A stretch of 64,000 nucleotides of DNA from Azolla caroliniana (GCA_043228905.1 JBHGNT010000009.1:13764001-13828000), one strand, 5' to 3'; positions 1 to 64,000 are shown, counted from the first letter of the stretch. The notes: generated from the letters alone by a model not told the origin. Made by a program: numbers and translations.

Positions 1-1396
1 AATAACTTACCACCGGATGTTATGGTATCTGTTATTGACTTTGCAGAGAACTATACCTTTAAAGTTCAAAATGAGGTTCACCAATGTACAATACTTGTAC
101 ATATTTGCTACTGGAGAAAAGACGGTGAGTTACATAAGAAATCAATATTCTATATTTCAGATGATAAAAAGCATGATACGCTATTTGTTCAACATTGTTT
201 CAAGCTTCACCATGCAGATTTATTGTCCTTGGGTGTTAATTTTTATCGCCATTGGGTCTAGTCTGATGGTGCTGCCTCACAATTTAAGGCAGCTCGGTCC
301 TTCTACTTCATTGCAAGGTAAGGAATATAATCCATATGATTGGTACTTATAACTAGAAGTTTATTTTGGTAATACTTCATAGTACTTCATCTATTGCTTG
401 AGTTTTCTACCAGTACGAATATTATATGAATAGTCATAAAAAATGTTTGTATAAAATACAATTAGTAATTCTCCTACTACATGCACTAGTACTATCTTGA
501 AATGTTTGTACTAATTATGGTGTAAGTCTTGTATGTATGGTTCAAAGCCTTGAAAAGTATCCTTATTTTACAACTTAGTAGTATCATCCCACATGCACAA
601 GTACTGACTATGATTCAACACCTTGTAAAGTACCCTTATTTTACAACTTAGTACTATCATCCCACATGCACAAGTACTAATTGATAACTTTGTGGTGTCA
701 TCCCACAGGCAAGAGTATTAATTTGTAACTTAGCATTGTCCTCTGTCGTGCATTAGTACTAATGAATAACTTAGTACTATCTTCTTTCGGTCATTACTAC
801 TAATCTATAACTTTGTTCATTCATACTAATTAGGATGGGTCTCTCTAGTGCATTAGTACTAAATAATAACTTAGTACTGTCCAACTTTGTTCATGAACAC
901 AAGTTTATAACTTATGATTGTCATGGCCCACTAGTACAAACATTAGTACTAATTATTAGCATGAGAACTATCCAACTATGTTCATTACTACTAATTATTA
1001 ACTTAGTAATGTCCAACTTTGTTCATTAAGACCAAGTTATAACTTAGGACTGTCCTCTCTCATGCATTAGTACTAATCAATAGCTTAGTACTATCCTCTC
1101 TCCTTCATTTCTTTTAATTTATAACTTAGTACTGTCCTCTCTCGTTCATTTCTTTTAATTTATAACTTAGTACTATCCTCTCTCGTGCATTAGTAGAAAT
1201 TTTGGTTTAAGTCAAGTTAAGAGATGTAAGCTCTAGTAATGCACTAACTTTGTTTGTTGGCTAACTGTCATGCAAAACACCCAAATACTTCTCATTGACA
1301 AACATTAGGATGCAATGGAACTACTTCGGGTCGGGACATGGAAAGGGAGAGCACGATGGCGCGGGGGTTGTGATCAAGCATGCTCTTACTAGTGAA
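1..1396 (+). pseudogene. Sola2-like DDD transposase, two exons (about 1-317 and about 1286-1396), truncated
   Basis: Motifs VIDFAENY, W*SDGAASQFK (TGG>TAG at 259-261) and WNYFGSGHGKGEHDGAG. GT donor at 318. The frame is lost after HALTSE at about 1396. Confidence 0.75.
318..1260. repeat. Degenerate AT-rich tandem repeats built on (AACT)TAGTACT(A), within the transposase intron
   Basis: Many copies of TAGTACTAA and AACTTAGTACT with similar flanks. Confidence 0.7.
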
Positions 1397-1419
1397 CCGG
1401 TGTTAGCATTAATCTGCTC

Positions 1420-1880
1420 TTCATGGGTAGAACCGGTGTTATGCAGTAACACGGTATTCGTAGTACAAACATGTTCCTCTTCTTGGGTGGTTGCCATCTT
1501 CATTGCAAACTCCTCGTTGATGAAGCTAGACACTTGGTTCTTTGTATTGTCTTGTTCCAAGTGCAGGCTACTTGTGGTGTTTTGGTAAGGCATATGATTT
1601 GTAGTACCACCTTGTTCCTCTTCTTGGGTGGTAGCTACAATCTCCTTAATGATACAGTCTTGCCCCATGTTTACGGTACTGTCAGTATTCTGGACACACA
1701 CCTCATTCGTAGCACCACCTTGTTCCTCTTCTTGGCTGGTAGCTACACTCTCTTTAATGTTACAGTCATGCTCCTCATGTTTGGTCAAATTCACATTCCC
1801 TGCTCACTCCTCAGAAAACTCGTTTGTCACCTCGTTCTTTGTCCACTCCAACTCCTCTTCTTGGGTGATTTCACATTCCT
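1420..1880 (-). repeat. Coding tandem repeat, unit about 120 bp (xATTQEEEQGG)
   Basis: TQEEE/SQEEE recurs in ORFs 1321-1794 and 1804-1998. Confidence 0.7.
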
Positions 1881-2351
1881 CATGTGTGGTGCTATCTGAG
1901 TCTGAACAATCAAGATTGCTCCATAGACTGAGTGAACATCTGATGCTATTTGGGAGTCTCCATGTTCTTCTTTTCCTAAATAACAAGCACAATATCAATT
2001 CACATTGTTACAAAGTGAAGGAACCTAGCCATATCAATTAACATACTAGACTAAGGTACAATCGTTTACCTATTGTTACATCTCCATCCTGGACTTTTGA
2101 AGATGAGTCTTTGCAAATGATTGTGTTTGTCATGTGCTGCAAGTCCTGGTTTGCATTGGTATCACACTCGTCATTATTGCTTGGGATGATAAATTCTTCT
2201 TCATGTTGTGGCTCTGAATCGGTATCTCCATTTTCATTAATCGTTTCTTCTTTGTCTAACAACAAAAGCACGTGGTCTTAGTCTAACTCATTAACTTTAC
2301 AACTCTCAAAGTTTGTGAGAATTTGTATGACCCACCACTACAATGAACTCT

Positions 2352-2388
2352 AACACCGGGTCATTTGAAACAATTAATATGTCGCATT
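2352..2388 (+). repeat. Left TIR AACACCGGGTCATTTGAAACAATTAATATGTCGCATT
   Basis: Reverse complement of 9725-9761 with 4 mismatches. Confidence 0.92.
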
Positions 2389-2810
2389 ATGAGAACACTA
2401 CATCGAAAAAGGGCACAAAAGCACGCAGTTTTCAAAAAGACACGATGCATGCGTAAAGCTTTTCAGAAAAGGTGGGAAAATATATTGAATTTCAACATGA
2501 CTACCACTTTGAGGCATAAGTAAAATGCCTCCAAAAATACATCACCAAAATTACAAAATAATGTACAACATGTCTACCAGTTACAATCATACATATTCGT
2601 GAGTTTACATCCAAAACAAATTTACAAAGTTTCCGATCATGTAGTAAAACAATCCCCAGCTTGAACCAAACCAATATATTAAGACATGTCTGATGGACTA
2701 GAAGAGCATTCTGACGTCTCATCCTCATCATCAGTGGCAATCAAAGCATTATCCTCATCCAATTCCAACCCAACATCTTTGTGGTTATGAGAATTGCTTC
2801 TAGTTATTCT

Positions 2811-5351
2811 CTATATTTCGTTTGACACCATGTTTGGGATTTTCTCCTTTATTATCTTGATAGTTGCTTGTCTTAGATGACCTGATTTTGTCAATGAGAA
2901 GTCATATACTAGTATGTCAACACGGTCTAGTGCGAGAGTAGCCGTGCTCGGTATATTCTTTCTTCTTCTCTTTCTGCTTGAACATCCGACATCCTTAACC
3001 ATCTCTAAAGAATACTTTCCTGTAAATGCATCACGTGAATTTGTCTGATACCAGTGGACTACTATTGACTTTGTCTGACTACTTTCTTCATCCCTTACTA
3101 ATTCAATAATTTTTGCAATCCAAAATGGATGGCCCAAGGTATCGTCCCCTGCTAATGTTGCAACCAACATTCCCACTTGTAGTTCTTGCAAATTACCTTG
3201 CCATCTTGCCTCAACAGTACGTGACTTTCTTGGTCCCACATAAATATTTCTTTGTAGTGGCCGAACTAAATAATGAAGCTCCATATTATTCGATTGTTGG
3301 TGATGAGTCTGCGATATCGTTGATGTCATCCCAATGTTCCATGTGAATGGGATACGGATTGGCCATAAACCGGCGATGTAATTATCTAAAATGGTGCGTT
3401 GATGGGTGAAGAAAATCTCCCACCATTCAACATCCTCATCACCGGCATACTTCTTAGTCCGATCAATATTATTTTGTTTCTCTGCTAGACATCTCAACCA
3501 ATATGCCCTTTGTTCATCAATAGTACTATTTGGTGCTACATTTTTACGATCATCATATGGCATTTGTTGTGCACCATGTAGAGGTTCATCTAGGATATGA
3601 AGAAGGAGCCTACAACCTTCTTGGGGCTCCCATTGTGCACTAGATGAGTATTGTTTCGCAAACAACACCGTCATCTTCAGGTGGGCCGATCTTTGTTTTA
3701 TGAGGAAGACATGGTTGAAACTTATATTATTAAGAGGTGCAAGCACCCTACCTTTAGTCCCGTCACTATCCATGCAGAAACGTTTAAAGTCATATACTTC
3801 TTCCAAGTGTTGTACTTCAGGCTTTGGTGTATATGCTTCACTAATCAATTTGGATAGCGTGGGAAGTGTGAAAGCATTACAGCGAGCAAGTTTCTTTGAG
3901 AACCTACTGAACATTTGATCTATGTGATCATGGGTATGACCAACCAACAAGAAGTTAACCTTTATCTTTTTAAATATGCCCCTCTCTACTAGCATGCTTA
4001 GATAGCCGAAGACAGTTGAGTTCTTATTCTCTCTTGTTGTGTTGTCTAGTTGCACATATAGAACTGGCGGGAGTATACCTGACCATGAATGCAATACCCT
4101 GTGCATGACAGTGACAGTAAGATTAGGGTCGTTGTGGATATTGGGATAAGTTAAGAACACTTGCGGTCTTATAGTTTGACAATATGTCAAACAACCCACT
4201 AGATGCATTTGCACGAGACACTCATCTCCAATATCCTTGGGGAGTCTTTGAAAATGCGGCAAACAAGTTTTCTTTTGATCCATGCCGTCAATAATCATGC
4301 ACATATACTTTTCGGGAGATTGAAACACTTTTTGTTGGTGATGCATAGCCTTAGTACGTTCCAATGCCTGACTTTCACGATGTTCTTTTAACAGGTTCTT
4401 GTAATTCTTGATCTCTACATCTGATTTTCCACCCTTGGCCATACTTTTTAAACTCGCACATATTGAGCAGACTCCCATTCGCACCTTTCGTGGGATAACC
4501 ACGTTATTAAATTGTAACCTCCATAGTCGATTAAAATGCATGTACTGTATGTAAGGCTCAACATCGGAAGACATGTCGTCCTTGTACGATTGGTAAACTT
4601 CCCTTCGAGTAAAGTTATCTGACAAATGAAGTATTCCTGTCGTTGGCATAACTTCGCACTGTTTTGAAAAATATACCTCCATCCACCTAATTGCCTGTTG
4701 CCCAATTTGACCCTTACATCCAGAACCATTTTGATCGAACTGTACCCAGGAGCCCTTCAGAAGTCGCTCTTGAACTCGTTGCAGCCGCATATTTCCAATG
4801 CTATGAGTGATTTTAAAAGCTGCTCGACAACACTTGGTTTTTAGTCCAAGGAAATATTCAACTTGCGTTGAATTAGGCCCTGCTTTGTGATCCAATTTAA
4901 GTTGCATATGCGAAAGAAGAAATGTATCTTGCTCTTCCCCATTAAGCGACAAGTATTTTTGTCGTGTTTCACGTAACCTTGACTTTCCATAAGTTGATAG
5001 ACAGAGATTCGCACAACACGATTTGTTCAAGTCGCATAGAAGTTGATGATCAGAACATAAGAAACTAAATCTCTTTTCACTAACTTGTCGAGGAACTCTT
5101 TTAAATGCTAGACGTTTAGTAATGCTATTGTTATCTATCGACGAAGAATCGTCCGCTTGTAAGCTTGCATGAAGAGGGCCATCAACAGGATCAATTGAAA
5201 ACAGAGAATTCGAAGTACTAGGAGCCACACTTTTCTGTTTAAGCCGCGAATGTTTTTTGTGGTCGTACTCTTCTATTGAGAAATACGAGTTGTCTGACAA
5301 TGAAAAGGGGGCAATAGAAAAAAGAGATGTTCTACTTGTAGAAGAAGACAT
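2811..5351 (-). CDS. Intact 846-aa DDD transposase (Sola1-like, GHTHxxID family) with Cys-rich N-terminal region and a C-terminal beta-barrel-like domain
   Basis: Single open ORF inside the TIRs. Putative catalytic motifs IIDGMDQ, VQLDNTTRENKN and FLLVGHTHDHIDQMFS; Cys motifs CCANLC and CSICASLK. Confidence 0.85.
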   Translation of the reverse strand: MSSSTSRTSLFSIAPFSLSDNSYFSIEEYDHKKHSRLKQKSVAPSTSNSLFSIDPVDGPLHASLQADDSSSIDNNSITKRLAFKRVPRQVSEKRFSFLCSDHQLLCDLNKSCCANLCLSTYGKSRLRETRQKYLSLNGEEQDTFLLSHMQLKLDHKAGPNSTQVEYFLGLKTKCCRAAFKITHSIGNMRLQRVQERLLKGSWVQFDQNGSGCKGQIGQQAIRWMEVYFSKQCEVMPTTGILHLSDNFTRREVYQSYKDDMSSDVEPYIQYMHFNRLWRLQFNNVVIPRKVRMGVCSICASLKSMAKGGKSDVEIKNYKNLLKEHRESQALERTKAMHHQQKVFQSPEKYMCMIIDGMDQKKTCLPHFQRLPKDIGDECLVQMHLVGCLTYCQTIRPQVFLTYPNIHNDPNLTVTVMHRVLHSWSGILPPVLYVQLDNTTRENKNSTVFGYLSMLVERGIFKKIKVNFLLVGHTHDHIDQMFSRFSKKLARCNAFTLPTLSKLISEAYTPKPEVQHLEEVYDFKRFCMDSDGTKGRVLAPLNNISFNHVFLIKQRSAHLKMTVLFAKQYSSSAQWEPQEGCRLLLHILDEPLHGAQQMPYDDRKNVAPNSTIDEQRAYWLRCLAEKQNNIDRTKKYAGDEDVEWWEIFFTHQRTILDNYIAGLWPIRIPFTWNIGMTSTISQTHHQQSNNMELHYLVRPLQRNIYVGPRKSRTVEARWQGNLQELQVGMLVATLAGDDTLGHPFWIAKIIELVRDEESSQTKSIVVHWYQTNSRDAFTGKYSLEMVKDVGCSSRKRRRKNIPSTATLALDRVDILVYDFSLTKSGHLRQATIKIIKEKIPNMVSNEI

Positions 5352-5561
5352 TTGAGGGAGTCTAACTGTATTCTAAAACCTTCTTTTGAGAAAATTAAGG
5401 AATGCTAAAGCCTAACTATATAACTACCCGAACACTTAGATTAACTATATTATTTTCCGAAATTTTCCTAGAAAACAAATAATTAAAAATTATTTTTTAT
5501 TTTAAAAGGAATGCTAAAGTCTTCTATATAAGGAGGTTAAAAATTTCATTTTCATTATCAC
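5352..5561. promoter_or_regulatory. Putative bidirectional promoter between the transposase and the methyltransferase gene
   Basis: 210-bp AT-rich spacer between divergent ATGs. AAGGAATGCTAAAG occurs at 5397-5410 and 5506-5519, each followed by CTATATAA. Confidence 0.5.
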
Positions 5562-8500
5562 ATGAAAGAATCCATCGAGCTCAGAGCACAGGCCAATTTT
5601 CGAGCACTCAGAAGCACATCGTCGACAGCACTACCTCCGGCACGAACCATGAACAAGGGAAAGAAAATCGTCAGGTTAGTAATATTCTTTACATTTTTTA
5701 AGATTCCTAAAGATTCCTTAAAGATTCCTTTCCTCAACACATAGAAATTTTATTTTATTTTGTACAACGAACTTGGAAAGCAATTCTGAAAGGCAGGACC
5801 TTCAACCAAAATCCGATGCAGTGCATCGGATTTTGGTTGAAAAAAATGTTGTTTTTGCGATAAAAAACTATCGCATGGGACCATAAAATTGACGTAATTT
5901 AAATGATAATTTGCGTGATTTAGATAAAATTGTACGTTGTTTCTATGTTTTCACCAACGTTTTTAATTTCAGTGAACCCAGACAAAAAGTTCCTTCATTT
6001 AGATTGAAGATTCGATCTCCGACAAAACGACAATCTGGCTCCTTCATCAAGGACACGAGTAAAAAGATTTTATTTGACTCAACGGGGGAAGGAGGATCCA
6101 AGTCATCTGTGGCTACTACCAAAATCAACAAAGGTATTACGCAAGAGGAGAAAACGGTTGAGGTGAAATATAAGGATTACCCCGAACTTGAATGGTGTCT
6201 CTCTTATGTCGAGGAGGATGGGGTGCTGTTATTGATAACGGCAAAATCGGACGGGGAAGGGAAACTTCAGCTTGGAAAAACATTTAATTACATGCATGTA
6301 ACCAAGCTAGAGTACGAAGACATTGAATCTACAAGTATTTTAATCGACGTCTCGAGCTCAGTTGGCAATAGGCGATTGCGACTTGGTGAGGGAAACCTAG
6401 TACCCGAATCTTGCAATCCCAAGGCTTTGCGTAAAGACCTGCAAACGAAAAATAACTTGTTGGTAGCTCTTTGGCCATACGTGACAGGAGAGATGATGAC
6501 TGGTGAAGCAGAAACTGCACCGAAAAAGTCTAGGAAGACAAATCCTGCTCAAAAGAAATATACTAAACGACCACGACCGAAGAAGAAGAAGAAGAAATAT
6601 TAGAGTTCGTGGAAGAAGAAGACGACCAACAAGTCGACGTCGTGGCTCCAGGCGGACAACTATCTTCTGGTGTCCTGACGTCAGAACAAAATAAAATAAG
6701 AGAAAATATTGTGAAGACTAAACTTGTGCGCAAGGGCCAACTATTTCATTTGCCCATTACTTCTATCCAAAGGCCCCCCATTGACCCTGTGACTGGAAGA
6801 CGTCCCTTGGAAATTAGGGAGCCGCACTCCGTCCATGTGCAAAACCTGAAAAGCAAAATGAAAATCAATCCTCACGCTACTGTGGTGCCATTTTTGGTAA
6901 TGGTTGATCAAGAACAATGCCCAACAGTAGCAGATTTTAAGTATAGCTCTGCAGACGATTACACATACTATGTAATCGGAGGATCACATTCGGCCGAAGC
7001 TCGACGACAGCTTGTCAAAGAATATCCTCTCACGCCGTTCTTCAAGTACGCCGAATGTAAGGTATATGCAGGACTAACTCACGAGGAGGCGAAGCTGCTC
7101 GCATGGGACCATAACAATGACAACGATTATAGGTAAAAGATGTCATGTATAGAGAGGATAAGATTTTTTCATCATGAATACTTGGATGCCTTGAATCGTT
7201 TTGGTCCAAGATTGTGGCCTGGATTGCGACGCTAGTGTGGGATCTCCAAGACAAAATATTCTCTATGTGGGAGCGGAAAGAAGTCAAGGGGGAAAGATCA
7301 AAAAAGGGAAGAATTGCTCCACAAGTTGAGATGAAATCAAAGACCAAGGGAAAAAGCGACTTGGTAATCGAGGAGTTAGTAGAGGACATGAAACTTTTAC
7401 CTTGGAGATCATTACAAGGTATCAAAGATGATAGATTGTTAATATCCGTGCTATCTCGAGTGGTCGCCAAGGAATTTAGTTTGGACGAGATGGTAACAAA
7501 CTTGCAAAAGTAAGTGTTTATAGTATATACCTTTTCATGAAAGTCTTCAATTATTTTGAATATCTTATTTCTAATTTCATATTGATTGTGCAGTCACAAG
7601 GTATACATGAAGATTCAGGAGTAGATGATGCAAAAACTGAGTTTACCGACATGGGAAGAAGTTGAACAAGCTTGTCTGATAACTTCTTCCTACAAGGCAT
7701 TGGAGGAATATTTTATTGTATTTAGAGAATGGGTATGTGTCTTTTGAATGTTGATATGTTAGAAACTAATGTTCCCTGCTAACAACAATGACACTTGCAG
7801 AAACCATCAAAATCGAAAAAGAACAACGACAATAATGACGGTATTCCAACGGCCTTCATCACGCACTTAGAACGTGCGAAATATGAGAAGAGAATGACCA
7901 AAGGGAAGGAAATGGAACTGCCCGAGGATTCGGAGACTATAAAGAGTTTTTTGCATAGGTCTGATCCTTTCAAACAGCTTCATTATAGTGTTTTCAATGG
8001 CGAAGTATCCCAGATGCTCGAACTGTTATCGAGAAGGCACTACACTTTGCTGATAGCTGACATACCATATGGTTTCCGTATTGCGGGATCAACATATGAT
8101 GATGTGCCTTTCAGATCGAGAAAATGGTAAAGGATTTCGCAGAACTGACATTGGCCCCCTTGTGGAGGATAGTCATATTTCATAGCATGGGGCAATCACT
8201 GTCAGTCACAACAACTTTGAAGTCCCGTTGTCATGCCACTGAACACATGCATTGGTGCGTTATAGTTCGCTTTTACTCATTACAGTACTTCTTATTATAT
8301 GTACACATTTACACCTCTAATACTTGATTTTCTTTCTCTATAGGATCAAAACAAATATTACACATAGCCCTGGCGATCGAATGGTTAGTGCGGTCGAACA
8401 TTTTTGTGTGGGCTACTATGATTCAATTACAAAGAAGAAGGCTAGAGCACATGTCAATGAGCGTAACGTGGTTAACTACATCATGTGCCCAGCTGTAACC

Positions 8501-8998
8501 AAAAAATTAAGACATGTGTCAGGGGATAAAAGTATGGTGAACCCTTATAAAAAACCTCAAAGATTGATCAACCGCCTCATAGAGCTCTTCTCGAATCCAG
8601 ATGATTGGGTCCTAGACTTGTTCTCTGGCACAGGTATAATATATATATTTAATTTCAATCCTGTCGATCAAGTTTAAGACGTTACTTCTTATATATACTT
8701 GTTTGTGTTCATGCGACCATTAGGTACAACGACAGCTTGTGCATTGAAGATGTTTAGAAACTGTGTTGCATTGGAGAAGGACCCTGCTCAAGTTAACTTC
8801 ATCAAAATGAGGATCACAGGAATCTGGGACTGTCCAGATCAGGATCAAGAAGTCGGAGCAAAACACATCAACAAGACAGAGATGTTCCAGATGACACATA
8901 CATCAAATTCGGGAGAGCTTGGAGATGACACGAATGAAAACAGTCTAGAACAATCAGCGCCGGAGGAGCCTGCTCTACCTGATTTGCTTATAGATTGA
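5562..8998 (+). pseudogene. ParB/Srx-like domain fused to a beta-class N6-A/N4-C DNA methyltransferase; exons 5562-5674, 5973-7509, 7594-7732, 7801-8254, 8344-8633, 8724-8998
   Basis: Five GT-AG introns, all phase-compatible. ParB-like segment (..VPFLVMVD..YYVIGGSHSAEARRQL..CKVYAGLTHEEAKLLAWDHN). Motif IV LLIADIPY; HWIKTN..AVEHF; NPYKKPQRLINRLIELFSNPDDWVLDLFSGTGTTTACALKMFRNCVALEKD (motifs X/I/II). In-frame stops at 7134, 7233 and 7622; frameshifts near 6580, 7235 and 8115. Confidence 0.85.
5801..5841. repeat. Perfect 20-bp inverted repeat with 1-nt spacer, in intron 1
   Basis: TTCAACCAAAATCCGATGCA-G-TGCATCGGATTTTGGTTGAA. Confidence 0.95.
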
Positions 8999-9724
8999 TG
9001 TAGATGGCGTAATGTAAAAATTGAGGATTTTGAGACATAATGTTCACCATCACTTCATATTATATTTGTATATGAGAACATCTGTAATTGTTTATCATTT
9101 AATTAAATTCACCTGTTCATAATTTCCCTTTTTAATCATTATTGGAACCGTAGTTTGTATTTACATATAATTGGTCACCATGCTCTTCTTCAGTTTGAGA
9201 TATTAACATGATATTGTAATTTCTCATTTCCATTAGCATGACTGTATATGAAAAGGCGAATGTTTTTGATAATAAGAGGTTTTTAGTTACCTACGGTTCA
9301 AGTCTACTGGTTCCACATAGTATAAATGAATGTCGTACGTAATTGTTACTCTTACCAATTACATTGTCATGAACTATATGACATTATACAATGAAACTAT
9401 TGATATACCCGTCCAACAAGTGGGGTACTACTTTATTCCTAAACCCAAAACCACATATTTATAATTACGGTTTATGTAGTTTTACTCTACAATTTGAATA
9501 TGGATACCAATTTTAGAACTTTATATTGAACCAAGTCTTCAATTGTGCTCCATGATATGCAAATTGACACGAATGTGGACACATATACAATTTAGTAATT
9601 GCTAGGTTTTTTTTGTTCTATATTTAACCATCAAGTCGCAAAAGGGGTACGCATGCATCGTATATTTTCGATATCAGGCTAAAATAGGGTACTTTTCTAC
9701 ATCTGGCCAACTATGCCAAAAGAG

Positions 9725-9761
9725 AATACGACATATTACCTGTTTCAAATGACCCGATGTT
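9725..9761 (-). repeat. Right TIR
   Basis: Its reverse complement is AACATCGGGTCATTTGAAACAGGTAATATGTCGTATT. Confidence 0.92.
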
Positions 9762-9949
9762 CTCTGCATTTCTTCCCCTTTCCATACAATTTCCTTGCAG
9801 CATTATGCTTCTTCGTAGGCTCTTTGATAGAAACATAAGAACTTAGAAGTATAGCAACAATGCATTATTAAAAGTTCATACACAATTAGCATTACTGTTC
9901 ACACAGTCAAGGGGAGCTGAGCTAGGAGAATTTGTTTGAAGCAACACGT

Positions 9950-11100
9950 TGTCGTGAAGATTAGTTTAATATCTTGGTACAAAAAGATGGATGTCTTCAC
10001 GAGCTTCCGAATGTACTTTACTACATTTGAAACGTACAACTAAATGTCAAGTTATGTGAATGTGAAGTTTGAGAATAAGAAGAAAAAAACAAAACTATGA
10101 GATATCCCACATAGATAGGACAAATCAGGATCCCACGGTATATAAGCAGAGCCAGAACTTATTACTTTTTGTCTATGTGTGGAGCACAGAATCTTCTTGG
10201 GCTAAACTATGGCTTAACTATTCGTAATGGTTTTGGAGGACCGGACCGGATGGGCAGCGACGGAATCGGAACCGGAATTGGACGGACGACGACGGAACCG
10301 GAAAGGACAGACGGCGACGAAACCGAAACCACACCGGCGGACGACGCCGAACCGGAATTGAACAGGGATGGTGATCGAACCGGCACCGGAATCGGCACCA
10401 GAACCGGACCGCCTCACCGGGTCGGATGCGAACTGGATAGACCGATCAATCGGATAGGTTGATCGCGACGATTTTGGTGTGAAACGAACAAAATTATCTA
10501 AACTAAAAAACATAGTAAAAATTTGTATACAAAAGGATGCAAGCAAGGCTTGAACCTTGCACCTTCAAGATAGGAGGCAATAAACTTACCACTAAGCCAA
10601 GTCATTTCTCTAGAAATATTTTTTATATCATTATACTTTCACATGTAAATTCTTATATTAGAGCTTGAATGAGCGACATGGTTATCATGCATCACATGTA
10701 ATGCATGAGCGCCAAATGGCAAACATACATCACATGCATTCCATGCATTGTATGCATGTCTTGTACCCTCACATGTATCATATGCATGGGGGCATCTATA
10801 AAAGAGTGGATGAAAAAAATCAAAAGTAGCGATGTATGAATCAAGAATTTAATAAGAAGAAAATTCTTTATCGAATTGATGATATATCTTGTTCTTCAAA
10901 TTTAAAGTCAAGAGTTCAATCTTAATCTCTCTCTCCATTTCAATCTTTCTCAATTTGTTTCAAAATTGGAATCTCAATCTCAATCTCTCTGTTTCAAAAT
11001 ACTTTCTCGCTAGAGCTAGTGGAAACTTTGAATCCTGCCGGTCCAAAACCTCGGCGGTTCCGCCTCACGATCCACACGTAGTGACAGATTTTTCACGACA
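9950..11100 (+). mobile_element. Solo LTR, family A (related to the LTRs at 34253 and 43512)
   Basis: Termini TGTCGTGAAGAT...TTTTCACGACA. 4-bp TSD ACGT/ATGT. The host frame is restored on removal (..IVEDM|LLQTN..). Confidence 0.85.
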
Positions 11101-11299
11101 ATGTCTTCAACTATTCCAATGGCCTTTCTCATACATTCATCTTCATCATAAATTTTCTCAGTTACCACTAAGGAATGACCATGTACTTTGGAATTTGCAG
11201 CAGACTTTGTACGTAGTAGCGCGGGGGCTGGTTGGTCAGTTACCTTCCTTGGTGTGGTGTTGCTTGATACTACAACATTCATATTATAATCGTACATTA

Positions 11300-12240
11300 G
11301 TTCTAACTACAATGTTACAAATATTATCAGTACTGAATCAAGTGGACATTTAAGACCTTAAGTACTAAAAAATCAGTCTTGTTCCAACTAATCACCAGGG
11401 AATACACATGTAACAGTAATATTAGTACTAAAACAACAAAGAGGAACTTGAGGACACAATACAGAACCATCTGGACATGTTGTCGATATTTGTTCGGTAC
11501 TAAACAAAAGACCTACATGCCTATTTGTTCGGTCATCCAGAGCCTATTTGTTTGGTTCTCCTATTTGTTAGTACACATACAAGTGATACAACTAAACATT
11601 TAAGACGTTCGGTACTAAATCAACTCAACACCAAGGGATACAATGTAATCAGTAATGTTAGTACTAAAACATCAATCAAGGAACTTGAGAGAACAATATT
11701 GAACCACTTGCACATGCATATTAAAGCGTGGTATTGACCAATGTTATTACTAAACAACCAAGACCTTCATGCGTATTTGTTCGGTCATCCTGAGCCTAAC
11801 TTGAGTGGACACAAAACGTACAATGTAATGGACAGTGTTAGTACTTATACAAGTTATACAACGAATCAATTAAGACATTTAGTACTAAATAATCAGTTTG
11901 GAATCAACTGATCACCAAGGAATACAATGAAATCAGTAATGTTAGTACCTAATCCTCCAACAAGGAACTTGAGGGAACATTACACAACCACCTGGACATG
12001 CATATTTCATGTAATGAACAATGTTAGTACTAAAAAACCTAGACCTTCATGCCTATTTGTTCGGTCATCCAGAGCCTAAGCCAAGTGGACATAGAAAGTA
12101 CAATGTAATGAATAATGTTAGTGCACATGCAAGTTATACAACTAAACATTTAAGATCCTCAATACTAAATAAGATTCACATTGTCAACTGATCACCAAGG
12201 AATACAATGTAATCAGTAATGTTAGTACTGAATCATGTAA
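11300..12240. repeat. Intronic tandem repeat, unit about 250-280 bp, about 3.5 copies
   Basis: TTGTTCGGTCATCC(A/T)GAGCCT recurs near 11525, 11777 and 12057; rich in TAGTACTAA. Confidence 0.75.
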
Positions 12241-12909
12241 AAATGATCTTGTAGGAACAATACTCATTGGTATAAGACCAGAACCAAATGTTAAAATTAT
12301 AAAAGCATAGTATAAAAATTACATATGTTCTTAATCACATACCATAGAAATGTACTTTCAAACCCCAAGTTAAGTACCATTCGGCTCCACCTGTACTTTT
12401 ACAGTGTAAACATATATTTTCTTTCGCAAAATGGTACTTAGCGCATAAACAATGATATGTGTGCAAGCATGGTGTAATGATAGCATCCATGGCCTCAAAC
12501 TTGAATCCAAGGCCACAGAATACACACCTTCAAATACGAGACATAACATACACTATATTAGCAACAATGATATTTGATACAATAGAAGGTCAACTTGTAA
12601 AAATATAAACCATTACCTTGATACAATAATTCTTGTAATGGTACTTTCATTGCAAGTGGGATGCTCAACTACTTCTGGCCATAGAGGATCTAATCCTTTA
12701 TCTTTTAGACCCTTCATCAAACATGTCAAGTTCTTAGAGTGACTTTTTAAGGCTGATAACTTATCATCAATTTCAGAACGAGATGACCTACATGTCTCCA
12801 GATCTTTCTTCTTTCTTCCCAGTTGAGTGCCCATATTTGTCAGCTCCTTCAACTCCTCTTTCAACACATCGCTTTCTGAATGTTGGATTGTTGTTGTTAT
12901 CCATTTGTA

Positions 12910-13577
12910 TGTGATGAAGAGAGAAAGAAAAAAGATAGAGAAGAGAAGAGGAAGAAAAAAAGAATACTTCAATATACCATTAAGAAAAGAATACAATACT
13001 CTTATGCTCCAAGAGTAACAACCCCAAATAAGTACTGCAATATGCTATTACTAAAATAATCTTTCCATCTTCTTCTACTAATCGTCTTCTCACTTATTCT
13101 AATCTTCTTCTTCTTCCTCACTTCTTCTTGTAGATCTTCTATTCCTCCTTCCTTCGTAACTATTCTATTCCCCCCTCATCTCCCCAATTGCTAAGAATAC
13201 CCTCATACTTATAAGTTTTTAGTTGTGTTATTCTTGCTTTTTCTTTTCTTTTCTTTTACATATCCTCGAGTTTGTGTGGTGTGGTTTGCATATCATTATT
13301 TCTGGCTTTTCATCCAAATTTGTCACCAAGAAACTCTCTTTGTCAGCTTTCTTATGAATATTTTCTTTTGAAATTTGGATAAGAGATGAAGAAGTTATGA
13401 GCTTTTTTCTCTACCTTGCTTTTTCTGCTTAATTTCTTGCGTTTTTCTTTTTTTTCTTTTATTCTGCTTTTTCTACTTTTGAAAAATGCCTCTAATTGTA
13501 TTTCTCTTCAATTTCATTTATCTTTTAACTCTTGAACCTTTCATATTGTGCATTATTCTTCTATACCTTCGCATCCA
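12910..13577. mobile_element. Probable solo LTR inserted in the RING gene
   Basis: TG...CA ends, TSD TTGTA/ATGTA, and removal joins ..DRDK|YKWIT.. Confidence 0.6.
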
Positions 13578-15719
13578 ATGTATTTGTCGCGGTCTTTTCC
13601 TATGAGCAAAAATCGACTTCACAGTATGTATTCGATATAGATGTGAATTGTTTCTCTACCGCCATCTCACTAGATGAAACTTCTTCCAAATCGGTGAGCA
13701 GTGCTTGCATTCTTGTTTGCATGGAAGCAATGCAACGCAACAATCGATGTTCATGCTTTTCTGTTAGTGTAGCTCTTTCTTTTGCAATCTGTTTAGTCAA
13801 CATATATGTCCTAGCTAGGATTTCAATGTGAGAGGTACCCTCAGACTTCATAGTAGTGTTGGTACTTGAGGATCCTCTATAATGTGATGATCGATGATGA
13901 GCAAAATCTTCCCAAACAACTTCAATGCCACCATGGAGTTCAGAGGCAAATGCACGTGCAAAAACAGTTCCTACCTCATTGTTTAGGATATGTTTTATAT
14001 CATAAACTTGTTCATATCGTGACTTTAGTTCAGTGATATAATCCTTCTTCAATTGAGTGAGGTAAAAACCTCTCCTTGTCTCCGGTTGTGATGAGCCCCA
14101 TGTTTTGATCACCCACATGTCTAGGTCTTCATTAGTGTCAGGTCGTGCACGAAGGAAATATCCCCATCCTAACTTTCTACCTCGAAGGATGTTTGCGAAC
14201 ATCTTCTTGCCTAAGATGTTGACAACTTAAACCTCCCTCTGGTGGGGGTCATCTTAATTTCTTTGATGGGGGTCCTTTTTCTTTCCTTGCATGGTGTGTT
14301 GACATTTTCTTTGACCATTTTCTTCTTCGTGGGTGTCTTCCTTGTCATTTGAGTCCTATCTGTCTTCTTCACCTCACACACAGAATAATAGTAAATAACA
14401 ATTGATCAATCACAACTGTCTTTTTTCATCATATGATTAAATCACGCATAATAAGAATAAAAATGAGATATAACAACCCTAAACATACTTCAAGTTGGCT
14501 CAAACACAAGATTCATGCATGTACAAGTCTCTTTTGAAAGTGCACATAGGAGGAAAGACAAAAACATCAATAACAAAGATAAAACCTACAACATAATGTT
14601 AACTCCCGATACACAACATATACATGCTAAACCATGGAAAATCATTGCAACGTACCATCATAGAACCATCTTCCAATATGTCAACATGTACCAAATTCTA
14701 AATCATGCAATAAATGACATATGCATGTAAAACACTCTCAATTTCTAGCATATGCATGTACAAGTGTCTCAAATGATCAAGGGAGAACAACACAAACAAT
14801 AACAACAAAAACCTAACATGTAGTAGAATGTGAAGGAAAGCCTAAAGCATGATTACCTTTTCAGATGTCGTTAGGGTTGCAGATAGTAGATTTACCTTTC
14901 TGAAGTCCTTGCAGAGGGGCCACGTTTGAAGCATGGGTTGCAAGCAAACGGACACACCAGGTAGAGGGAACCCAAGGACTTGAGAACACTTGGAGGTAGA
15001 GCAAAGCAGAGGTCACAGCCAACAGAGGGGACACGGCCAACAGAGCAGAGGTCGATGTCATTAGGACACGGTGTGCACAGAACACCTAACAGTGAGGGAG
15101 AACAAGGTCAACAGAGGGAGAGAGAACATGGCCAACCCTAGAGAGGTTGAAAGACCTATGTAGAAGGTGGAAGAGAGACAGAGAGGGGGAGAGGAGGTAT
15201 GAATGACGAGCAATGACACACTTGGAGTCTGCAGAGACCTGTACAGAAGGTGGAAGAGAGACGGAGAGGGGGAGAAGAGGTACGAACCTCGGGAATCAGT
15301 GAGTTGAAGGGGGAAGGAGAGAGAGAGAGGGAGAGAGACTAACTGACTAACTGACAGTTCAAGATGAACATATGTGCCAAGAGCGAGAGCGAGAGAGAGA
15401 CATACTTACTATATTCATAATTGAGTGACTACTCAAGATCTTGTACAGTTAAGATCTTCGTACAACATTACCTAGGACTCTAACCCAACAACCTCAAATG
15501 AAATGGACAGTTGAACACAAACATAAGTTATAATTGTGGAAGGATGTGTAATGTTTTTTTCATATTTGAAATCCATTTTCATTGAATGTGACTTTTAATT
15601 TTAGCACAAAATATGGTCAACATTTTTAACCCAAATATTGGATTATTTTTCTTTCCTCCTCATCGAATTAGTACTAAAATTTTGGCCAAAAGTTGGTACA
15701 CTGCAACGTGCTTTCACCC

Positions 15720-18192
15720 TTAGCATAATAAGTAGTAGCAATTTGTACAATTTCTGTCTCATCTTCTGTTAAGGAGCCATCTTCTCTCTATTAGTTGTTT
15801 AATCCCTACTGCCGACCATTTCCGTGGAACTACGGAAAAAAATGTCTTGTTTACTCAGTCGCCTACTTGTGTCCATTTTGAAGCTGAAGCTTGATATTGA
15901 AATTGTAAAGTGATGTCCTCGATATTTTTGAATTCCCATTTTGCATTATGTAAAACATTTGTTCATTCACACAATGGATCCCTTTCTTGAAAATGTTGCA
16001 ATGATGTCAAGACGCGATGCATATTGATAATTTTCTACGCATATCTTTCCCTTTTCCCCTATGCCCAAGAGATTAAGAAACTACTAATATTTGATATTGC
16101 CAAGGCCACATTATCTTCCACTTTTCCAATTTGCAATAAAGTTTGTCTCCATATATACATAACTTTTTCAGTAATTATGAATTTTGTAAACAATTCCGGT
16201 GGAATCCTTAATCTCCCTTGTTGCTTAAGTTTTTTCCCATCATTAAGTTGTAATACAACTGGGGCATGATTGGAGAAAGTCGTATCTGGATAAATGTCAA
16301 CACTCCCTCCTATCTCCGCAAATAAATCATCAACATAAATCCTATCAATTTTTGAAAGATTTGCCCCATTTAATCTTCTATCAAACCTAGAAAACAGTAA
16401 AGAATTATGCAATTTTCCAAAGGATGGTAAATGCCAAACATCCAACAACTGTCTACTTATAGTAAATTTTTTCCATGCGGATAATTCTAAACCATGCACT
16501 TTTGCTCCACCTTCACCACTCCTATCCTCAGGATCCTCAATCATATTAAAATCTCTTGCTATACACCAATGATCTACAATTGGCAATGAACTATCCAATT
16601 CAATCCACATCTTTAATCGTTCTCTAGAATAATTAGGAGTGCTACAAATTCAGGAAGCCAACCTTTTAATTATCAAATTTCATGAGAACATATTGTGCTC
16701 TTCCTAAGAACAAATTTCCTACATCCAACATCTTTACTTGCCATATATCACGAATAGCCATACATAATCCACCTTGAAATTGTGTTGATCCATATCCTGG
16801 AACCCACAACATTTCCCAGTTTCCAGGCAGTAATGAACCATAGAGTTTAGTATGCCTTTCATTTAAATGATGTTCTTGTAACATCACTATGTCCACTTGT
16901 CCAATTATACATTTATGCAACTCTTGTCGAAATCTCCGTTTATATTGTTTACATAAGGATCCCCTAAGACCCTGAACATTCCAAGAAATAATCTTCATAT
17001 TTACACAAATTTGGACAATAATCTTTTTTCTTTCAAACATCAATTCCTGTCTTCTTGAGACATATCTTGAGACTTAATCATTCTTCTAAAAGAGATGTGG
17101 TCTTTACCAAATGCATTAGTCTACTTATGTACTCTCTGAATGGAAATCTTACTATCACTTCCTTGAAAATGTTCAACTAATGATTTCGTGGAAGTTCTCC
17201 AATCATTAGTATCCTTCATGAAAGGATTATGATCCTTCGGCAAATGCTTGGACATGGATCTTGTCCACCTTCCTTCAAATGAAGGCAAGGGTCCAATGTC
17301 AACTACCCGATTTTTAGTTTGTAGTTCCCCTACAATCTCTTGTTCCATTCATTGTTTCCAATACATTAATCGGAATGATAGCATTCTCAGCATATAAAAC
17401 CATTTCACGACTACGTCCTTCCTGATGTTCTTTATTATATACTTGAACATTAAGTTTATGATCATTTGGTCTTGATTGTATTCCATCCACAATCTCCTTG
17501 CTAGGGCGCCTATTGCGAGGTACTTCCATATTTCCCAAATCTTCAATCATTTGAGTTTGTCCATCTTCTACGTTGCTTAACAAACCTTAGGTTGCCATTT
17601 GAATTTACCAAGACTTGTTTGCGGCTCATCATTTACAACATGTATCGGCCCTTTCCTTGACAAGGAACATTCTTTAGCTAAATGTCCCATTATTTTACAT
17701 AAAAAACATTGATTTGGTAACCCAACATATAATTTTTTTTGTTTCTTTCCACAGCCCCCATTTTCCAAACAAGGTAATTTCACATATTCCGACAACGGTT
17801 TTCCTCTAGTACATAATAATTTAATTGTTGATATTCCAAATATTTGTGCGTCTTTGTTATGTATATAGGCATCTGATACAACTCCAATTAAACCCCCTAA
17901 TTGATGCAATAGATGATGACATTCCATAGGCAATCCCAGAAAACTCAAGTTAAAACTAAAAAATCATGTTGGGTCTCTCTGATAGGGTCAAAACCATGTT
18001 TCCATTCCTGAAATTTAACCCATGCTCCTTGTATATCAACAAATGTCATAGCAAGTAATACTTGCACAGATGCCTCATCTTGAAACTCCACATGATAATA
18101 GCCTCTTCCTAGAAATTGCACATCTTCAATATGACCAATTTTAGCCTGCAATCGTGCCTATAGCAAATGCGTCTCTTGACGATTAGGCATCC
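15720..18192 (-). mobile_element. L1-type LINE fragment (ORF1 with CCHC knuckle; ORF2 AP-endonuclease), degenerate
   Basis: CFLCKIMGHLAKEC; MKIISWNVQGL, MLQEHH, ARDFN, SKIDRIY, FSNHAPV; many stops. Confidence 0.9.
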
Positions 18193-20764
18193 TAAAGACG
18201 GGGTTCATACGACCAGTTAAACAAGCGACATGGTTAAGCCGATAGTGGTCTTCCCAAAGAAAAACGGCAAAATACGGGTATGCGTAGATTACCGAAAATT
18301 AAACGTCGTAACCATTACGAACGCATTTCCCTTACCCTTCACCGATAGCGTACTGGACGCCGTTGTAGGTCATGAGATGTACAGTTTTTTAGATGGCTTC
18401 AGTGGCTATAACCAGGTACGCATGCATCCCGAGGACCAAGAAAAGACGGCATTTGTCACGGACTAGGGAGTATATGTGGCAGTCGTCATGATGTTCGGGC
18501 TAAAGACAGCACCGACAACATTTCAACGGACAATCACGGAGATCTTTGGGGAATATATTCCGGCGTTCATGCAAGTTTTTTTAGACGACTTTGCGGTATA
18601 TGGGAGAACAATAGACCATTTTACGCACTTACAACTGTGCCTAGAACGTTGTCGCACCGCACGCTTAAGCTTGAATCCCGCGAAATGTGCTTTCGGCGTG
18701 ACCAACGGGACTCTCCTAGGCCATATAGTCAGCAAGGAGGGAATAACAGTTGATCCAAACAAGATCTCCGCGATTACGCAAGCCAAAACTCCGACAAACA
18801 CCAAATCGCTCAGCCGGTTTTTAGGACAAATACGGTGGCATAGTCAGATGATACGGTATTTGGCGGACTTCGCCACGCCATTACATGCTACCGTACATCG
18901 GACTCCTTTCCACTGGATTGCAACGGAGGATAAGGCCTATGAGGCACTTAAGATAATGCTCACATAGGCTCCCGTCGTACAACCACCAATTTGGGCGAAG
19001 CCATTCCACGTGTTCGTGGACGCCTCGGACATAGCAATAGGAAGTGCACTAATGCAGCTCACCGAACCAAACTAGTATCAGCCAGTATACTACGCTAGTC
19101 GCAAATTATCAACAACAGAGCGGAACTATTCCACAACAAAGCGGGAGGCACTAGGGATGATCTATAGCATCAATAAATTCCGGCATTATTTATTAGGAAG
19201 GAAATTCACGTTCCACATGGATCATTCGGCGCTGCTGTATCTGGTGGAGAAACAAGCCCTGACGGAGAAATTGGCATAGTGGATGTTGCTGCTCCAGGAA
19301 TGCGATTTCGTAATCCAGCACCGACTAGGGACGCAACATGCAGTCACAGATTTCTTGAGCAGACTCGAGAATGGAGAAACAGTACAGAAAGATGACGACG
19401 ATTTTCCAGACGGCGATATGCTGCGGGTAGCAACACTAGCAGAAAGAACGGAATCGACCTTTCTGGACCGGTGGCTTATGGAAATGACGTACTTTTTGAC
19501 TACGGTATTGCCCCCACCACAATTATGCACGGACGAGAAGAAACGACTAGCCGTCCGAAGCCGTCACTTCTGCCTCGTCGAAGGCGTTTTATATCACAAA
19601 GGAAGTGATGGCATTTGGTGACGTGGGGTACGTCAGGATGAAAAGGAAGCAGTTTTACGGGAGGCACACTGCGGCATGGCAGGCGGCCATTACGCGGGCA
19701 ACGTTACAGCCCGGAAAGTATGGCAGGCGGGCTTATCGTGGCCAACAACGCAGAAGGACACATCAGATTTGTGTCAACGGATGGGCCAGCCCGCAGAGGG
19801 CGCAAGGATGCCACACCAGCCCGTATTACCGCTAGACCCCTTCCAAAAGTGGGGATTGGATTTTGTGGGGCCCTTCACACCAGTGGCAGCCTGTACGGGC
19901 AATAAATACATATTGCTAGCCACGGATTATTGCACCAAGTGGGTAGAAGCAAAGGCACTACGGGAAAATACGGTGGCCGTCATAGCTAGAGTCCTTTACG
20001 AACACATCTGGTGTCGGTTCTGCTGTCTGATCGAGCTGATCAGTGACCAGGGGAGTCAATTTCTCAATACGGTGGTTCGGGAACTAACACATCATTACGC
20101 CATAGTCCATAAGAAGAGTACGCCATATTATTCGCAAGCGAATGGATTAGCAGAATCCACCAACAAGACGTTGCAGACCATTTTGAAGAAAATCGTCAAT
20201 GAAAATAGAACAGACTAGGATACTAAATTACAGAGTGCGTTATGGGCGTACAGAACCAGCTACAAAATAAGCATACAGTCAACACCGTTTCGACTAGTGT
20301 TTGGGTTGGAGGTTGTCATGCCGGTCAAATTTCAGATACCCAGTTTGCGAATTCAGGTACAGAACCAACTATCAGAAGCCAAGTCGGAGGAGGTACGGCT
20401 CCACCAACTCCTCAAACTCGGGGAAAAATGCGTACACAGCATGGCTGTGTTGGAGCAGGAACAACGACGATGTAAAGCGTTTATGGATCGACACCGGAAC
20501 GCAAAGGAAAAGGAGTTCGCCGTGGGTCGAGCGGTGCTGGTTTTCCAAACTCGCATGGGCCATATGCCAGGGAAGTTATGATTCCGTTGGACCGGCCCAT
20601 ACTGGATAATTGAAGCGGAACAAGGCACGTTCCAACTAGGTACGCTGGCCGGGGAAGTAGTACGGCAAAAGGTGAATGGGTTTCGCCTCAAACCTTACCT
20701 GGGCCCTACGCCACCTAACCCATTCACCGCCGAACAAGACAGAGTCGTAGAACCCGCACCGTAA
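18193..20764 (+). pseudogene. Gypsy pol remnant (RT, RNase H, integrase, GPY/F)
   Basis: ORF pieces at 18230, 18476, 19283, 19676 and 20297, separated by stops and frameshifts. Confidence 0.9.
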
Positions 20765-20911
20765 ATGAGCGGCCCCACTTGTACCATAATGTAAAAATAG
20801 GTTGTAGATAACCGTTACGGAAAAAAAGAAAAAAAAGAAGGAGAAGATAGCGACTATTAAAACGACTAAAGGCATGCACAAAATCCTAGTTCAAGAACAC
20901 GCGGCACCACG

Positions 20912-23866
20912 ATGGCTCACCGCCCAATGAACCCAAAGCCAGAAAAGGAAGGAAATAGAAGATTTTCTACACAAAACAGAAACCCATCTTCTAGCTATCA
21001 ACGCTCCCATCGCTGCTCCACCTCACCTTCTCCTCCATCCTATCACAGAGCTTCGGCCGACCGCAACCACCAATCTCCTTCCCACGAACCTCCTCTGGCG
21101 ATGCCGATCTTCATCTCTACTGCCTTATGCCGATGGCTCGTGGAGAAACGCCTAGATGGGTACATCCAGGTCGCAGAAGCACCCCCACACCCGGATGCCA
21201 TGGACATCGCCAGGAAGCTTAACATCGACACGGTCACCAACTCCTCCATCCGGAAGAAGTTGGACCTGTCATCGCTAGGCGAAAGGCATTTCAAAATCCC
21301 TCCTGCAGAGGAGCTGCAACGATATTTCGGGCCATATTCCTCCTCCGCCAAGGCCTATAGAACGAAGCAGATTCCGGATCCCTTCTTCCGTGAAGTTGCC
21401 AAGTTCCTGCTAGAAGTCAGTTGTGTACATGTCAATGCATATGGGATGCCGAAGCAGAAGGCGGGCATCATTATCGATACCTTTGAAGGGCGTGCGGTGG
21501 ATTGGGGGGTCATCACAGGGCCGACGTTAAAGGAAGGCCTGCACGCGTATCAGGCAGGCAAAAAGCTCAGGCCGATCATACAACAATACCTTACGATACT
21601 ATTCCCACCCCGAGGCCTGCCGGCACCGCAGCCCAGCCGACCCACGCCCCCGCCCCGATCCGCGAAACACAGGTTAGCGGAGTTTGTGGCCCTAGAGTGG
21701 GAAGAGGAACCCCAACCCGCCCAGCCAGACCCGAGGACAACAACTACCGACCAGCCGGACACACGGATAACACAGGAGGAACAACTGGCAAGTTCCGTGG
21801 AAGCAGCCCCAGAGCCAGACACCGAAACACGACAGGATAGCCCCAGACCGAAACGGCGTAGATTGGACAGGAAAGATGGGTGGGGGTTGGTCAAAGATGT
21901 CCCCACGGCGACAGAGACACCGAACGAAGGCGATCGCTCCGCAACTACGAAACCCAATACCACCTTCGAAATCATCCGAGAGCCACAGCCTATCATTATG
22001 ACCCAGTCCCAACGAGGGAAAGCCATATTGACGGCGGAAAGCGAGGTTTTGGCATATCCGGATATCCCGGATATGACCCATGAGTTCAGCGCCCTCTTAC
22101 AGTTTGGAACTTCTTTCGAGCTCATGGAATTCCTTGCAACACAATAGGTCAAAGCCTCCCAATGAATGGCCGAAGAGCACGCGAAACGCCAGATGATAGA
22201 GCGCGCCCTAACACAAACGGCGAAGAGCGACGATGAGGACCGGTTAGCCAGGGTCGACAAATAAAGGAACGTCGGGGTACGCCGAGTGGGGATGGAGATA
22301 CCCCCATGAAACACAGCCCTAGTTGAAGTCCATAGGGAACTGGCAAAGGTCAGCACAGGTGCCAAGGAGATGGCCATTAAAAATCAGAACGTTTGGAAGA
22401 AGGTGAAACTCACCCAAGCCGAACTTGAAAAAGCCAACGAACGCATCGCGGAGTTGGAAGCTAACGCGACTACGGCGCAACACGCAGCTCCGCCACCAAA
22501 CCACGACATGGACGCTTTAAAGGAAGAAATTGAGGCTCAGACCGCCATCGCCTCAAAAGTGAAAAGGGCCGTGCAACTAGCGGAATCAGAAATTGACCGC
22601 CTTTGAGCTGAACTATGCCAATCCTCAGACAGAGAAAAGGAGATACGGGCTAACGGCTGGAAGGCCGTAAAAACCCTTCAAGAGAAACTCGCTACGGAGG
22701 TAGCTCAGCACATCCAGACAAAAGACGAAAATGCCCAATTACGGGAGGACGCGAAGAAATCAGAGGCGGCAATCGCGGGACTCTGGGCCTTATTAGAGAA
22801 AAAGAATGTATGGTTCGACGAGCAACTGGTGGTTGAACAAGAAAGAAAGCATCACCTCGAAATCCGCCTAAACAATGAAATGGAGAAATTAGAAGAACAA
22901 CATGCAAAGGAAGCACAACTGTGGGCGGTCCTGAAGGCCACGTACGAAGAAGCGGCGTCGGTTAAACAACAAGAAATTGCAAACCTCCAGAAGTCAATGG
23001 AGGACGCACGCAACTGTTGCCAGGCTATCATAGATAATGTGCGTATCCTTCTGAAAAAAAATCAGGAGAGGTTTACAACGCAATTGAAAACGGCATTGGA
23101 CAGAGGATGGATGGTGTGGGCAACCCAAGCAACGGAATTGCACGCGTATCATGCGGACTGGGAGAACCGGCGAAAAGATGGCCGAGGGTTCTATAAACTA
23201 AATGAGGAGAGCATTGCGAGCGTACGAGAGGGTCTAGCACAAGACTATCGTGCGCTAGCGGACCAACACTCCAAAGAACTCGCGCAGCTCTTAGATGATT
23301 TTGGTGAAAGCCAGGAGGAGCTATTTCACCAGATCACACAAGCCGGCAACACACGAACAAACGAGGAATCCAGCGCGACACCAATTCTGGGCACGGCCGA
23401 AGAAGAGGAACCTCAGGCCCGATCACCAGAAGTTACAACGACGGTGAACAGCGCGAACCGACGAGCGGAGTCCCCCACAGTACCAGACAACGAAACTACT
23501 GCCCAAGAGGAGGTTCATCCACATGAACCCACGCTATCATCGGACCACACGGAGAACAGTGCGGGCCAGGTGGAATCACCGCCAGACTCCCCGGTACGTA
23601 CAAAGACGGCCAACACCACAGAGGAAGTAATTATTGAGACAGAATCGCGACCGACTGCAAGCACGACGACGGCGGAGCCCAACCCACTAGCTCAAGAAGA
23701 GCCCACCGTACCCGGACCGCCCACACACGACGACTGTGACACCAGGAGAAACTAGTCCGACCAAACAGGAGAGCCACACCACGATGCACCTACGGGCCCT
23801 ACGTCGCCTCCGGACGCGGACGCCAGAGCAGAGCCAAACATCCGGGCCATTTTGGAAGAGGATTAA
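20912..23866 (+). pseudogene. Extra ORF downstream of pol, about 984 codons, with coiled-coil and acidic regions
   Basis: ORFs 20912, 22370 and 22829 share one frame, broken by in-frame stops. The QFGTSxEL motif is shared with 56856-58375. Confidence 0.75.
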
Positions 23867-24424
23867 TGGGATGGGTCCAACATGCTAGGGCACTGTCCCA
23901 CAGGCGTGCTAGGTGTTGTCCGTTGGAAGAGGATTAACGGGATGGGTCCAACATGCTAGGGCACTGTCCCACAGGCGTGTTAGGTGTTGTCTGCTGGAAT
24001 AGTAACCGACGGACAAGAGCGTAGGAATAAGAAATAATATAAGATCATAACGCATGTAACGGTTCACGCAGGAAGCGTGAACGACTAGATAGACCCTGCG
24101 TATATAAAGGGCAAAAAACCTCTGATAGAGGGCGTGTGTAATTTTGGGGAATGTAAGAAACGTCTCATAATAGAATTCTATCTTCTCTGATTTTCTGCGT
24201 ATAGCTACGGCTAATCCACTGTGTGTGTCTTGAATACCTGAGCGTGTAAGAATGTAAGTGTAACCCTCACTAAGCATTCGGTTGTAGCCGTCTCCCTTAT
24301 ACGCTGATAGGTTACAGGGAACATTCCCCTACGCATTACGCTTAGACACCTATTCGTTGTTCCACACCCACTTGGAGGTCTAGGTTGAAGGACTGACCGC
24401 GGACCGTGTTCCTAATCGGCAACA

Positions 24425-25120
24425 GTTCTCCACTTCAGTTGTCCATCGAGTGAAGACCTTGAGTGTTTCGTCTTTGGACCTGATGGAGTAGGCCCATACC
24501 TTCCGTGTATAGTCATCTACAAAGGTGATGAAGTATCAGGAGCCTCCTAGTGATCGCTCTGGCATGAGCCCACATATATATGTGTGCACGAGCTCTAGGG
24601 GTTGTCGTATCATCTCATAGTAGAGAGTGTGTGGACTTCAGGTATGTTTCCCGTATCGACAATGTTCGCAAAAGTCCGTCTTTGCTTGGAGTTTAGGGAT
24701 GTAGCCGACCGCCATCGGTTGATCAAGTTTTGCTTGAGACATATGGCCGAGTTGGCCATGCCATTAGTTCGGGTCAGTCTTTTCGGTTACATTCACGACC
24801 CCTTTTGGATTGATCGCCATCAGTGGGTACAAGCTGTTGTACTTGTGCCCGCTCCCAATGCTAAGGTTCCCTTGGTTGATCATCCATACCGACTCACTTA
24901 GTCGCTTTGTACCCGTTTTTGGCTAACATGACGATGGAGACCAAACTCCTTTTTAGATCGGGTACGTGCCACACTCGGTGCAGGGTGATCATGTTGCCAT
25001 TTGGCAGTCTGATGGGGACCTCTCTTGTCCCTACAATTTTGCATTCCTGCCCGTTGCCTAGTCAGACTGTGCCGTTGACTTTGGCTGAACAGTTCGAGAA
25101 TCATTCAATGTTGTTTTGGG
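24425..25120 (-). mobile_element. Copia protease/integrase fragment
   Basis: Degenerate LWHGQLGHMS, CEHCRYGKH and YFITFVDDYTRKVW on the minus strand. Confidence 0.7.
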
Positions 25121-26833
25121 CTATTTACAAATATAGCCTCAATGGGCTTATCCTAACATATTTACAAATATGTCCTTGGATCCGATTCACACCAAATCCA
25201 TCCGGATTGACTAGTTTCGGTTTCCGGATCTTATCCGAAACCCTTCTGAATCCGGCTTCTTCATTTGGCTCGTCCGATCTAGCTCCTCTGATCCAGCTGC
25301 TCCGGTTCTCATCCGGAGACCGAAATCCCAACAAACTTCCCCTTCACCCCGGCATGGGATTTCTCGTTAATCCAATTCGTCATCGGCACACGTCTAGCTT
25401 GTCGGTTGGGAGCACCTTGGTCAGCATATCTGATCCGTTCTCCTTTGTGTGGATCTTCGTCAGCACAAAGTCTTGATCTTCTACACTCTCTCGGATTCAG
25501 TGATACCTCCGCTAGATGTGCTTCGTCCAGGAATGGTATGCCGTATTCTTTGCAAGGGGGATGGCACTTTGATTGTTGCAGTAGAGCCGGTATTCCTCAT
25601 GTCAAACCCGTAGCTGTCCGATGAAGTCCTTCATCCATATTACTTCCTTTCCGGCTTCCACAGCTACCATATACTCTGCTTCCGTTGTTGATAGTGCAAC
25701 GGACTTCTACAGCCTTCACTGCCATGATACAATTCCCCCTGCATATGTCATGACATATCCAGATGTAGACCGGCTGGTATCCGCATCAGCCGACATATAT
25801 GAATCCGTGAATCCATCAAGTTGGGTTTTACCGAAGCCGAACCGGAGGCACATACTCAAGGTGTCTTTCAAGTTCCGGAGTATCCACTTGACCGCGTTCC
25901 AATGCTCTCTTCCAAGATTGCTCATGAACCCGCGGACTACTCTGACAACATATGCAATATCCGGTCGGGTGCACACCATTGCGTACATTAAGCTTCCGAT
26001 GGCAAAGGCATATGGTATCTTCGTCATATCCAACTTCTCTGCCTTTGTCTTCGAGCTATGCTTTCTAGACAACTTGCAATTTGTCGGAAGTGTCGATTCG
26101 ACCGGTTTTTCCTCTAACATGTTGAACCGTTGAAGCACCTTTGTCACGTACTTTTCTTGTGACAACCACAATAGCTTCTTCTTCCAGTCCCGGATGATGT
26201 GCATCCCTAAGATTTGTCTTGCCGGACCCAAGTCGTTCCTTGAGAAGGTCTGGTTCAAAGCCTTCTTCAGCATTTGGACCTTGACTTGGTCTCGTCCAAC
26301 GATCAACATGTCATCCACGTACAGGAGCAATATTAGGAAATCTCCTCCGTCCAATTTCTTCACAAACACACAGTGATCAGCTTGCGTCTTATGGTACCCT
26401 TCGTCGGTCATGAAGGAGTCGAACTTCCTGTACCATTGCCGGGGAGCTTGCTTCAATCCGTAGAAGCTCTTCTTCAGTCAGCACACCAGGTGCTCCTTCC
26501 CTTTCTTCTAAAATCCTTCCGGTTGATGCATGTAGATCTCTTCTTCGAGGTCGCCATGAAGGAATGTCGTCTTGATGTCCAGTTTCTCTACCTCGAGGTC
26601 CATGCTTGCCGCTATGCTCAATACCATCAGGATGGATGTCATCTTTACAACCGGGGTAAAGATCTCACCAAAATCCACACCTTTCTTCTATTGGAAACCC
26701 TTCACTACAATCCGGTATCGAGGAAATCCTCGCGTGTTCATGAAATGAAGCAGTACCATCGGGGTCATGGACTGGAAGGATTCGATGTTTTTAACAGCGT
26801 AAGCGAGAAAATATTGAAGATAGATATATGGAT

Positions 26834-26871
<38 letters not shown>

Positions 26872-29800
26872 AAACCTTGACTTTACTTTTACGAGACAAG
26901 ATACATCACCAGCAGGATAACTCCGATCTTTGATTAAAAGTTTCTTTTTTTTACTTACATCACTTGCCTCCTCACACAAGCCCAACTATTAGGCTTTTAT
27001 AAGTCTCTCCATGCAAAAACGATGGGCTAAACCCATGGGCTAAAATCATGGGCTGAAACCACGAACTAAAACCATGGTTTTGCGGCCATGGTTTCTATAT
27101 GTTTGCTTCCTATAAAATACTGAATATGAAAAGAAAATATACAAATTATAAAGCACTCAGTAGTGGCTTTAGTGGTAAGGTAATTTGTCTCCTATCTTGG
27201 AGGTGCAAGGTTCAAGCCTTTCTTCCACCCCTATGTATGCACTTAAATGGTTTAGTCTTATTTTTATATTTACATTTGAGCGCACATCACACATGCACAT
27301 GTTTAACTTGACACCTAGATTTTCTTTTACAATTCTCATTTCAGTTCTATTTACAACACGCTAGTATATGCGTGTGGCCTTCACCCCTTTCACATGTGCA
27401 CATTGAACCTTCTCGATTTCGTTCTTTGCACACAATTTTCACACCGTTCCCGAAAATCTTCACAACATCCACCCCCACCAAACCGCACGTCCTCTGGTAC
27501 TTGCCAAGAAGAGAGAGTGTGAGATTTTGGCTACGGTGATTAGTACGATTCCTCTGTTTCGAGCATGTCCATTCCCTTCACTCGAACCATTGTCGCCATC
27601 CAATCCACCATATCCTTCGCTCATTCTTTGCTTTACCATGACCAGTTGTCATGGCCCCTTGTTCTCCTTCCGAGCATAATCGTTTAGGCTTTATGCATGT
27701 TCCACCTTTGTTCCGACCATCTCCTTGGTCAAGGCACTCTACACTTCGTCCGCCTTCGTCGTACAATCTCGCGTTAGAGTTGGTGATCTTCACGTTAGAG
27801 CCCTGCTTAGTCGAGATCTCATCCTCGGTAACACCCTTCAAATCCGCTTGGCTCATTTGACCCTTGTCGTCCATGGAAGTGCACCTACTTGGCCTCTTCC
27901 TTGTCTTCATCAACCTTGAGTTCTTTCCAGATCGGTCTCGTCCGATCGGCTTTCGGTTGGATCGGCTTCCATTCGGATTTGGATTCGGCTGAATCAAACT
28001 TGATTGATTGGTTTCGACCGAGTCGGCCCCCTTCCGGGTCGGGTCCAACCGATCAGTTTCGGTCCAGGTTGGCTTCCATTTCCTCATGTTCATTGGCCTC
28101 GACCGGTTCAACCTCCAATTGAGTCGGATTAGCTTCTTTCCGGATCGGTCTCGTTTGATCGGCTTCAGGCTTGAACGATTTCCATCCGGGTCGGGCTTGA
28201 CCGATCGGATTTCGGCCAAATCCACTTCCATTTAGTTTGACATTTGTTTAGGCCAGAATTCCGGCCGGATCATCTTCCGTCAAAACTCATTTCCGGTTGT
28301 ACGTTCCTTGGTGTCACCTCCCGTCTCTCCGGTCTCACGTTGGTTCTCGAACACAACCGCCGATGTCTCTAGAATTAGAGGGCAAGAATCCTTGGTATTA
28401 CTATCCTCTGTCGTTTCGCCCATAGCCACCTTCTAGGCTATCTCTTCGTCGTATGCATCGACTTTGAACTTTGTTTTCTCTCCGCCACCTTCCATCTCTT
28501 CGGTCTCACATTGCCTTTCGAACACAACAGCCGAAGTCTCTAGGATTAGTGGTGGGAAAGTCTCGACATGGCCATTCTCCATTGACTCGTCCATAGCCAC
28601 CTCTGACTCGATATCTTCTTTCGTGGCTACCTCTATAGACTCATGGGCCTCGTACCCATTAACCCTCTTGATCGAGCAAGCCTCGATTATGCTTCCCTCT
28701 TCGTCACATGTATTAGTTTTGACCTTTAGCTCCTCGCCGACACCTTCCGTCTCTTGGGTCTCACATTGGTTCTTGGACGCAACTGCCCAAGTCTCTGGAA
28801 CAAGTGCGGAGAAAATCTGGTTGTGGCCGTTGTTGACGCTTGTTGTCTTGTTCATAGCCACCTCCTTGATGTCGATTTTAGTGGCTAGATCCTCCATCAT
28901 GTCGATCTCACACTCTTTATCTCCCTTAATGCAAGCTTCGATTTGGCTTGCTCCATCATCCGTTGTTTCGAACACGACGCATGTTCTGAAACATTTGTCC
29001 TCCTTTGAAATGGCTGTCATCGTCCTCGAGTCATCATCAATCTTCTTTTCATGTTGGATGCGTTGTTTAGGCATCTCGACTTCTTTAGATGGTTTTGATT
29101 CTTCTACGCTTAGTCCTACCAAGTAAATATCATCAAGCCATTAATGAAGCTTGTCGATCTTGTTGCATGCTTGCTTCACCGCAACCCAGTCCGCCACAAG
29201 CCCGTTCTCTTGGGTATCATCTTCGAGGAGAGTCCCTAGTTCTCTTCTATCCTTCATATCCACAACTTTCAGGACGTACAGAGTCTTGTACTCCTCAAGC
29301 AGCAGTTGGTCCGTGGAAAGGAGATGACAAACATTTGGTTGAACTCGTCGTATACCCTCGAGGCACTCATCTTCATATTTTTCTTCTCTATCCACTTCAT
29401 CAAGACATGTCGAGTCATCCTCGACAAATCTTCCTTCGCAAACTCTGCTAATATTGCTCTTTCAAACTCTGACCATGTTGTCTTCCTTTCTTGAAGCTCG
29501 ATGACACGCATTTGGACGTTGTTGGCGGCAATTCTCTTGAAACTTAAGATTTGACGTGCTTCAGACACATCCCTTTGATTCATCTCCCTTTTGTATACAT
29601 CCAGGAACTTCATAATGTTCCTTCCATCAAATTGACCCTAGATCTCCATGACACGGTTGATGACCTTCTCCACACTCGCATTGTTGTCCTGAGATCTCAT
29701 CATTTGTTCAAAGATTATCATCATTCTTTCGAACTCTCCCACTTGATTGCTTGAGGATATCATCTCCAAGTATTGGTCGATCCTTGTCTTGATCCTTCCT

Positions 29801-29951
29801 ACCACTTCTTCGCGTCAGGTTCACCAAGTAAGATGTCGAGGAAATCCTCGTGTGTTCGCGAAATGAAGTGGGACCACCGGGGTCCTGGACCGGAAGGATT
29901 CGATGTCTTTAGCAGTGTAAGTGAGAAAGTATTGAAGATAGGTAGATGGAT

Positions 29952-29985
<34 letters not shown>

Positions 29986-32929
29986 AGATAGAGATTGAAC
30001 CCTTGACTTTAGTTTTACGAGACAAGATACATCACCATTAGGATAACTCCGATCTTTGATTAAAAGTTTCTTCTTTTTACTTATATCACTTGCCTCCTTA
30101 CACAAACCCAACTATTAGGCTTTTATAGGTCTCTCCATGCAAAAACCATGGGCTAAACCCACGGGCTAAAACCATGGGCTGAAACCACGAGCTAAAACCA
30201 TGGTTTTGCGCCCATGGTTTCTATATGTTTGCTTCCTACAAAATACTAAACATGAAAAGAAAATATACAAATTCTAAAGCACTCAATAGTGCCTTTAGTG
30301 GTAAGTTAATTTTTCTCCTATCTTGGAGGTGCAAGCTTCAAGCCTTTCTTCTACCCCTATGTATGCACTTAAATGCTTTAGGCTGGTAACCGACTAACAT
30401 CTGGTTTTCAACCGGGTACATCCTTGTGCCCTCAAGTCAGTTTTCATTGGATGATCCGGAGTTCATCACCTTCTTCTCTGAATCCCAATCGGAAATGGTC
30501 CTGTCTTCCATGACGACTATGTTCCAACTCCGGAACACCTTCTTGTCGACGAGATCCCACACTCAATAATCGAACTCATCATCACCGTATCCAAGGAATA
30601 TGCATGGTTGGCTCTTCGGATTCAGCTTTGCTCTCTTGTTCTTTGCGACATACACATATGTGAGACAGCCAAACACTTTTAGATGAGCGTAAGATACATC
30701 TTTACTGGTCCATACTTTCTGTAGTGAGTCTCCGTCCAAGGGTATTGAGGGTTTATTAGTTTATCACATAGGTCGCCGTCATCATCGCCTCAACCCAAAA
30801 TGTCTTGGGTAACTTGGCATGTGCTAGCATGCTTCAGACTCTCTGCATTATGGTTCGGTTCATCCGTTCAGCCAACTCGTTTAATTCCGGCATCTTCGGC
30901 ACGGTAAATTCGACTTGATTCCCTTCGACCAAAAGTACTCTTCGAACTACCCCTGGTATTCACCTCTGTTATCTGCTCGAACAGCCTTAAGCTTCCAACT
31001 AGTTTCTCTTGCCACTCTCGCATGGGGTTCCTTGAAGACAGACAACACCTGATCCTTTGTCTTCTACGGTGAGACCCATAGCTTTCGCCTATTGGTCGTC
31101 TATGAAGGTCAGGAAGTACTACGATCTGGCATGTGACTACGTGTCGACATGACACACATCGGTATGCACCAATTCCAGTGGTGCATTCCATCTCATCAGT
31201 GGTCATGACTGGAAGGAGGTTCGGTTTTGTTTTCCGGCCAAGCAATTGGTGCACTTCTCAAGATGCACGTCTTTCACCTCCAAAATGAGGTTGTCTTTGG
31301 CATGTCTTCTCATCCCCTTTTGGCTCATGTGACACAACCTCTTGTGCCACAGCTCACCAACAGTGTCAGATACTACGTTCACTTCTTCGCAGCATATCGG
31401 GGCATGCATAAGATACAATGTGTTGATCTTCTGGGCTCGAGCCACAATCAAGCTTCCTTTGCTGAATTTCATGACTCCGTTCCGGATGCTACCCATGTAG
31501 CCTTCATCATCTAGCCGACCGGTTGATATTAGGTTCAACCGAACCTCCCGAACGTGTCAGACTTCTTTCAGCAACAACTTGTATCCGATTGATGTCGTCA
31601 ACAACACATCTCCTATGCCAACAATTTGACATGTAACTTCATTCCCCATCCGGACACAATCGTGATCTCTGGTTGTGTAGGATGAGAAGCACCTCCGGTC
31701 TGGTGTCAGGTGGAACAACGCTCCAGAATCGACAACCCACGTTGTCTCGTCGCCGACAAGGTTTAACTCATTCTCCTCAGTAATGAGCATCAGTTCTTCT
31801 TCACTTGTCGCGATCTCCGACGTTCCTTCCCGATTTGAGCCTCTCCGTCCAAACCGTTTCGGTCCGAACTTTTCTTCGAATCGGTAGTGCCAGTTTCTTT
31901 TTCTTTTCGGACATGCGGACAGTTCGTCTAGAAGTGCCCCAACTTCCCACAGTAGAAGCAAGTAGGCCTCCCCCTTCACTTCGACCTCGTCCCCGATTTG
32001 TCCCGGTTTTGGGGACTTCGATACCAGCCTCTTCTTGCTTGTGGTTATCTTCCATAATCAAGGCCTTCTGATCAGTTCCGGATTCCCAGTCCTTTCGGCG
32101 AGCTTCTTCATCTAGCAAGCTTGATTTTACCCTTGCTAGGGACAACTGCTTTCCTTCCGGCCCGGCGTTGCCCAATGTGAAAACTAATGTCTCCCACCTA
32201 TTCGAGAGGCAACTAAGCAAGAGCAATGCGACTACCTCATCCACGAGGGGTACTTCCAATGAGGTGGCTTGGTGTATTAGCCCTTGGGATAGCATTCATG
32301 AGCTCCGCCATACTAGAGTCGTCTTGGTACCGGAGCCTCACTAACTTCTGGAATACCGAAACCCGATTAACGACATTTTTGTTCTGGAACATGATGCTGA
32401 TCTTCTCCCAGAGTTCATGAGCCTTACTTTCTTCATTGAAGTTGTTGGACAGTCTCATGTCAATGAAGCACCGGATGTACGCCGTTGTCTTCATGTGTAT
32501 CACCTCCCATATCCTGGCATCAATCTTGTCAGGTTTCTTGTCCCCGAACTGTCCTGGCAGCCAAAGATCTTTGACCACGTGCATGTCCCTCATCTTCGAC
32601 TTCCACACTGAGTAGTTGGAGCCGGTGAGCTTGAACATGCCGCCGAATGACTCTTCCAATTCCTGTGTTGTTCGCTCTTATACCAGTTTGTGCGGAAAAT
32701 AGCGCTCGGCCACAATCGATTCTTAAACAAATAATAGAAGAAAACAAACTAACAACTAGATGACACAAGATGTTTACGTGGAAACCCTAAAGGGGAAAAA
32801 CCACGAGAGCCCATGGACTCAAACTATCACTATGAGGGGAGGAATAAAATGTTAGACTCAGAGGCAATGACCTCGAGCTCTATGTCTTTGCCAAACGGCG
32901 ATTACAACAAAAAACTCGTTCTGTTTCTC

Positions 32930-32964
<35 letters not shown>

Positions 32965-32975
32965 AACAACAACTC
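25121..32975 (-). mobile_element. Degenerate Copia related to 37308-43143, interrupted by a family-A element and deletions
   Basis: iMet-type primer-binding site (PBS) at 32674-32685; gag-PR-IN 32659-30385; RT/RNase H 26712-25349 (LYVDDM); PPT at about 25334-25348; partial LTRs. Confidence 0.85.
26716..30384 (-). mobile_element. Family-A non-autonomous gag-only LTR element
   Basis: 3' LTR 26716-27468 with adjacent PPT. 5' LTR 29834 to about 30384, truncated. tRNA-Trp-type PBS at 29811-29826. Broken ORF homologous to 35439-36848. No pol. Confidence 0.85.
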
Positions 32976-35438
32976 TATCGTTGTCGTTGCATCCGATTAT
33001 ACTCAGCGAACCTTACATTACGGCAGCTCGTATAGAGACTAAGGTGTTGGACAACGGTTCGGCATACGCAAGGGGGAAGAGCAAGGATAGTTAGCACTCT
33101 GTCCAATTTTGGTCGGTTCGGTCCAACCACGAGCGGAATCGCGACACTCTCGGCAACAATAGCGGAGAGGATTTTTGAAGAGGACTATCATGGTGTGGGG
33201 CCGTGGTAGTCTAGACAACTAGAAGAGACCCCGCACATGTACCATATGTACGAAACTTTCGTCCTCCGCTAACCGGCATCGATGGCTGGGAAAAGAAGTA
33301 TATCGAAGGACGCCTGAAGGCATGCAGTGCCTTAGCTTCCGATGACGAGATCAATGGCGTCGTGGAGGTTGTCTCATTCAAATACACCCTCAACGAAATT
33401 GAGAAGATAGTCGAAGTGTATCTTAGCAAAGACCGGGTCATTCTAATAAATTCCGTCGAGATGTACGAAGTCGTCGCGGACTTCGGGAAGATGATCGGGC
33501 CGGATTGGACCGGCTGAGTAGACACCAAGTACAAGACTGTGGACTGGAAGGTGAGGCCCATCGTGGCTCCCTTGCCAAAGGACATCTAGGAACGGATGAA
33601 AGGGGTCGCAACGGACCCAAGTTTACGAGATTCGGCCATCATAGGGCACTAGTTCATTGATGAGATGTTACGGGAGCTGAAGATTTGAGGGGGGTGGCCT
33701 CTTACTTCCGGCGGAGGAAGACCGGTTTCGGGGCATGTTCAGAAGGCTCGGGAAAGCCTTTGCATTCTCTCTAGGGGGAGATTGGGTGTGAGTCGACTCG
33801 ATGACTGTAGAGCCAACAGTGATATTCACGGTACCACAAGTCCAATGGAATCTCAAACCGATTCCGGTGTTGAGAGCTCAAATCCTGAAGTTGACGGAGA
33901 TGCTTAGGTAGAATGTTGATATGGGTATCTTCGAACCTTCGAGTGCCCCATACTCGAATCGGTGGTTGACAGTGCCGAAGAAGAACGACACACAATGCTT
34001 CATTCAGGACCTGCAACCGGTTAACAAGGTGACTATTCGCAATGCAGGAGTCGGTCCGATCATAGATGAGTTCGTAGAGGCCATCGCCGGTAGGTCGATC
34101 TACTCGGTCAGGGACCTATACTTGGGATATGACCAATTCCAACTAGTTATGGAGAGTAGAGATATCACGACAATGCGAACCCCTTTCGGCCTATTTCGGA
34201 TGTGTACCCTATCGTACGGAGGGACCAATTCAGTGGCGCACATGGTGACCTTTATTATGAAGGTTTTCGGCAATGGTGTGAAAATCACATAAGACGTACA
34301 AAATCAAATGTCAATCATATAAAACAGTAATAGTGAATATACTAATTCTAAGTAAGTTTAATATCTTAGTACAAAAGACCAATATCTTGAAGAGATGCAC
34401 TTTACTACATAAGAAACAGACATCTAAGTGTCAACTTATGTGGGTAAGAAGTTGCGAAAGAAAAAGAGAAAATTGTGACATATCCCACATAGATAGGACG
34501 AATAACGCTCTCACCATATATAACGTAAAGCAAAAGTTATTATCTTTGTTTCTATGTGTGGAGCATAGAGAGTTCAAGGTAACTGAACTAAGAGTGGAGG
34601 TGGCCAACCAAAACGGAACTGGACGGTAACCAGCGATCGGTGATTTGGCGGTATCAGCATCTGACGGAGCTGCGGAGACGGTATTTGGCATCGGGCAACG
34701 GCATCCGTCAACCAAATTAATAAATTAGCATCGAACGGAGCTAGTGATTCGGCGGTATCAGCAACCGACGGAGCTGGCAAGGCGGTATCCAGCGGCAACA
34801 GCATCCGGCGACCAAATTAATAAATAACTATATATATACAAGGAGGGCAAGTAAGGATTCAAACCATGCACCTTATAGTTAAGAGTCAGTAGGCTTACCA
34901 CTAAGCCATGACATTTAGTTGAATTTATATTTCTATCATTGTACTTTTACATGTAAATTCACATACATGAGAGCTAAAATGAGTGACATGGTTATCATGC
35001 ACCACAGGTAATACATGAGTGCCAAATGGCACACATGCATTTTATGCATGTCTTGTACCCTCACATGCATCATATGCGTGAGAACATCTATAAAAGAAGG
35101 GATGAAAAAGAAAAAGGGTTAGGCTCTTTTGGTTATGAAATTAAGAAAAAGAAAATTCGTTTTCGAATTGATCATGTAACTTGTTTCTTAAATCTAAAGA
35201 TAAAAGTTCAATCTATCTCTCTTAATCGAAAGTCAAGTGTTTAATCTCAACTTCTCTCTTTCCCAATCTATCTTAAATACTTCCTCACTAAAACTTGTAC
35301 CGACTTCGAATCCTTCCGGTCTAGAACCCCTGCGGTTCCACCTCACGATTCGCGCCTAGTGACGGATCTTCACGACATAATTAAGAGGTGAACCTGACGT
35401 GAAAGAGGCGGTAGGAAGGATCAAGTTGAGACCAATAC

Positions 35439-36848
35439 TTGGACATGGTGTCCTCAAGCAATCAAGCGGGAGACTTCGAAATGATGATGTTGATCGTCGA
35501 ACAAATGATGAGATCTCGAGACAACGATGCGAGCGTGGAGAAGGCCCTCGACCGTGTCGTTGAGCTAGAGGGTCAATTTGATGGAAGGAATGTTACGAAG
35601 TTCCTTGACGCATACAAAAGGGAGATGAATCAAAGAGACGTGTTTGAAGCACGACAAATCACAAGTTTCAAGAGGGTGGTGGCCAACAACATCCAAAGAC
35701 GCATCATCGAGATTCAAGAAGGTAAGACAACATGGTCCGAGTTCGGGAAAGCGATACTAGCGGAGTTCGCGACGGAAGATTTGACGAGGATGACTCGACA
35801 TGCCTTGATGAAATGGATAGAGAAGAAAAATAAGAAGATGAGCATCTCGAGGGTGTACGACGAGTTCGACCAAATGTTTAGTCGTCTCCGCAACACAGAC
35901 CAAGTGCTGCTTGAGGAGGACAAGACTTTGTACTTCTTGAAAGCTATGGACATGAAGGATAGACAAGAGTTGGGAACTCTACTCGAAGATGATACCCAAG
36001 CAAACGGCCTTGTGGCGGACTGGGTTGCGATGAAGCAAGCATGCAACAAGATTTACAGGCGTCATCGATGGCTCCATGATATTGACTTGGTAAGACCAAG
36101 CGTAGAAAAAGCAACACCATCTAAAGAGGTTGAGACGCCTAAACAACGCATCCAACATGAAAAGAAGATTGATGATGACTCAAGGACGATGATAGCCGTT
36201 TCAAGGGAGGTCGAATGTTTCGGAACATGCGTGGTGTTCGAAACAACGGATGATGGAACAAGCCAAATCGAAGCTTGCATCAATGGAGATAAAGAGAGCG
36301 AGGCTAGTGTAATTGAGGATCTAGCCGCTAAAGACGACATCAAGGAGGTGACTATGAACAAGATAACAAGCATCGACGACAACCACGACCGGATTTTCTC
36401 CACACATGCTCCGGAGACTTGGGCGGTTGCGTCAAAGAACCAACATGAGACCCAAGAGATAGAAGGTGTTGGCGAGGACCCGGAGGTCGAAACGAATACA
36501 TGCGACGAAGAGAAAAGCATGACCAAAGCTTGTTCGATCAAGAGGGTCAATGGGTACAAGGCCCATGAGATTGAAGAGATAGCCACGAAAAACGACATCG
36601 AGTCAAAGATGGCTATGAACGAGTTGATGGTGGATGGTCATGTGGAGACTTGGGCAGTTGCGTCCGAGAACCAACGTGAGACCCAAGAGACAGATGGTGG
36701 CGAAAAGGAAGAGAAGGACCAAGATAATACCGCCAATTACGACGGCAAAACTTTCTCCACACTTGTTCCAGAGACTTGGGCAATTGCGTCCGAGAACCGA
36801 TGTAAGACCCAAGAGACGGAAGGTGGCGGTTGGAAATCGAAGGACTGA
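35439..36848 (+). CDS. Gag-like protein with acidic ETWAVASEN-repeat tail
   Basis: Open 469-codon ORF immediately after the PBS; FDGRNVTKFLDAY gag-like motif; homolog at about 28433-29760. Confidence 0.65.
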   Translation: MDMVSSSNQAGDFEMMMLIVEQMMRSRDNDASVEKALDRVVELEGQFDGRNVTKFLDAYKREMNQRDVFEARQITSFKRVVANNIQRRIIEIQEGKTTWSEFGKAILAEFATEDLTRMTRHALMKWIEKKNKKMSISRVYDEFDQMFSRLRNTDQVLLEEDKTLYFLKAMDMKDRQELGTLLEDDTQANGLVADWVAMKQACNKIYRRHRWLHDIDLVRPSVEKATPSKEVETPKQRIQHEKKIDDDSRTMIAVSREVECFGTCVVFETTDDGTSQIEACINGDKESEASVIEDLAAKDDIKEVTMNKITSIDDNHDRIFSTHAPETWAVASKNQHETQEIEGVGEDPEVETNTCDEEKSMTKACSIKRVNGYKAHEIEEIATKNDIESKMAMNELMVDGHVETWAVASENQRETQETDGGEKEEKDQDNTANYDGKTFSTLVPETWAIASENRCKTQETEGGGWKSKD

Positions 36849-37394
36849 AACGACGATGAGGAGGATGACCACAAACGAAGGAATCCCTCCACACCAGTTC
36901 TAGAGACTTCGGTAGTTGTGCCCGAGAGCGAACATAAGACCAGAGAGATGGAAGGTGGCGGCGAGGAGAATAGGGTCGAAGCCAGCGCGTACAAAGGAAT
37001 GCTGGCCAAAAAGGACGCCAGAAAAAAAGCTACAATAGAGTTCGATGAAGAGCCAGATAGCGACAAGAAAGGAAGAATCGGAATACAATCCGGATGGAAG
37101 ATGATGCGGTTGGTATTCCGACCTGAACAGAAGCCGACCCGAATGAGAGTTGATGAACCGGGGCCGACCCAACCAAAAACTGGATGTAAACTGACCCGGA
37201 TGAAAGTCGATCGTCTGAGTCCGATTCGGCTGAATGCGAATCCAGATGAAGGCCGACCAAGCCAGAAGCTGATTGGTCGAGACACACAGAAGATGAATCG
37301 GCCTAGATGTTGGGAGACAGGTCCCTCTAGATGGGAAGGGAGAAGAACAGTGCCGATGAACAAACTCGGCCGAGGCCGAAACCGTATGAGGTGG

Positions 37395-37636
37395 ACCCGG
37401 CTACGGAGAGCTAGATGATGCAGACCTGGTGAAGACCGGATGAGGAGTACCCGGCTACGGAGAGCCGGATGGTACAGACCCGGTATGAACCAGATGAGGA
37501 GTACCCGGCTACGGAGAGCCGGATGATGTAGACCCGGTGAAGACCGGATGAGGAGTACCCGGCTACGGAGAGCCGGATGGTGCAGACCCGGTGAAGACCG
37601 GATGAGGAGTACCCGGCTACGGAGAACCGGATGAAG
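37395..37636 (+). repeat. 54-bp tandem repeat in the Copia 5' LTR, about 4.5 copies
   Basis: Unit CCCGGCTACGGAGAGCCGGATGATGCAGACCCGGTGAAGACCGGATGAGGAGTA. Confidence 0.9.
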
Positions 37637-38111
37637 AGACATATTCGTAAATATGTTTTTGATAGTCCATCGAGACTATATTTGTAAATAGCCGAAAAGT
37701 CATATTAGTATAAATATGACTTAGGGCAAACTAGTAGTTAGTTGTTGCCATTCTTGTTTTGAAGAAGAATAGAGAGAGTGCGTAACTGTGTACAGAGAGA
37801 GAGAGAGAGGTCGTTGCCTTTGTTGTAACCGCCGCCTGTGGCGAAGATCTGTGAGCACGAGGTCGTTGCCTCAGTGAACTCACTGTTGTACATTCTTACA
37901 TAGTGATAGTTTGCAACCTGTGGGCTGCCGTGGTTTTTCCCCTTAGTTTGGGGTTTTTCCACGTAAACCTCTTGTGTACCTTTCCTCTTCTTTGTGTCGC
38001 ATTTTATTTCCCGTTTTCTGTGTATTATTCTAAGCTCGGTTGTGGCCGAGCGTTGCGCATAAGGAGCCTTGAGCTCCCGTCAATTGGTATCAGAGCAAAA
38101 CAACATAGAAA

Positions 38112-41100
38112 TATGGACGAATCGTTTGGCGGCATGTTGAAGCTCACCAGCTCCAACTATTCGGTGTGGAAGTCGAAGATGAGGGACATGCTCGTGGTTA
38201 AAGACCTCTGGCTGCCGGTTCAGTTCGGGGACAAGAGGCCGGACAAAATCGACGCCGCAATATGGGAGGTGATGCACATGAAGACAACGGCGTACATACG
38301 GTGCTTCATCGACATGAGCCTGTACAACAACTTCAATGAAGAGAGCAACGCTCATGAACTCTGGGAGAAGATCCGCATAATGTTTCAGAACAAAAATGTT
38401 GTTAATCAGGTTTCGATATTCCGGAAGTTAGTAAGCCTCCGGTACCAAGATGGCTCCAGCATGGCGGAGCACATGAATGCCTTCCAGGGGCTGATCCACC
38501 AGGCAACTTCATTGGAAGTACCTCTCGCCGATGAGGTACTTGCGCTACTCCTGCTCGGTTCCCTCCCGGACAGCTGGTAGACGTTGGTTGTCACTTTGGG
38601 CAACACCGGGCCGGAAGGAAAGCGGTTATCCCTAGCAAGAGTGAAGTCGAGCCTGCTAGATGAGGAGGTGCGTCGGAAAGATAAAGATACGAGCTCCGAC
38701 TCCAAAGCGCTCCTTACCGAATCGGAACGCGGAAGACATAGAAACCGTAGTCCCCAGAACCGGGAGAAGTCGGGGACACGGTCAAAGTCAAGGGGGAGGC
38801 CCACTTGCTTCTATTGCGGCAAGCCGGGTCACTTCCAAAAGAACTGTCGGCATTTCCGTAAAGACAAGGAAACCAACGGTACCGATTCGAAGCAAACCCC
38901 GAACCGGAACGGTAAAGACCGAAGGGGGCCGGACCGGAAGGGAACAACGGCAATCGCGGCAAGTGAAGAGGAGTTGATGCTCATCACCGAGGAGAGTGAG
39001 ATAAACCTTGCCGGCGACGAGATGACCTGGGTGGTAGACTCCGGAGCGTCGTTCCACCTTACCCCGGACCGGAAATGCTTCTCATCCTATTCAGCCGGTG
39101 ATCACGGCGGTGTCCGGATGGGGAATGAAGGAACATGCCGAATTGTCGGCATAGGAGACATGTGGCTGACAACACCAACCGGATGCAAGTTGCTACTGAA
39201 GGATGTCCGACACGTTCCGGAGGTTCGTCTGAACCTGATATCAGCCGGTCGGCTAGATGATGAAGGCTACACGGGTAGCATCCGGAACGGTGTCATGAAG
39301 TTCAGCAAAGGGAGCCTGATTGTGGCTCGGGCCCGGAAGGTCAACACATTGTACCTGATGAATGCCCGGTTATGCCCAGAAGAACTGAAGGTGGCATCCG
39401 ACACTACTGGTGAGCTGTGGCACAAGAGGCTGTGTCATATGAGCGAGAAGGGGATGAAGAGGCTTGCAGACGACAACCTCATTACAGTGAAGAACGTGCA
39501 CTTAGAGAAGTGCACTGATTGTCTGGTCGGTAAGCAAAACCGGACCTCCTTCCGACCAAGGCCACCGATGAGACGTAATGCACCACTGGAGTTGGTGCAT
39601 ACGGATGTGTGTCAAGTAGACACGAAGTCACATGCCGGAGCGCAGTACTACGTGACGTTCATAGATGACCACAGCCGGAAGCTGTGGGCCACACTGTTGA
39701 AGACGAAGGATCAGGTGTTATCCGTCTTCAAAGAGCTCCACGCGAGAGTGGAAAGAGAAACCGGTCGGAAGCTGAAGGCGGTTCGAGCAGATAACGGAGG
39801 AGAATACCGGGGGCAGTTCGAGGAGTACTGCCGCTCGAAGGGAATCCGGCTCGAATTTACCGTGCCGAAGACGCCGGAACTAAACGGACTGGCCGAGAGG
39901 ATGAACCAGACCATAATGGAGAGGGTCCGGAGTATGCTAGCGCATGCAAAACTACCCAAGAAGTTTTGGGCTGAGGCATTGTCGACGGCGACATACGTGA
40001 TAAACAGATCACCCTCAGTACCCTTGGACGGAGACACGCCACAGAGAGTATGGACCGGTAAGGAAGTGTCCTACCGGCATCTGAAGGTGTTTGGGTGTCT
40101 CGCGTACGTGCATGTAGCAAAGGACCGGAGAGGAAAGTTAGATCCAAAGACCCGACCATGCATATTCCTCGGTTACGGTGGCGATGAGTTCGGCTACCGA
40201 GTGTGGGACCCGGTCGACAAGAAGGTATTCCGGAGTCGAGATATTATCTTCATGGAGGACAAGACGCTCGCCGACTGGGAGTCAAAGAAGAAGATAATGA
40301 ACTCCGAGTCAACTGGTAAGGATAGAGTCTACGTTGAGCAGACCCAACCGGCAAGAGAACGGTTAGCACTCGAGGAACCAGCTGGTTACAGTGAGGATAC
40401 CGAACCGGCAGAAGAAGAAATAGAGGAAGCTGAGACCGGAACCGGCCAAAACTCCGAATCGGATTCGGATGAAGAGAAAATGGAGGAGCCGGCTACCGAA
40501 GCTCAAAGACGGAGATATCCTCTCAGAGAGAGAAGGGCCCCCCGGAGATTTCTGGATGCAGAGCATGTCCTGCTGACCGATGAGGGGGAGCCGGAAAGCT
40601 TCAAAAAAGCGGAGGATGACACCCACAGCCGAAAATGGTTAAGTGCCATGCAGGACGAGATGGATTCCCTGCATGAGAACCATACGTACGAGTTGGTGGA
40701 GTTGCCGAAAGGAAAGCGGGCCCTCCGAAACAAGTGGGTGTACAAGTTGAAACCGGGAGATGCCGGAAACCCCTCGAGATACAAAGCCAGGATCGTGGTG
40801 AAGGGGTTCCAGCAGAAGAAGGGCGTGGACTTCGACGAGATATTTGCCCCGGTAGTAAAGATGACCTCCTTCCGGACAGTGCTGAGTATAGTGGCAAGCA
40901 TGGACCTTGAGGTAGAGCAAGTGGACGTGAAGATAGCATTCCTTCACGGCGACCTCGAAGAGGAGATCTACATGCAGCAACCGGAAGGATTCGTGGAGAA
41001 AGGGAAGGAGCACCTGGTATGCCGGTTGAAGAAGAGCCTGTATGGACTGAAGTAGGCTCCCCGACAATTGTACCGGAAGTTCGACTCCTTCATGACCAAT

Positions 41101-42117
41101 CAAGGGTAACACAAGATGCAGGCCGATCACTGCGTGTTTGTGAAGAAGTTCGAAGGAGGCGACTTCCTGATACTCCTTCTGTACGTGGATGACATGTTGA
41201 TTGTCGGTCGTGACCAAGTCAAAATACGGATGCTGAAAAAGGCTCTCAACCGGACCTTCTCAATGAAAGACTTGGGTCCGGCAAGACAAATGTTGGGGAT
41301 GCACATCATTCGGAACCGGTCAGCGAAGCAATTATGGCTGTCACAGGAAAAGTATGTGACAAAGGTGCTTCACCGGTTCAACATGTCAGAAGCGAAACCA
41401 GTCGGATCGACACTTCCGGCAAACTGCAGGCTATCCGGCAAGCAAAGCCCGAAGACGAAAGCAGAGAAGGCGGATATGATGAAGATTCCATATGCCTCTG
41501 CCGTCGGGAGCTTGATGTACGCAATGATTTGTACTCGACCGGATATAGGATACACAGTCGGAGTGGTGAGCCGGTTCATGAGTAATCCCGGCAAGGAGCA
41601 CTGGAACGCGGTCAAATGGATACTCCGGTATTTGAAGGGCACTTCAAATATGTGTCTCCGATTCGGCTCCGAAAAATCTCAACTAGACGGTTTCACCGAT
41701 TCAGACATGTCGGCTGATGTGGATACCAGCCGGTCTACATCCGGGTATGTAATGACATATGCAGGGGGAGCTGTTTCGTGGCAGTCGAGGCTGCAGAAGA
41801 CGGTTGCATTGTCAACCACAGAGGCGGAGTACATGGCAACTGTGGAAGCCGGCAAGGAAATATTATGGATGAAGGACTTCATCGGAGAGCTCAGTATCCG
41901 GCAAGAGGAATATCGACTCTATTACGACAGTCAAAGTGCCATCCACCTTGCTAAGAATGCGGCCTACCACTCCCGGACGAAGCATATCCAGCGAAGATAT
42001 CACTCGATCCGGGAAAGAATAGATGACCAGGAGTTCGCACTGACAAAGATCCACACGGCCGAGAACGGGTCAGATATGCTGACCAAAGTTCTGATACCCG
42101 ACAAGTTGGATGCATGA
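38112..42117 (+). pseudogene. Copia gag-pol with a few premature stops (38578, 41053, about 41107)
   Basis: CFYCGKPGHFQKNC, WVVDSGAS, LWHKRLCH, RADNGGEY, LYVDDM, FTDSD, HSRTKHI, all in one frame. Confidence 0.93.
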
Positions 42118-42441
42118 CGGAAGAGAATCGGACTGGTAAGACACCCCATGCCGGAGTGAAGGGGGAGTTTGTTGGGAGACAGGTCCCTCCGGATGGGAAG
42201 GGAGAAGAACAGTGTCGATGAGCAAACTGGATGTAAACTGACCCGGATGAAAGTCGATCGTCTGAGTCCGATTCGGCTGAATGCGAATACGGACGAAGGC
42301 CGACCAAGCCAGAAGTTGATTGGTCAAGACACACAGAAGATGAACCGGCCTAGATGTTGGGAGACAGGTCCCTCCGGATGGGAAGGGAGAAGAACAGTGC
42401 CGATGAACAAACTTGGCCGAGGCCAAAACCGTATGAGGTGG

Positions 42442-42684
42442 ACCCGGCTACGGAGAGCCGGATGATGCAGACCCGGTGAAGACCGGATGAGGATTACCCG
42501 GCTACGGAGAGCCAGATGGTACAGACCCGGTATGAACCGGATGAGAAGTACCCGGCTACGGAGAGCCGAATGATGCAGACCCGGTGAAGACCGGATGAGG
42601 AGTACCCGGCTACGGAGAGCCGGATGGTGTAGACCCGGTGAAGACCGGATGAGGAGTACCCGGCTACGGAGAACCGGATGAAGA
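42442..42684 (+). repeat. 54-bp tandem repeat in the Copia 3' LTR
   Basis: Same unit as 37395-37636. Confidence 0.9.
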
Positions 42685-45600
42685 GACAAATTCGTAAATA
42701 TGTTTCTGATAGTCCATCGAGACTATATTTGTAAATAGCCGAAAAGTCATATTAGTATAAATATGACTTAGGGCAAACTAGTAGTTAGTTGTTGCCATTC
42801 TTGTTTTGAAGAAGAATAGAGAGAGTGCGTAACTGTGTACAGAGAGAGAGAGAGAGAGAGAGAGAAAGAGGTCGTTGCCTTTGTTGTAACCGCCACCTGT
42901 GGCGAAGATCTGTGAGCACAAGGTCGTTGCCTCAGTGAACTCACTGTTGTACATTCTTACATAGTGACAGTTTGCAACCTGTGGGTTGCCGTGGTTTTTT
43001 CCCTTAGTTTGGGGTTTTTCCACGTAAACCTCTTGTGTACCTTTCCTCTTCTTTGTGTTGCGTTTTATTTCCCGTTTTCTATGTATCATTCTAAGCTCGG
43101 TTGTGTCCGAGCGTTGCGCATAAGGAGCCTTGAGCTCCTGCCACTAGACGGAGGTCAAAGCAGACGAGCCGCGACACCCGGTCGAGGCTAGTGAGCATAA
43201 GGAAAGGCAAGCATGAGACGAGAAATGATGATAAAGGAAAGTTAGGTGACCAAGGAGATGGCCAAGATGAAGGTGGAACATTCATGAAACTTAAACAATT
43301 ATCCTCAAGAAGGGAGCAAGGGGCCATGACAACAAGTCATGGTAAAGCAAAGAAAAAATGAATGATATGGTGGATTGGGTGGCAACAATGATTCGAGTAC
43401 AAAGAAACAGGCATGCTTGACATTGAGGAGTCATGTTGATCACCATTGCCAAAATCTCACATTCTCTCTTCTTGGCACGTACCGGAGGAAGTGCGGTTTG
43501 GTGGGGGTGGATGTCGTGAAGATTTTCGGCAATGGTGTGAAAATCACATAAGACGTACGAAATCAAATGTAATCATATAAAATAGTAATAGTGAATATAC
43601 TAATTCTAAGTAAGTTTAATATCTTAGTACAAAAGACAAAGACCTTGAAGAGATGCACTTTACTACATAAGAAACAAACATCTAAGTGTCAACTTATGTG
43701 GGTAAGAAGTTGCGAAAGAAAAAGAGAAAATTGTGACATATCCCACATAGATAGGACGAATAAGGCTCTCACCATATATAAGGTAGAGCAAAAGTTATTA
43801 TATTTGTGTCTACGTGTGGAGCATACAGAGTTCAAGGTAACTTGAACTAAGAGTGGAGGTGGCCTAGCCACTCGTAAAGGGTTTGGCCAACCAAAATGGA
43901 ACTGGACAATAACCGGCAATTGGTGATCCGGCATCTGATGGAGCTGGCGAGGCGGCGGAATCAGCATCGAACGGAGCCAGTGATTCGGCGGTATCGACAA
44001 CCGACAGAGCCGGCAAGGCGGTATCTGGCGACCAAATTAATAAATAACTATATATATACAAGGAGGGCAAGTAAGGATTCAAACCTTGCACCTCCTAGTT
44101 AAGAGTCGATAGGCTTATCACTAAGCCATGACATTTAGTTGAATTTATATTTCTATCATTGTACTTTTACATGTCAATTCACATACATGAGAGCTAAAAT
44201 GAGTGACATGGTTATCATGCACCACATGTAATACATGAGCGCTAAATGACACACATGCATTTTATGCATGTCTTGTACCCTCACATGCATCATATGCATG
44301 AGAACATCTATAAAAGAAGGGATGAAAAAGAAAAAGGGTTAGGCTCTTTTGGTTATGAAATTAAGAAGAAGAAAATTCGTTTTCGAATTGATCATGTAAC
44401 TTGTTTCTTAAATCTAAAGATAAAAGTTCAATCTATCTCTCTCAATCGAAAGTCAAGCGTTTAATCTCAACTTCTCTCTTTCCCAATCTATCTTAAATAC
44501 TTCCTCACTAAAGCTTGTACCGACTTCGAATCCTTCTGGTCTAGAACCTCGGCGGTTCCGCCTCACGATCCATGCCTAGTGACGGATCTTCATGACATAG
44601 CAATGAACAAAGTGTTGAGGGATTGCATCTCAGGATCAAGGGATGTCCAAAGGACACCAAGGACGAATCGATTGGAGCAGACGGATGGGGGAGATTTGTT
44701 GTGGGCCACATGTCAGACTGCGAGAGGATACTATAGAGGCTTGAGGGTGCTTGGCTTACCTTCTCCGGCTTACCTTCTTCGGCTTTTAGACAATTAGAGA
44801 TTTTGGTAGTCGGTCACCTGTGCGGGCCATACGACCGGAAACCATCTCCGACGAAGGTAGAGGCCATCTCGGTAATGAAGGTAGAGTGTCAGTCAGTCAC
44901 GGAAGTCTGACGGTTCCTAGGGACGTCTGCCTTCTACCACATTTGGATTCCCCACTACGCGCACATCGCCAAGCCGCTCTACGGGTTGCTGAAGATGGGT
45001 CAAAATTTTGAATAGATAGAAGAGCACACAGAGGCAGTCCAGAAACTGAAGGGAATGCTCACAGAAGCACCGGCTGTTCGGAAAGTAGTGTACAAGAAGG
45101 ACACTCCGGTTTACGTGACAGTGGATACGAGTCCGACCGGAATCGGGTGGGTGGTAAATCAGGAAGATGAGGACGGTACACGATTCCCCATCCGGTTCGA
45201 TGTGAAGGTGCTGAGCAGGCGACAACGAGGATACACCTAGGTCAAACGTGAACTCTAGGGTGTCATTTTAGCCGTCAATGCCAATGCAGACTACTTGGTC
45301 GGGACTGAAGTGATAATCGAGATAGATTGCCTACCGATTCTCGGTATTGTTTACGGATGCAAGACACCGGACTGGGCAATGCTCAGGTGGATCGCGTACA
45401 TCAAGTCCCTGAATCTAGAGATACAACACATCTATGGAAAGGACAACATCATGGACAATATGATCTGAAGTGCATGGTTTAAGAATGAGGAGGTCGGCAC
45501 GGTGTTGGAAGACGAGGAGGTCGGCATGGACTTCTTCAAGTCGGCTGGAATATCGGCGAGCAAGCGGAACACTCCGGCCCTGAACGAGTTTGACGAGAAT

Positions 45601-46227
45601 GACTACGACGAGGAGTGGACTTAGATTGGTAAGTTCCTAAGTACAATGGGGCTGAGAGGCAACATGGACGAGGGACGAAGCAAGCCGGATCCGGAAAAAG
45701 GCTTACCGGTTCATCCTTCGGAGCAGTAAAATCTGGAGGCACCCGAAAAGAAGGACTAGTACACTAGTCCAGGTGGTAACAAAGGAGAGCGAACAATCGA
45801 TACTTGTGTCGGAATTCCATGAGAGCCCTTAGTCCGGACACCGTGGCATGTGGGCTACGTTCAAGAAACTAAAGGAGAAGTATTGGTGGCCAGGGATATA
45901 TCGTGACGTGCATCACTTCGTCGCGACTTGCGAAAGCTGTCGGATGCATTCCGGAATCCGACACCGAGACGACTTACACTTGACCTACCCATCTACCATA
46001 CACTTCAAGTGACAATGATGATGGGGATAGGATAGATGCAGTACCCTAGTTCTCGCAAGAGAAGTCCTAACGAATCAGGTAGAGGGCCGAGCATTGGCCA
46101 ACAAAATGACCGCAGTCGTATGCCGATTTTTGATCGAAAATGTGATTTGCCGGTATGGGTGTGTGGGGAGCTAAACGCGCAAGAAGCCAAGGAGCTATTC
46201 GACCGATTAGGGGTCAAGCTTCCCCTC

Positions 46228-47822
46228 TGTTGTCTACTGTAAGAGGAAACGTAAATAACGCATGATAAAGAAGGGTATTAATTATAATAGGAGCGTTGAA
46301 GTAACACGTCTAACGGTTCACACGGGAAGCGTAACCGAGTAGGCCCTGTGTATATAAAGGGCATATGAACATTGTAAAGAAATACCGCAATTCTGAGCAC
46401 AGTCGTTTAATATAGTTTCTGTCTTCTCTGAGTTCTTTCTCTTATCTCTTGTCTCTTCTCTGTTGTCTCTATGTGACTATATAAGCGTAAGCGTGTAAGG
46501 TGAATACGTGTTGCGTGGTTACGCACATTAGGAGCTCGGTTGTAGCCATCTCTAGTTTTACGCCTTTAGTAAACACGCTCTAAGTCACTACGTTCCACGT
46601 GCTACACAAATTCCTACCCAGCACCATGATCACCATGATACCTACCAAGAAGGACTTAGGGTAGGGCGTGTTCCTAACCGGCAACACTTTTGGCACACCT
46701 GGTGATCTATGAACCCTCATAGCCGAGGAGCAAGGAATGGTTGTCTAGCCACCGACGTAATAAAGAACCCACTCGACAAGATCGACCACTAACCAGGTAA
46801 GTCACCCGACAGACCGAAGAACGCACTACGCAAAAACCTCGCCTTAGTGACCGTGCCCCTTCTCCCTTGGAGTATACGGTAGAATCCACACTCACGAAGC
46901 AAAGCGGCATTAGGTAGGAAGACCTATCATCACTAGATCAAGCTAGTGTTACAAAGTCTCACAAAAAGCCTCACCTTGATAGCAACAATAGTCCCTTTCC
47001 CAGCACAATTGTCGCAACCAACATGGCTTTCTCTTACCCCCGTTTCAACGGCAAAACTGACGCCGTGAGCCACATTCGGTCGTTGCTCAACATTTGGAAC
47101 GCTAATCACATGGCACAACAACTTCCAGAGGCGAAAGCGCCCGCATCGAAGATTGCCGAGTTTGGGATAACCTTGGATGACCGCATTGCTCGCTGGCATT
47201 CCCAGCTCGATATCACGTCCTTCGCGATGTTTGACCAGCTTCAATTGTCATTTTTGTGATTCTTCCATCGGAGTGTCCCTCAACGTGAGATTATCGGCCA
47301 GTTTTACACCATCAAACAATTTCTGAAAGAGTTTGTAGCAGATTTCAGTCTGCGATTTCAGAGCCTAGGGCGTCAACTCACACGCGTTCCAACGGAGGAT
47401 GAGGCTAAGGACACTGTTTTGGCAGTGTTACAACAACCACTCAAGACTACCCTGACTATGCAGAATGTGAAGGACGAGACGTCAAACATGGTTATGGAGC
47501 AGGTGTTGCAGCTTGAACTAGAAGACGAGGATGAAGGATTGTCCATGGCATCGCTCCGGTAGGTGTTGCCCCAAGACGAGGAATATCGGTTCCGCCAGGC
47601 CATTCAATGCACAATCTGCTTGAACTTAGGGCACTCTGCGGTGAATTGTAACATGCGAATACATTGCACCATTTGCCATTCATGGGCGCAAATGGAGGAC
47701 CAGTGCGAATATAATATGCTGAACAGGTCCACGCCTACAGTTCGCCATATGGAACCACAACGAAAATACTGCCAAAATGACCAAGGCCGTCCGGAAGAGC
47801 GTTACCGTAATACAGAACATAA
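46228..47822 (+). mobile_element. 3'-truncated Gypsy: 5' LTR 46228-46686, tRNA-Arg-type PBS, gag remnant
   Basis: TGTTGTC...GGCAACA; TGGCACACCTGGTG at 46691; YPRFNGKTDA; twin knuckles CTICLNLGHSAVNC. Confidence 0.85.
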
Positions 47823-48098
47823 CCATCTCTTCCTCCATTGCGGCATGCCAATTTGTGTCCTTTGCCGCTTCTGCGTAGCTCTGCGGCTCACGCACATCCG
47901 CCACTCGTTTCATGTATGCATAATGATGCGCCATGTATTCATTGTATTCGAACCGCACCACGAGGTTCTTTTGGCGGGTAGATCGGCGTAATTGTACATT
48001 AGCCGATTTTGAGGTCCTCTTGGCCGACGCAGACTTCATTTAAAAAGGTCCATCTTCGTTCTTCTCAGACTCAAATTCGCTTTGATCCGACTCCGTCT
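47823..48098 (-). mobile_element. Copia fragment (IN-RT linker)
   Basis: LRRSTRQKN..EPQSYAEAAKDTNWHAAMEEEM. Confidence 0.75.
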
Positions 48099-51000
48099 TG
48101 TAAAAGTTAGCGTGCGGAAGCTTGACAAAACCAGTTTAGCCGGGCGGCAACGGAGAATAGAAAACACAGGTTCAATGGAAGCTTGAGAATATTTAGCATA
48201 CACGGGAGAGATAGAGAGAGAGCAGAACATAAACTCTATTCTAAAATAATAATCCTCTGTGTACATAGAATGTGCTTAGAAAGCGCTTTTATACAAGTCC
48301 ATAAAGGATTGACAGAAGTATTGACAGGTACACTCCCAAAAATATGCCTATGTACTAGACCGGATCTGTAGGCCTCTAACGGCCTACCGGTTTCAATCCG
48401 CCCGGCTCCTGGTTTCGGATATCATCCAGACACCGATCTGGTTCTCCGTTCAGAATACTGATCCGGCTCTAGCTTATTCAGTCGATCCGGATCGGGTTGA
48501 TCTTGCTCGCTCAACACTCCTCCTCAAGTTCAACTTGAGCTCAGATCGTGGTGTAAGTTTCAATGGTAGCCATTTCTTCCGTCTGACTCATTCTAGTGTC
48601 CTCCCGCCTCGCTTGCGCTCCTCGTCCGATCCGGTCTGGTTCTGCTTTCCACGGCCCGTCTGGCTCTGTGCACCTCGACCACCTTGGTTGGTTTGTCTAC
48701 TCAGTAGGCCCATTTCAGCTCCTTCGCTGCTATGACTCCGACGTTTGTCGACCAATCTGTTCCTCTATGTCAGTGTCAACTTCCGCTTGGCCTTTAGTTG
48801 ATCCGACTATTCCGAATCCAACTGTTGAACCGAGTGGCTTCCTGCAATTCGTTCCATCTCTTGTCCTTCACCACATTGGACCACGTCCGGATCTTGGCCT
48901 TCTTCTATTCGGCTTTGTCCTTCTTGACTCTACCATCGTTGCCACTTGCTTTGACCTGTTCGGATGTGCTGTCTCCTTCGGTCGGCTCGGCCTCCTTTTT
49001 CTCCTCATCTCCCCCCCTCGGTTCTTTCTTCCTCTCCGGCTCCTTGTCCGATGCCATCCGTTCCCGTTCCTGTTCTCCCCCTCAAGTGTGGCACATCGAG
49101 ATGTTGAATGTCGAGTATCTCCGAAAAATGTTGCAACTTGTTCGATCCGAGCGGCTTCGTGAAGATGTCGGCATCCTGCAGATCCGTGTGAACATACTGA
49201 AGTTTAACTTCGCCGCTCAGGACCCGCTCACGAACAAAGTGATAATGCACTTCTATGTGCTTTGTCCGAGCATGGAATACAAGGTTCTTGGCGAGCTGTA
49301 TGCTGCGTACAGTGTCATAATAAATCAGGATTGGGGTCGGCACCTCGATCCGGAGGTTTCACAGAAGCCGCCGAAGCCAGATGGCTTCACAGGTGGCAAT
49401 GGTACCACCCTGGTACTCAGTCTTAGTGCTCGATAGAGCCACTGTAGCTTGCTTTTTGTCGCTCCATGCAACAACTGCTCTACCAAGAGAAAACATGTAA
49501 CCAAAGGTTGATCGATGATTGGATGCATCACAAGCCCAATCAACATCGGTATATCCAACTAGCTTCCCAGCTATACCGTGTCAGTATAACAGTCCCCGGT
49601 CCTTCGTCCCACTCACATATCGCAATAGTCGATGTGCGCATTGAAGGTGCTCCACGGTCGGCTTCTGCATAAACTGGTTGATCACCCTGACTGGATAACT
49701 GATGTTGGGTCGGGTGATCGTCAAGTATATAACACTTCAGACAATTTGTCAGAACCATTTCTCATCGCAGGCCAGGCCGGAGTCGGGATGTAGCTTCAGA
49801 TTCTGATCCAAGGGTGTGGAGATCGGTCGGCATTCCGTCATGCCGAACTTGTACAACATATTCAGCACATGGTGTCTTTGTGAGAGCAATATGTCATCGG
49901 GGGTTCAGATCACCTCGATCCCAAGAAAATAATGAAGGTCCCCCAGGTCCTTCATTTCAAATGCATCCGACAACTGCAACTTCACTCTACCGATTTCATC
50001 CAGTCCTGGTTCGTATCCGAATGGATCACATCGAGATGATTTCGATTTTGATTACACTTGTTGGGAAATGGAAGTCGGTGTTGCTTCTTGAGCTGGCACA
50101 CTTCGCAAATTTGGCCATTCCGGCTACTAAATGTCGGCAATCCGAAAACGATGTTCTTCATTTGCATTTCACGAAGTTGCGTGAAGTTAACATAGCCAAA
50201 CTGCTTGTGCCATAGGTTGATGTCTGACTTGACCTTCTGTCTTTCGCGAACAACACGATTCCGACTTCATTGGTATTGAGGATGAACATCCTCCCTTGTC
50301 GGTGTCCTTGTGCAATGACTTTGCCCTCCTCTTCGATGTAACAACCGAGATGCGTGAACCAAACTAGCATTCCCTGGTCGACAATCTGTCCGACCGACAA
50401 TAGGTTCTTCGTTATTGTCGGGACCTGTAGCACGATCATGAGTTTCCCTTTTTTCCTGAAGTGGCTGAGAGGAACTTCACTGACATGTTCAATGGTATGC
50501 AGAGTGTCATCTCCAGTTCCGACCACTCCTTGTTTTGACTCGTCATATGTTTTGACTCTCCCGAGTGAACATACCACAACTTGTTCGGTGTCGAAGTATT
50601 CACCGCCATCAAATTGGCCTTGTGCTTCTTTAGGAAGGTTGGGCCCAATCCATTTTCGGCTCGTTCGGAGCCCTCGGCGTAGTGCGATCGTTGTCGATTT
50701 CCTTCTTTGGTCCGGCTGGAGCCGGATGCGGTTTTCTTCAAATCAACGCGTTTCTTCCAGCACTCGCTCTCCCTGTGGCATTTCTTGCCACAGTACCAGC
50801 ATTCCACAGTAGGCTTTCCTTGCTAGCTTCCGGTGCCGCCTCAACTCCCCCTACTTCCGGAGGGTCCAGAACTACTATTGGCATTACGACCATGCCTTCC
50901 ATCTTGCTCCTGTCGGGCACCTCCATTGCACGCCAACATGCCTCATCCACCACGACCATGGGGCCTATCTTTCTCCACGTACAACATCTATTTGTCGGCG

Positions 51001-54000
51001 TGTGTACTCGTTGATCCACCCGCGTGATTCTCCTCTACTAGGAGCATCGATTGTAAGTCGAAAAACGACAACGTATTCTCCCTCGTACAGACCACAGTTT
51101 GGAATGTTCTGAACTTCGACGCTAACCCTTTGAGGCAGAGCTGCACCATTTCGTCCTCCTCAATGTTTACATCGACGGAGGCGAGAGAGTCACAAATGTC
51201 ATTGATCTTGGAGGTGTAATCCACCACCGACATATCTCGTTGTCGAACATTGCTCAACTCTTGCCTAAGTTGGAGCTGTTTGGCTATGGTGCTCGTGACG
51301 AAAATCTTTTTCAGATTTCCCCAAGCATCCTTCGGCTTCCTCACATCCTAAATGTAGCTCAAAAGTTGATCGCTCACACAGGATGTGAAGTAGTAGAGAA
51401 CTCTCCTTGCCGCTTGCTCCCAGGTCGAGAAATATCTGTGTGTCAATTCGGGTGCTGCATCATTAGCTCCTTCGACATAACTCTAGTAGCCAAGCCCGAG
51501 TAGGTAATGGAGCAACTTGTTAGTTCCAAGGGCCTTCGTGAAGATGTCGGGAACCTGCCGATCCATCCAGACATACCAGAGTTCTACTTCACCGTTGAGG
51601 ACCTGATTGCGCACAAAGTGATAATGCACTTCTATGTGTTTCGTCCGAGCATGGAAAACAGGGTTCTTGGCTAGCTGCATGTTGCTCATGTTGTCGCAGT
51701 AGATCGGGATCGAAGTCGCTACTTCGATCTGTAGGTCTTACAGCATTTGTCGAAGCCAAATGGGTTCACTGGTGGCAATGGTAGCGCCCCAATATTTAGT
51801 CTCAGTGCTCGACGGGGCCACAATTTGCTGCTTTTTGTTGCTCCACGCAACAGTCGCGCTACCAATAGAGAACATGAATCCAGAAATGGACTGTCGATCC
51901 GACACATCTCCGGCCCAGTCAACATTCGTATAACCGACCACCTTTTCGGTTATATCGCGTCGGTATAACAGTCCTCTGTCCTTACTGCCACTGGCATAGC
52001 TCAGTATTTGGGGCGCACAATGATTGTGCTCCACGGTCGGCTTCTACATGAATTGGCTGATCGCGCGGACCGGATAGCTAATTCTAGGTCGAGTGATCAT
52101 TAAGTAAATGAGGCTTTCGACAATTTGTCGGAACCGTTTCTCATCGCATGGCAGTCCGGAGTTGGGACTAAGCTTCAAGTTCCGATCTAGGGGTATCGAG
52201 ATTAGTCGGCAATCCGTCATGCCGAACTTATACAACATATTCAACACATAATGTCCCTTAGATAACAATATGCCATCGGGGGTGTGGATCACTTTGATCT
52301 CAAGGAAGTAATGAAGGTCCCCTAGGTCCTTCATTTCAAAAGCATCCGATAATTGGGACTTCACTCGGCCGGTTTCAGCAAGGCCGGGTCAGGTGATGGC
52401 TAGATCATCCACTTATATTAAGATAAATACTGAACTTTCCTGACCTTTCCAGATGAACAACGAAGAGTCTGAATTTGAGGCCGCGAACCCCATCTTACAC
52501 AACTGGTGTGTGATCTTCAAATTCCAACCATAGGGCGGCTTGTTTCAGGTCTTAAAGGGACTTCTTGAGCTGGCACACTATAAACTTGTTCATCTCCGAT
52601 GGAAAACCAAGGGCTTCGATCATGTAGACCTATTCTTCAAGGTCTCCTTGAAGAAACGCATTCTTCACGTCCATTTGGTGAAGATGTCATCCCCTTGCCG
52701 TAGCAACCACTAGCACCACATGAACCGTCGTCATCTTCACTACCAGAGCGAAGGTCTCGTCATAGTCGATTCCGTGGCTTTGCACGTAACCTTTGGCCAC
52801 TAACCGGGCTTTGTACCAATTGACTGAACCGTCAACATTGTACATTACCTTGTACACCCACGTGCAACCGATCGGTTTGCAATGTTGGGGAGGGTGAACG
52901 AGGTCCCATGTGTCATTGGCATCAAGTGCCTGCATCTCTTCCTCATAGCGGCACACCAATGTGCGTCCTCTGTCGCTTCTATGTAGCTCTCCAGCTCATG
53001 CTCTTCCACCACTTTTGTCATATACACATAGTGATCCGTCATGTACTCATTATAACCGTACCTTTTGATGGGGTTCTTCTAGCGGGTTCATCAGCGCAAC
53101 TTCGCATTCGCAGATTGCAAGGCCCTCATGGTTGGCTCAAACTTCGTTCCCGAAGGTCCGTCTTCATTCTTTCCGGGCTCAGATTCGCTCCGATCCCACT
53201 TGTCTCTGCCATTGGCGTATTTGAACATCTTCTTCCCCTTCTCTTTGCACATGAACTGTCTCCTCGGTTCTTTCCACGGGGAGAGCACGATCGAGTCTCC
53301 ACTACTCGTCGGCTCTTCATAGGACTAGTCATTCCAACTCAGTCGCTCATGCGGCCCACTTAGTCGGAATGAGATCAGACTCTCATCTAGAGTACTGAAT
53401 CCTTTTTCATCTTTGTTAGTCAGTCAAGGTAAGAGTTGGACAAGTGTGGAAGTGTCGGAGTCGACAATGTTCGGAAAAGACTGAGTCGGAGTCGGATCGA
53501 CAAGGTGGATCAATGAGTCAGCATTTTTGCCGACTAAATAAAAATAATTTTAGATAGTAAAGTTAGTTAGAAGTTTTGGATAGTTCTTGCCGACGAGGCA
53601 AGATGTAATTCTTGATGAGTCTGACTTTCAGTTACCTATAAAAAGGAGCCAACGACATTGTAACACTATCGTTGTATTTTGAGTTTAATATAGTTATTAG
53701 TTAGAAGCAATCTAGGCTACATATTTTGTGAGTAATCTATTCTTCTATTCCACTCAGTTATATTCTACTTACAATAATACTATGTCAATTAGTAGATCAC
53801 GATACGTCTATATGATATCGTAAGCTACCTAGTAAGTGAGTTTATGTCCCATTCGTAACTCCATAGTTTCTTGATAGAACGTTTGACCTTGTTGTGTTGT
53901 TGGTCTCAGTAGTTGATTGTCGGCTGAACAACACCATAATTTTGGCACGCCCGGTTTCATCTACATTCAGTAGAGAACAAGTTCAAATGGATGTCGCCTA

Positions 54001-57000
54001 GACCGGAAAGCTCGGTAGGTCATAAACGTCCTCGTACACGCTCAACAACTCAATGTGTAGCGGATCCGGTTCATAATTGTCAACCTACGCAGCAACAACG
54101 ATATGATCGGGAGTGGTCCTCAATTCCTAATTTAACTGAAAACTCTTCAGACGAAGGTTAGTCTGAACAAGTTTCTTTCTACGACATCTGGGGTGATGAC
54201 AATATGCCTTACCCATACTCAAAGTATCGAGATGGCGTTGATGCAGAAGTGCACATTAGGGATTTCTTGACAACATGGGAAATTAACCATGGCGCTCAGC
54301 GACTGTCGGCGACAACCGAAGACAAGTCTAAAATTGTTGAGTTTGTGTTATCTATCGATGGTACGTTAGCAAATTGGTTTGCTCAGAACGGCCTCAGAGA
54401 GTTAAATTCATTTGAATAGTTAACTACTAGATTCATACAACTGTTTCATAGACAAGTCCCACAGAAGGATCTGATCAGTCAATTCTATGCAGCATACCAA
54501 GAACCCCATGAAACGGTGTCACAATTTGTGATCCGATTTCAAAATTTGCAACTTCAAATTTCCAAGACAATACCTGATGAAGAATTAAAAGATATATTTC
54601 TTGAAGAAATTCAAGAACTTCTTCGAACAACTATAGCATTGTTTGATTTTCGTAATCGATCGATCGAACAACTTTAGCTATGGATCGGACAAAAAATTAG
54701 AATAGCATTAATATGTCCGTGTTACATAACAATTTACCAACAATGGAAGAGCTCAGATTTCAGTAAGTGGTTCAGTGTACGACTTGCCTTAACAAAGGAC
54801 ATTCGACTATGGAATGCAGTTTGCGCAACCATTGTACTATATGTCATTCTAAAGCTCATTCGGTCGAACAATGTGAATATAATTTGCTTAACAAAACGGC
54901 ACCACCTGTTCGACAAATTCATAAGGAAAATTATTATGAGGAGAACAGGAATATATCAAATAACTGATTTCAGGAGTAGGATCATTAGTACTCGGATAGG
55001 CGGGATGATAATCGTAGAAATGATAGCGATTATGGCGGAACACCCAATATGAGCCAAGAAGGGATGACGATCAGCAAAACAACTATCGTCGTAATATTCA
55101 TGATAGGGATTATTCACCACAAAGAGATAATGGTAATAGAAAACCATATAGAAGAGGTCATTATCAAGAAAATCAAAAGTCTAATAGCTTTTGACGACAA
55201 GATGATAATCGCCAAGGTAATCGGTGGTTCAATGATAATAAGAAGCCGAAGGCGTCTCAGCAATTTCAACATGACACTCGTTAAAGAGAAAATTCTGAGT
55301 CAAGCGATATGAAACCGGTGAAGCAAGTGGCTGATCGGTACCAAATTGCTACATATGTAGGACAGATGGGCATTACGTGAATCAATTTCCAACAAGGCAA
55401 AAAGGGAAGGCACCAACCGTCAATATGGTTGTACCCAAAATTCAACAGGTGACCACTTGAAGCAAAGGTAAACAATTAGAGTGGGAAGTCCAAGAAGTCG
55501 TTCGGAAAGTAGCTAAGGAATGGGTGGAAGAAGCTAATTAGAATAATGTCGCTAGAATGATGCAGGATAAAGAGTTATCAAAAAAGGAGAAATATATTCC
55601 TCAGTTCGAGATATTACCAGTCCAGGAACAAGAAGAGACTTGGAAAATTTTGGTCGACTGTCAACTCTCATTACCTTTGTTAGGATTACTAAAATTAGTC
55701 CCCCATTTTACAGAAAAGCTAGTCACTCTTCTTGCACAAAAAGATGCAAAGCAAGTATTGGTTAACTATAGCGAGCCAAGCATTGGTCCGATGATCATGG
55801 ATGAACAAAGCCCTTCAATAAAACTGATAATTTGGGGTCATGAAGTGGCCAGAACTATTGTCGATGGTGGTTCCGGAGTTAATGTCATCAATAAGACCAC
55901 CTGTGATAAACTTGGAATTACCAAGTGGGATGCATGTCCTTTTTGGTTAAGGATGGCAGACACGAGCACACTCCCACCACTTGGTTTAATCCGGCAATTA
56001 GATGTCATTTTAGGGGGCCATACTTTTCAGATATTAGCAGTGGTGCTTCATTTGGATGCTCCTGGAGCATATCCACTCATGTTAGGTCGACCATGGTTAA
56101 AAGTGGCTCATATTAAGCAAAATTGGAACAAGAATGTGGTAACATTCAGGAAGGATAAAACTAAAATCCAGATATCAACTCAGGACAAAGTCAGTATGGC
56201 TCGTCAATGTCTACCAGTTCATGTAGAGTCAGTTAATATGATGGAAGGACTGGATGAAGCAGAGGAAGACCGGTATTTTAATGACAACCCAAAAATCAAT
56301 CCGTTATTCGAAGTAGATATTTTGCAGATGCTAACTTCTTATATATAAGACAAGGAAGATGAAGTTCCGGTAGATGAGTGGACATTAAAAAATATTCGAC
56401 TGCAGCAGGAAGCCATTGAAAAGGAAATGCAGATGTCTCAAAGAGTACAAGCATTGGCACTAGAGGAATTAAATTTAGCCGATACTGACACCGATGTAGA
56501 ACCTAAGACAATACTAATAGCCAAAGAGATGCTAACGGCTTAAAAGGAGAAATTAAAGAATTTATTGAGACAATATAAGGATGTCTTTGCTCGGTCATTC
56601 GAAGACATGAAAGGATTAGATCCAACATTTTGGCAACATCAGATAAATTTACATAAGGATGCAGAGCATGTGCAACAACGCCGTTACCGATTAAATCCAA
56701 ATTATGCGCTGGAAGTCAAGGAAGAAATCGACAAGTTACTCCAAGTTGGATTTATTCGACCAGTAAAAAAGGCAACTTGGTTGAGTCGGGTTGTAGTCAT
56801 ACCTAAGAAGAATGGTAAAATTCGGGTATGTGTCGATTACATGAAACTCAATGCCGATATCCGGCAAATGGTTTGTAGTACTTTGCCCAACACCTAGTTT
56901 GGAGAGTCAGGAAATCACCTCACAGACAGAGGGACAACCACAGAGACAGGCCACATCAAAGGCTCCGAAACAACTACCATGAGAAGAATGGCACGAACCG

Positions 57001-60000
57001 TAATTGACACCTATCGGCAACCAGTAGTTGAAACCCGTCCGACAAACAGAAATGGAAATAGAGCAAGCATAGGAGTCAATAGCGACTCCTGTTCCCAATA
57101 GAGCAGTATCAAAGCAGACTCCAACCCTGGCACCACAGTAGGCCCAAGAACAGATCCTAACACAGACATCGGGAAATACAACTCAAAGAATGAGGCGGAC
57201 AAAATAGAAAGCACAACGCTACACACAACAAGACGAGCAGGTAGAAAAGGGAAAATCATCAATTATGACTCCCAGAGAAGCATTAGGGCTACCCAAACTT
57301 CCACCGACAACACATGAACTGGCGGCCATTATGCAATTTGGCACATCGTATGAACTGGTGGAATGGCTCGCACAACAATTGCAAGACATCGGAGCATGAT
57401 AAGCAATTCTAGGAACAATTACAAGAAGCCAAGAAGAAAGCGAGGAACGCAACCACTAGGCCGAAGTAGCAGAGCACAAGGTCAAGAAATTAGAAGACCG
57501 CATTCTATTGACTAAACACAAAATTGGCAAATCGTTGGATGCGAAAGATGACGCTATCCCACTATTAAAAAGACAATTGGCACAACAAGAGGATCAAATG
57601 TAGTAGCAAACAGAACATGTATAGGAATTGGCAGAGTATATGAAAATCGAGGAGTATTTTGCACACCAAATGGCCGAGGAACACCAAAAAGAAGTTACAG
57701 AAGAGGTGCATGAAGAAGAAAAGTGACGCTTGGAATCGGTGAATACGATTTAACAAGAAACTTCGTTCAGTTAAAAGTTAGGTATGAGAACAAACGAAGC
57801 GAAGCAAAGTTAATGCAAGCAGAAGGCTTGAACAACGTGAAAATAGCAAAATTAAGAAAACTATTAGCCGTGGCATAGTACCAGGTAAGTATGCACGAGG
57901 AAAAAGTCTGACCGATAATAAAAGCCCACAAGCTCAAAACGCTATAGCTGCTAGCCGAATCCCTCGACAAGGGATGGAAGACCTGGTCGGCGCAGGAAAC
58001 CGAATTGCAACTCTTGCATGCCAACAGGGAGAACAAAAAAGCCAAGGCCAAGGGTTCCTCAAAATGACAGAAGAAGATATCTCTACAGTACATGAAGACT
58101 TAGGTCGGGAAATAACTCGGCTAATGGAGGAATCCGATGCCCACGACATCGACACCGCTGCCAAGCTCGACAACTACAAACGAAAGCAACGGAAACAAAA
58201 AATTGAGCTTGGATTTTCATCCATGCCGCAACGACCACCACAACCAACCAACGAGGAGAATAGTGCCGACAACAATGACAAAGATCCCGAACAGGAAGCA
58301 GAACCATCATTGTTCAACATACTCCACAACGACGAAAACAACAATGATGACCCTGACCCAACCGAGGAAGTGTAACATGTACCATGGGTTCGATCGGAAA
58401 ACACCCAAGCCCACAGGCGTGCCATGTGTTAGTCAGTCAGGGTAAGCATCAGACAAGTGTGGAAGCATCGGAGTCAACAATGTTCATAAAAGACAAAGTC
58501 GGAGTCGGATCGACAAGGAGAAACAATGAGTCAGCATTTTTGCCAACTAAATAAAAATAAGTATAGATAGTAAAGTTAGTTAGAAGTTTTGGATAGTTCT
58601 TGCCGATGAGGCAAGATGTAATTCTTGATGAGTCTGACTTTCGGTCACCTATAAATTGAACCAAAGACATTGTAACACTATCGTTCTATTTTGAGTTTAA
58701 TATAGTTATTAGTTAGTAGAAATCTGGGTTACATATTTCGGAGTAATCTATTGTTCTATTCGACTCAGTTATATTTTGCTTACAACTATATTATGTCAAT
58801 TAGCCAATCACGATACGTCTTTATGATATCGTAAGCGACCTAGTAAGTGAGTTTGTATCCCATTCGTAACTCCATAGTTTCTTGATAGAACGTTCTGTAG
58901 AAAACATTTGACCCTGTTGTGTTGTCCATCTCAATAGTCGACTGTCAGCCGAAGAACAATCTTCTGCCCAGATCGTTTCAGACTCACTTGCCTCATCCTC
59001 CAGAATTGGGTCGGAGTCAGAAATCGGAGTTGGGAGAGAGTACCATGATGCTGACTGGTCAAATTCGACATCTCGGCTCACTCAAACTTGTTTTATTAAG
59101 GGATTATAGCACTTATAACCCTTTTCCTCATGTGAGTAGCCGACAAGGATGCACTTCTCCGACTTTGGGTCCACCTTTCTCCGCTTCTCATCTGGCACAT
59201 GTACATAGGCAATGCAATTGAATATCTTAAGGTGCCTTAAATTTGGCTTCCGCCCGAAATACAGCTCGTGTGCTGACACCTTATCCCCGATCTGGTTTTG
59301 GATGTAGATGGTCGTCTGAACTGCTTCGGCCCAGTACAATTTGGGCATGTTCTTCTCTTCTAGCGTTGCCCATGCTGCCTCCACAATTGACCGATTCTTT
59401 CTTTCGGCCACACCATTTTGTTCCAGTGTGTATCTGCAACTGAATTCTCTCCCAATTCCCATTTGCTGGAGATAACTGTTGAATTGGCTGGAAAAATACT
59501 CTTTTTCACCATCTGACCACAGACACTTGATCTTCCTCTCCATTTCCCTTTCTACAAGACATTGCACATTCCGGAAATAGTCGAAAACTTCGTTTTTTCT
59601 TTCCTTTAGGTAGATCCATGTGTGCCAAATGTAGTCATCGATGAAGGAGACGAAATATCGGCTCCCGCCAAGACCAACGTTCTGTGTCGGTCCCCATACA
59701 TTCGAATGTATTAGATCAATCTTGTTATGGCTCCGGTTTCTTTCGGGGGTAAACGAAAGCCGGTTTTGCTTCCCAAGCTAGTAGGCTTCACAAATTTGGG
59801 CCTACCGGCCACTGAATTTTGGCAATCCAAAAACAACCTATTTTGATTGCAGGTCTTGAAGCCTCTGATAGTTGACGTGGCCGATCCACTTCTGCCATAG
59901 GTCGATATCCGATTCGACCTTCTGTCCTTTTGCGAACATAGCGGTGCCGATGTCGTTGGTGTCAAGGATGAACATCCTCCTGTCCTGGCGCCCTTGGGCG

Positions 60001-61739
60001 ATGATCTGGCCCTCTTCCTCAATGAAGCACCTGATGTGCGTAAACTGCACCTGCATCCCTTGGTCGACGATCTGCCCGACCGATACTAGGATCTTTGTGA
60101 TTGTTAGGACATGAAACACGTTCATAAGCTTCTCTTTTTGTCCGACATGACTCAACGGAACATGCACAATCGGGTGAGGAGTGTTGTCTCTGGTTTCGAC
60201 AACTCCTAGTCACTCTGGCTTTTCGAAAAACGAGAACCACTCTTCATGGCTCGTCCGTCATGTGCGTTTATTCTTCGGAGTCAACGTACCACACTTCCTG
60301 CGATCCGGAAGTGGTCTTCTTCATCGACGTCGCCTTGTGCTTCATCACAAAGGTTGGCCCTTTTTTGGTCCGGTTCCGGACTCTTCCGATCCTTCTTCGT
60401 AGTAGGGAGCTTTGCCAGTTCCCTTGTCTAGCCTTGACGGATCCCCCTTGCCGCTTTTCGGCGTCTCTTTGACGCCCCCTACTTGTGGGGGGTCCGAAAC
60501 TTCTATCAACACTATCTCTATGCCTCTAGTTCTACTCTTTCCGGCCGCCACTATTGCGTGCCGACCCACCTCGTCCTGCACGCCCATGGGGCCGATCTGC
60601 CTCCGTGTACAGCATCCGGTTGTCCAATTGAGTAGTCCTCGACCCACTAGCGTGGTTTTCTTCGACCATTAGCATAGATTGCAGGTCGAAGAAGAACGGT
60701 GGTTTCTCCCAGGTGCAAATCATTGTCCGGATTGGCCCGTACTGTTGTGTTAGACCACCGAGGCAGATTTGGACCATGTCATCCCTGTCCACTATCACAT
60801 TGATGGAACCGAGCGCATCCCAGATCTCCTTGATCTTGGTGGTGTAGTTGGTGACCGATTGTTGAGCTCTTGTTGGAACAACAACTTCTGAGTCGTGGTA
60901 CTTGCGGTGAAAATCATCCTGAGATTTTCCCAGGCCTCCGTAACTTTGCGTCTTTGATGTATCCTAGCATCTGGTTGTGCACACAGGACGTGAGGCAATA
61001 CAACACTATGCTCGCTCCTTGCTCCCATGCAAGGAAGTCCTTGTGTACCGAATCCGGAGCTTCTACATCTACTCCTTCTGCATTGCTCCAGTATCCATGC
61101 CCCAACAGGTACTGGTGCATTTTATACGACCAGGACGCATAGTTGCTCCGATCGAGCTTTTTTGTTGGAAGCGAGCTCGCCATGCTTCTGTCCATACCTT
61201 CTCTTTTCGGTCTATTCTTTTACCAGTGGTTAGGGTTTGTCTTAAGAAGAAGAAAAAAGGTTTGTCGGCAACAGAGGTTCTCAACCCTCGCACTCTGATA
61301 CCATGTAAAACTTAATATGCGGAAGCTTTTACAAACCGCTTTATTCGGATAGCAACAGAAAATAGAGACAAGGTTTAATGGAAACTTGAATCATAGAGAC
61401 ATAGAGCAGGAGAGACATAGAGAGCAAAACAACATCAACTCAATTCAAAAATAATAATGCTTTGTACATACAATGTGCTTAGTGAGCACTTTTATACAAG
61501 TCTTTACACAGACTGACAGAAGTACTGACATGTACTTCAATGCTCATACGAGCGACTGACACTAACTCCCAAAAATATGCCTACGTACTAGGCTAGATTA
61601 GTAGGCCTCTAACGGCCTACCGGTTACAATCTGATCTGGCTCCTAGTTCCGGACATTGATCCGGTTCTTCATTCCGGACTCCGATCTGGCTCTAGCTTAT
61701 TCAACCGATCCGGATCTAGGTGAGCTTGTCCATTCAACA
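48099..61739 (-). mobile_element. Chimeric or tandem Copia (family C): LTRs 48099-48516 and 61304-61739, with two internal gag-pol copies
   Basis: iMet PBS at 61292-61303; PPT at about 48517-48528; gag at 61195 and again near 51480; RNase H ends (FHARTKHIEVHYHF) near 51600 and 49250. Confidence 0.85.
53414..58958 (+). mobile_element. Internally deleted Gypsy nested in the Copia; LTRs 53414-53933 and 58427-58958
   Basis: ATCTT TSD at 53409-53413 and 58959-58963; PBS TGGCACGCCCGGT at 53943; gag, twin knuckles, protease IVDGGSGVN; RT start cut at about 56855 and joined to the extra ORF. Confidence 0.92.
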
Positions 61740-62245
61740 TTATATAACGTTAGGACTATTTACAAGTGTGACCTCAACGATCATGTTTGAACATATTTAC
61801 TAATATGTTCCTATTTGTTTGTTCATACCGGATCCAATCGGATTCCTTCCAAATCCATCTGATCCGGTATCCATCTAGTCTAGCTGGTCCGGTTCTCATC
61901 CGGAGGGACCCATTTCCCAACATCTTCGAGTAGAGACAATAGTCCTCATCACTCTGAAGAAATCTAATCTACTGTCTGAAATCGTCAAATTTCCGATACC
62001 ACTGCCTTGAGCCCGTAAAGGGTCTTCTTGAGTCAGCAGACTAGATGTTTCTGATCAGGTGGCACGAAGCCTTTCGGTTGTTCCATATAGATTTCTTCAT
62101 CTAAAAGTCATTGTGAAGGATAAACATTTTCACATCTAGTTGAAGAAGGTCGAGGTCTTCAGCAACGATGAAACCGAGTAAGAACTAAAGGGTTGTCATC
62201 TTAACTACGGGTGAAAACATTTCGTCAAAGTCCACCCTGTATTTT
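61740..62245 (-). mobile_element. Partial Copia LTR (to 61922) and RT fragment
   Basis: Similar to 25121-25333 and ends CCCAACA; VDFDEMFSPVVKMTTL. Confidence 0.6.
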
Positions 62246-62260
62246 TGCCAAAATCGCATA

Positions 62261-62720
62261 TACTTGATAACTTGCCAAATTGGATGTCTCCTTGAGGCGA
62301 AAGACCCATCTGCATAGAAGTGTAGGTGAATGAGTCGACAATTATGCAGAAGTGTGTGTTCGGATCGTTTGGCTATGAACAACAAACAACGTAAATAGAA
62401 AGTAGAAATGGCATATTGAGATTTACACAGATACGAGCTTTAATGGGAAGCTTCTTATTTCTGCACAACATGTTTTCTCTCTCTCTCAGAGATTACAATC
62501 ATCTTTCTTCGTCCTCCATTACAATGTTAGGTATTCATTTATATACTAAGCCCTAACTTATTGTCAAGTTCACACTCGGACGGATACAAGGTGGAAGGAG
62601 TCGGCCTTTTATGCCAAAAAAATCCCCCGTAAAAGGACTACTCTTCTGTACAATTACAAATGTTTGGCGTTGTCTCCCCCATAAACCTAGATTACAAATT
62701 TAACTAGATTTTATATTACA
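62261..62720. mobile_element. Probable LTR truncating the adjacent Copia RNase H
   Basis: TG...CA ends, TATA- and CT-rich content, and RNase H homology is lost at 62720. Confidence 0.4.
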
Positions 62721-64000
62721 AGTCTGGGAGCGTTGATCTGGGAGTGGCTTTGTCAGGCAATCGGCGATGTTCACCTCGGTTTCGATCTTCCGGACTTCGA
62801 GCTTCTTCTTGGTTACGAGCTCCCAGATATGATGATACCGCACCTGAATATGCTTCGTCTTCGCATGATAGACGAGGTTGTGGATGAGGTGTATGGCGCT
62901 TTGTGAGTCGCAATGGATGGTCGGCGTTGATTGGTCGGTTCGACTTGTAGTTCCAAAATTGGCAGTCAGTCGGTGCAGCCAGATCGCTTCTTTCATTGCT
63001 TCCGATGTTGCTATGTACTCGGCTTCTGTACTTGACAAAGCCATGCACTCTTGAAGTTTCAATCTCCATGATATCGCACCACCACCATAGGTGAATATGT
63101 AGCCTGATGTCAATTTCCAATTGTCCGTGTTTCCGACATAGTCGGAATCGGTGTAGCCTTCGACTTCGGTTGATGTTGTTGAACCGAATGCCAGCTGTGC
63201 ATACGTGGTTCCTTTTAGATACCTATGGATGTGCATGACGGCCTCCCAATGCTTCTTTCCTGGGTTTGACATGTACTGGCTGACCACCCATACGGCATAG
63301 GCTAGGTCAGGTCGGGTCGCCACCATTGCGTACATGATACTTCCTACTGCCGATGCGTAGGGTATCTTTCCATTAAGCTCTCTCTCCTTGTCCGTTGCAA
63401 GAGAGTCTCTATCCGATAGTCTGATTGACGTTGGAATCGGTGTCAGTGTTGGCTTCGAATTCTCCATGTTGAAGCGCTTCAGCACTTTGTGGATGTAATC
63501 GAACTGGGAGAGTCGAAGAGTCCTAGTCATTCGATTTTGCTCTATCCTCATGCCCAGTATGTGACGGGCTTGTCCTAGTTCCTTCATCACGAATTTTGCA
63601 TGAAGGCTCTGCTTCAGCTTACCGATCTCTACCTGATTGCTTCTTGCAATTAGCATGTCGTCGACATATAGGATCAGATAGATCCTGGACTCGTCGGTCA
63701 GTTTCCAAACATACATGCATGGGTCAGAGTCTGATCTGGTGTATCCAAGCTGCCGTATGTAGAAGTTGAACTTCTGGTACCACATTCTCGGCGCTTGTTT
63801 GAGGCCATATAGACTTTTCTTTAGTCTACATACGAGGTGACTATCCTCCCCCGTCGCCGTGAAGCCTACCGGTTGAGACATGTATATGTCTTCTTCCAAA
63901 TCTCCATGTAGGAACGTCGTCTTTACATCCATTTGCTCTAGGTCTAGGTCCTCTATCGCCACAACTCCTAGTAGGAGTCAGAGGGTGGTCATCTTGACTA
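62700..64000 (-). mobile_element. Copia RT-RNase H region, continuing beyond the window
   Basis: QMDVKTTFLHG, LYGLKQAPR, LYVDDM, YTDSD, YHAKTKHI. Confidence 0.92.

Follow-up and report, generated by a model that had tools for sequence, protein, structure and literature searches.

A young, inactivated copy of a fern TIR transposon family carrying a predicted ParB-methyltransferase gene

Boundaries of the element and its transposase gene

We analyzed a 64,000-nt stretch of the genome of Azolla caroliniana (GCA_043228905.1, JBHGNT010000009.1:13764001-13828000), hereafter the window. A TIR-bounded cut-and-paste transposon occupies positions 2352-9761 of the window. The 37-bp TIRs and the CTCT TSD described in the initial annotation were both found: the left TIR, starting with AACACC, is located at 2352-2388 (plus strand) and the right TIR at 9725-9761 (minus strand), the two 37-nt arms being 89% complementary, and identical CTCT tetranucleotides are present at 2348-2351 and 9762-9765. 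A 4-bp TSD is characteristic of the Sola superfamily; here it is known from one copy only, because the flanks of skim-assembly contigs were uninformative. A 21-nt terminal word had two sites in the window, both at the TIR ends (0 expected). Homology with L004, an independent full copy 98–99% identical to ours, begins exactly at 2352 and stops exactly at 9761, and the TIR is also kept in L007, a family at 75% identity. The locus is a real TIR DNA transposon, and the copy is young, being about 1% distant from the family consensus. We consider the identity and anatomy of the element to be firmly established.

The transposase gene, belonging to the DUF7869 family, was found on the minus strand (2679-5351; ancestral frame of 890 codons). 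Its product matched the profile PF25273 with an E-value of 3.7e-52, and 74 relatives were detected in ferns, Riccia, and Cymbomonas. DUF7869 is the Pfam name for the transposase core; in the Atlas this family is spread over the eukaryotes and is faintly linked to DDE_Tnp_ISAZ013. Three candidate catalytic residues (D355, D436, and D478), as well as a CxxC...H motif, were invariant or nearly so in 14 relatives, which suggests a DDD catalytic role for the three aspartates. The transposase had been annotated as intact, but a premature TAG at 2811-2813 (formerly CAG) has removed the 44 C-terminal residues, leaving an open part at 2811-5351 of 846 aa versus 890 aa in the relatives, and 14 missense changes have accumulated as well. 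Judging from the orientation of the two genes, the divergent intergenic region (5352-5649) presumably contains their promoters.

The ParB-methyltransferase gene and its domains

In intact members, the accessory gene consists of six exons with about 968 codons, and its product comprises, in this order, an unassigned N-terminal region, a domain of the ParB/sulfiredoxin fold that is extended by helices, and a beta-class methyltransferase. In the Azolla copy the gene is on the plus strand. A putative exon 1 (5650-5675), read from the sequence as an ATG and 8 codons with the donor AG/GTTAGT, is conserved within this family only (L003, L004). Exon 2 (5973-7509) encodes the N-terminal region, the ParB/Srx-fold domain (~6672-7260), and the helical extension; its equivalent is an intact 567-aa ORF in L003, L004, and L005. 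Exon 3 (7594-7732) contains 46 codons. The methyltransferase domain starts in exon 4 (7801-8244), which carries motif IV, D-I-P-Y (8059-8070); exon 5 (8344-8632) encodes the core of the domain with the sequence N-P-Y-K-K-P-Q and most of motif I, F-S-G-T-G, which is split between 8620-8632 and 8724-8725. Exon 6 (8724-8998) contains the end of the domain (A-L-E-K-D), an acidic tail, and the stop codon (8996-8998). The AG/GT signals of introns 2-5 were conserved in five other families at every testable boundary, which argues for the divergent six-exon gene proposed initially.

The accessory gene of this copy, for which a spliced product had been proposed, is not intact. Using L004 as the reference, we identified in it two nonsense codons and four deletions: a 1-nt deletion in exon 2 (6576/6577), a nonsense TAA in the same exon (7134-7136), followed by a 100-nt deletion (7234/7235), a TAG replacing TTG in exon 3 (7622-7624), a 10-nt deletion in exon 4 (8110/8111), and a 75-nt deletion in exon 6 (8895/8896). 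Because of these lesions, a spliced product with both domains is impossible from this copy, which is dead and performs no function itself.

The ParB-like domain claimed in the initial annotation is supported by the predicted fold and not by Pfam. An AF2 model of the corresponding part of L003 (L003:1162-1839) had a pLDDT of 87.4, and its top 50 Foldseek matches in the PDB were nearly all of the ParB/Srx type (ParB, Noc, KorB, sulfiredoxin, PadC, and SbnI), with a probability of up to 1.00. The best match was ParB of M. xanthus (E = 7e-5), and the matches with ParB and Noc covered about 200 columns, including the helical part. No ParB family was detected above its cut-off in Pfam, where the sole match was DUF6551 (E = 0.007–0.008, below its cut-off), nor did a profile of 17 homologues match ParB among PDB sequences. 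The stretch equivalent to the arginine-rich, nucleotide-binding GxxRxxA box of the CTP-dependent ParB proteins reads V-I-G-G-S-H-S-A-E-A-R, with G103, G104, and H106 invariant or nearly so; we take it to be nearer to the GGCHR type of sulfiredoxin than to GERRxRA.

The expected profile hits were thus obtained for one of the two domains: PF01555 (N6_N4_Mtase) matched exon 5 with 36.3 bits versus a cut-off of 26.7, while the ParB part was left without a Pfam match above cut-off. The corresponding ORFs of L002, L004, L005, L008, and L009 carry PF01555 as well, as do homologues from Chara and JGI. In all homologues motif IV is located upstream of motif I, which is the beta-class order, as had been noted for DIPY and FSGTG in this copy. 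A predicted model of the homologue P0110 (P0110:500-789, pTM 0.80), with which the fern exons align colinearly, matched CcrM, M.BceJIV, M1.HpyAVI, MboIIA, and RsrI with E-values of 6e-13 to 5e-9 and a probability of 1.00. Thus, according to its motifs and predicted folds, the cargo encodes a predicted bacterial-type beta-class amino-DNA methyltransferase fused to a ParB-like domain.

Motif IV of the fern proteins reads D-I-P-Y, whereas the Chara and JGI proteins have D-F-P-Y or D-L-P-Y. Compared with the canonical (D/S)-P-P-(Y/F), the D, the second P, and the Y are kept and the first P is always replaced. Activity of the methyltransferase is not assured because of this replacement. A catalytically dead domain, with the role of the protein limited to DNA binding or scaffolding, nevertheless seems improbable to us: the canonical PP does read I-P, F-P, or L-P, but the variant D-[I/F/L]-P-Y is conserved family-wide, from the Chara proteins to ferns, together with the other methyltransferase motifs; the SAM-binding motifs F-S-G-[ST]-G and P-Y-Q-K-P are intact; and nowhere in the gene is constraint stronger than in the methyltransferase exons (pN 0.04–0.10).

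As for the modified base, N6-adenine is the probable target, judging from the aspartate of motif IV and from the P0110 model, whose best fold matches are all N6-adenine enzymes. The enzyme might instead write N4-methylcytosine, since PF01555 spans both specificities, structures of bdelloid N4CMT appear among the fold matches of P0110 (ranks 24–33), and the palindrome described below is CG-rich. We regard this as rather unlikely: N4-cytosine specificity has been linked with S in motif IV (Iyer et al.), and the known eukaryotic 4mC enzymes carry this S (TSPPY in Marchantia DN4MT1), but motif IV of the fern proteins begins with D.

Conservation of the two-gene layout

The same two-gene layout was found in L001 (Ceratopteris), L002, L004/L005, L007, L008, L009, and L010, that is, in six fern families of the element including this one (Ceratopteris is among the five others) and in one metagenomic eukaryote, L010. 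The fern families differ by 20–45% in protein sequence, and the position and orientation of the accessory gene are the same in all of them. In full copies the gene is located inside the TIRs, and it lies on the strand opposite to that of the transposase within one TIR pair, as in Sola1-1_Ec32 of Ectocarpus. Protein relatives were found in Chara, Riccia, and Ginkgo. These findings, together with the conserved splice sites, bear out the proposal of a plant TIR family that stably carries a ParB-methyltransferase.

No stop codons were found in the exon matches of other families. Identities at the first, second, and third codon positions were 0.91, 0.99, and 0.60 for exon 5 and 0.86, 0.94, and 0.34 for exon 4, i.e., second positions were more conserved than first positions and third positions far less conserved than both; pN was 0.03–0.3 versus a pS of 0.6–1.0. 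These values show the pattern of strong purifying selection on the accessory gene.

We considered, and rejected, the possibilities that this copy alone had captured the gene from a host or a bacterium (Pack-type) and that the gene is a chance neighbour. Either would be extremely improbable for a gene kept in the same position and orientation across six fern families and the distant eukaryote L010, and within the TIRs of full copies. On these comparisons, the accessory gene is not a captured host gene; it has long belonged to the transposon lineage, as an ancient component maintained by selection. Our preferred explanation of the locus as a whole, which we hold as probable, is a dead copy of an autonomous TIR family with a selected cargo, a methyltransferase that may be self-addressed.

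Palindromes, possible function, and related elements

A perfect 20+1+20 palindrome with the core CCGATGCA-G-TGCATCGG was found inside intron 1 (5801-5841). Family-specific palindromes of the form TCGATGC-N-GCATCGA, with TCGATAC in one family, cluster beside the accessory gene, and equivalents were detected in L009, L002, L008, and L001; half-sites numbered from 4 to 53 versus 0.3 to 1.6 expected and in every case adjoined the accessory gene at its 5' end. None were found in L010, and L007 has another arrangement. In this family only, half-sites are also subterminal: CGATGCA at 2443-2449 (plus strand), 92 nt inside the left end and within a 53-nt subterminal inverted repeat (I1), is mirrored by TGCATCG at 9654-9660 (minus strand), at a distance of about 101 nt from the right end. 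We consider the palindromes candidate binding sites of the ParB-like domain; alternatively, they could serve the transposase or belong to the promoters.

Clustered between the genes and, in this family, repeated as half-sites roughly 100 nt from both termini, the palindromes are probably what the ParB-like domain recognises. The methyltransferase would thereby be recruited to the DNA of its own element, and the resulting N6-adenine mark may tune transcription or transposition of the element. We put forward this self-targeted 6mA mechanism only tentatively. Somewhat more speculative still is its extension to an active land-plant lineage (in ferns and, judging from protein homology, in liverworts, Ginkgo, and the alga Chara), in which ParB/parS-like addressing would place 6mA on the promoter and the termini of the element itself, the palindromes would co-evolve with each family, and 5mC silencing would be bypassed or counteracted.

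The same sites can be read in another way. Dam methylation reports the replication state for IS10 and Tn5, and by analogy with IS10/Dam, the ParB-methyltransferase might mainly be a transposition cofactor or timer, and not an epigenetic device against silencing; its methylated sites would report the replication state. It might also be a ParB/Srx NTPase or nuclease in the transpososome. The half-sites at the divergent promoter and near the two termini would suit such a role, and the conserved GG-x-H is similar to that of ParB/Srx-fold proteins that bind nucleotides. However, a methylation target inside the palindrome is an assumption, and the subterminal half-sites are restricted to this family. 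We rate this role as not very likely, although the present findings do not separate it from self-marking.

The presence and importance of 6mA and 4mC in plant DNA are disputed, and to our knowledge, no dedicated writer of these marks is established in vascular plants. The lineage provides a conserved candidate 6mA/4mC writer under purifying selection, which ferns contain in many copies and which has relatives in Ginkgo, liverworts, and Chara. A candidate writer with a candidate binding site makes the question of 6mA/4mC in plants testable.

No description of the architecture was known to the initial annotation; however, it has been published for Sola1-1_Ec32 of the brown alga Ectocarpus, where a gene for a ParB-like domain and an N4C/N6A methyltransferase lies opposite the transposase strand and its protein is suggested to bind and modify its own transposon (Dinatale et al. 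2025, Genome Biol 26:320, PMC12477816). Green and red algal precedents are among the works which that paper cites (PMC12477816), and transposon-borne ParB-methyltransferases are, therefore, already known. Our comparison relies on the published description of Sola1-1_Ec32 rather than on its sequence: the two-gene opposite-strand layout is shared, but the Ectocarpus element is 21.5 kb in length and encodes a 1104-aa protein, whereas the land-plant element has 7.4–7.6 kb and about 968 aa. The present analysis adds the occurrence in land plants, the D-x-P-Y variant, conserved introns, the evidence of selection, and the palindromes; the published account of the Ectocarpus element does not mention such candidate binding sites.

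In Bostrychia moritziana, the Plavaka accessory genes PAG2 and PAG3 are likewise DNA-modification genes borne by a transposon; in PAG3 a ParB-like domain is located at the N-terminus, and tandem inverted-repeat arrays adjoining this gene are proposed as its binding sites (Petroll et al. 2025, bioRxiv 10.1101/2025.02.11.637652). The likeness to our element extends to the transposon-borne modification genes, the ParB-like domain, and the repeats beside the gene. In contrast, their transposase is Plavaka/CACTA-like, the fusion partner of ParB is a 2OG oxygenase, and a separate protein with a SET domain contains the N6-adenine methylase. KDZ/Plavaka transposons of basidiomycetes carry TET/JBP genes (Iyer et al. 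2014, as cited in Petroll et al. 2025) and likewise represent a DNA transposon lineage stably carrying a DNA-modifying enzyme, but this enzyme is an oxygenase acting on 5mC and the transposase is another one.

Bdelloid N4CMT and Marchantia MpDN4MT1a/b are also eukaryotic enzymes of bacterial-type amino-methyltransferase ancestry, the former being a fold match of the P0110 model. They differ from the fern proteins in being host genes with S-P-P-Y that write 4mC, and neither has been reported as ParB-fused or transposon-borne. Beta-class adenine methyltransferases and ParB-methylase fusions of phages and plasmids share the methyltransferase family and fold. At E <= 1e-3, neither the ParB part nor the two parts in combination found a match among phage and plasmid records; the phage enzymes matched the methyltransferase part at 24–30% identity, and the eukaryotic gene is distinguished from them by its spliceosomal introns and D-[I/F/L]-P-Y.

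Element Boundaries and Transposase

The TIR arms occupied positions 2352–2388 (left) and 9725–9761 (right) of the window; each was 37 nt long and 89% complementary to the other, and CTCT stood directly 5′ of the left arm and directly 3′ of the right one. The 21-nt terminal word of the TIRs had no further occurrence in the 64-kb window (0 matches expected). ENA contig L004 (7,870 bp), a full copy of the element, was 98–99% identical to the window over precisely 2352–9761 and unrelated beyond these positions; therefore, the element and its ends are real. This independent alignment is the strongest support for the element boundaries and agrees with the 37-bp TIRs and CTCT TSD of the initial annotation. 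No matching 4-mers were found flanking L004, L005, L007, and L002 (repeat consensus contigs, low-coverage assemblies), and no empty-site paralogue of the element flanks was present among the sequences searched.

Inverted motifs of the TTAGTACTA type were repeated on either side of the element (735–1093, 11418–11446, and 15653–15681), which is consistent with its nesting within another, larger TIR element. The ORFs flanking the element at 9.8–17 kb encoded nothing relevant; a LINE-like endonuclease fragment (Exo_endo_phos) was located at 16669–17043. Between 18000 and 52000, the G+C content rose from about 37% to 45–53%, a composition unlike that of the transposon-rich first 18 kb. In the copy L003/L006, the flank beyond the left TIR (in window orientation, the first ~108 nt of L003) resembled in translation exon 3 of a different member of the ParB-methyltransferase family, containing WEQVTEDYPLTSSYKALSEYF; either insertion into a related element or a join made in the assembly could account for this.

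The minus-strand ORF at 2811–5351 (846 aa) matched Pfam DUF7869 (E = 3.7e-52), and an Atlas search returned DUF7869 clusters only. Its relatives numbered 74, the named ones originating from Ceratopteris, Adiantum, Riccia, and Cymbomonas; on this evidence, the element most likely resides in a fern. In an alignment with 14 diverse relatives, D355, D436, and D478 as well as a CxxC...H motif were invariant or nearly so; the three conserved aspartates fit a DDD enzyme. The transposase had been described as an intact DDD enzyme, but it is not intact: relatives at 95–99% identity are 890 aa long, a CAG to TAG change at 2811–2813 has cost the window transposase its acidic 44-residue tail, and 14 missense changes are present besides this premature stop.

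Structure and Predicted Domains of the ParB-Methyltransferase Gene

The second gene, on the plus strand and divergent from the transposase, has a predicted layout of six exons: a putative exon 1 at 5650–5675, followed by exons 2 (5973–7509), 3 (7594–7732), 4 (7801–8244), 5 (8344–8632), and 6 (8724–8998), which total about 968 codons in L004. All searches, alignments, and dN/dS counts for this gene were run per exon, the pieces being left unjoined. AG and GT were found at the homologous position for every testable boundary of introns 2–5 in five other families, and intron lengths were alike across the families compared (68–95 nt), supporting the six-exon model first annotated. An alternative exon 3 acceptor past the TAG at 7622–7624 was rejected; L004 and another fern contig, L002, read through in-frame with TTG and ATT, respectively.

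Exon 5 matched PF01555 with a score over the curated cut-off. The motifs followed the beta-class order: motif IV (I-A-D-I-P-Y-G-F), then P-Y-x-K-P-Q, motif I (L-D-L-F-S-G-T-G), and A-L-E-K-D. The fold was taken from an AlphaFold model of residues 500–789 of the homologue P0110, with which the fern exons align colinearly; the model matched CcrM, M.BceJIV, M1.HpyAVI, MboIIA, and RsrI (E = 6e-13 to 5e-9). The beta-class methyltransferase expected at the outset is thus borne out by profile, motif order, and fold. A word-indexed search with the methyltransferase region of P0110 as the query returned one further protein only. Since motif IV carries D and the best fold matches are all N6A enzymes, adenine would be the target; rotifer N4CMT was a lower-scoring fold match, and a 4mC-writing enzyme is unlikely. 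The first proline of motif IV is replaced family-wide. Because ferns have D-I-P-Y, and Chara and metagenomic relatives D-F-P-Y or D-L-P-Y, this replacement is a family trait and not a lesion. That the protein is a catalytically dead binder seems improbable.

The ParB-like domain of the initial annotation was supported by predicted fold, while the expected ParB sequence match was not obtained. Pfam searches on the exons and 17 homologues gave no ParB, only a sub-threshold DUF6551 match (E = 0.007), and ParB was not found by phmmer or profile searches of PDB sequences. However, for a confident model of L003:1162–1839 (pLDDT 87), the top 50 PDB matches were nearly all of the ParB/Srx type (ParB, Noc, KorB, sulfiredoxin, PadC, and SbnI), those to ParB and Noc extending over the helical region after the N-domain. 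The domain contains a conserved box, V-I-G-G-S-H-S-x-E-A-R.

Conservation of the Cargo and Decay of the Window Copy

The head-to-head layout, with the transposase and the ParB-methyltransferase on opposite strands, was also present in Ceratopteris richardii (L001) and in four fern assembly contigs (L002, L007, L008, and L009) at 55–80% protein identity; L007 shares its TIR sequence with the window element. A metagenomic eukaryote (L010) had the same layout without introns, its 789-aa protein being encoded by a single ORF. This recurrence contradicts a one-off capture of the gene. No stop codons occurred in any exon match across the families compared, and identity by codon position followed the order pos2 > pos1 >> pos3: exon 5 gave 0.91/0.99/0.60 against L009, exon 4 gave 0.86/0.94/0.34 against L007, and the transposase gave 0.83/0.88/0.59 against L007. 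Nei–Gojobori counts gave pN of 0.03–0.3, pS being saturated at 0.6–1.0, as anticipated by the dN/dS < 1 proposed for other copies. The codon-position pattern and pN far below pS therefore show that purifying selection has acted on the ParB-methyltransferase gene no less strongly than on the transposase, and the comparisons indicate that the cargo is stable in the transposon lineage.

Chara braunii has proteins with both domains, among them P0078 (GBG86584.1, 1825 aa), in which two ParB-plus-methyltransferase units stand in tandem. At the Chara locus L011, no transposase homologue was found within 10 kb. ParB-domain relatives were present in Riccia and Adiantum, and a Ginkgo biloba gene model (P0258, Gb_10123, 758 aa) with 43% identity over the ParB region carries PF01555; therefore, the family reaches gymnosperms.

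Three separate ORFs of the window gene correspond to an uninterrupted 567-aa ORF in L003, L004, and L005. Relative to L004, the window copy lacks 1 nt at 6576/6577, 100 nt at 7234/7235, 10 nt at 8110/8111, and 75 nt at 8895/8896, and has TAA for CAA at 7134–7136 and TAG for TTG at 7622–7624; thus, some of the intron-like breaks in the window gene are lesions. The two copies differ by 78 substitutions (about 1%), and at 47 of these sites the window copy carries a G>A or C>T change; the substitutions in coding sequence comprise 15 synonymous, 38 missense, and 3 nonsense changes. This pattern indicates neutral decay following insertion. Deamination of 5mC probably helped the decay, which would fit a silenced copy. 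Judged by its sequence, the window copy is dead.

Published Relatives and Candidate Binding Palindromes

The initial annotation regarded the architecture as undescribed. However, the 21.5-kb Sola1-1_Ec32 of Ectocarpus carries, on the strand opposite the transposase, an accessory gene whose 1104-aa product combines a ParB-like domain with an N4C/N6A DNA methyltransferase domain (Dinatale et al. 2025, PMC12477816). It resembles the fern element in this arrangement and differs in its host. Dinatale et al. propose that proteins of this kind bind the transposon that encodes them and modify it, and they cite examples from green algae (Iyer et al. 2011) and red algae (Petroll et al. 2025). Iyer et al. 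2016 (PMC4738411) likewise list adenine methyltransferases of eukaryotes that are joined to ParB-type domains or descend from phage ParB loci. In a tblastn search of P0110 against phages and plasmids, the methyltransferase part alone was matched (24–30% identity). The fusion may have come from bacteria or phages. No paper on such an element in ferns or other land plants was found in the searchable literature. The element is real and its family interesting, with the window copy dead and the design already published for algae; the land-plant occurrence, the evidence of selection, the conserved D-x-P-Y variant, and the candidate binding palindromes merit follow-up.

These palindromes, perfect or near-perfect with the core TCGAT(G/A)C-N1-3-G(C/T)ATCGA, lie in the first intron or between the two genes, at the 5′ side of the ParB-methyltransferase gene. 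They are family-specific (TCGATGC-N-GCATCGA, with TCGATAC in L008). The window has one copy with 20-nt arms (5801–5841), L009 two (20–42 and 63–101), L002 about three (8782–8864), L008 about 10 (3933–4693), and Ceratopteris L001 about 25 in two arrays (5522–5880 and 7910–8389). Half-site counts were 4 to 53 vs 0.3 to 1.6 in shuffles. The window element also has a single half-site near each end, 92 nt in from the left and about 101 nt in from the right, the two in mirror orientation; in L007, the half-site lies within wider inverted repeats, and no repeated palindromes were found in L010. The palindromes are candidate binding sites of the ParB-like domain, but they may just as well be sites for the transposase or promoter elements. 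In Plavaka elements of red algae, Petroll et al. reported inverted-repeat arrays adjoining a ParB-oxygenase gene and suggested them as binding sites of its product.

Domain content, domain conservation, and palindrome position are direct observations. In the mechanism that we tentatively propose, the ParB-like domain would dock on the palindromes, the methyltransferase would then methylate adenine on or near the element, and this mark would affect the transcription or transposition of the element. A role as a Dam/IS10-like replication timer or a transpososome cofactor has a low probability. In Ceratopteris, the locus is flanked by simple tandem repeats, long (AT)n among them (L001 2516–2652 and 2691–3698), which give spurious long ORFs.
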